NCBI GenBank assembly: GCA_037380845.1
Contig: JARRRI010000062.1
Span: 14,371 to 32,400 of the forward strand
DNA: 18,030 nucleotides
Reading direction: 5' to 3'
DNA from: Candidatus Sulfobium sp.
Lineage (GTDB): Bacteria; Nitrospirota; Thermodesulfovibrionia; Thermodesulfovibrionales; UBA6898
This document shows positions 1 to 18,030 of this stretch, piece after piece. Made by a program: the position numbers and the translations under genes. Under the pieces are notes generated by a model. It searched no databases and was not told where the DNA came from. It was given only the letters and a program-made list of their open reading frames with translations. Numbering within the stretch: position 1 is the first letter of the stretch; each line of letters begins with the position of its first letter.

Positions 1-1067
1 GAATATACTGCCTTAATCTTTTTGTATAGCTCTTCGGGATTGAAGACGACGCCGCCGGGTCTGACGTAAAACAGAACATCCGATTTGCCGTTGATGGCGA
101 GTCTTACGTCCTCCACCATCTGTCCGGCGTTCATTTCAACAACCAGAAAAGTCCTTCCCTGCACGGCCATTCTGGCCAGCTGCCTCTCCGGAAAAGGATA
201 AAGAGTTACCGGTCTGAAAAGCCCGATTTTAGCACCCTCCCTGCGCAATTCCTGAACAGCTGAAAGAGCTATGCGCGCCGCAGTACCGAAGGCCACTACC
301 ACAAGCTCGGAATCACGGATGTCATAGGCATCGGACATTACCTCTTTCTTCCTGAGCTGATCGTACTTCTTCAGCAGTTTCCTGTTCCTCTGTTCGAGCT
401 CTCCCTGTCCCATGCACAGGGACCTGATCACTCTCGGGTTACGCCCTTTGCATCCGTCCAAAATCCAGTCCTTCTCCGGAAGTTCGGGTCTCACGTATTC
501 AGTCGGGGAAAAGGGCTCCATCATCTGTCCCACTACACCGTCTCCCAGTATAATAGCGGGCATCCTGTACTCGTCGGCCTTGTCGAATGCCCTCATGGTC
601 AGGTCCCACATCTCCTGCAGGCTGAAGGGAGCATAAACGATGCACCGATAATCTCCATGGCCACCGCCCTTCACCGCCTGAAAATAATCTGCCTGGCTGC
701 CGGTAATATTGCCCAGACCCGGACCACCTCTCTGGATATTGACAATCACCGCAGGCAGCTCGGCACCCGCAAGAAACGATATGGCCTCCTGCATCAGACT
801 GATGCCCGGGCTGCTGGAAGAAGTCATCGCCCTCTCGCCCGCCGCTGCAGCCCCGAATACCATGTTAATCGAAGCAAGCTCGCTTTCACCCTGTATGAAA
901 ATGCCTCCCGCCTCGGGCATATGTTTGGCCATGTATTCAGGCACTTCGTTTTGCGGCGTTATGGGGTATCCTGCGTAAAAGCGGCATCCGGCCCTCAACG
1001 CAGCCTCTGCCAGCGCCTCGTTCCCTTTCATGAGCAACATCTGCCCGCTATCTGTCACTTTTTTCAT
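1..1067 (-). CDS. vorB: 2-oxoacid:ferredoxin oxidoreductase alpha-type subunit (VorB family); 3' end runs off the window
   Basis: Manual minus-strand translation (absent from the ORF track) starts MKKVTDSGQMLLMKGNEALAEAALRAGCRFYAGYPITPQNEVPEYM, with the GYPITP motif, and reads ...RPGGVVFNPEELYKKIKAVY at the window edge. Purine-rich AAGGAAGG lies upstream. Confidence 0.88.
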   Translation of the reverse strand, partial: MKKVTDSGQMLLMKGNEALAEAALRAGCRFYAGYPITPQNEVPEYMAKHMPEAGGIFIQGESELASINMVFGAAAAGERAMTSSSSPGISLMQEAISFLAGAELPAVIVNIQRGGPGLGNITGSQADYFQAVKGGGHGDYRCIVYAPFSLQEMWDLTMRAFDKADEYRMPAIILGDGVVGQMMEPFSPTEYVRPELPEKDWILDGCKGRNPRVIRSLCMGQGELEQRNRKLLKKYDQLRKKEVMSDAYDIRDSELVVVAFGTAARIALSAVQELRREGAKIGLFRPVTLYPFPERQLARMAVQGRTFLVVEMNAGQMVEDVRLAINGKSDVLFYVRPGGVVFNPEELYKKIKAVY

Positions 1068-1108
1068 TTGATTCCGATTCCCTTCCTTAATCAGAGGCAT
1101 TCCCGGTA

Positions 1109-1117
1109 ATTATATCA
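1109..1117 (-). promoter_or_regulatory. Extended -10 promoter (TGaTATAAT) for vorB
   Basis: Reverse complement of 1109-1117 is TGATATAAT, about 40 nt upstream of the ATG. Confidence 0.6.
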
Positions 1118-1167
1118 CAGTTGTCCGATAGTTAAAGTATGTCTTTCCCTGGAAACATTCTCTCCGA

Positions 1168-1197
1168 TTGACAAAAGCCCGGGGCTTTAATTAAGAT
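1168..1197 (+). promoter_or_regulatory. Sigma70-type promoter for glyQS with a palindromic spacer
   Basis: TTGACA (1168-1173), 18-nt spacer, TAAGAT (1192-1197). The spacer contains AAAGCCC-G-GGGCTTT. Confidence 0.65.
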
Positions 1198-1221
1198 TGT
1201 TTTTTGGTCATGGAGGCCTCA

Positions 1222-2097
1222 ATGTATTTTCAGGATTTGATATTGTCACTGCAGAATTACTGGGCCGGGAAGGGATGCGTCCTCCTTCAGCCCTACGATA
1301 TGGAAGTCGGCGCCGGGACGTTCCACTCCGCCACCTTTTTCAGGGTGATCGGACCGGAACCCTGGAGGGCCGCCTACGTCGAGCCTTCGCGGCGCCCGAC
1401 AGACGGCAGATACGGCGAGAACCCGAACCGTCTTCAGCACTATTATCAGTATCAGGTGATTATAAAACCCTCGCCGGCCGACAGTCAGGATATTTATCTC
1501 GACAGCCTCGCCTCCCTGGGCATAGACCCCACAAAACATGATATAAGGTTTGTGGAAGATGATTGGGAATCTCCTACCCTCGGTGCCTGGGGGCTGGGAT
1601 GGGAGGTCTGGCTCGACGGCATGGAGGTCACGCAGTTCACCTATTTCCAGCAGATAGGCGGTATCGATCTCAAACCCGTTTCTCTCGAAATCACATATGG
1701 GCTTGAGCGTATCGCAATGTACCTTCAGGGTGTCGACAGCGTCTACCAGATCCGGTGGAACAGAAACCTTCTTTACGGCGACCTCCACCACATGAGCGAG
1801 ATCGAAGGCTCCCGATATAATTTTGATCACTCGGATGCGGAATTGTTGTCCAGACACTTCGACGACTGCGAAAGAGAGTCCATCAGAATGAACGAGCTGG
1901 GACTTGTTATCCCCTCTTATGAATTCTGTCTCAAGTGTTCGCACCTCTTCAATCTCCTCGACGCGAGAGGGGTTATATCGGTCACCGAAAGGACGAAATA
2001 TATCGCCCGCGTGAGGAACCTCGCAAAGATGGCGGCAGCGGCCTTTTACAGACAGCGGGAAGAAATGGGCTTTCCCCTGCTCGGGGGCGGGAAATAA
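1222..2097 (+). CDS. glyQ: Glycine--tRNA ligase alpha subunit
   Basis: Motifs [41 protein letters not shown] and [13 protein letters not shown] at 1212-1216 favours the ATG at 1222. Confidence 0.98.
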
Positions 2098-2099
2098 GC

Positions 2100-4184
2100 A
2101 TGGAAAAGACGGAATCGACGGCCGCGGTTTTACTGGAGATAGGTACCGAAGAGATACCCTCCCGGTTCCTGCCCGGGGTCCTGTCGGATCTGAATAATCT
2201 CGCAGGGGGAGTCTTTGACGAATACCGCATCGCCTTTACAGATGTCAGCACGTTTGCTACCCCAAGAAGACTCTCGCTGATAGTAAAAGGCGTCGCAGCG
2301 CGGCAATCCGATGTAACAAAAGAAGTGTTCGGACCTTCAAAGAAGGCGGCATTCGACGAAAATGGACTGCCGACAAGGGCCGCTGAAGGTTTTGCCCGGT
2401 CTGTCGGAGTGAAGGCCTCCGGTCTTGTTATACGCAGCAAGGGCAAGGGCGAATATGTCGCGGCAGTAATAGAAGAGAAGGGTCTGGACACCGGGCTTCT
2501 CCTGCCGGAATTGCTGAAGAAAATCATTCTCTCTCTCCGCTTCCCCAAGTCGATGAGGTGGGGGGACGGCACCCTCTATTTCGCCCGGCCGATACACTGG
2601 ATACTGTCCGTGTTCGGTACGGAAACCGTCCGTTTCGATGTAGACGGCATAAAGAGCGGGAATATCACCCGCGGGCACCGGTTTCTCTCACCCGCCTCAT
2701 TCCAGGTGAAAGACGCTGTTTCTTATATGAACATCCTGGCCAATAATTACGTCATTCTCGATCAGGACAAGAGGAGAGATCTGATACAAAAAGGGATCGA
2801 CAGTCTCGCGGCCGCGGCAGGCGGGCTGCCCATTATCGATAATGAACTCCTGGACAGGGTGACTTTCCTTGTCGAGTTTCCGGTCCCGGTCCTGTGTGGA
2901 TTCAGTACCGAATATCTTAAACTGCCGAAGGAGCTTCTGATAACAGTAATGAGGGACCATCAGAAATACTTCGCCGTGCACGACGACGAGGGGAACCTCG
3001 TTAACAGCTTTGTTGTGGTGAGCAATACCAGGGCCGACAACGCGGAAACGGTCAGGACAGGAGCGGAACGGGTTATCAGGGCACGCTTCGACGACGCGAA
3101 GTTCTATTTTCATGAGGATAGAAAGAGGCCTCTCTCCGGGAGAGTGGAAGAACTGAAGCAGGTGACCTTTCATGACAGGCTGGGTAGTCTTTTTGAAAAG
3201 ACCGGCAGGGTGACCGCGATAGCCGCGTTTCTCTCCGCAAAGATTGGACCTTCTCTGAAAGATAGTCTCGAAAGGGCCTCACTCCTTTCAAAAACGGACC
3301 TTTTAACCGGAGTAGTAAGGGAGTTCCCCGAACTTCAGGGCATTATGGGTAAATATTATGCCCTGCATGACAGGGAAGATGAGGAGGTCGCCGCCGCACT
3401 GGAAGAACAATATCTGCCCGGTTCCTTCGGCGGCAAGATGCCCGAGACGGAACTGGGTGCCTTTCTCAGTCTCTCCGATAAAGCAGACAATATTGCCTCT
3501 TTTTTTGCCATAGGACTCGTGCCGTCAGGTTCCGAAGATCCCTTCGCCCTCAGAAGACAGGCACTGGGCATAGTATCGATATTGCTTGAAAAGGGGTACC
3601 CTCTTTCTCTCCGCGAGATGTTTGCCGATGCGCTGACACACCTGGGGCATCGGGGAAGTGAAAAGGACCCTCTGGAAAGCATTATCGGGTTCATGGAACA
3701 GAGGATAGAATTCGTCTTCTCTTCAAAAGGAAATGCACAAGACGTTATAAAGTCGGTTCTTTATCTTTCTTCGATCCTTCCGTTGAAGAACGTCTCAGAA
3801 AGGATAGATGCACTGAAAAGCTTCAAGGAAGACCCGCAATTCCCCGATTTCCTGCTGGCCGTCAAAAGGATACACAATATCGTCCCAAAGGGGAAAGTAC
3901 TGCCGCCGGTAAGAGAAGAACTTTTCGTGCAGGATGAAGAAAAGGATCTTTTTGCCGCTTTATTGGCAGCCAAAGCTGAGGTCTCTTCACTCATGGCCGG
4001 GGAGAGGTTTTCCGACGCACTCAAACGCCTCTCCGAGATCACAGCGCAGGTTAATTCTTTTTTTGACAAGGTTCTGGTAATGGACAAGGAAGAAAAGACA
4101 AAGGAGAACAGACTTTCCCTTCTGAAGGAATTATGGGATACCGCCTATTCGTTGGCGGATTTTTCCAAACTTCTGCAGTTATAA
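2100..4184 (+). CDS. glyS: Glycine--tRNA ligase beta subunit
   Basis: Motifs LLEIGTEEIP, FATPRRL, FPKSMRWG, EFPELQGIMG and PSGSEDPFALRR. ATG 2100 follows the glyQ stop by 2 nt. Confidence 0.97.
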   Translation: MEKTESTAAVLLEIGTEEIPSRFLPGVLSDLNNLAGGVFDEYRIAFTDVSTFATPRRLSLIVKGVAARQSDVTKEVFGPSKKAAFDENGLPTRAAEGFARSVGVKASGLVIRSKGKGEYVAAVIEEKGLDTGLLLPELLKKIILSLRFPKSMRWGDGTLYFARPIHWILSVFGTETVRFDVDGIKSGNITRGHRFLSPASFQVKDAVSYMNILANNYVILDQDKRRDLIQKGIDSLAAAAGGLPIIDNELLDRVTFLVEFPVPVLCGFSTEYLKLPKELLITVMRDHQKYFAVHDDEGNLVNSFVVVSNTRADNAETVRTGAERVIRARFDDAKFYFHEDRKRPLSGRVEELKQVTFHDRLGSLFEKTGRVTAIAAFLSAKIGPSLKDSLERASLLSKTDLLTGVVREFPELQGIMGKYYALHDREDEEVAAALEEQYLPGSFGGKMPETELGAFLSLSDKADNIASFFAIGLVPSGSEDPFALRRQALGIVSILLEKGYPLSLREMFADALTHLGHRGSEKDPLESIIGFMEQRIEFVFSSKGNAQDVIKSVLYLSSILPLKNVSERIDALKSFKEDPQFPDFLLAVKRIHNIVPKGKVLPPVREELFVQDEEKDLFAALLAAKAEVSSLMAGERFSDALKRLSEITAQVNSFFDKVLVMDKEEKTKENRLSLLKELWDTAYSLADFSKLLQL

Positions 4185-4229
4185 CCTTCACTTGAAAAGC
4201 ATCTTCTCTTTGCAGTAATATCTCTTATC

Positions 4230-5438
4230 ATGGATAAAATCGTAAGCAGCCTCCTTCAGAAAAATAAAACAAAAATTGTCCTTGTCGTCCTTGACGGTCT
4301 GGGAGGTCTTCCCGTTAGCGGTAAGACCGAACTCGAGGCCGCGAACACTCCTTCCATGGATGCGGTTGCTAAAACCGCCGCATGCGGTCTTCACATACCT
4401 GTGGAGCCGGGCATCACCCCCGGGAGTGGACCCGGCCATCTCGCCCTTTTCGGTTATGATCCCAAAGAATGCCAGATCGGCAGGGGGATTCTGGAGGTGC
4501 TGGGACTGGGGCTTGAAGTAAAAAAGACGGACGTTGCGGTGAGGTGCAACTATGCGACGGTTCGGGAAGGAGTTGTTACTGACAGAAGGGCGGGTAGAAT
4601 ACCGACCGATCACAGTCGCAGACTCACGGAAAAACTCCGGTCGGGGATCGGAAAGATAGACGAGGCCGAGGTTATCTTCGCCCCCGGCATGGAGCACAGG
4701 TTCGCCGTGCTTTTGCGGTTCCCCGAGCCCCTTGAACCGGACGCCGCCATGATCTCCGACACCGACCCGCAGAAAGAAGGGCAGCGGCCGCTCTACCCGA
4801 CCCCACTGGCAAAAAATGCCGAAAGGGTGTCGAGGATCGTCGAGAAGCTTATCAATTCCATTCATGAGATATTGAAGGATGAAACAAACGCGAACTATGC
4901 CTTGATGCGGGGCTTTTCAAAGATGCCCCACATACCGACTTTCCAGGATGCCTTCGGGCTCAATGCCCTTGCCATAGCGACTTACCCGATGTATCGGGGC
5001 CTTGCGCGGCTGGTCGAGATGGACACGCCGGCCATAGAAGGGACCGTCCAGGATGAGGTTGATTTCCTGAAAAGCAAATATAACCATTACGATTTCTTTT
5101 TCCTCCACGTGAAGAAGGTCGACTCCTATGGGGAAGACGGTAATTTTCCGGAAAAGTGCCGCAGGATAGAAGAGTTCGACGCCCTTCTGCCCCAGATACT
5201 GGAACTCAAACCGGATGTTCTCATCATCACTGGGGACCATTCGACACCGGCGGTGCTCAAAGGCCACAGCTGGCATCCGGTGCCCGTGCTCCTTCGATCC
5301 CCATACGTGCTTGGCGGGCTTTGTGAGGGCTTCTCGGAAAGGGAATGCACAAAAGGCGAACTCGGGATATTCCGCACCATCCACCTTATGCCGCTCGCCC
5401 TCGCCAACGCAGGCAGACTCAAAAAATTCGGTGCGTAA
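4230..5438 (+). CDS. apgM: 2,3-bisphosphoglycerate-independent phosphoglycerate mutase (ApgM/archaeal type)
   Basis: Metalloenzyme motifs VLDGLGG, TPGSGPGHLALFGYDP, TGDHSTP and HSWHPVP. Confidence 0.93.
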   Translation: MDKIVSSLLQKNKTKIVLVVLDGLGGLPVSGKTELEAANTPSMDAVAKTAACGLHIPVEPGITPGSGPGHLALFGYDPKECQIGRGILEVLGLGLEVKKTDVAVRCNYATVREGVVTDRRAGRIPTDHSRRLTEKLRSGIGKIDEAEVIFAPGMEHRFAVLLRFPEPLEPDAAMISDTDPQKEGQRPLYPTPLAKNAERVSRIVEKLINSIHEILKDETNANYALMRGFSKMPHIPTFQDAFGLNALAIATYPMYRGLARLVEMDTPAIEGTVQDEVDFLKSKYNHYDFFFLHVKKVDSYGEDGNFPEKCRRIEEFDALLPQILELKPDVLIITGDHSTPAVLKGHSWHPVPVLLRSPYVLGGLCEGFSERECTKGELGIFRTIHLMPLALANAGRLKKFGA

Positions 5439-6888
5439 GGCCCATATCGAAGTGAACGACCCGGACCGGAAACTGGTAGAAGCGTCCAGTGGCACAGCCG
5501 GTACAACGCCCCTCCGCCGGGTAGCCCATCTGGTAGACACCCACTGTCATCTCGACATGAGGGAATTCGACCCGGACAGGGATGAAGTGATCAGGCGGGC
5601 GCGGGACGCCGGATTTGAGGCACTCGTTACCGTAGGCTCCGACCTCCACGGGACCGTAAAGGGGATGGAACTCTCCCGACAGTACGATTTCGTCTTCGCC
5701 TCAATCGGTATACATCCCCACGACGCGAAGGATTTCAGAAAAGAAATCCTTCTGCGTCTCAAGGACTGGTCAACAGAGAAAAAGGTCGTGGCCATAGGGG
5801 AAACCGGAATCGACTACCATTACGACCATTCACCCCGCGAGGTGCAGCGGAAGGTCTTCAGGAAGCACCTGGAGCTTGCGGGCGAAAGCGGCCTGCCTGT
5901 CATAATTCACAGCCGGGAGGCTGAAGACGACACCATGGAGATACTCAGGGAATCGGGGATTGTTAACGGAGTGCTTCACTGTTTTTCAGGCGACATGGAA
6001 ATGGCGGAAGAAGCGATGTCCATGGGACTCTTCATCTCACTGGCCGGTCCTGTAACCTTCAAGAAGTCTACGCAGCTGAAGGAGATAGCGGGGATAATAC
6101 CTGACGACTACCTCCTGGTCGAGACTGACGCTCCCTATTTGACTCCCGAGCCGTTCCGGGGAAAGCGCAACGAGCCCGCATTTATGCAGCACACAGTAAA
6201 ACTGATAGCAGAATTGCGGGGCGTGAGCTACGAGGACCTGGCGCGCATCACTACCCTCAACGCCCGTCGTCTCTTCCGGATAGGCTCCGTCCCGGAAAAG
6301 GCTGAAATCGCCTATCAGATCCGTGACAGCCTGTATCTCAATATAACCAACAGGTGCACCAATACCTGCTCCTTCTGCGTCAAGTTCCGCTCCGATTTTG
6401 TGAAGGGGCATAAACTAAGGCTGATGCATGAGCCCGAAGAAGAAGAAATAAAGCGCGAAATCGGAGACCCTTCAGCCTACAGGGAGATCGTGTTCTGCGG
6501 TTACGGAGAACCTCTCCTGAGGATCGAGACCGTAAAGCAGATAGCCAAATGGGTCAAGGACAATAATGGAAAGGTCAGGATCAACACCAACGGCCATGCC
6601 AATCTCATCCATAAGAGGGACGTGGTCCCTGAACTGAAAGGCATTGTGGACAGCATTTCGATCAGTCTCGACGCCCAGGACGAAGAGACCTATAACAGGC
6701 TGTGCAAGCCGGCTTTCAGCAACGCTTATGCCGAAGTCCTCCGGTTTGTTAAACGCTCAACCGAGATAATCCCCGACGTGCAGGTAACGGTAGTAGAACT
6801 GCCCGGAGTCGACGTGGAAAAATGCAAGCGGATAGCCGGCGAACTGGGTGCCCATTTCAGGCTTCGCAAGTACGACGTGGTAGGCTGA
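5431..6888 (+). CDS. TatD-family nuclease fused to a C-terminal TatD-associated radical SAM domain (start uncertain, 5431-5530)
   Basis: TatD motifs VDTHCHLD, GIHPH, AIGETGIDY, IIHSR, GVLHCFSG and VETDAPYLTP. Then YLNITNRCTNTCSFC (CxxxCxxC), VFCGYGEP and RINTNG. An in-frame GTG at 5431 overlaps the apgM 3' end. Confidence 0.92.
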   Translation: MRKAHIEVNDPDRKLVEASSGTAGTTPLRRVAHLVDTHCHLDMREFDPDRDEVIRRARDAGFEALVTVGSDLHGTVKGMELSRQYDFVFASIGIHPHDAKDFRKEILLRLKDWSTEKKVVAIGETGIDYHYDHSPREVQRKVFRKHLELAGESGLPVIIHSREAEDDTMEILRESGIVNGVLHCFSGDMEMAEEAMSMGLFISLAGPVTFKKSTQLKEIAGIIPDDYLLVETDAPYLTPEPFRGKRNEPAFMQHTVKLIAELRGVSYEDLARITTLNARRLFRIGSVPEKAEIAYQIRDSLYLNITNRCTNTCSFCVKFRSDFVKGHKLRLMHEPEEEEIKREIGDPSAYREIVFCGYGEPLLRIETVKQIAKWVKDNNGKVRINTNGHANLIHKRDVVPELKGIVDSISISLDAQDEETYNRLCKPAFSNAYAEVLRFVKRSTEIIPDVQVTVVELPGVDVEKCKRIAGELGAHFRLRKYDVVG

Positions 6889-6906
6889 CGGCTCCTCGGC
6901 CCGGTC

Positions 6907-7275
6907 TTATTTTTTACCCACAACTTCCCTCACCATCTCGACCAGCGCCCGGGGGCTGAAAGGCTTTGTTATGTACCGTGCCACACCGCATTTGAGTCCA
7001 AGCTGCTCGTGGGTGTCCTGGTCTTTCGCCGTAAGCATGAATATGGGGATTTTACTGAGATGTGCATCCTTCTTGATAGAGGTACAGACCTCCAGCCCGC
7101 TGACCTCAGGCATCATCCAGTCAAGTATTATCAGGTCCGGCATTTCTCTTCTGATGACATCCAGCGCATTTCTGCTCTCCCTTAGAGTAACCACATCTAT
7201 TCCGTACCTCCGGAGCTGGTCCTCCAGCATCATCAGGATAAAAGGTTCGTCATCGATAACGACAACCTTGCTCAT
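6907..7275 (-). CDS. Single-domain response regulator (receiver)
   Basis: VVVIDDE, PDLIILDWMMP (phospho-Asp), LTAK and YITKPF in 122 aa. Confidence 0.93.
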   Translation of the reverse strand: MSKVVVIDDEPFILMMLEDQLRRYGIDVVTLRESRNALDVIRREMPDLIILDWMMPEVSGLEVCTSIKKDAHLSKIPIFMLTAKDQDTHEQLGLKCGVARYITKPFSPRALVEMVREVVGKK

Positions 7276-7558
7276 TCGGCTTCCACAGGAAAGAAGACAA
7301 GTGTTAACGGGACATCAAGAGACGCCCGGAGCGATGTAACCCGCGATGACGGCGAGGTCATGGCAGTGTTTCCAAAGGTCCGCGGACATCGGCGACAGTG
7401 TTCATAGGCTAGTTCCAGTCTATCACAAAAAGCGGGACTCATATACCCTCGGTAATTCCCCGCAGGAACGGGACGATAAAGGAGGGGGATGATGCTAAAT
7501 CGAACAGAAAAGATCGACATTCCGGTAGTTCTGGCGGTCCCCGTCGACCGGGCGGGTA

Positions 7559-8728
7559 TTATTTGTTACGGAAAAAGAATTCTATGATTCCCGACAAAGG
7601 CAATTCCCCCTGGCTCGAATCAGAAAGTTTCTTCCATTTTACAACGCCGGAATCTATCTCCTCGTCGCCGATTATCAGGGCATATCCCGCAGACAGCCTG
7701 TCGGCCCTCCTCATCTGGCTCTTGAGAGACGAGCCAGAGTCTCCCACCTCGACCCACAGGCCGGCCTGTCTGAGGCTGTCGGCAACGGCAAGACCTTCGC
7801 CGTTGGCACGCTCTCCGATACTGGCGATAAAGACCTCCGGGACAGGGACTTCCTGCACCCCGGTGACCCTTAACAGTTCCACAATCCGCTCCATTCCCAC
7901 TGCAAAGCCTACCGCCGGTGTCTCGGGCCCGCCGAACTCCTTCACCAGCCTGTCGTATCTGCCGCCGGCGGCTACCGCGTTCTGTGCGCCGAGGTTTTCG
8001 CTTGTGACCTCGAAGGTCGTTCGCGTGTAATAGTCGAGTCCCCTCACCATGTCAGGGTTTACAGTGTAAGGAACTCCAAGTCGTGTCAGTAGAGTCAGGA
8101 GCCTGTCAAAATGCTTCCTGCAATCATTGCAGATGTAATCGGTCACTTTTGGGGCGCCGCTGCGGAGTTCGATGCAACGCTCGACCTTGCAGTCGAGAAT
8201 CCGAAGCGGATTTTGGTTGTACCTTCTCTGGCAATCAACGCATAGGCCGTCAAGACGGTCGGAAAAAAATTCGTGTAGCATGGACAGGATCTCCGCATCC
8301 ATCACCGGCTGGGCGGAGCCGAAGGCCTCTACCCCGATCTGGTAGAACTGTCTGAACCGTCCCGACTGGGGCCTTTCATATCTGAACATCTGCCCGGAAT
8401 AGTAATACTTCTGGGGTGGAGGGAGATTAAAAAGGTGATTTTCCACATAACTTCTTACAACCGAGGCCGTCCCTTCCGGTCTCAGCGATACGCTCCTGCC
8501 GCCCTTGTCACTGAACGTGTACATCTCCTTCTCCACGATGTCCGTGTTCTCCCCTATGCTCCGGGTGAAAAGGTCCGTGGATTCGGCCACCGGCGTCCGT
8601 ATCTCCTGGAAGCCGTAAGAATAAAAAATCTCGCGAGCGACCGCCTCGACCCTCTGCCATATATAGATATCGGGCGCAAGGATATCCCTCATGCCCTTAA
8701 GGGCCTTGAAGCGAGTGGAAGGACTCAC
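7559..8728 (-). CDS. hisS: Histidine--tRNA ligase, apparently missing about 30 internal residues
   Basis: Motifs KEMYTF, LRPEGTA, FRYERPQSGRFRQF, VRGLDYY, GGRYD and GFAVGMER. 389 aa versus roughly 420 typical. Confidence 0.95.
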   Translation of the reverse strand: MSPSTRFKALKGMRDILAPDIYIWQRVEAVAREIFYSYGFQEIRTPVAESTDLFTRSIGENTDIVEKEMYTFSDKGGRSVSLRPEGTASVVRSYVENHLFNLPPPQKYYYSGQMFRYERPQSGRFRQFYQIGVEAFGSAQPVMDAEILSMLHEFFSDRLDGLCVDCQRRYNQNPLRILDCKVERCIELRSGAPKVTDYICNDCRKHFDRLLTLLTRLGVPYTVNPDMVRGLDYYTRTTFEVTSENLGAQNAVAAGGRYDRLVKEFGGPETPAVGFAVGMERIVELLRVTGVQEVPVPEVFIASIGERANGEGLAVADSLRQAGLWVEVGDSGSSLKSQMRRADRLSAGYALIIGDEEIDSGVVKWKKLSDSSQGELPLSGIIEFFFRNK

Positions 8729-9204
8729 TGAACCCCCTCTTCCCGGCTCTCTCCTTCGCGCAAGGAATCGTGCTCAAGCATTCTGGTGTGGCTTTCGATC
8801 AGTCTCCTGATCTCCTCCTTGAAATGCCGCCTGATCCCTTTGAGGTCCACTATGTCCTCGTGTATTTTTATGACGCTTTCCTGGGCCTCCTTTACCAGAC
8901 TATCGGCCTTCAGTTCCGCCTCCTTGATGATAAGTTCCGCCTCCTTCCGGGCATTGGTCTTGTAATCCTCGACCATTTGCTGGGCCGTCATCAGCGTTTC
9001 CCTCATAGTCGATTCCATATCCCGGTATTCCTTTATCTGGTTCTCCCCCCTTTGCACACCCTCTTTGAGGGAAGCGTTTTCCCTCAGGAGCTCCTCCATT
9101 TCCTCCCTTATGACTTCCAGGAAGGCGTATACCTCTTCGACATCGAATCCCCTGAATTTCATCGGGAATTGCTTTTGCTGGATATCAAGCGGTGTGATCC
9201 TCAT
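8725..9204 (-). CDS. divIVA: DivIVA domain protein
   Basis: MRITPLDIQQKQF...RGFDVEEVYAFL followed by a coiled coil. Sits in the conserved yggS-proC-yggT-divIVA context. Confidence 0.9.
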   Translation of the reverse strand: MRITPLDIQQKQFPMKFRGFDVEEVYAFLEVIREEMEELLRENASLKEGVQRGENQIKEYRDMESTMRETLMTAQQMVEDYKTNARKEAELIIKEAELKADSLVKEAQESVIKIHEDIVDLKGIRRHFKEEIRRLIESHTRMLEHDSLREGESREEGVQ

Positions 9205-9205
9205 A

Positions 9206-9511
9206 CTATCCTCCTCCGACCCTGTAACCGATTTTTACTAACGTGGTAACCAAAAAAGATTGCGCGAATATAATAACAAGAATAACCACTATAGGAGAAA
9301 CGTCTATAGGCCCGAGCCTGTAGCCGATCAGTCTCCGCACCGGTCTGAAGGCCGGCTCCGTAATTGAATACAGGAACCTTACTATAGGGTTGTAGGGATC
9401 GGGATTGACCCAGCTGATCAAAGCGGCAATGATCACCACCCACTTGTATATTTCGAGGATTATGTCCAGAATCTTTGCAAGAGTGATCAGGAAATCACCG
9501 AAAATAAACAT
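9206..9511 (-). CDS. yggT: YggT family membrane protein
   Basis: ISWVNPDPYNPIV, ITEP and IDVSP motifs. SD spacing favours ATG 9511 over GTG 9514. Confidence 0.92.
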   Translation of the reverse strand: MFIFGDFLITLAKILDIILEIYKWVVIIAALISWVNPDPYNPIVRFLYSITEPAFRPVRRLIGYRLGPIDVSPIVVILVIIFAQSFLVTTLVKIGYRVGGG

Positions 9512-10299
9512 CACTCCCTCCTTCCCAGTTCTTCCGCTCTCCTGCGCGCCGCCTCCAGAGCCCCGGTGACAATCGACATGAAGTTCCTCTCCTCAAAGAC
9601 CTTCAGTCCCGCCGCCGTCGTCCCGCCCGGCGAGGTTACCATTTCCCTGAGCTTTTCGGGTGACATACCTGTGTCAAGAAGCTTTGCCGTTCCCAGCAGC
9701 GTCTGGACGGCAAGCGCCGCGGCGTCCGCCCTGCCTATTCCCATAGCGGTACCGCTCTCCGTCAACCCTTCCACAAACAATGCGATGAAGGCCGGACCGC
9801 TGCCCGAAAGCGCCGTCACGGCATCCATGTACCTTTCCGGCAGTGAAATTACCCTACCGACCGACATCAGTATGCTCTTGACAATGTCGACCTCTCTGCC
9901 GTAGGAACAGTCGCACAGCGAGATGACAGACATGCCTTCCTGGACTATCGCAGGAGTATTGGGCATCACCCGTATGAGTTTTTTTGTGCGAAGCTTCGCG
10001 CCGAGATAGGAGAGAGTAATGCCGGCAGCTATGGATACCACAGTCTTCTCTTCAGTAACCACCTCAGAGATTTCATCCGTCACTTCTTCCATGTTCTGAG
10101 GCTTCACGGCGAGTATGATGATGTCGCATGCTGAAGCCACATCAATGTTGGAGCCGGTCGTTCTGATACCATACGTCCTCTCCAGCTGTCGCCTCTTTTC
10201 TTCGGTGGGTTCCGAAACAAAAATGTCTTTCATTCCATGAGATGTCATGCCCTTTATAAGTGCCTGGGCCATGTTTCCGCCCCCGATAAAACCTGTCAC
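9511..10299 (-). CDS. proC: Pyrroline-5-carboxylate reductase
   Basis: GFIGGGNM, LAVKPQ, RVMPNTP, ALSGSGPA and VTSPGGTT motifs. GTGA overlap with yggS. Confidence 0.97.
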   Translation of the reverse strand: MTGFIGGGNMAQALIKGMTSHGMKDIFVSEPTEEKRRQLERTYGIRTTGSNIDVASACDIIILAVKPQNMEEVTDEISEVVTEEKTVVSIAAGITLSYLGAKLRTKKLIRVMPNTPAIVQEGMSVISLCDCSYGREVDIVKSILMSVGRVISLPERYMDAVTALSGSGPAFIALFVEGLTESGTAMGIGRADAAALAVQTLLGTAKLLDTGMSPEKLREMVTSPGGTTAAGLKVFEERNFMSIVTGALEAARRRAEELGRRE

Positions 10300-10997
10300 T
10301 TTACCTCCTTTTGTCTCTCGCCGAATATTGCAGTGCCGATCCTCACAATGGTGGCCCCTTCCTCTATTGCAACCTCGAAATCGTTCGTCATGCCCATCGA
10401 GAGTTCGGGCAGCATAAACCCTTCCTCTTCTGCGAAATCCCTCAGTTCCCTCAGTTCAGCGAAATACGGCCTGGACAGTTCAGGGTTATCGAAATAAGGC
10501 GGGATAGTCATAAGACCCTCTGCTTTCACATTACTCATGCCATCAATTACTTCCAGTAAAGGAAGCACATTTTTCTTTACAACCCCATACTTGCTCTCCT
10601 CATCAGAAAGTTTTACTTGAATAAGCACCCTCTGCAACTTCCCTGCCTTTTCAGCCTTTTTGTTGATAACTTCGACCAGCTCTGGAGAATCAACCGAATG
10701 GATGACATTGAAGAGTTCAACCGCCACCCCTGCCTTGTTCTTCTGGAGATGGCCGATCAGGTGCCATGTAATTGACGATTCGGGGATTTCCGTCCTCAGT
10801 GTCATTATCTTCTCCCGTCCCTCCTGAACCCTGTTCTCCCCGAATTCCCTCAATCCGGACTCCACGGCCTGACGGATCATACCGGCATCCACCAGCTTGG
10901 TGGCGGCAACAACCCTGACGCCATGCGGGTCCCTCCGGGCCCTCGTCGCAGCCTGGCCGATTCTCCTGTAGACCGTTTTTATGTTATCAATCAACAT
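10296..10997 (-). CDS. yggS: YggS/PLPBP pyridoxal phosphate homeostasis protein
   Basis: VAATK, FGENRVQE, WHLIGHLQKNK, GLMTIPP, LSMGMTND and RIGTAIFG motifs. Confidence 0.96.
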   Translation of the reverse strand: MLIDNIKTVYRRIGQAATRARRDPHGVRVVAATKLVDAGMIRQAVESGLREFGENRVQEGREKIMTLRTEIPESSITWHLIGHLQKNKAGVAVELFNVIHSVDSPELVEVINKKAEKAGKLQRVLIQVKLSDEESKYGVVKKNVLPLLEVIDGMSNVKAEGLMTIPPYFDNPELSRPYFAELRELRDFAEEEGFMLPELSMGMTNDFEVAIEEGATIVRIGTAIFGERQKEVK

Positions 10998-11091
10998 CTT
11001 CGAACGCGGAACACTATTATACTAGTCTCTGCCAAATTAAAATTCAATGGGAATAGGCGGCGGCAGGCGGGTGTCATTTTTCGCCCAAATG

Positions 11092-12732
11092 TCAGCTCGT
11101 CGTGTCGACAGCCTTCCGGTATTCCTTCCAGAGTTTTTCCTTCGCCATCCCCGCGTCTATGAAGTCCCACGGAAGGTTCTCGGACGCGTCCCTTTTCCGG
11201 AAGATATAAAAACCATACTCTTCCCGGGATTCTGCGCCGCCCAAAGAGAATCTTTGACCCGTCGCCAAACGCTCGATCAATTCAGAGACCCGACGGTCGC
11301 CGCGTGAAAGTACTCCCTGCAGATAGGCATATTTAGGCACATCATGAAAAACCCTCACTCCTTTAGTCGTGGAAAGACCTTTCTTGATCATCTTCAGTCG
11401 TTCCTTGACCTCTTTTATCGGCTCCATGGAGTGCCACTGAAAAGGAGTAAATGGCTTCGGAACGAAAGTGCTGACACTCAGTGCGAGGAGACCCCTCCTG
11501 GAAATCGCCCTGATTTTTCCCACAAGGTCTATAATGCCTTCCACGTCCAGCCTTGTTTCTGTGGGCAGACCCACCATGAAATAGAGTCTGAGCGTTTCAG
11601 TCTCACCATCCAGAATAAGCTTTGCGGTATCAAGGATGTCTTCATCCGTGATCTTCTTGCCGATAACGTCTCTTAATCTCTGCGTTCCGGCTTCGGGAGC
11701 AATCGACACGCTCCTGTGCCGCTTCATCAGCGCCGAGATGCGGCCGCTCCTCTCGCTCGCACGCAGCGAGGTAATGGAAAAATCGACCCCTTCTATCGAC
11801 ATGACGTCTTCTGCATGGGGATAGTCTGTCAACGAGGGGCCGATGAGACCGACCCTCCCCGTCTTTTTCTTTGCATCTGTTATTTCGGCCCTGACGGTCT
11901 CCAGGTCCTTCTTCCTGGGTGGATTATATAGATGGCCCGCCAGGCAGAACCTGCAGGACCAGGGACAGCCCCGCATGGCTTCGAGCAGATACATGTCGGC
12001 AAACTCGGCTTCGGGGGTAGTTATAACGGGCCTGAAAGAAGACCGGGAGATGTCTTTTATCGTCCTCTTCCTGATAAATTCGGGGGCGTCGTCAATCACC
12101 TGCCTGCCGAGGATGAGACCGGTATCATGCGCATAATTAACCGAGTAATATTTAGGCACATACAGACCGTCGATCTTCAGGCATTTGTTGAACAATTCAT
12201 CTTTTGTCGAGGAATTTCTGAAAGCAGACAGAAACTCCGGGACCATCTCCTCCGCCTCTCCGACCAAGACAATGTCCATGAATTCCGCAAGCGGCTCCGG
12301 GTTTGAAAAGCTGCATACACCTCCCATGACGATGACAGGATGCGCCTGACTCCTCCCGGAGCTCCTTGCAGGTATCCTTGCCATCCTCAGTATCTTTAAG
12401 ATATTGGGATAGTCGTTCTCGAAAGAGACGGAGAAAGCCACGATGTCGAACCGGGACAGAGGTCTCCTGGACTCGAGCGAAAAGAGTTCAGAACCCGTCC
12501 TTTCGTATTCTTCTATCTCGTCTTCGGCAGGCAGAAAGACCCTCTCGCACACTACGTCACTGAAGCCGTTCAACAGGCCGTAGATGCCCTGGAAGCCGAG
12601 GCTCGACATCCCCACGGAATAGATGTTGGGATAAACCAGGACTATCTTGAGCTTACCTCCGGGGTCCTTGTAGATCGTTCCCTTTTCCCTCGAAAGGAGA
12701 TAATCGGCCCGTTCCGCGAGCTTTTTGTTCAT
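11092..12732 (-). CDS. Radical SAM protein with an N-terminal B12-binding-like domain (TIGR03960-like)
   Basis: YPNIYSVGMSSLG N-terminus, RGCPWSCRFC (CxxxCxxC), APEAGTQRLR, YFMVGLPTET, FVPKPFTPFQW and LPWD. Confidence 0.88.
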   Translation of the reverse strand: MNKKLAERADYLLSREKGTIYKDPGGKLKIVLVYPNIYSVGMSSLGFQGIYGLLNGFSDVVCERVFLPAEDEIEEYERTGSELFSLESRRPLSRFDIVAFSVSFENDYPNILKILRMARIPARSSGRSQAHPVIVMGGVCSFSNPEPLAEFMDIVLVGEAEEMVPEFLSAFRNSSTKDELFNKCLKIDGLYVPKYYSVNYAHDTGLILGRQVIDDAPEFIRKRTIKDISRSSFRPVITTPEAEFADMYLLEAMRGCPWSCRFCLAGHLYNPPRKKDLETVRAEITDAKKKTGRVGLIGPSLTDYPHAEDVMSIEGVDFSITSLRASERSGRISALMKRHRSVSIAPEAGTQRLRDVIGKKITDEDILDTAKLILDGETETLRLYFMVGLPTETRLDVEGIIDLVGKIRAISRRGLLALSVSTFVPKPFTPFQWHSMEPIKEVKERLKMIKKGLSTTKGVRVFHDVPKYAYLQGVLSRGDRRVSELIERLATGQRFSLGGAESREEYGFYIFRKRDASENLPWDFIDAGMAKEKLWKEYRKAVDTTS

Positions 12733-12737
12733 TGTGT

Positions 12738-12743
12738 ATTATA
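12738..12743 (-). promoter_or_regulatory. -10 box 5 nt upstream of the radical SAM ATG (candidate leaderless start)
   Basis: Minus strand reads TATAAT-ACACA-ATG with no SD. Confidence 0.55.
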
Positions 12744-12779
12744 CAATGCCTGTAATGGTTCCCTGCAGAGGCAGATAGT

Positions 12780-13028
12780 AGCATAAGGCACAAGTGCACA
12801 TAAATTCAGGGATGATATAATCACTTGCGAGAGGATCTCCGTTTCGATTTCGCCATTCCCCAGGCAGTTATCGGGTCGAAGCGACTCTCAGCGAAGTCGC
12901 AGCGATCCTGCGCGGAGACCCGCTTCGGGACTCGCATCGAGAATCCACTTTTTCAATACTCAAGCCATCGTGGATACGCGTCTTCGCGGGTATGACGACT
13001 TCCTTGTGACCTTGTGGCTGAATAGTTA
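12780..13028. repeat. Nested palindromic (REP/MITE-like) elements
   Basis: Outer imperfect IR: AGCATAAGGCACAAG (12780-12794) / CTTGTGACCTTGTGGCT (13003-13019). Middle IR: CGCCATTCCC (12851-12860) / GGGTATGACG (12988-12997), with GAATCCAC / GTGGATAC. Inner hairpin-rich segment at 12876-12940. Confidence 0.55.
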
Positions 13029-13097
13029 TTCAGATGTCCTCCGCAGCCAAACTACCGATGCTTCCCGATTATGTCGGCAGAATGGTACAATTTCCCA

Positions 13098-13544
13098 ATG
13101 AAGATCATCACTCAAAACAAGAAGGCATTCCATGATTATTCCATCGAAGAGACTCTGGAGGCCGGCATCCTGCTTCAGGGCACCGAGGTGAAATCACTCC
13201 GTGAAGGAAAGGCCAACCTCAGGGACAGTTATGTCATCGTTAAGGATGGAGAGGTCTTTCTCCTGAATTGCCATATCAGTCCCTATTCACACGGAAATAT
13301 CATGAACCACGACCCCCTGAGGACGAGGAAGCTCCTCCTGCACAGAAGGGAGATCACGAAGCTCCAGGGCAAAGCGGCGCAAAAAGGATATTCGCTTATT
13401 CCACTGAAGCTTTACTTCAAGAACTCTCATGTAAAGGTTGAGGTCGGACTGGCCAGAGGGAAGAAACAATATGAAAAAAGAGAGACCATCAAGAAAAGGG
13501 AGGCTGACCGGGAAATAGAGCGCGCTATGAAATCCCGGCGCTGA
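13098..13544 (+). CDS. smpB: SsrA-binding protein
   Basis: [31 protein letters not shown] and GKKQYEKRE motifs. Directly upstream of tmRNA. Confidence 0.98.
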
Positions 13545-13555
13545 ATTGCCGGATA

Positions 13556-13564
13556 TGGTAAAAT
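13556..13564 (+). promoter_or_regulatory. Extended -10 promoter (TGgTAAAAT) for ssrA
   Basis: Motif lies 20 nt upstream of the mature tmRNA 5' end. Confidence 0.55.
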
Positions 13565-13584
13565 ACGATGTATAAGCATACCTC

Positions 13585-13932
13585 GGGGGCGAATGGGCTC
13601 GACGGGGGTTATGAGGCTTATGTGGCATGTCGTGGCTCCATCACCACGTTAAAAGATGGAAACAAACACAAACGCCAACAACGAACTGGCACTCGCTGCT
13701 TAACTAGAAGCAGCTCGCTGCTCCGGGATTGTCTGCGTTCCGGGGATAGCGACAATCAGCAGGCTGGCTGCCGGGGACTTCTCCCGATCCGGCGGCGAGA
13801 CAAGGGGAGATGGGAATCCCGGAAGCCTGGTTGCCGGCGTCCCGGATTCCGAGATCTAAAAGACAGCCTACACATGTAGAAGCATAAGTGTAGTACCTTC
13901 GGACGCGGGTTCGATTCCCGCCGCCTCCACCA
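13585..13932 (+). ncRNA. ssrA: tmRNA, tag (A)ANNELALAA
   Basis: 5' GGGGGCG pairs with 3' CGCCTCC-ACCA, including G3:U70. T arm GCGGG-TTCGATT-CCCGC. Tag ORF at 13674-13703 reads GCC AAC AAC GAA CTG GCA CTC GCT GCT TAA. Confidence 0.97.
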
Positions 13933-14333
13933 ATAACCTCTTTTAATATCAAGGGGTTATGCTGTCTCCTTTTACATAACCGCGGTGTGCAGATGGTGTA
14001 CAAAAGACAAACCGGCCCCCAGCTGTTCAAAATTTCCCCCTTTATATGGGCATGAGCAAAAGTAAGACTGCTATTGGGGGGTATCTGTGTAAAAAAAGGT
14101 GTATACGGGTGTGCGCGGGAAAGGATTCCTTTAAAAAATGCGACCATCGGGTCCTGGAGCTACCGGCCTAGCACCGAAAAGAAAGAAACCTGTCAGAGCT
14201 CCTCATTTTGTTGCGGTACTCGCATTTGGCACCGAACCACAAAATCAGGCCTCTACGATGACGGATGCCGCTCTATGCCGCTCTATACTTGACCTCTTTT
14301 GGTACTTTAAAATGCCGTGAACATAGCTCTGCA

Positions 14334-14992
14334 CTAAAAAGAACTCACATAACCACTACCGTCAGGATTCAAGGTCCAGGAAACCAAAAATAGACCAACT
14401 TCACTAACTCTAAACGTATTTGTAAAATCAAACCACTCTGGCAAATGGGTGATTCTTATCCCGACTTCCTCATTGTAATAAAGAGTCCCGCATACATTCC
14501 AATTGCTGGTCGACGACAAAGGGGAGACGAGCGCTTTTGAACTATTTACCCGTGAGCTATTCGTTGTCAACGTGAAGTAAAAGCTGGCCCCTTGGGAAAA
14601 CAATAAGCCCAACCCACAACCTAGACCTAAGTCGGAAGAAGCAGCAAAGTTGCACGAAGAACCAATGCACTTGAAGAAAATCGTCAATGATCTTTCGGTT
14701 GTGTCTGACTAATCACAGCCTGATATGCTGAGCTACTTATATTCCATGTCACGCCCGTCGGCTGCGGCTCTACGCCAACATTCACCGGGATCATGACCAA
14801 ATTTACCGGGTCCCACTGAAAATCTATCCAATAGGAGCCTTCCGCCCATGGCGCTGTGATATGATGAATCCTGATAGTATCTGTTGCCGTCACGTCTACT
14901 TTCGAAGCTGAGAGATTCAAGGGGTACTGTTCGGCCGTTGCCACTGAAACAAGAAAAAGGAAACTGAATACTAACCCAACGAATACTTTCAT
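14334..14992 (-). pseudogene. Secreted hypothetical protein, probably split by a frameshift near 14684-14710 (or two coupled ORFs, 14684-14992 and 14334-14687)
   Basis: Strong SD AAGGAGG and signal peptide MKVFVGLVFSFLFLVSVATA. The frame ends ...AVISQTQPKDH*, while the overlapping frame continues DTTERSLTIFFKC... with only a TTG start and no evident SD. Confidence 0.55.
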
Positions 14993-15130
14993 AATTCCCT
15001 CCTTATCGGTGTCTGAAAACTGTTTTCATGAGCCCCATAAAAAGGGTACTACTTTTCAAGGCAAAATAGAAGGTCCAGGGTTCGCATCTCCTGGACTTAC
15101 TTTTGTACGTCGATTTGTTCCGCCCCTTGT

Positions 15131-15237
15131 TACCGTCCATAAAACATTTGATTTATGGACAGCCACTTTACAGAGGCTTATCTCGCTCCAGCTCTCATTT
15201 CCTCGTGCCAGAATTCTAGAGGGTTTTATGGACAGCC
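15131..15237. repeat. IS-end/MITE-like remnant with (GGCT)GTCCATAAA inverted repeats
   Basis: GTCCATAAAAC (15135-15145) is inverted relative to TTTATGGACAGCC (15152-15164) and GTTTTATGGACAGCC (15223-15237). Confidence 0.5.
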
Positions 15238-15307
15238 GACTGAGTAGTACACCGACAACTTCTCAGTTTCGCGGCAGCGAAACCATTGAGACAGAGGAAA
15301 CTGACAG

Positions 15308-15368
15308 ATATAACGCACCGGTCACGCGCCGCCCTTCTGGCGCGTCGCTGTGGACCGGCATATTTCAA
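15308..15368 (-). other. Integron attC-like site (61 bp) with a degenerate R'' box
   Basis: Minus strand reads TTGAAAT (R'', AAT instead of AAC) - ATGCC - GGTCCACA (L'' with extra C) - GC-rich hairpin - CGTGACC (L') - GGTGC - GTTATAT (R'). Confidence 0.55.
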
Positions 15369-15471
15369 TTGAACCATGATTTTTTCCAGACCAACGCTTG
15401 CGTCACTTGCCTCGTGGAGCGGAGTGGAACGAGGTCAAGTGGACCCGGATGTTGGGACTCTTTTGTCTCCT

Positions 15472-16062
15472 TCAGTTCCTCAACACCATGCCGGTATCCG
15501 TCAGGTGCTTGACCATCGGCCCTGAACTCGCAAAGACGACTGCCGCCACGGATGATGCAGCGGTCGGGAGCCATTGCTGCAGACTGCGGATCTCAGCGTC
15601 AGAAATGCCTTTGTGCGGTTGCCAAAGGTGAACAAGATATCCACAGCAGCAACCACTGTTCTTCAGTTTCCTATCGTCGTCCTTAAGGTGATCCAGTCCG
15701 TAGTTTAACCCCATCTCTACGACGAAGGCGGGACGGATCCGGCCGGCTGTGAAGTCTTCGACCGTGTGCTCGGGTATGTCCTCGGGATCAAGGATGGCGA
15801 GGTCAAAGTTGCCTCGTCTCCTCCGCTTCTCTGGCCGGGGCTTGGTTTCCGGCCATTCCTTGTGTATGAGGTTCGTGCTCCGTCCGGCGTCACCCCTGAG
15901 CCTATGGAGTCCCTGAAGTGCCCGGTGCACCGTAAGCATGCTGTAAAGCTCACAGTGGATCGAGTGCTCACACCGATGGATGTACGGCTCACGGGTAAAG
16001 TTGTCGACGAGGCTGTCGATGGCGGTTTCGAGGATTTCTTTTACGGTTCCATGAGAATCCAC
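15472..16062 (-). CDS. Hypothetical protein with a PD-(D/E)xK nuclease-like motif layout
   Basis: EHSIHCELY helix, HKEWP, GNFDLAIL, FVVEMGLN and DDDRKL. SD GGGAGG lies upstream of the GTG. Confidence 0.65.
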   Translation of the reverse strand: MDSHGTVKEILETAIDSLVDNFTREPYIHRCEHSIHCELYSMLTVHRALQGLHRLRGDAGRSTNLIHKEWPETKPRPEKRRRRGNFDLAILDPEDIPEHTVEDFTAGRIRPAFVVEMGLNYGLDHLKDDDRKLKNSGCCCGYLVHLWQPHKGISDAEIRSLQQWLPTAASSVAAVVFASSGPMVKHLTDTGMVLRN

Positions 16063-16418
16063 GTCTGCATCTTCCTCCCTACACCAGCTTCAACAATCTA
16101 TGGTCAGGCACCGTTCCAGCCCAATTGCTTCATGAGGCGACCGAACTTCCGCTGAAATTCTCGCCGCAATAATTACAGTAGTAATCTACAATCTTGGTTG
16201 GGCTCTGTCAATTATTTGTTTCAGGAAGGAAGGTTGCGGCGGCCGATCTTCTTTCCGGAACGAGCAGTTTGTCCCGTACTATAGCCCAGGCGAAGTTGTT
16301 CGGCGGTATTGGTCAAATTTTCATCTTCTTCCTGTTAATCACACTGTCACGTTTTGTCATAGTCTTGAAGTTTCTTGAGGCATACGAGAGGTTAACAGTG
16401 CCTCAATATTGAATCGAT

Positions 16419-16447
16419 TTGACGGATGTGAAATTCATACGTATACT
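16419..16447 (+). promoter_or_regulatory. Sigma70 promoter upstream of the leader ORF / tRNA / yedF unit
   Basis: TTGACG (16419-16424), 17-nt spacer, TATACT (16442-16447). Confidence 0.8.
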
Positions 16448-16481
16448 GAAGAAGACTATTGCGTTGAAAGGAGGTGGACAG

Positions 16482-16607
16482 GTGATCGCCCGTTTTATGC
16501 CGGGGCTTTTTAAAGCCGGGTTTGGTTGAGAATGTTCGTCAAAAGCCTGGTCGAGGTTTTCCGGCGTGGAGTTCGGCGGTCATTGCGGTTCACGCTCCGA
16601 AGAGTAG
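16482..16607 (+). CDS. Putative 41-aa selenocysteine-containing leader peptide MIARFMPGLFKAGFG-U-ECSSKAWSRFSGVEFGGHCGSRSEE (15 aa if UGA terminates)
   Basis: SD AAAGGAGGTG (16467-16476), GTG at 16482, in-frame TGA at 16527-16529 followed by a SECIS-like hairpin, TAG at 16605-16607. Confidence 0.6.
16537..16566 (+). promoter_or_regulatory. Bacterial SECIS-like hairpin
   Basis: Upper stem AAAGCCT (16542-16548) / AGGTTTT (16554-16560). Loop GGTCG begins 19 nt after the UGA. Lower stem CGTC/GGCG. Resembles the E. coli fdhF SECIS in its GGUC loop and spacing. Confidence 0.6.
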
Positions 16608-16783
16608 CACTTAGTCCGCCTAAGTAGATCGAGCCAACCCTCCAATAAAAACTCCATAAGGAAAAAGATTTTCTAACCTCCATAGCTGTCTCAGGCAATA
16701 ATTGTCCGCTAATCATGCTGAAATTTCCGGAGATGCATGGGCACCTGGAACTGCCCTGTATGCTTTAGAAGAATGAACCCAGA

Positions 16784-16877
16784 GGGGGATAAGGGGCTGG
16801 TGCCCCACCTGGTCTGCAAAACTGTGCTCGCGCCCTGAGGGGGTTGCGGTGGGTTCGATTCCCACTATCCTCCTCCA
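16784..16877 (+). tRNA. tRNA-Sec-like tRNA with Cys identity (selC*-type tRNA-Cys, anticodon GCA)
   Basis: Acceptor GGGGGATA/TATCCTCC (8 bp), U73 and encoded CCA. D arm GGGGC-TGGT-GCCCC. Anticodon loop CT-GCA-AA (16814-16820). Long variable arm at 16829-16848. T arm GTGGG-TTCGATT-CCCAC. Total 94 nt. Confidence 0.88.
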
Positions 16878-16901
16878 AAAAAGTGAAAGGAGACTCAAAA
16901 A

Positions 16902-17507
16902 ATGATAATTGACGCAAGGGGTCTTGGATGCCCTAAGCCGGTCTTGTTGGCGGAGGAAGCCCTCGCCGGGATAAAGGACGGTATAGTGGAAGTGCTGGTG
17001 GATGATGAAGGTTCATCGGAAAATGTCTTGACATTCGCTCAAAGTGCCGGCTGTTATGGCGAAGTTTCCAGAGAAGGTCGGGACTTCCGGGTCAAAATTG
17101 TGAAGGGATATACTTGCCGGCCTGCCAATACAATATCGGAAAAGAAAAGGGAGGAGGTCATAAATTCAAGGAAGGACATACTTATGGTGGTGGCTACTGA
17201 TCAGTTGGGCAAAGAGGAGGAGCTTGGCCGGATACTCATCAAAGGATTTTTTGAAACAATGACAGTAACGAAAGAAATTCCGCACACGATTTTCTTTCTC
17301 AATACAGGGGTGAAACTTACGACCCTTAATGAGGAACTGATAACCGTGCTGAATAAGATCGAGCAGATGGGGGCAGAGATCTTTTCGTGCGGCACCTGTC
17401 TCAAATATTACGGGCTTGAATCGAGCCTCAAGGTCGGTTACCGAGGGACAACCAACAACATCCTTGAGGGCATGGCTGACAGAATGAAAACCGTGTGGAT
17501 AGGCTAG
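16902..17507 (+). CDS. yedF: Sulfurtransferase-like selenium metabolism protein YedF (TusA/SirA plus DsrE-like domains)
   Basis: N-terminal IDARGLGCPKP (CPxP). C-terminal DQLG..ELGRIL, FFLNTGVKLT and SCGTCL. SD GAAAGGAG; starts 24 nt after the tRNA CCA. Confidence 0.88.
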   Translation: MIIDARGLGCPKPVLLAEEALAGIKDGIVEVLVDDEGSSENVLTFAQSAGCYGEVSREGRDFRVKIVKGYTCRPANTISEKKREEVINSRKDILMVVATDQLGKEEELGRILIKGFFETMTVTKEIPHTIFFLNTGVKLTTLNEELITVLNKIEQMGAEIFSCGTCLKYYGLESSLKVGYRGTTNNILEGMADRMKTVWIG

Positions 17508-17702
17508 CTGACCTCAAATCGATAAGAACGTTCAGAAAGAACTCCCTCCCTGGGGTCGGAACAAGGCAACTATTTCAAATTACGCAAAAGGAGCGGGGAA
17601 ATAGGGCTTCTTTTGGCCTTGGAAGCAATAGTCAAGAATTATCTTTGCGGCACTTGCAGACGCTTTTGTCGACTTCTTCCTGAAGCCCTCATTTCTGAAA
17701 CC

Positions 17703-17711
17703 TGATATAAT
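17703..17711 (+). promoter_or_regulatory. Extended -10 promoter (TGaTATAAT)
   Basis: Motif lies about 55 nt upstream of ATG 17767. Confidence 0.55.
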
Positions 17712-17766
17712 TGTGTTAAGTACCAGAGGTAATTGATATAAGGAGGATTACCATAGGGAGGCACCA

Positions 17767-18030
17767 ATGAGAACACTAAAGATGTACGGCGGGATAGTCT
17801 TGGCGATCATCTTGCTCCTTGTCGGCATCGTCTTCTTGAAGGACCCCTACTCGGCCGGTCAATTCGTTTCCAACTATTTCGCCGTGGGAGACTTTGCGCG
17901 AGGCGTTTTTTCGGCAGGCCAATTTTCGGCGGGCATATTTGCCGCCGGCACCTTCGCGATCGGGGTGTTCTCCGCCGGGATTTTTTCTGTTGGCGTATTC
18001 TCCATTGGAGTGTTTTCGTTTGGGCTGTGC
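17767..18030 (+). CDS. Membrane protein with G-x-F-[SA]-x pentapeptide repeats (partial, runs off the window)
   Basis: Manual translation: MRTLKMYGGIVLAIILLLVGIVFLKDPYSAGQFVSNYFAVGDFARGVFSAGQFSAGIFAAGTFAIGVFSAGIFSVGVFSIGVFSFGLC. SD GGGAGG. Confidence 0.8.
   Translation, partial: MRTLKMYGGIVLAIILLLVGIVFLKDPYSAGQFVSNYFAVGDFARGVFSAGQFSAGIFAAGTFAIGVFSAGIFSVGVFSIGVFSFGLC

Follow-up and report, generated by a model that had tools for sequence, protein, structure and literature searches.

What does a ribosome do at a frame of 15 codons that is closed by a UGA, is followed by a SECIS-like hairpin and stands in front of a tRNA gene and yedF? The question is raised by a locus in a window (the whole stretch of DNA analysed, 18,030 nucleotides) from Candidatus Sulfobium sp., which an earlier note, made from the letters alone, had interpreted as a selenocysteine attenuator. 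Little is settled, to our knowledge, about selenium sensing in bacteria, for which a LysR-type regulator, autoregulation of SelB and polarity within selenoprotein genes have been found or proposed. We consider it probable, at roughly 70%, that the leader described here is a cis-acting sensor of the supply of Sec-tRNA(Sec), and hence of selenium status, that works through the translating ribosome. The overall interpretation of the earlier note is supported, with corrections that concern the specificity of the leader for its downstream genes, the identity of the covarying helix and the status of the leader as an attenuator. No account of a leader of this kind was found in the literature searched.

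Architecture of the leader

All features described below lie on the + strand of the window. The near-consensus sigma70 promoter that had been claimed was found at 16419..16447, with a -35 element TTGACG (16419-16424), a -10 element TATACT (16442-16447), a spacer of 17 bases and 10 of 12 matches to the consensus. It is the sole promoter-like site on the + strand between 16000 and 18030; a separate promoter directly before the tRNA, which the earlier note had named as something that would refute its proposal, was thus not found. The region holds three promoter-like sites against 1.8 +/- 1.5 in shuffled sequences, and the site, taken alone, is therefore within chance; a matching -35/-10 pair at equal distance was seen by eye in other leader copies.

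The leader Shine-Dalgarno sequence (AAGGAGGUG, 16468..16476, with GGAGG at 16470-16474) is conserved in the alignments, and the leader frame that it serves (16482..16529) consists of a GTG start (16482-16484), the 15 codons MIARFMPGLFKAGFG and a TGA at 16527-16529. Beyond this TGA the frame continues as a readthrough extension of 25 codons (16530..16607) to the next in-frame stop, a TAG in codon position 42 (16605-16607). Within the extension lies the SECIS-like hairpin (16542..16560), which has a stem of seven pairs, a GGUCG loop and a core of 14 bases, CCUGGUCGAGGUUU (16546-16559), that is identical across all copies; the short frame, its Shine-Dalgarno sequence, the in-frame UGA and the hairpin are thus all present as described in the earlier note. 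The hairpin is framed by a longer helix, P1, predicted with RNAalifold and pair counts. Its 5' strand (16470..16503) covers the Shine-Dalgarno site, the start codon and codons 1-8, the Shine-Dalgarno sequence itself forming the 5' strand of helix P1a, and its 3' strand (16561..16598) lies immediately 3' of the hairpin and within the readthrough frame. A spacer in which C is more abundant than G (16599..16783) leads from P1 to the tRNA.

Collection and conservation of leader copies

We collected 37 unique copies of the leader, every one of them from a metagenome-assembled genome or a metagenome. When the order was searched by similarity, 30 of 317 genomes had hits at E <= 0.01; the invariant core was present in 18 of the 29 loci other than the window's own, and the remaining 11, weak loci without the core, were left out. 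A pattern scan of a genome collection returned 19 matches, all but two of them in records titled Nitrospirae, Nitrospirota or Thermodesulfovibrionia, and a scan of metagenomes returned 11, of which 8 were new. Both scans demanded a TGA and the two preceding codons, so that the copies they contributed are uninformative on invariance at those positions. With the 14-base core alone as the query, 27 matches were obtained in 24 of the 317 genomes, whereas the reversed core, used as a control, yielded 2; 23 of the 27 were leader copies, and the other 4, which had no leader context around them, were treated as chance.

On these records, from Thermodesulfovibrionia-type titles or metagenomes, the leader appears to be confined to one bacterial class. 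The two exceptions among the 19 record titles were one Deltaproteobacteria and one 'Bacterium BMS3Bbin08'. The leader had no match in Rfam at E <= 1, and in 16 related loci nothing beyond tRNA-type matches was found there at E <= 0.01. Conservation of the order Shine-Dalgarno sequence, start, UGA and SECIS-like hairpin, together with covarying stems, had been named as a check on the proposal; the 37 copies bear out the arrangement, the hairpin proved nearly invariant rather than covarying, and the helix that does covary is P1.

The short frame and its extension beyond the UGA

The leader frame is 15 codons long in 20 of 26 copies and is closed by TGA in 34 of 34, 18 of which came from the similarity search, where TGA was not demanded. 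Entropy summed by codon position over the last nine codons amounts to 6.31, 4.51 and 10.90, so that the stretch before the UGA varies as coding sequence does; its last eight codons specify the conserved peptide (G/R)(L/I)FK(A/S/T)(G/A)(F/Y)G. With its coding-type variation, its usual 15 codons and a UGA that does not change, the element has the short leader frame of a trp-type attenuator, with a codon that would report the supply of a charged tRNA.

Past the UGA, the 33 complete copies all have an extension of 20-38 codons. Of 26 copies compared by frame, every one keeps the leader frame open for 20 codons or more, whereas the +1 frame closes before codon 20 in 11 and the +2 frame in 15; as a sign of translation beyond the UGA this is indirect. 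The stops that end the extension are mixed (TAA 15, TGA 13, TAG 5) and, in the 25 fully aligned copies, lie 0-48 bases (median about 16) past the 3' end of P1 and never earlier. The residues past the Sec position show no conservation, and indels that are not multiples of three separate the copies in this part. The spacing from the TGA to the core varies between 16 and 21 bases (34/34 copies), so that, depending on the copy, any of the three frames may run through the core.

The hairpin behind the UGA

Bacterial SECIS hairpins start approximately 11-37 bases past the in-frame UGA. In the window the stem begins 15 bases after the U of the UGA, and the spacing of 16-21 bases to the core, in 34 of 34 copies, likewise falls in this range. 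The GGUCG loop, whose first base is at +22 from the U, carries the G/GU expected of a SECIS apical loop and is invariant across copies. Candidate SECIS hairpins behind in-frame TGAs elsewhere in the genome to which the window belongs have GGUCU or GGUC loops at +20 to +24, among them a GGUCU loop at +21 in an fdhA-like frame and two further candidates at +20 and +24.

Of the seven stem pairs, three are unvarying, three vary on one side and one has changed on both, and with a stem so nearly invariant its pairing is without proof from covariation. The invariance could also stem from binding by a factor other than SelB. Folding energies show no excess stability over shuffled sequences, either for the 83-base stretch after the UGA (z = +0.88) or for the 330-base leader (z = -0.29), so that the support for the hairpin comes from conservation and not from stability. 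Binding of SelB, insertion of selenocysteine at the UGA, a ribosome pause and an output step are what we infer.

Helix P1 and the search for an output platform

The earlier note had proposed a test for covarying stems; the helix that covaries is not the hairpin but P1, a long-range helix that the note had missed. The cells of P1 are paired in 89.2% of cases, against 41-53% when the partners are slid, and 28 of its 38 pairs have changed on both sides, values matched in 0 of 500 shuffles; the alignment behind these counts was fitted to the structure, which is a bias in favour of P1. On this comparative evidence P1 is best described as a covarying long-range helix that would pair the ribosome-binding region of the leader with sequence past the hairpin.

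A search for the means by which P1 might act on the downstream genes gave largely negative results. No intrinsic terminator (a hairpin with a U-tract) was consistent over 26 copies, and none was present in the spacer of the window. Rho-dependent attenuation of the tna type involves an unstructured loading region behind the leader frame that is rich in C and poor in G. The spacer contains C at 0.26 and G at 0.15 in the window, and across copies C exceeds G in 23 of 24 (mean C 0.25, G 0.17), figures that describe composition alone. A duplex test of the 3' strand of P1 against the spacer gave a median z of -0.18, with p <= 0.05 in 1 of 23 copies. Short complementarities between this strand and the spacer were noticed by eye in two groups of copies, and are discounted as evidence. 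Constrained folding of 19 copies with ribosome masks revealed no consistent change in the accessibility of the downstream Shine-Dalgarno sequence, for when the stalled and the readthrough states were compared, the stalled one was the more accessible in 4 copies and the less accessible in 3. A search for sequencing runs yielded 13 DNA runs from 10 studies and no RNA run. In attenuators of the trp type two helices exclude each other and one serves as an intrinsic terminator; here P1 alone is supported. Of the proposed selenocysteine attenuator, then, the leader that senses Sec-tRNA is favoured by the data, and since neither a terminator nor a platform for occlusion of the Shine-Dalgarno sequence was found, attenuation itself is something that we infer.

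The selC* tRNA-Cys, yedF and other downstream genes

The tRNA of the window (16784..16877) was expected from the earlier note to combine the shape of tRNA-Sec with a cysteine identity, and both aspects were recovered: ARAGORN identifies 16784-16877 as tRNA-Cys with the anticodon GCA, and the Rfam model for tRNA-Sec, with its gathering score of 47, gives 47.3 bits. Its sequence provides an 8-pair acceptor stem, a discriminator U (U73) and an encoded CCA, and it is assigned to the known selC*-type tRNA-Cys, for which the definition in PMC5389517 is U73, a GCA (or UCA) anticodon and a shape like that of tRNA-Sec; as a member of this family it would be charged with cysteine by CysRS. That paper names Thermodesulfovibrio and Nitrospirae as carriers of selC*, and the terms yedF, SECIS and operon each have 0 occurrences in its main text. 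The yedF gene follows 24 bases past the tRNA (CDS 16902-17507, Shine-Dalgarno sequence AAAGGAG at 16886-16892), as had been noted, and its product scores 191.8 bits on TIGR03527 (cut-off 110) over model positions 1-194, with a TusA domain detected; proteins of this family have a TusA-like N-terminal and a DsrE-like C-terminal part.

The leader had been thought to belong to the tRNA and yedF, an association that turned out to be too narrow, as the same module also precedes genes for double-cubane reductases and transglutaminase-like proteins. In 34 copies, the first long frame 3' of the leader is Transglut_core in 15, HGD-D in 12 (these being double-cubane reductases, NF040772) and of the YedF type in 4, with one rhodanese, one ArsR and one frame without a family making up the remainder. 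Of the 37 copies, 15 have a selC*-like tRNA behind the leader (7 of these 15 were in the training set), and a co-oriented gene or tRNA lies 136-506 bases 3' of the hairpin core.

Selenium is a common theme of these genes. In published comparative genomics, selenium loci are associated with YedF, a 'CoA-substrate-specific enzyme activase', a '2-hydroxyglutaryl-CoA dehydratase subunit', an enzyme of the transglutaminase-like kind and a LysR-like regulator (PMC5322559), and in bioRxiv 10.1101/2022.07.06.499078, 955 of 970 high-scoring double-cubane proteins were in SelD-containing assemblies. The genome of the window has selA, selB, selC with the anticodon UCA and selD with an in-frame TGA, the complete set of Sec machinery that the earlier note had asked to see confirmed. 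The presence of selA in 18 of 18 leader genomes was rejected as support, since 283 of the 317 genomes of the order carry selA anyway and the co-occurrence is therefore uninformative.

Proposed mechanism and its significance

In the mechanism that we propose, a strong promoter of constitutive type would give rise to a leader RNA of about 330 bases, on which the strong Shine-Dalgarno sequence would load a ribosome that translates the 15 codons and reaches the UGA with the SECIS-type hairpin at the canonical distance. When SelB with Sec-tRNA(Sec) is present, selenocysteine would be inserted, and the ribosome would cross the hairpin and the 3' strand of P1 and stop just past it; when it is absent, the ribosome would pause or terminate at the UGA. 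The state of P1 and of the C-rich spacer would differ between these two outcomes and would set the amount of transcript that reaches the selC* tRNA-Cys and yedF, the controlled genes elsewhere being those for the double-cubane reductase or the transglutaminase-like lipoprotein. As to the direction of the switch, we lean modestly towards a variant in which, during selenium shortage, a pause at the UGA with a queued ribosome would keep P1 open and the downstream genes on, while insertion of selenocysteine would allow P1 to re-form and expose the spacer to termination, perhaps by Rho.

A bolder form of this proposal, which we put forward tentatively and at somewhat under even odds, is that the leader may be the first natural sensor of a trace element to operate by stop-codon recoding. 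An arrest-type leader peptide of 15 codons would hold the ribosome at the UGA and SECIS until SelB brings in Sec-tRNA(Sec); whether the ribosome pauses or passes would toggle a helix that hides the leader's own ribosome-binding site and thereby switch on a selenium-starvation regulon. The selC* tRNA-Cys, standing in for tRNA(Sec) but carrying cysteine, would be its core, accompanied by YedF, a double-cubane reductase driven by ATP and a transglutaminase-like lipoprotein of the periplasm for the scavenging or handling of selenium. The selC* tRNAs with GCA anticodons would in this case gain their first physiological context.

Should the leader sense Sec-tRNA(Sec) as proposed, it would represent a new type of attenuator, in which the place of sense codons is taken by an mRNA hairpin and a stop codon that is recoded. 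Through their shared cis-regulation, a group of poorly understood genes (those for selC* tRNA-Cys, YedF, double-cubane reductases and transglutaminase-like lipoproteins) would be recognised as a selenium regulon, and there would be a first handle on the timing of production of the enigmatic selC* tRNA. The leader could furthermore serve as a compact, portable reporter for selenium or for Sec decoding, and the conserved peptide before the UGA may reveal how SelB competes with release factor 2 when a nascent chain tunes the outcome.

Alternative explanations

The same features might belong to a leader peptide and structured RNA that sense a signal other than selenocysteine, the UGA being an ordinary stop, possibly with slow release by RF2, and the hairpin a binding site for another protein or a small molecule. 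At the stop codon of tnaC, a nascent peptide slows release by RF2, and a conserved peptide just before the stop, as in the present leader, is what arrest peptides typically show; the hairpin is kept by sequence and lacks covariation, binding of SelB being putative, and P1 with its large internal loop resembles the architecture of riboswitches. We nevertheless regard this explanation as unlikely. If translation halted at the UGA, there would be no reason for the in-frame stretch beyond it to stay open in all 26 copies when early stops interrupt the other frames, nor for the readthrough frame always to end just past P1. The exclusive use of TGA before the hairpin, when the readthrough stops are mixed, the match in loop motif and distance to the candidate SECIS hairpins of the same genome and the selenium-linked genes downstream also speak against it.

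Two further explanations retain a role for selenium, and both seem to us improbable. The locus could be an ordinary gene for a small selenoprotein of about 36-54 residues, the product of which (a selenium carrier peptide, for example) is what matters and which has no regulatory role; conserved N-terminal residues (15), a UGA with a SECIS-like hairpin, an open frame beyond it and adjoining selenium genes would all be expected of such a gene. A selenoprotein would, however, hardly leave its post-Sec residues unconserved or tolerate non-triplet indels that shift the core through three frames, and the conservation seen downstream lies in an RNA helix whose pairing partner is the ribosome-binding site of the frame itself. 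The element, moreover, always stands behind a strong promoter and ahead of a gene or tRNA of like orientation, which begins 136-506 bases past the hairpin core, with no second promoter found in the window. Fractionally less probable again is an operator at which SelB with Sec-tRNA would alter the folding or translation of the leader, with no decoding and with the short frame incidental. A SECIS-type hairpin inside a helix that holds the ribosome-binding site would suit this, and SelB is said to have acted as a translational repressor elsewhere, but an incidental frame would not be expected to vary like coding sequence, to number 15 codons in 20 of 26 copies, to place its UGA at a SECIS-appropriate distance in every copy or to be kept open across P1.

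Comparison with known systems

Leader-peptide attenuation mediated by the ribosome is known from the trp, his and similar operons. The sensor proposed here has in common with these a short frame behind a strong promoter, a codon that is decoded according to how much of one charged tRNA is available and a stop so placed that a ribosome coming through the codon would lie over one strand of a conserved helix. It differs in its sensing codon, a recoded stop that would need SelB and an mRNA hairpin where the trp and his leaders have a run of sense codons, and in that no 3:4 terminator hairpin was found in its copies, the conserved helix instead sequestering the leader's own ribosome-binding site.

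The SECIS loops of E. coli and Moorella are of the GGUC type. As in bacterial SECIS elements of the fdhF type, the hairpin of the leader lies at a fixed short distance past an in-frame UGA and has a GGUC-type apical loop; unlike them, it is followed by a frame that encodes no conserved protein, and a regulatory helix of a 5' leader surrounds it. A SECIS-like element in the selAB leader of E. coli, with regulation through SelB, was reportedly described by Thanbichler and Bock. This would likewise be a SECIS-type hairpin in the 5' leader of selenium-related genes, although that leader is said to have no decoded UGA, whereas the UGA here closes a translated, conserved frame. Another related case is fdhF(Sec) of Treponema primitia, for which PMC3892789 reports that selenium controls transcription by translational coupling. 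There too, translation of a UGA with a SECIS decides how far transcription extends, and selenium sets the mRNA level after initiation; the UGA of that system, however, lies inside the selenoenzyme gene, whereas in the present case a 15-codon leader would control other genes, a tRNA included.

The tRNA of the window agrees with the selC* tRNAs of PMC5389517 in its U73, its GCA anticodon, its tRNA-Sec-like shape and the complete Sec machinery in its genome; the main text of that paper does not describe the leader and its linked genes. LysR_Se regulators are treated, together with HrsM of Methanococcus, in PMC5322559. In two scanned loci of relatives that have selC* without the leader, a selenium-metabolism LysR regulator of NF040786 (276.7 and 326.4 bits, cut-off 250) lies directly upstream of selC* with yedF or a reductase, a position equivalent to that of the leader. 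Replacement of this regulator by the leader across whole genomes was rejected, as NF040786 was found elsewhere in 5 of 5 leader genomes tested. The LysR regulator is a protein transcription factor, the leader a device that would consist of RNA and ribosome, and both are present in the same genomes.

Organisation of the leader locus

A promoter, a frame with a UGA and hairpin, a tRNA-Cys and yedF all lie on the + strand within 16419-17507, as the earlier note had described. The promoter-like site (-35 TTGACG, 17-base spacer, -10 TATACT; 10/12 consensus positions) is the only one on the + strand of 16000-18030, leaving no separate site before the tRNA; the number of promoter-like sites found (three, against 1.8 +/- 1.5 expected) is by itself not above chance. 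It is followed by a strong Shine-Dalgarno site (GGAGG, 16470-16474, +) and a frame of 15 codons (MIARFMPGLFKAGFG) that starts with GTG at 16482 (+) and ends at a TGA (16527-16529), beyond which 25 in-frame codons remain open up to a TAG (16605-16607). A hairpin with a 7-pair stem and the loop GGUCG occupies 16542-16560 (+), although the folding energy of the leader/hairpin region is not beyond chance (z = -0.29 and +0.88). The tRNA (94 bases, 16784-16877, +) is read by ARAGORN as tRNA-Cys with anticodon GCA and scores 47.3 against the Rfam tRNA-Sec model, at the gathering threshold of 47; with its acceptor stem of 8 pairs and discriminator U it is placed by sequence in the selC* tRNA-Cys class, as this class is characterised by Mukai et al. 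(PMC5389517). The yedF gene (16902-17507, +) is recognised by TIGR03527 at 191.8 bits (cut-off 110).

The genome has the machinery that recoding of the UGA presupposes in the earlier note's proposal, namely a true tRNA-Sec with anticodon UCA (73 bits), adjoining selA (620 bits) and selB (332 bits) genes, and a selD with one in-frame TGA. A genome scan for in-frame TGA codons followed by a GGUY-loop hairpin, in which frames were judged by eye from their translations, gave an fdhA-like frame (910 codons; candidate loop GGUCU at +21) and two more candidates whose loops lie at +20 and +24; with its GGUCG loop at +22 the leader would fit among these candidate SECIS hairpins. The same genome (contig C89, ~53-871, - strand) holds three open stretches linked by two consecutive in-frame TGAs, both with a GGUC-loop hairpin behind them, a candidate gene for a protein with Sec at two positions; a similar case with a single TGA is found on contig C13 (42893-43327).

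Distribution of the leader

When tRNA and leader were searched together in the window's own genome and 40 relatives (41 genomes), many gave a match to the tRNA, but only one, from another family, gave a match to the leader. The leader alone, searched against the 317 genomes of the order, was matched in 30 at E <= 0.01; an invariant 14-base core was present in 18 of the 29 loci besides the window's own, and the 11 weak loci lacking it were left out. Scanning one genome per species for the leader pattern yielded 19 matches, with record titles naming Nitrospirae, Nitrospirota or Thermodesulfovibrionia bar one Deltaproteobacteria and one 'Bacterium BMS3Bbin08', and a metagenome scan gave 11, of which 8 were new. 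Searching the order for the 14-base core, which presupposes no TGA, returned 27 matches in 24/317 genomes (two in a reversed control), 23 being leader copies and four lying in unrelated sequence. After removal of duplicates 37 unique copies remain, all keeping the arrangement of Shine-Dalgarno site, start, UGA and hairpin; the statistics below use subsets of 26 or 34 of them. The leader is a lineage-restricted, modular element. The module also looks to have been exchanged laterally, since 16410-16700 of the window shares 82-91% identity with the copies L045-L049, which come from a different family within the order, while two same-genus genomes (G001, G002) have no leader and a LysR arrangement instead.

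The frame on either side of the UGA

Promoter, Shine-Dalgarno site and start codon (ATG, GTG or TTG) are common to all copies. The frame has 15 codons in 20/26 copies and 14-29 codons in four, with no clear start in two (the L045 frame being counted from the start that adjoins its Shine-Dalgarno site). Its final eight codons specify (G/R)(L/I)FK(A/S/T)(G/A)(F/Y)G, and third codon positions vary most (summed entropy 6.31, 4.51 and 10.90 at positions 1, 2 and 3). The frame stops with TGA in 34/34 copies, an invariance for which the 18/34 copies found by similarity alone count and those from the pattern scans, where TGA was required, do not; the stops that come next in frame are of all three kinds (TAA 15, TGA 13, TAG 5). 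Every copy has the same core, CCUGGUCGAGGUUU, at a distance of 16-21 bases past the TGA.

The distance from UGA to hairpin varies by indels that shift the frame, so that, depending on lineage, the core falls in any of the three frames, and no protein sequence after the UGA is conserved across copies. The in-frame stretch past the UGA nevertheless runs for 20-38 codons before a stop in all complete copies (26/26 and 33/33), whereas the +1 frame is closed before codon 20 in 11/26 copies and the +2 frame in 15/26, which is indirect evidence for translation beyond the UGA; as the copies are related these counts are not independent trials, and the pattern extends, by eye, across ~14 sequence clusters.

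A long-range helix across the leader

RNAalifold on eight close copies predicted a helix, P1, in which 16470-16503 (Shine-Dalgarno site, start codon and codons 1-8) pairs with 16561-16598, directly 3' of the hairpin, and a covariance model built from P1 and the hairpin matched all 26 copies. In the resulting alignment, which was fitted to the structure and is hence biased in its favour, 89.2% of P1 cells are paired, against 41-53% with the partners slid by 1-3 columns; none of 500 shuffles reached the observed pairing values, and 28/38 pairs show changes on both sides. In helix 2 several pair types occur at one position (e.g. UA 8, AU 5, CG 3, UG 3). The covarying stems for which the earlier note had called are seen in P1 rather than in the UGA hairpin, whose stem is near-invariant (three pairs are constant, three have changes in one strand only and a single pair has them in both). 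In the 25 fully aligned copies the readthrough frame never stops short of the 3' end of P1; its stop codon is 0-48 bases (median ~16) further on, so a ribosome that passes the UGA would unwind the entire 3' strand of P1 and end just behind it.

Genes downstream of the leader

In 34 copies a family scan of the nearest long frame downstream of the leader gave Transglut_core proteins of signal-peptide, lipoprotein-like type (15 copies), HGD-D (12), YedF-type proteins (four), a rhodanese followed by yedF (one), ArsR followed by a MerC-like frame (one) and no family (one). The HGD-D proteins are double-cubane-cluster reductases by NF040772 (479 bits, cut-off 350), with an activase 3' of the gene in at least two loci. 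STRING partners of YedF listed by Lin et al. (PMC5322559) include an activase, a 2-hydroxyglutaryl-CoA dehydratase subunit and a transglutaminase-like enzyme. According to Haft (bioRxiv 10.1101/2022.07.06.499078), 955/970 high-scoring NF040772 proteins are found in SelD-containing assemblies.

A model built from 14 selC* tRNAs matched downstream of the leader in 15/37 copies, seven of the 15 being training sequences; nine score >=79 bits and six 32-53 bits, the lower-scoring ones lying between leader and transglutaminase-like genes and appearing diverged. Diverged selC*-like tRNAs missed by ARAGORN were seen in seven such spacers (L055, L056, L058, L082, L093, L095, L097), six scoring 37-79 bits and the L058 copy giving no match at E <= 0.01; the anticodon loop has CCA in L058 and GAA in L097 (alignment A6), and these copies may be in decay or have been retargeted. 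The selC*-type tRNA of L054 (1773-1868, +), with leader upstream and yedF downstream, has the anticodon GUA (Tyr), not GCA, its U73 and remaining anticodon loop being as in the selC* family. The rhodanese-domain frame of L045 (813-1328, +) shares its first 13 residues (MSGKDYTKMWEGL) with double-cubane reductases, which points to a scar of recombination at the edge of the module. In L075 (2484-3380, +) the ArsR-family regulator and MerC-like membrane protein lie 460 bases past the leader copy, in place of the genes commonly found there.

Leaderless relatives

Eleven relatives have selC* without the leader, two of them of the same genus, and none has the core motif upstream of the tRNA gene. 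In both loci scanned, a selenium-metabolism LysR gene (NF040786; 276.7 and 326.4 bits, cut-off 250) lies directly upstream of selC*, and by eye the upstream sequence of several further loci ends in a similar frame. The leaderless selC* genes have yedF or the reductase downstream, or a transglutaminase-like gene upstream, so a selenium-associated transcription factor would serve this gene set there and the leader elsewhere. All five leader genomes tested carry an NF040786 gene at another site; a LysR-like gene adjoining selA, selB and selD is described by Lin et al. (PMC5322559). Between the LysR gene and selC* of five loci (L025, L028, L031, L034, L036) a palindrome-like motif, ATAG...TATCTATTTGT..TATAG, is conserved and is likely an operator; in the same loci a second conserved motif, GGCTATACCTGAAT, immediately precedes the tRNA and is likely a leader or processing signal.

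Possible mode of action

The anatomy of the leader is consistent with sensing of Sec-tRNA(Sec) by a translating ribosome, and the selenocysteine-sensing interpretation of the earlier note is supported by these comparisons. Under selenium shortage a ribosome would pause at the UGA and a second would queue on the 45-base frame; together they would block formation of P1, and expression would stay on. With Sec insertion, ribosomes would cross P1, which would then close, and expression would fall. We prefer this trp-like direction to the opposite one, at about 55-60%. The conserved peptide and the fixed frame length fit it, as does the analogy, a physiological one, with the cysteine isoforms of methanogens, which are repressed by selenium as summarised in PMC5322559.

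As the target is often a tRNA, the leader would more probably act on transcript elongation than on translation. Neither a consistent intrinsic terminator (26 copies) nor a consistent effect of ribosome masking on the downstream Shine-Dalgarno site (19 copies) was found, and no alternative partner of the P1 3' strand had statistical support. The spacer 3' of P1 has more C than G in 23/24 copies (means 0.25 and 0.17), a composition that would suit Rho loading; a review of Rho (PMC12360218) names SelB among its partners, with unknown effect.

Transcription of fdhF(Sec) is under selenium control through translation across its SECIS, according to Matson et al. (PMC3892789), and the device proposed for selB with nested selC (Mukai, PMC8124441) differs from the leader. 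Full-text searches of bioRxiv preprints and of open-access papers in PubMed Central found no UGA/SECIS leader peptide described. As interpreted here, the leader joins two known principles, SECIS recoding and sensing by a leader peptide, in a combination that we did not find described.

Other features of the window

An open frame at 17767-18030 (+), running off the window end, has a hydrophobic start and short Gly/Phe/Ser/Ala-rich repeats of GxFSAG type, and matches no family. At 13071-13932 smpB (230 bits) is directly followed by a tmRNA gene (202 bits, tag ANNELALAA), an ordinary pair, and for the B12-binding radical SAM protein at 11092-12732 (-) TIGR03960 gives 404 bits, under its cut-off of 462.

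Follow-up and report, generated by a model that had tools for sequence, protein, structure and literature searches.

A 15-codon leader that ends in an in-frame UGA and is followed by a SECIS-like hairpin precedes a tRNA gene and yedF in Candidatus Sulfobium sp., and on balance we favour the view that it is a cis-regulatory element, which would convert SelB-dependent recoding of the UGA into expression of the downstream genes. The leader is located in a stretch of 18,030 nucleotides (GCA_037380845.1 JARRRI010000062.1:14371-32400), hereafter the window, with positions counted from its first letter. Comparison with other genomes indicates that the small ORF is a real, conserved unit and more than a chance occurrence, since the unit is conserved elsewhere.

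Anatomy of the leader

The following features were assigned in the window, with the basis of each assignment in brackets.

16419..16447, + strand: sigma-70-type promoter, TTGACG, 17 nt, TATACT (promoter scan, score 10/12)
16467..16476, + strand: Shine-Dalgarno sequence (SD), AAAGGAGGTG, overlapping the 5' strand of helix P1 (window sequence)
16470..16490, + strand: 5' strand of helix P1, GGAGGUGGAC, one unpaired A, then GGUGAUCGCC, spanning the SD, the start codon and codons 2-3 (RNAalifold, duplex statistics, covariation)
16482..16526, + strand: leader ORF, 15 sense codons including the GTG, with the peptide VIARFMPGLFKAGFG (translation and alignment)
16527..16529, + strand: in-frame UGA, candidate recoding site for selenocysteine (Sec), or for Cys via tRNAReC (TGA in every copy seen)
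16530..16607, + strand: read-through extension, 25 sense codons and TAG (openness kept, sequence not)
16542..16560, + strand: SECIS-like hairpin, AAAGCCU-GGUCG-AGGUUUU (sequence, comparison with fdhA1, covariance-model alignment)
16575..16598, + strand: 3' strand of helix P1, GGCGGUCAUU ... GUUCAC G CUCC, anti-SD/anti-start, inside the extension ORF (RNAalifold, duplex statistics, covariation)
16608..16783, + strand: C-rich, G-poor spacer from the leader to the tRNA (base composition)
16784..16877, + strand: tRNA-Sec-shaped tRNA-Cys of the tRNAReC / selC* type, anticodon GCA, U73, encoded CCA (ARAGORN; Rfam RF01852)
16902..17507, + strand: yedF, sulfurtransferase-like selenium metabolism protein (NCBIfam TIGR03527, 191.8 bits, with the cut-off at 110)

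The promoter is the sole promoter-like site on the + strand within 16150-17000, and the scan of that region returned no further one on this strand in the interval between the leader and yedF. Its TTGAC and TATAMT elements are kept at the aligned position in most leader homologues, and the same sigma-70-type site was recovered by the scan at loci L035 and L032. The SD includes a perfect GGAGGT in 20 of 27 copies. Translation would begin at the GTG at 16482-16484, the extension is closed by the TAG at 16605-16607, and the full read-through peptide, with TGA as U, is VIARFMPGLFKAGFG-U-ECSSKAWSRFSGVEFGGHCGSRSEE (translation of 16482-16607). The hairpin begins 12 nt 3' of the TGA and its stem comprises seven pairs, including one G-U. 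A previous reading of the DNA from the sequence alone (the sequence-only reading) had set out the SD AAAGGAGGTG, the GTG at 16482, 15 codons, the TGA, 25 codons and the TAG exactly to the base, and its description of a 7-bp stem 12 nt past the UGA with a GGTCG cap likewise matches the window sequence.

No Rfam family matches the leader element at the gathering threshold, nor at E values up to 10 in 16380-16900, and no copy of the tmRNA 3' end, as expected at the border of an island, was found in the window. Folded as a single sequence, the whole leader of the window does no better than shuffles (z -0.40). A small hairpin within the ORF, 16504-16517, flagged by the terminator scan, was discarded, as it is not conserved outside the closest group.

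Distribution

A DNA search of 41 relatives returned a 265-nt match that spans exactly the small ORF, at 76% identity, in a genome of another family. In this pairwise alignment the start is changed from GTG to ATG, the 15 codons carry synonymous changes, the TGA is kept, and the indels that follow it are not multiples of three. A BLAST-type search of 317 same-order genomes, with matches not conditioned on the TGA, yielded matches at E <= 0.01 in 29 genomes, 16 of them convincing (14 at E <= 1.8e-7 and two with homologous flanks); the leader was matched in 8 of 12 genomes of one family and in none of the three of the window's own genus. Furthermore, a motif scan in which each prokaryotic species was represented by one genome recovered 21 loci, 19 of which are labelled Nitrospirae, Nitrospirota, Nitrospira or Thermodesulfovibrionia, and a scan of metagenomes supplied 11 further loci. 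After removal of duplicates, 34 distinct copies were retained, nearly all from Nitrospirota/Thermodesulfovibrionia genomes and metagenomes; this set includes copies derived from the pattern, and the homologues are all related, so that the counts given here are not independent. A covariance model built from eight close copies recovers all 34, and none of 11 tRNAReC loci that have no leader.

The leader peptide and its UGA

Variation in the last eight codons before the UGA (codons -8 to -1) is codon-periodic, with entropies of 0.59 and 0.46 bits at the first two codon positions and 1.22 bits at the third, and GTG, ATG and TTG replace one another as start codon among the copies. From this pattern of substitution we conclude that the leader ORF is translated. 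These eight codons are kept as amino acids, in the motif (G/R)(L/I)FKx(G/A)FG, and the conserved residues show synonymous codon variation: Gly occupies -1 in all 27 copies, Phe -2 in 25 and Lys -5 in 24, while at codon -3 all four Gly and all four Ala codons occur. The peptide is conserved beyond the needs of a plain leader, so that it may matter in its own right.

The stop is TGA in all 19 copies that have a visible stop and were not selected for TGA (the window, 16 strong matches and the weak matches L046 and L049, with G122 truncated by a contig end). Long ORFs of the genome stop at TGA in 48.9%, at TAA in 28.1% and at TAG in 22.9% of cases (1727 ORFs). A homologue that carries UAA or UAG in place of the UGA, which the sequence-only reading had named as counting against it, is thus absent among these unconditioned copies. 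A Cys codon (TGC or TGT) takes the place of the UGA in none of the 34 copies, which were compared at the DNA level.

Resemblance of the hairpin to a SECIS

In E. coli, the fdhF-type SECIS is a hairpin after the UGA with a G-containing apical loop of the GGUC type. The leader hairpin follows this scheme: the GGTCG loop is invariant and pairs 1-6 are paired in all 34 copies, the three pairs next to the loop never vary, and pairs 4-6 alternate between G-U and A-U only. The distance from the UGA to the loop is 16-21 nt in the 34 copies, and in the model-fitted alignment, where the hairpin is helix 3, 96.6% of the cells are paired. The same genome offers a direct reference, as its fdhA1 has a UGA, 12 nt and then GUGGCC-GGUCU-GGCCAC, with the GGUCU loop 18 nt from the UGA, while the loop of fdhA2, GGGCU, is also 18 nt away. 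The leader hairpin resembles the fdhA1 SECIS in spacing, stem length and loop; the fdhF-like SECIS of the sequence-only reading is hence borne out in geometry and loop by the genome's own example.

The genome also encodes SelB (331.6 bits), SelD and two FdhA proteins, and the genes of SelD and of both FdhA proteins each contain one in-frame TGA; a canonical tRNA-Sec(UCA) is located on another contig (73 bits). Accordingly, what is expected of a bacterial SECIS is present: a UGA in a translated frame, a hairpin at decoding distance with a G-containing loop, and the Sec machinery (SelB, SelD and tRNA-Sec). The identity of the leader element as a UGA-SECIS unit is, from these comparisons, well supported, and SelB presumably acts at the hairpin. 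The occurrence of SelB does not discriminate, being found in 14 of 15 leader genomes tested and in 292 of 317 genomes of the order.

The read-through extension

Following the UGA, every one of the 27 copies has an in-frame extension that stays open for 20-38 codons. The two out-of-frame controls fall to as little as 2 and 0 codons, and stay open for at least 20 codons in 25 of 54 cases. The distance that separates the UGA from the hairpin core ranges between 13 and 18 nt, which places the extension in three different phases, and the invariant hairpin is read as SKAWSRFSG, QKPGRGFP or SLVEVFRL, copy by copy. The entropy after the UGA (1.63, 1.08 and 1.39 bits at the three codon positions) has no codon periodicity, and the sequence of the tail is not conserved. 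Selection for the passage of ribosomes predicts that whichever phase is used should be open, as it is in every copy, and read-through therefore appears to be selected for. Among 21 listed copies, the stop that terminates the extension is TAA in nine, TGA in nine and TAG in three.

The U-x-C motif noted in the sequence-only reading does exist in the window, but not as a general motif, with Cys at +2 in only 6 of 27 copies; together with the non-periodic tail in three frames, this leaves U-x-C, and a conserved selenoprotein, unsupported. That reading had also suggested that peptide and RNA conservation be compared, and the outcome is divided at the UGA: the peptide is conserved before it and not after it, while the hairpin and P1 are conserved.

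A helix over the ribosome-binding site

RNAalifold of the nine closest copies forms P1, with the SECIS hairpin intact within. For 23 divergent copies, MAFFT misaligned the 3' half and RNAalifold then gave a weak, different structure (-5.9 kcal/mol); this result was replaced by alignment-free duplex tests and by the covariance-model alignment. In the alignment-free test, the duplex energy of P1 has a mean z of -2.8 against 200 shuffles, with at most 5% of the shuffles as good in 22 of 27 copies, and a copy's own partner strand beats the strands of divergent copies in 24 of 27 cases (23 of 27 with the SD excluded). When the 34 copies are aligned with the covariance model, pairing extends to 92.7% of the P1 cells, as compared to 83.3% in shuffled controls (reached by none of 500) and 39-53% with a slid partner. 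Compensatory changes were detected in 15 of 27 pairs (76 cells), against 5-10 pairs (9-24 cells) for slid partners, and in the half that covers the start codon 8 of 10 pairs are compensatory. The alignment used for the covariation is fitted to the structure, and the slid controls and the alignment-free tests agree with it. We thus regard P1 as solid on comparative grounds.

In 23 of 27 copies the extension stop falls at or past the end of the 3' strand of P1, at a median distance of 13 nt. With this strand inside the extension and the stop beyond its end, a ribosome that reads through must unzip P1. On the other hand, the strand lies downstream of the UGA, so a ribosome that terminates there would leave P1 free to close.

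These features also bear on the possibility that the element binds SelB and is not recoded, the UGA being an ordinary stop and the hairpin an operator or decoy in cis, comparable to that of E. coli selAB, or part of a small stable RNA that titrates SelB. The SECIS-like hairpin would suit such a role, the P1-closed domain and the promoter of its own have the look of a compact structured RNA, and some loci possess a strong hairpin and U-run some 200 nt downstream that could end a small transcript; moreover, SelB autoregulation in E. coli, as mentioned in PMC8124441, represents a precedent. However, the UGA is kept at the exact working distance from the loop in all copies, the in-phase frame is open in 27 of 27 whatever its phase, and the position of the extension's stop follows that of the P1 end. 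Mere binding needs none of these three, and we therefore consider this explanation unlikely.

Alternatively, the product could be a true micro-selenoprotein, in which the 15 conserved residues, Sec and a tail of 20-38 residues form a functional molecule, for example a selenium carrier, and the helix only tunes its synthesis. Selection at the amino-acid level on the N-terminal motif, the invariance of the UGA and SECIS, the extension open in every copy and the setting among selenium genes all agree with this. The tail nevertheless runs in three frames with no conservation or periodicity, Cys at +2 is infrequent, and what marks a selenoprotein gene, conservation of the protein on both sides of the UGA and a homologue with Cys for Sec, is missing among the 34 copies. 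In addition, sequestration of the ribosome-binding site by a covarying helix with a translated 3' strand is atypical of selenoprotein genes; we know of none with such a helix whose 3' strand must be translated. A micro-selenoprotein is consequently quite improbable, and of the two options left by the sequence-only reading, a regulatory leader or a micro-selenoprotein, the leader fits best.

Genes downstream of the leader

The tRNA of the window is 94 nt long, is called Cys GCA by ARAGORN and scores 47.3 bits with RF01852 (gathering score 47). Its 3' end, ...TATCCTCC-T-CCA, places a U at the discriminator position 73, and a canonical tRNA-Cys is present elsewhere in the genome. tRNAReC / selC* molecules are defined by a tRNA-Sec-like fold, a length of at least 80 nt, the anticodon GCA or UCA and a discriminator U (PMC13582414), and by its sequence the window tRNA is such a molecule. 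Charging by CysRS and delivery by SelB are reported for other members (PMC13582414). The product of the neighbouring yedF matches Pfam TusA and, weakly, DsrE. Neither this context, a Sec-shaped tRNA-Cys followed by yedF, nor the helix that sequesters the ribosome-binding site was mentioned in the sequence-only reading.

Downstream of the leader, RF01852 reaches its gathering score in the window, L034, L040, L043 and L058, with 39.8 bits in L042, and ARAGORN reports Cys GCA in the window, L034, L043, L058 and L092 and 'Tyr GTA' in L040. yedF follows the leader in the window and L040, the two loci tested for it. Another class has a double-cubane-cluster reductase of the HGD-D family, identified in L031 (479 bits) and by eye at about ten other loci from the N-terminus MSGKDY, MSKDY or MKQKDY. 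In a third class, L041 carries a secreted transglutaminase-like protein, and other loci share its signal-peptide N-terminus by eye. The leader is always oriented into selenium-linked genes, in every downstream class examined. Table 1 of Lin et al. 2015 (PMC5322559) names, as STRING partners of YedF and YedE, a transglutaminase-like enzyme as well as the subunits of 2-hydroxyglutaryl-CoA dehydratase and their activase.

Among the 11 leaderless tRNAReC loci, five of six ORFs tested directly upstream encode the selenium-associated LysR regulator NF040786 (274-326 bits), and two of these LysR-bearing loci belong to the window's own genus. The genome of the window has a LysR protein of the NF040786 type elsewhere, not beside a tRNA. 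Thus, two different devices occupy the same regulatory position ahead of tRNAReC, the leader in some genomes and LysR in relatives. A leader unrelated to selenium, with a nascent peptide or other signal at work and the hairpin and UGA kept for RNA structure only, is very improbable: its conserved C-terminus with Gly right before the stop recalls stalling peptides such as TnaC, and P1 and other pairings show that RNA structure matters, but the downstream genes are selenium-linked in each class examined, the loop equals that of the genome's fdhA SECIS, and a selenium-specific LysR regulator is found in the equivalent place in relatives.

The spacer and candidate output devices

As in an attenuator, a short translated leader with its own promoter is placed upstream of genes on the same strand. 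C exceeds G in the spacers of 25 of 27 copies; the ratio of 1.72 in the window, at about the 93rd percentile of windows of the genome, is a modest bias. The C-rich spacer would suit Rho loading, modest as the bias is. In the window, the spacer contains AACCUCC at 16676-16682, and the terminator scan indicated a weak terminator-like hairpin at 16739-16756, followed by TGTATGCTTT; this spacer has diverged, and its fold is not significant against shuffles (z -0.42). A strict terminator scan from the leader to the next gene found perfect terminators in only 3 of 27 loci, and a second terminator scan returned none in L035.

Upstream of the double-cubane reductase, long hairpins were recovered in L035, L030 and L037 with z of -2.4 to -3.9, while that of L032 is not significant. 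Their outer arms are AACCUCA and UGAGGUU, and U-runs follow in L035 and L037. The 5' arm pairs about equally well with the 3' arm of the SECIS (-12.5 to -16 kcal/mol in L030, L032, L035 and L036), and this predicted pairing represents a candidate antiterminator. L034 and L037 have a motif past the hairpin that is complementary to the SECIS loop and 3' arm. No output device common to all loci emerged from the terminator scans and spacer folds. As a separate observation, a trp-like '1:2' pairing between ORF codons -8 to -6 (GGGCUUUU) and the SECIS 5' arm was considered and abandoned, since by eye it degrades in the L041/L042 group.

Proposed mechanism

For the reading that we favour, in which the leader couples recoding of the UGA to downstream expression, we envision the following course. 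Transcription would start at the unit's own promoter, and while it proceeds a ribosome would load on the strong SD and translate the 15 codons to the UGA, positioned 12 nt before a SECIS hairpin of the type in the organism's formate dehydrogenase. With SelB and Sec-tRNASec (or Cys-tRNAReC) present, the ribosome would read through, melting the SECIS and then the anti-SD/anti-start strand of P1, and halt just past P1. With the SelB complex absent, it would terminate at the UGA, and P1 would shut over the ribosome-binding site. The two outcomes would create differing RNA and ribosome states while the polymerase crosses the C-rich spacer, and this difference would set the downstream output, tRNAReC and yedF here and a double-cubane reductase or transglutaminase-like proteins elsewhere. 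The comparative data show the conservation and translation of the leader, the SECIS likeness, the open extension, helix P1 and the selenium-linked surroundings, whereas the action of SelB, the cis-regulatory output and its direction are inferred.

Regarding the direction of control, we lean towards failed recoding turning the genes on, as YedF and a tRNA that supplies Cys for Sec would be useful under selenium scarcity. By analogy, the opposite direction, mirroring Treponema primitia fdhFSec, is also conceivable. More tentatively, and as something to which we would give slightly less than an even chance, the leader could be a dedicated sensor of selenium status, where Sec insertion versus termination controls a back-up tRNAReC, YedF and other selenium-linked genes. 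It would then form a homeostatic loop in which the controlled tRNA may decode the sensor codon, and the nascent peptide (G/R)(L/I)FKx(G/A)FG might tune release factor versus SelB.

Comparison with known systems

Selenium sensing in bacteria is poorly understood, and what tRNAReC does in the cell and how it is controlled have yet to be settled (PMC13582414; PMC5322559). In the same sources, the LysR_Se family is the only dedicated bacterial selenium regulator proposed so far (PMC13582414; Lin et al. 2015, PMC5322559). The literature searched, which included the main text of Mukai et al. 2017 (PMC5389517), yielded no account of a leader with UGA and SECIS placed before tRNAReC, yedF or related genes; in that text the terms 'SECIS' and 'YedF' are absent, and hence no such leader before tRNAReC is described there. 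The leader may be a selenium sensor of a kind for which no description was found, and we incline, if not strongly, to the view of a leader so far seen in Thermodesulfovibrionia with selenocysteine recoding as the proposed sensing step.

If true, we know of no earlier example in which Sec insertion serves regulation as a sensor in a place other than a selenoprotein gene. The leader would join tRNAReC, YedF, double-cubane reductases and transglutaminase-like proteins in one regulon, and provide a compact selenium-responsive control part that consists of a promoter, 15 codons, a UGA, a 19-nt hairpin and an anti-SD strand. It also calls for caution, as gene callers and SECIS-based selenoprotein finders can list regulatory UGA-SECIS units as 'micro-selenoproteins'.

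Compared to known elements, the leader hairpin is like the fdhF-type SECIS of E. coli in its position 12 nt past the UGA, its stem of 6-7 bp, its GGUCN loop and the presence of SelB in the genome. Unlike that type, its stem is rich in A-U and G-U and invariant across families, and the surrounding coding sequence is not conserved as protein. A SECIS-like operator is also found ahead of E. coli selAB, and the leader is similar in being a SECIS-like RNA that would serve regulation and not the synthesis of a selenoenzyme. It differs by retaining recoding geometry and an open extension; to our knowledge, no translated ORF that ends in a UGA at decoding distance precedes the selAB element.

In the trp, his and tna leader-peptide attenuators, the supply of charged tRNA sets the position of the ribosome and thereby the state of the RNA before the structural genes. 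The leader, as a functional analogue, shares with them a short translated ORF ahead of structural genes and would likewise select between RNA states by where its ribosome stands. Unlike them, it would sense an aminoacyl-tRNA that SelB delivers at a stop codon; intrinsic terminators can be discerned in only a minority of the loci, and one of the controlled genes is a tRNA. That tRNA (16784-16877) and the published tRNAReC / selC* molecules, as presented in the main text of Mukai et al. 2017 (PMC5389517), have in common the Sec-like shape, GCA, U73 and a canonical selC elsewhere.

The nearest documented mechanism is the translation-coupled selenium control of fdhFSec in Treponema primitia, which acts on transcription past the UGA/SECIS (Matson et al. 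2013, PMC3892789). There, as is proposed for the leader, a UGA with its SECIS is the place at which the selenium supply decides whether the ribosome progresses, and this alters the level of the downstream transcript. In T. primitia the UGA is within the selenoenzyme gene, whereas here it closes the 15 codons of a dedicated leader, which has its own promoter and whose ribosome-binding site is sequestered by a helix, and the genes that would be controlled, unlike for fdhFSec, are other genes, including a tRNA.

A Sec-shaped tRNA-Cys and yedF downstream of the leader

The leader, a 15-codon ORF with its UGA and SECIS-like hairpin, is followed by three features:

16784-16877, + strand, Sec-shaped tRNA-Cys of 94 nt (Rfam tRNA-Sec, 47.3 bits; anticodon GCA; U73; CCA encoded)
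16902-17507, + strand, yedF, immediately 3' of this tRNA (TIGR03527, 191.8 bits)
17767-18030, + strand, ORF open at the contig end, with a hydrophobic N-terminus

Judged from its sequence, the tRNA is a tRNAReC (selC* tRNACys); elsewhere, the same genome carries the canonical forms of both tRNA-Sec(UCA) and tRNA-Cys. Since the contig stops at 18030, the tRNA-yedF cluster is visible only up to that position; the ORF that is open there carries repeated GxFSAG/GIFAAG/GVFS units, and its match to the GLTT repeat is weak and sub-threshold. The heptamer CCUGGUC is shared by the SECIS-like hairpin (16546-16552) and the tRNA (16809-16815), in whose anticodon stem it makes up the 5' strand, and other copies keep it as CCUGGUCUGCAAAAC. 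This sharing may be a coincidence.

In two leader-bearing loci of other genomes (L030 in G148 and L034 in G146), the stretch from the leader to the tRNA/yedF contains truncated remnants of the N-terminus (MSGKDYTKMWEGL...; MSGKD...) of the double-cubane reductase, whose gene is found downstream of some leader copies. These remnants suggest that the tRNAReC-yedF module came to sit behind a leader formerly serving the reductase gene.

Genomic surroundings of the leader

Upstream of the leader, the window holds:

5215-6888, + strand, 557-aa ORF with a TatD-like domain (residues 107-355), then a radical SAM domain (375-540)
13071-13544, smpB
13585-13932, tmRNA
16216-16332, repeat just 5' of the leader's promoter

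The putative start of the 557-aa ORF, which may be a fusion, overlaps the preceding phosphoglycerate-mutase-like ORF (4230-5438). In the region 13071-16400, a stretch of about 2.5 kb of reduced G+C (0.44-0.47 at 14000-15400), the ORFs of which gave no Pfam match, comes after smpB and tmRNA. The copies closest to the window's leader (76-83%) come from another family, and none was found in the window's own genus. Together, the composition, the ORFs without Pfam match and the out-of-family similarity suggest an island acquired next to ssrA; a search of the window for the tmRNA 3' end as a repeat found none. A copy of the repeat at 16216-16332 with 96% identity lies at G000:C18:16062-16178 (- strand), C59:1670-1720 holds a partial one at 93%, and two same-genus genomes match it in part; this repeat may represent a mobile or repetitive element of small size.

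Comparison with related loci

Among relatives without the leader, five of the six ORFs tested upstream of the Sec-like tRNA-Cys (those of L012, L014, L015, L018 and L020) encode a LysR regulator of the selenium-associated family NF040786 (274-326 bits). It stands directly 5' of the tRNAReC gene, and between the two genes lies a conserved box, ATAG...TATCTATTTG...TATAG, which may be the binding site of this regulator. At another locus, L040, the leader copy is followed by a variant tRNA:

L040 1773-1868, + strand, Sec-shaped tRNA (Rfam tRNA-Sec, 58.8 bits)

Its anticodon loop reads CUGUAAA, and ARAGORN therefore calls it Tyr (GTA), an anticodon one base different from the GCA of its relatives.

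Follow-up and report, generated by a model that had tools for sequence, protein, structure and literature searches.

Does a tRNA with the body of a selenocysteine tRNA and the identity marks of a cysteine tRNA serve translation, and, if so, which amino acid does it bring to which codon? The question is raised by a gene at positions 16784–16877 of the window, by which we mean the whole stretch of 18,030 nucleotides of Candidatus Sulfobium sp. that was analysed. tRNAs of this kind are called selC*-type tRNA-Cys, a rare class that was reportedly renamed tRNAReC by Vargas-Rodriguez et al. in 2018 (RNA Biol 15:471). The parts of the gene, and the gene that follows it, are listed here with the evidence for each.

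16784–16877, plus strand: tRNA-Cys(GCA), selC*-type (tRNAReC), 94 nt including the encoded CCA (ARAGORN, RF01852 and our covariance model R1)
16784–16791, plus strand: 5' strand of the acceptor stem, 8 nt, partner of 16866–16873 (ARAGORN drawing, covariation)
16793–16806, plus strand: D arm, 5-bp stem and 4-nt loop UGGU (sequence, ARAGORN, alignment)
16808–16826, plus strand: anticodon arm with GCA at 16816–16818, the stem weakened by G:U, U:G and C26xU42
16827–16848, plus strand: variable arm, 22 nt, stem-loop (folding, ARAGORN, covariation)
16849–16865, plus strand: T arm, 5-bp stem and loop UUCGAUU (ARAGORN, 100% of family cells paired)
16866–16873, plus strand: 3' strand of the acceptor stem (ARAGORN, covariation)
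16874–16877, plus strand: discriminator U73 (16874), then the encoded CCA (16875–16877) (sequence)
16902–17507, plus strand: yedF, TusA-like and DsrE-like selenium-metabolism protein (TIGR03527, 191.8 bits, cut-off 110)

ARAGORN identifies the gene as a tRNA-Cys(GCA) of 94 nt with boundaries at exactly 16784–16877 on the plus strand. RF01852, the Rfam model of tRNA-Sec, matches 16784–16873 at 47.3 bits (gathering score 47), and in Rfam this match is retained over that of the general tRNA model, which belongs to the same clan. The cloverleaf drawn by ARAGORN has an acceptor stem of 8 bp (1–8/83–90, with one G:U and G1:C72 as the first pair), a single linker base, A9, between the acceptor and D stems, a 5-bp D stem (10–14/19–23) closed by the loop UGGU, and an anticodon stem at 25–30/38–43 with the loop CUGCAAA. 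Single-sequence folding likewise turns the variable arm into a stem-loop. Much of this had been described in an initial annotation made from the letters of the window. Its central observation, a selenocysteine-tRNA architecture combined with GCA and U73, is confirmed by the sequence, ARAGORN and the RF01852 match; the 8/5 fold with a 1-nt linker and a 5-bp D stem is borne out by the ARAGORN drawing and, for 8/5, by covariation in the family; and the weak anticodon stem with two G:U pairs and one C-U mismatch is real (G28:U40, U27:G41 and C26xU42). The single-sequence fold energy is unremarkable (z = -1.55) and carries no signal alone; thus, the case for the tRNA rests on comparison with relatives.

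BLAST of the genomes of 60 relatives, followed by a parser, yielded 27 homologous tRNAs of 93–127 nt. All 27 have the anticodon GCA, and all end in U-CCA except one, for which the parse is shifted by an inserted base. Twenty-five family members, including the window copy, were aligned and used for the covariation analysis and for the covariance model R1. In this alignment 95.7% of the cells are paired and 13 pairs are altered on both sides; none of 500 shuffles was as high, and slid controls reached 48–69% paired. All eight acceptor pairs are kept, the eighth being A-U in 22 of the 25 sequences and G-C in two, and the T stem has 5 bp with 100% of its cells paired. Since the eighth acceptor pair covaries and the T stem is always 5 bp, the branch is 8/5, with 13 bp, as in bacterial tRNA-Sec. 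The fifth pair of the D stem (C-G or U-G) is found in 19/25 sequences and a sixth (9/24) in 14/25, the latter being absent from the window copy, which has A/A. All five basal pairs of the variable arm show changes on both sides. The anticodon stem of the family has 5 bp, with a sixth pair in just 5/25 sequences, which sets the family apart from tRNA-Sec, and the anticodon loop CUGCAAA is invariant (25/25).

R1 recovered 30 matches, of 72.7–111 bits, in 29 of 61 genomes, including that of the window. True selC genes score 51–63.5 bits under the same model and are cleanly separated from the selC*-type class; the window copy has 84.5 bits versus 57.2 for the true selC of the same genome. A selC*-type tRNA is present in 28 of the 60 relatives, namely in 15/36 of the same family and 13/24 from other families of the order; among 150 sampled genomes of the phylum, further matches come from one additional order and one additional class. 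One relative (G028) has two copies, C5:168864–168957 and C14:72111–72204, with a double-cubane reductase gene after one of them and yedF after the other.

Judged by its sequence, the window tRNA is a member of the selC* tRNA-Cys, or tRNAReC, class and bears every mark that could be tested: a Sec-like body, cysteine identity elements, coexistence with selC, selA, selB and selD, and homology to published members. Mukai et al. 2017 (NAR 45:2776, PMC5389517) describe selC* tRNA-Cys as tRNA-Sec-like, with U73 and either GCA or UCA, from anaerobes including Thermodesulfovibrio; according to them the Sec apparatus is complete in every carrier genome, and suppression of the selD opal codon is reported for a UCA-type member. 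The initial annotation was right to place the tRNA in this class; the gene is homologous to the selC* tRNAs of Thermodesulfovibrio that the study tabulates in its sheet 'selC-like tRNAsCys'. Like the selC* tRNAs reported there for Thermodesulfovibrio islandicus, yellowstonii and thiophilus (PMC5389517), it has GCA, U73, an encoded CCA, the T arm and an 8-bp acceptor stem. With these tRNAs, which come from the same phylum-level lineage, it also shares the anticodon-arm core CCUGGU-CUGCAAA-ACCAG, whereas its variable arm is different and its anticodon stem is weakened. Two of the tRNAs in our set, L040 and L044, agree by eye with the sheet's Thermodesulfovibrio entries except in the variable arm and at two D-stem positions, and both align with the window tRNA. 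The fold had been given in the initial annotation as generally 8/4 for the class. This does not hold: the main text of Mukai et al. (PMC5389517) gives 8/4 for certain delta-proteobacteria only, and the family studied here is 8/5 by covariation.

Comparison with other systems delimits the tRNA further. Desulfotomaculum nigrificans, a member of Clostridia and hence of a different phylum, also has a Sec-like tRNA-Cys with GCA beside selC and selB, and this tRNA is reported to be charged with Cys. The selC*-selB*-cysS* cassette of Desulfobacterales and Syntrophobacterales likewise encodes a Sec-like tRNA-Cys, and a second CysRS-like gene lacking an anticodon-binding domain is present in the window's genome as well. 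In that cassette, however, the tRNA is described as 8/4 with a bulge, with UCA and A1:U72 in the cysS* group (PMC5389517), as opposed to 8/5, GCA and G1:C72 here; the Desulfobacterales cassette has a selB paralogue directly downstream, whereas the window has yedF in this place, no selB*, and the CysRS paralogue on another contig. Allo-tRNAs, which came out of the same Sec-like search, have a long variable arm in common with the window tRNA, but their branch has 12 bp (8/4 or 9/3) and their identity is of the serine type (PMC5389517), compared to 13 bp (8/5) and cysteine identity in the window. With bacterial tRNA-Sec, the window tRNA shares the 8/5 branch, the long variable arm and the small D loop, and its T arm is identical to that of the genome's own selC. 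The two differ in anticodon and discriminator (UCA and G73 in tRNA-Sec, GCA and U73 in the window) and in the RF01852 score, which is 73 bits for the genome's selC against 47.3. Canonical tRNA-Cys is 7/5 with a short variable region and a normal D loop, unlike the window tRNA with its 8/5 branch, 22-nt arm and 4-nt D loop. The window tRNA is therefore neither a tRNA-Sec, a canonical tRNA-Cys nor an allo-tRNA, and does not belong to the Desulfobacterales selC*-selB*-cysS* cassette.

The genome to which the window belongs (104 contigs, 3.18 Mb) encodes the partners of such a tRNA. True selC is found on contig C31 (UCA, G73, 98 nt, 73 bits with RF01852) and a canonical 76-nt tRNA-Cys(GCA) at C4:63444–63519. 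selA (620 bits) adjoins the single selB (331.6 bits). A truncated selB paralogue, which the initial annotation had suggested looking for, did not turn up: in a profile search of the genome this selB is the sole match of its class, the next-best match having 98 bits. selD has an in-frame TGA (G000:C20:72213–73058). In the order-level sample, 57 of 61 genomes have selD, with one in-frame TGA except in three partial pieces, so that selenophosphate synthetase is itself a selenoprotein here, with or without a selC* tRNA. The selC*-type class is dispensable, being present in 28/60 relatives versus selD in 57/61 genomes. A full-length housekeeping CysRS is encoded on G000:C34 (581 bits). The genome also has a second cysS-like gene, as the initial annotation had anticipated. 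It encodes a CysRS-like paralogue of 408 aa at G000:C22:35858–37081 (= L014:1492–2718, plus strand), unlinked to the tRNA, which reaches 293 bits with TIGR00435 (cut-off 340) and is 32% identical to the canonical enzyme. The paralogue has no DALR or anticodon-binding domain, while its HIGH-like and KMSKS motifs are kept. HIECS and HHENE of the canonical enzyme are replaced by NIQDP and HHDYT, respectively; we take these positions to be the zinc ligands of E. coli CysRS. Orthologues with 56–79% identity are present in 22 of the 60 relatives, yet the gene does not track the tRNA: 12 relatives have both, 10 the paralogue alone, 16 the tRNA alone and 22 neither, with one partial match being ambiguous. 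Because its gene is unlinked and its distribution is independent of that of the tRNA, we rejected this protein as a dedicated synthetase.

The role of such tRNAs is less open than was thought at the outset, given what has been published on homologues. The tRNA-Cys(GCA) of D. nigrificans is reported to decode UGA with Cys, to have no interaction with EF-Tu and to be delivered by SelB (JBC 2024 review, PMC11415595), and both GCA and UCA types are reported to recode UGA with a downstream SECIS (2026 paper, PMC13582414). The initial annotation had called the function unclear and supposed that a SelB-like factor may be needed; in these accounts ordinary SelB delivers the homologue and UGA is read as Cys, and the window's genome has one selB. 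Taken as a whole, the best explanation, and in our judgement a probable one, is that the window tRNA combines a tRNA-Sec body with cysteine identity, is charged by CysRS, delivered by SelB and used to insert Cys at UGA with a SECIS. This mechanism is borrowed from the homologue, and for the window copy it is suggested by the identity marks and by the partners in the genome. The housekeeping CysRS would charge the tRNA with cysteine, as U73 and GCA indicate. The 13-bp branch would bar EF-Tu and direct the tRNA to the single SelB, a step to which both the fold and the report on the homologue point. SelB would then carry the tRNA to a UGA with a SECIS, where Cys would replace Sec, as reported for D. 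nigrificans, and selenoprotein mRNAs, including that of selD with its in-frame TGA, could be translated while Sec-tRNA-Sec is short. In most relatives, expression of the tRNA would be driven by a promoter of its own with a LysR-type operator; in the window this control region is missing and the tRNA stands 24 nt before yedF. Reading of UGA by a GCA anticodon requires a G34-A mismatch, which counts against the proposal. So do the atypical nature of the window copy, with its low R1 score, the only mismatched anticodon stem, a different variable arm and no LysR gene or box, and the dispensability of the class.

GCA and U73 are cysteine marks, and the invariant loop CUGCAAA (25/25) fits codon reading, so that the tRNA could also be an extra, ordinary cysteine isoacceptor that is charged by CysRS, carried by EF-Tu and reads UGC and UGU anywhere. 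We consider this improbable. A canonical 76-nt tRNA-Cys(GCA) is encoded in the genome already; covariation maintains, order-wide, an 8/5 branch with a long variable arm and a small D loop, for which a tRNA carried by EF-Tu would have no use; and a homologue is reported not to interact with EF-Tu (PMC11415595).

We called 135 flanking ORFs at 29 loci of relatives (tRNA ± 4 kb) and scanned the nearest 84 against NCBIfam. Downstream of the tRNA are YedF in at least 8 of the 29 loci, split-Soret-cytochrome-like proteins in five, a double-cubane anaerobic reductase in three, and a TsuA/YedE-like transporter and a rhodanese-like protein in two each. At the two Thermodesulfovibrio-like loci, L078 and L079, the gene downstream encodes a prenyltransferase, unlike in the window, where yedF follows directly. 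The charged tRNA might have a role outside translation, as a carrier, donor or sensor of Cys or Sec for the neighbouring YedF, rhodanese or YedE/TsuA-like transporter, and the initial annotation had offered a carrier for YedF as one option. The adjacency of yedF here and in at least 8/29 loci of relatives fits such a role, as do the rhodanese-like, TsuA/YedE-like and double-cubane reductase genes at other loci and a selenium-associated LysR gene upstream in 17/29. Nevertheless, we regard it as quite unlikely. What lies downstream differs from locus to locus (YedF, cytochrome, reductase, transporter, prenyltransferase), so there is no single conserved partner, and with such different genes at other loci nothing ties the tRNA to YedF chemistry. 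The strict anticodon loop and the encoded CCA indicate ribosomal use, and translational activity is already reported for homologues (PMC13582414, PMC11415595). YedF as a selenoprotein recoded by the tRNA was also rejected: no in-frame TGA was seen in the yedF of loci L076 or L074. The CPxP motif of the L076 protein contains Cys, and the L074 product is limited to the C-terminal domain.

Several other features of the window were recorded. Upstream of the tRNA, smpB (13071–13544) is followed by the tmRNA gene ssrA (13585–13932, 202 bits), whose tag is ANNELALAA. The stretch of 2.8 kb from ssrA to the tRNA contains only ORFs without family matches, among them one of 102 aa with a hydrophobic N-terminal stretch and one of 196 aa. 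A genomic island extending from ssrA to the tRNA is not supported, with no att-like direct repeat and no composition step. A 557-aa ORF at 5215–6888 (plus strand), the start of which overlaps the preceding phosphoglycerate-mutase-like gene, combines matches to TatD DNase (residues 107–355) and radical SAM (375–540); it may be a fusion, or two genes merged by the ORF caller. The ORF at 17767–18030 (plus strand), open at the window end, has a hydrophobic N terminus followed by short glycine/phenylalanine-rich repeats, with a weak GLTT-repeat match below the cut-off.

A match to NF040786, the selenium metabolism-associated LysR family transcriptional regulator, is found among the two ORFs upstream of the tRNA at 17 of the relatives' 29 loci (263–326 bits, cut-off 250), on the strand of the tRNA in 16 of the 17. 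A perfect ATAG-N7-CTAT palindrome, the form of a LysR-type box, occurs within 334 nt upstream of the tRNA at 21/29 loci. By comparison, the remaining sequence of these loci, 202 kb in all, has 15 such hits, and the complete genome of the window (3.18 Mb) has 31. At several loci the box directly adjoins a TTGAC-like hexamer situated about 50 nt ahead of the tRNA. The same palindrome is absent within 334 nt upstream of selD at all 30 selD loci from the same genomes (L120–L149), and none precedes selD in the window's genome. The regions examined upstream of the tRNA are those of loci L062–L090; in L066, for example, the LysR gene lies at 2843–3730, and about 205 nt separate the box from the tRNA. 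Conservation of the operator and of the regulator gene before the tRNA suggests conditional expression.

The window departs from this arrangement. It has no LysR gene upstream of the tRNA and no ATAG-N7-CTAT box (the best match has two mismatches), and its upstream region has no similarity to the control region of its congeners. The window copy thus appears severed from the usual control region. The spacer between tRNA and yedF is 24 nt, against roughly 55–290 nt in relatives with yedF next, and no terminator-like site was found in it; the tRNA is probably co-transcribed with yedF on another transcript. The genome's own NF040786 regulator is encoded at C4:45944–46825 with rdgB as the next gene, and the 290-nt spacer between the two contains no remnant of a tRNA. 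A search for the LysR regulon of this genome through perfect boxes was a dead end: among 11 boxes examined in 10 regions, four are intergenic and none of the four is beside a selenium gene.

The tRNA itself departs from its family, too. Its R1 score of 84.5 bits is to be compared with 106 and 108 in its two congeners. Three changes have occurred in the 3' strand of the anticodon stem, of which two keep pairing as G:U. The mismatched stem is found in the window copy alone (1/25 sequences), the homologous columns 28/44 being C-G in 24/25. The variable arm also differs from that of the family, while all invariant family positions are retained in the alignment. We compared these positions with contigs from four public marsh-metagenome runs over 16500–17600 (1101 nt). 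Three of the four runs cover the tRNA; they possibly come from one campaign, or even from the source of the assembly, and do not count as independent. Their contigs differ from the window at only two of the 1101 positions, both within the tRNA: 16809 C>A, which turns C26xU42 into an A26-U42 pair, and 16836 T>A, located in the variable-arm loop. The fourth run has no contig across 16796–16943. Anticodon GCA and U73 are unchanged in the contigs of the three covering runs, so that TCA and G73, which according to the initial annotation raw reads might reveal, were not seen. The window tRNA sequence is not an assembly slip. A stem change that restores pairing is the behaviour of a working RNA, which points to a compensatory change segregating in the population.

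These data bear on whether the window gene is a pseudo-tRNA, that is, a decaying copy severed from its LysR-controlled promoter and left to drift. The lack of an upstream LysR gene and of the operator box that is present at 21/29 loci of relatives would fit decay, and so would the three changes on the 3' side of the anticodon stem, the replaced variable arm and the lower R1 score. Yet every invariant position of the family is kept, two of the three stem changes pair as G:U and the third is compensated (A26-U42) in three runs, the other population difference falls in a loop, the variable arm is still a stem-loop, and linkage to yedF is kept. On balance, we think it very doubtful that the gene is a pseudo-tRNA. 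Hardly credible is a tRNA-Sec with a sense anticodon, charged by SerRS with serine that SelA converts to Sec, and inserting Sec at selected UGC codons. The body is tRNA-Sec-like with a long variable arm, and a tRNA-Sec with GCA is reported from Aeromonas salmonicida (PMC11415595). However, both the window copy and those of the relatives have U as discriminator, unlike the true selC of the window's genome, which has G, and the class is reported as a CysRS substrate (PMC5389517, PMC11415595).

Returning to insertion of Cys at UGA by a SelB-delivered tRNA, the control region allows a tentative extension. It is possible, if somewhat short of probable, that the tRNAReC of Thermodesulfovibrionales-type bacteria is a regulated switch rather than constitutive, with its own promoter overlapping a LysR-type operator (ATAG-N7-CTAT) and with the gene of the selenium-associated LysR regulator usually just ahead of it. 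Cys-at-UGA would be toggled by selenium supply, together with the downstream selenium or sulfur gene (yedF, rhodanese, TsuA/YedE-like transporter or double-cubane reductase), and the window genome would be an uncoupled variant. The link to selenium sensing is suggested solely by the family name of the regulator. In such a scheme, the window genome would have its regulator on C4, would have lost the operator, would have its tRNA fused to yedF and would be caught with its anticodon stem in mid-compensation. The LysR gene and operator before the tRNA across the order may be new, unless already present in earlier tRNAReC work; yedF, LysR, SirA, TusA and DsrE are absent from the spreadsheet text of the Mukai 2017 supplement (PMC5389517).

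Some relatives also have selC*-type genes for a much longer tRNA-Cys, 127 to 146 nt in length (L114:1501–1646, L115, L112:1501–1632 on the minus strand, L116, L118, L037 and L047), in which the variable arm is a helix of about 50–72 nt. For the tRNA of L114, folding gives a cloverleaf in which the variable arm is a single long helix (MFE -64.4 kcal/mol, z = -4.4). Between two congeners with such tRNAs, the difference, judged by eye, completes a 6-bp stretch in the variable-arm helix. The Rfam match of the long-arm tRNAs is tRNA-Sec, at 44–55 bits. Such very long variable arms may be new, with the same reservation about earlier tRNAReC work, and they show the extent of variable-arm growth in a tRNA thought to be carried by SelB.

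For the class, known since 2017, the window tRNA adds one more genome and matters chiefly for annotation: automatic pipelines label such a tRNA as tRNA-Cys or tRNA-Sec. In carrier genomes, UGA codons of predicted selenoproteins may be partly read as cysteine. The question of when the cell uses tRNAReC could become directly testable through the comparative results.
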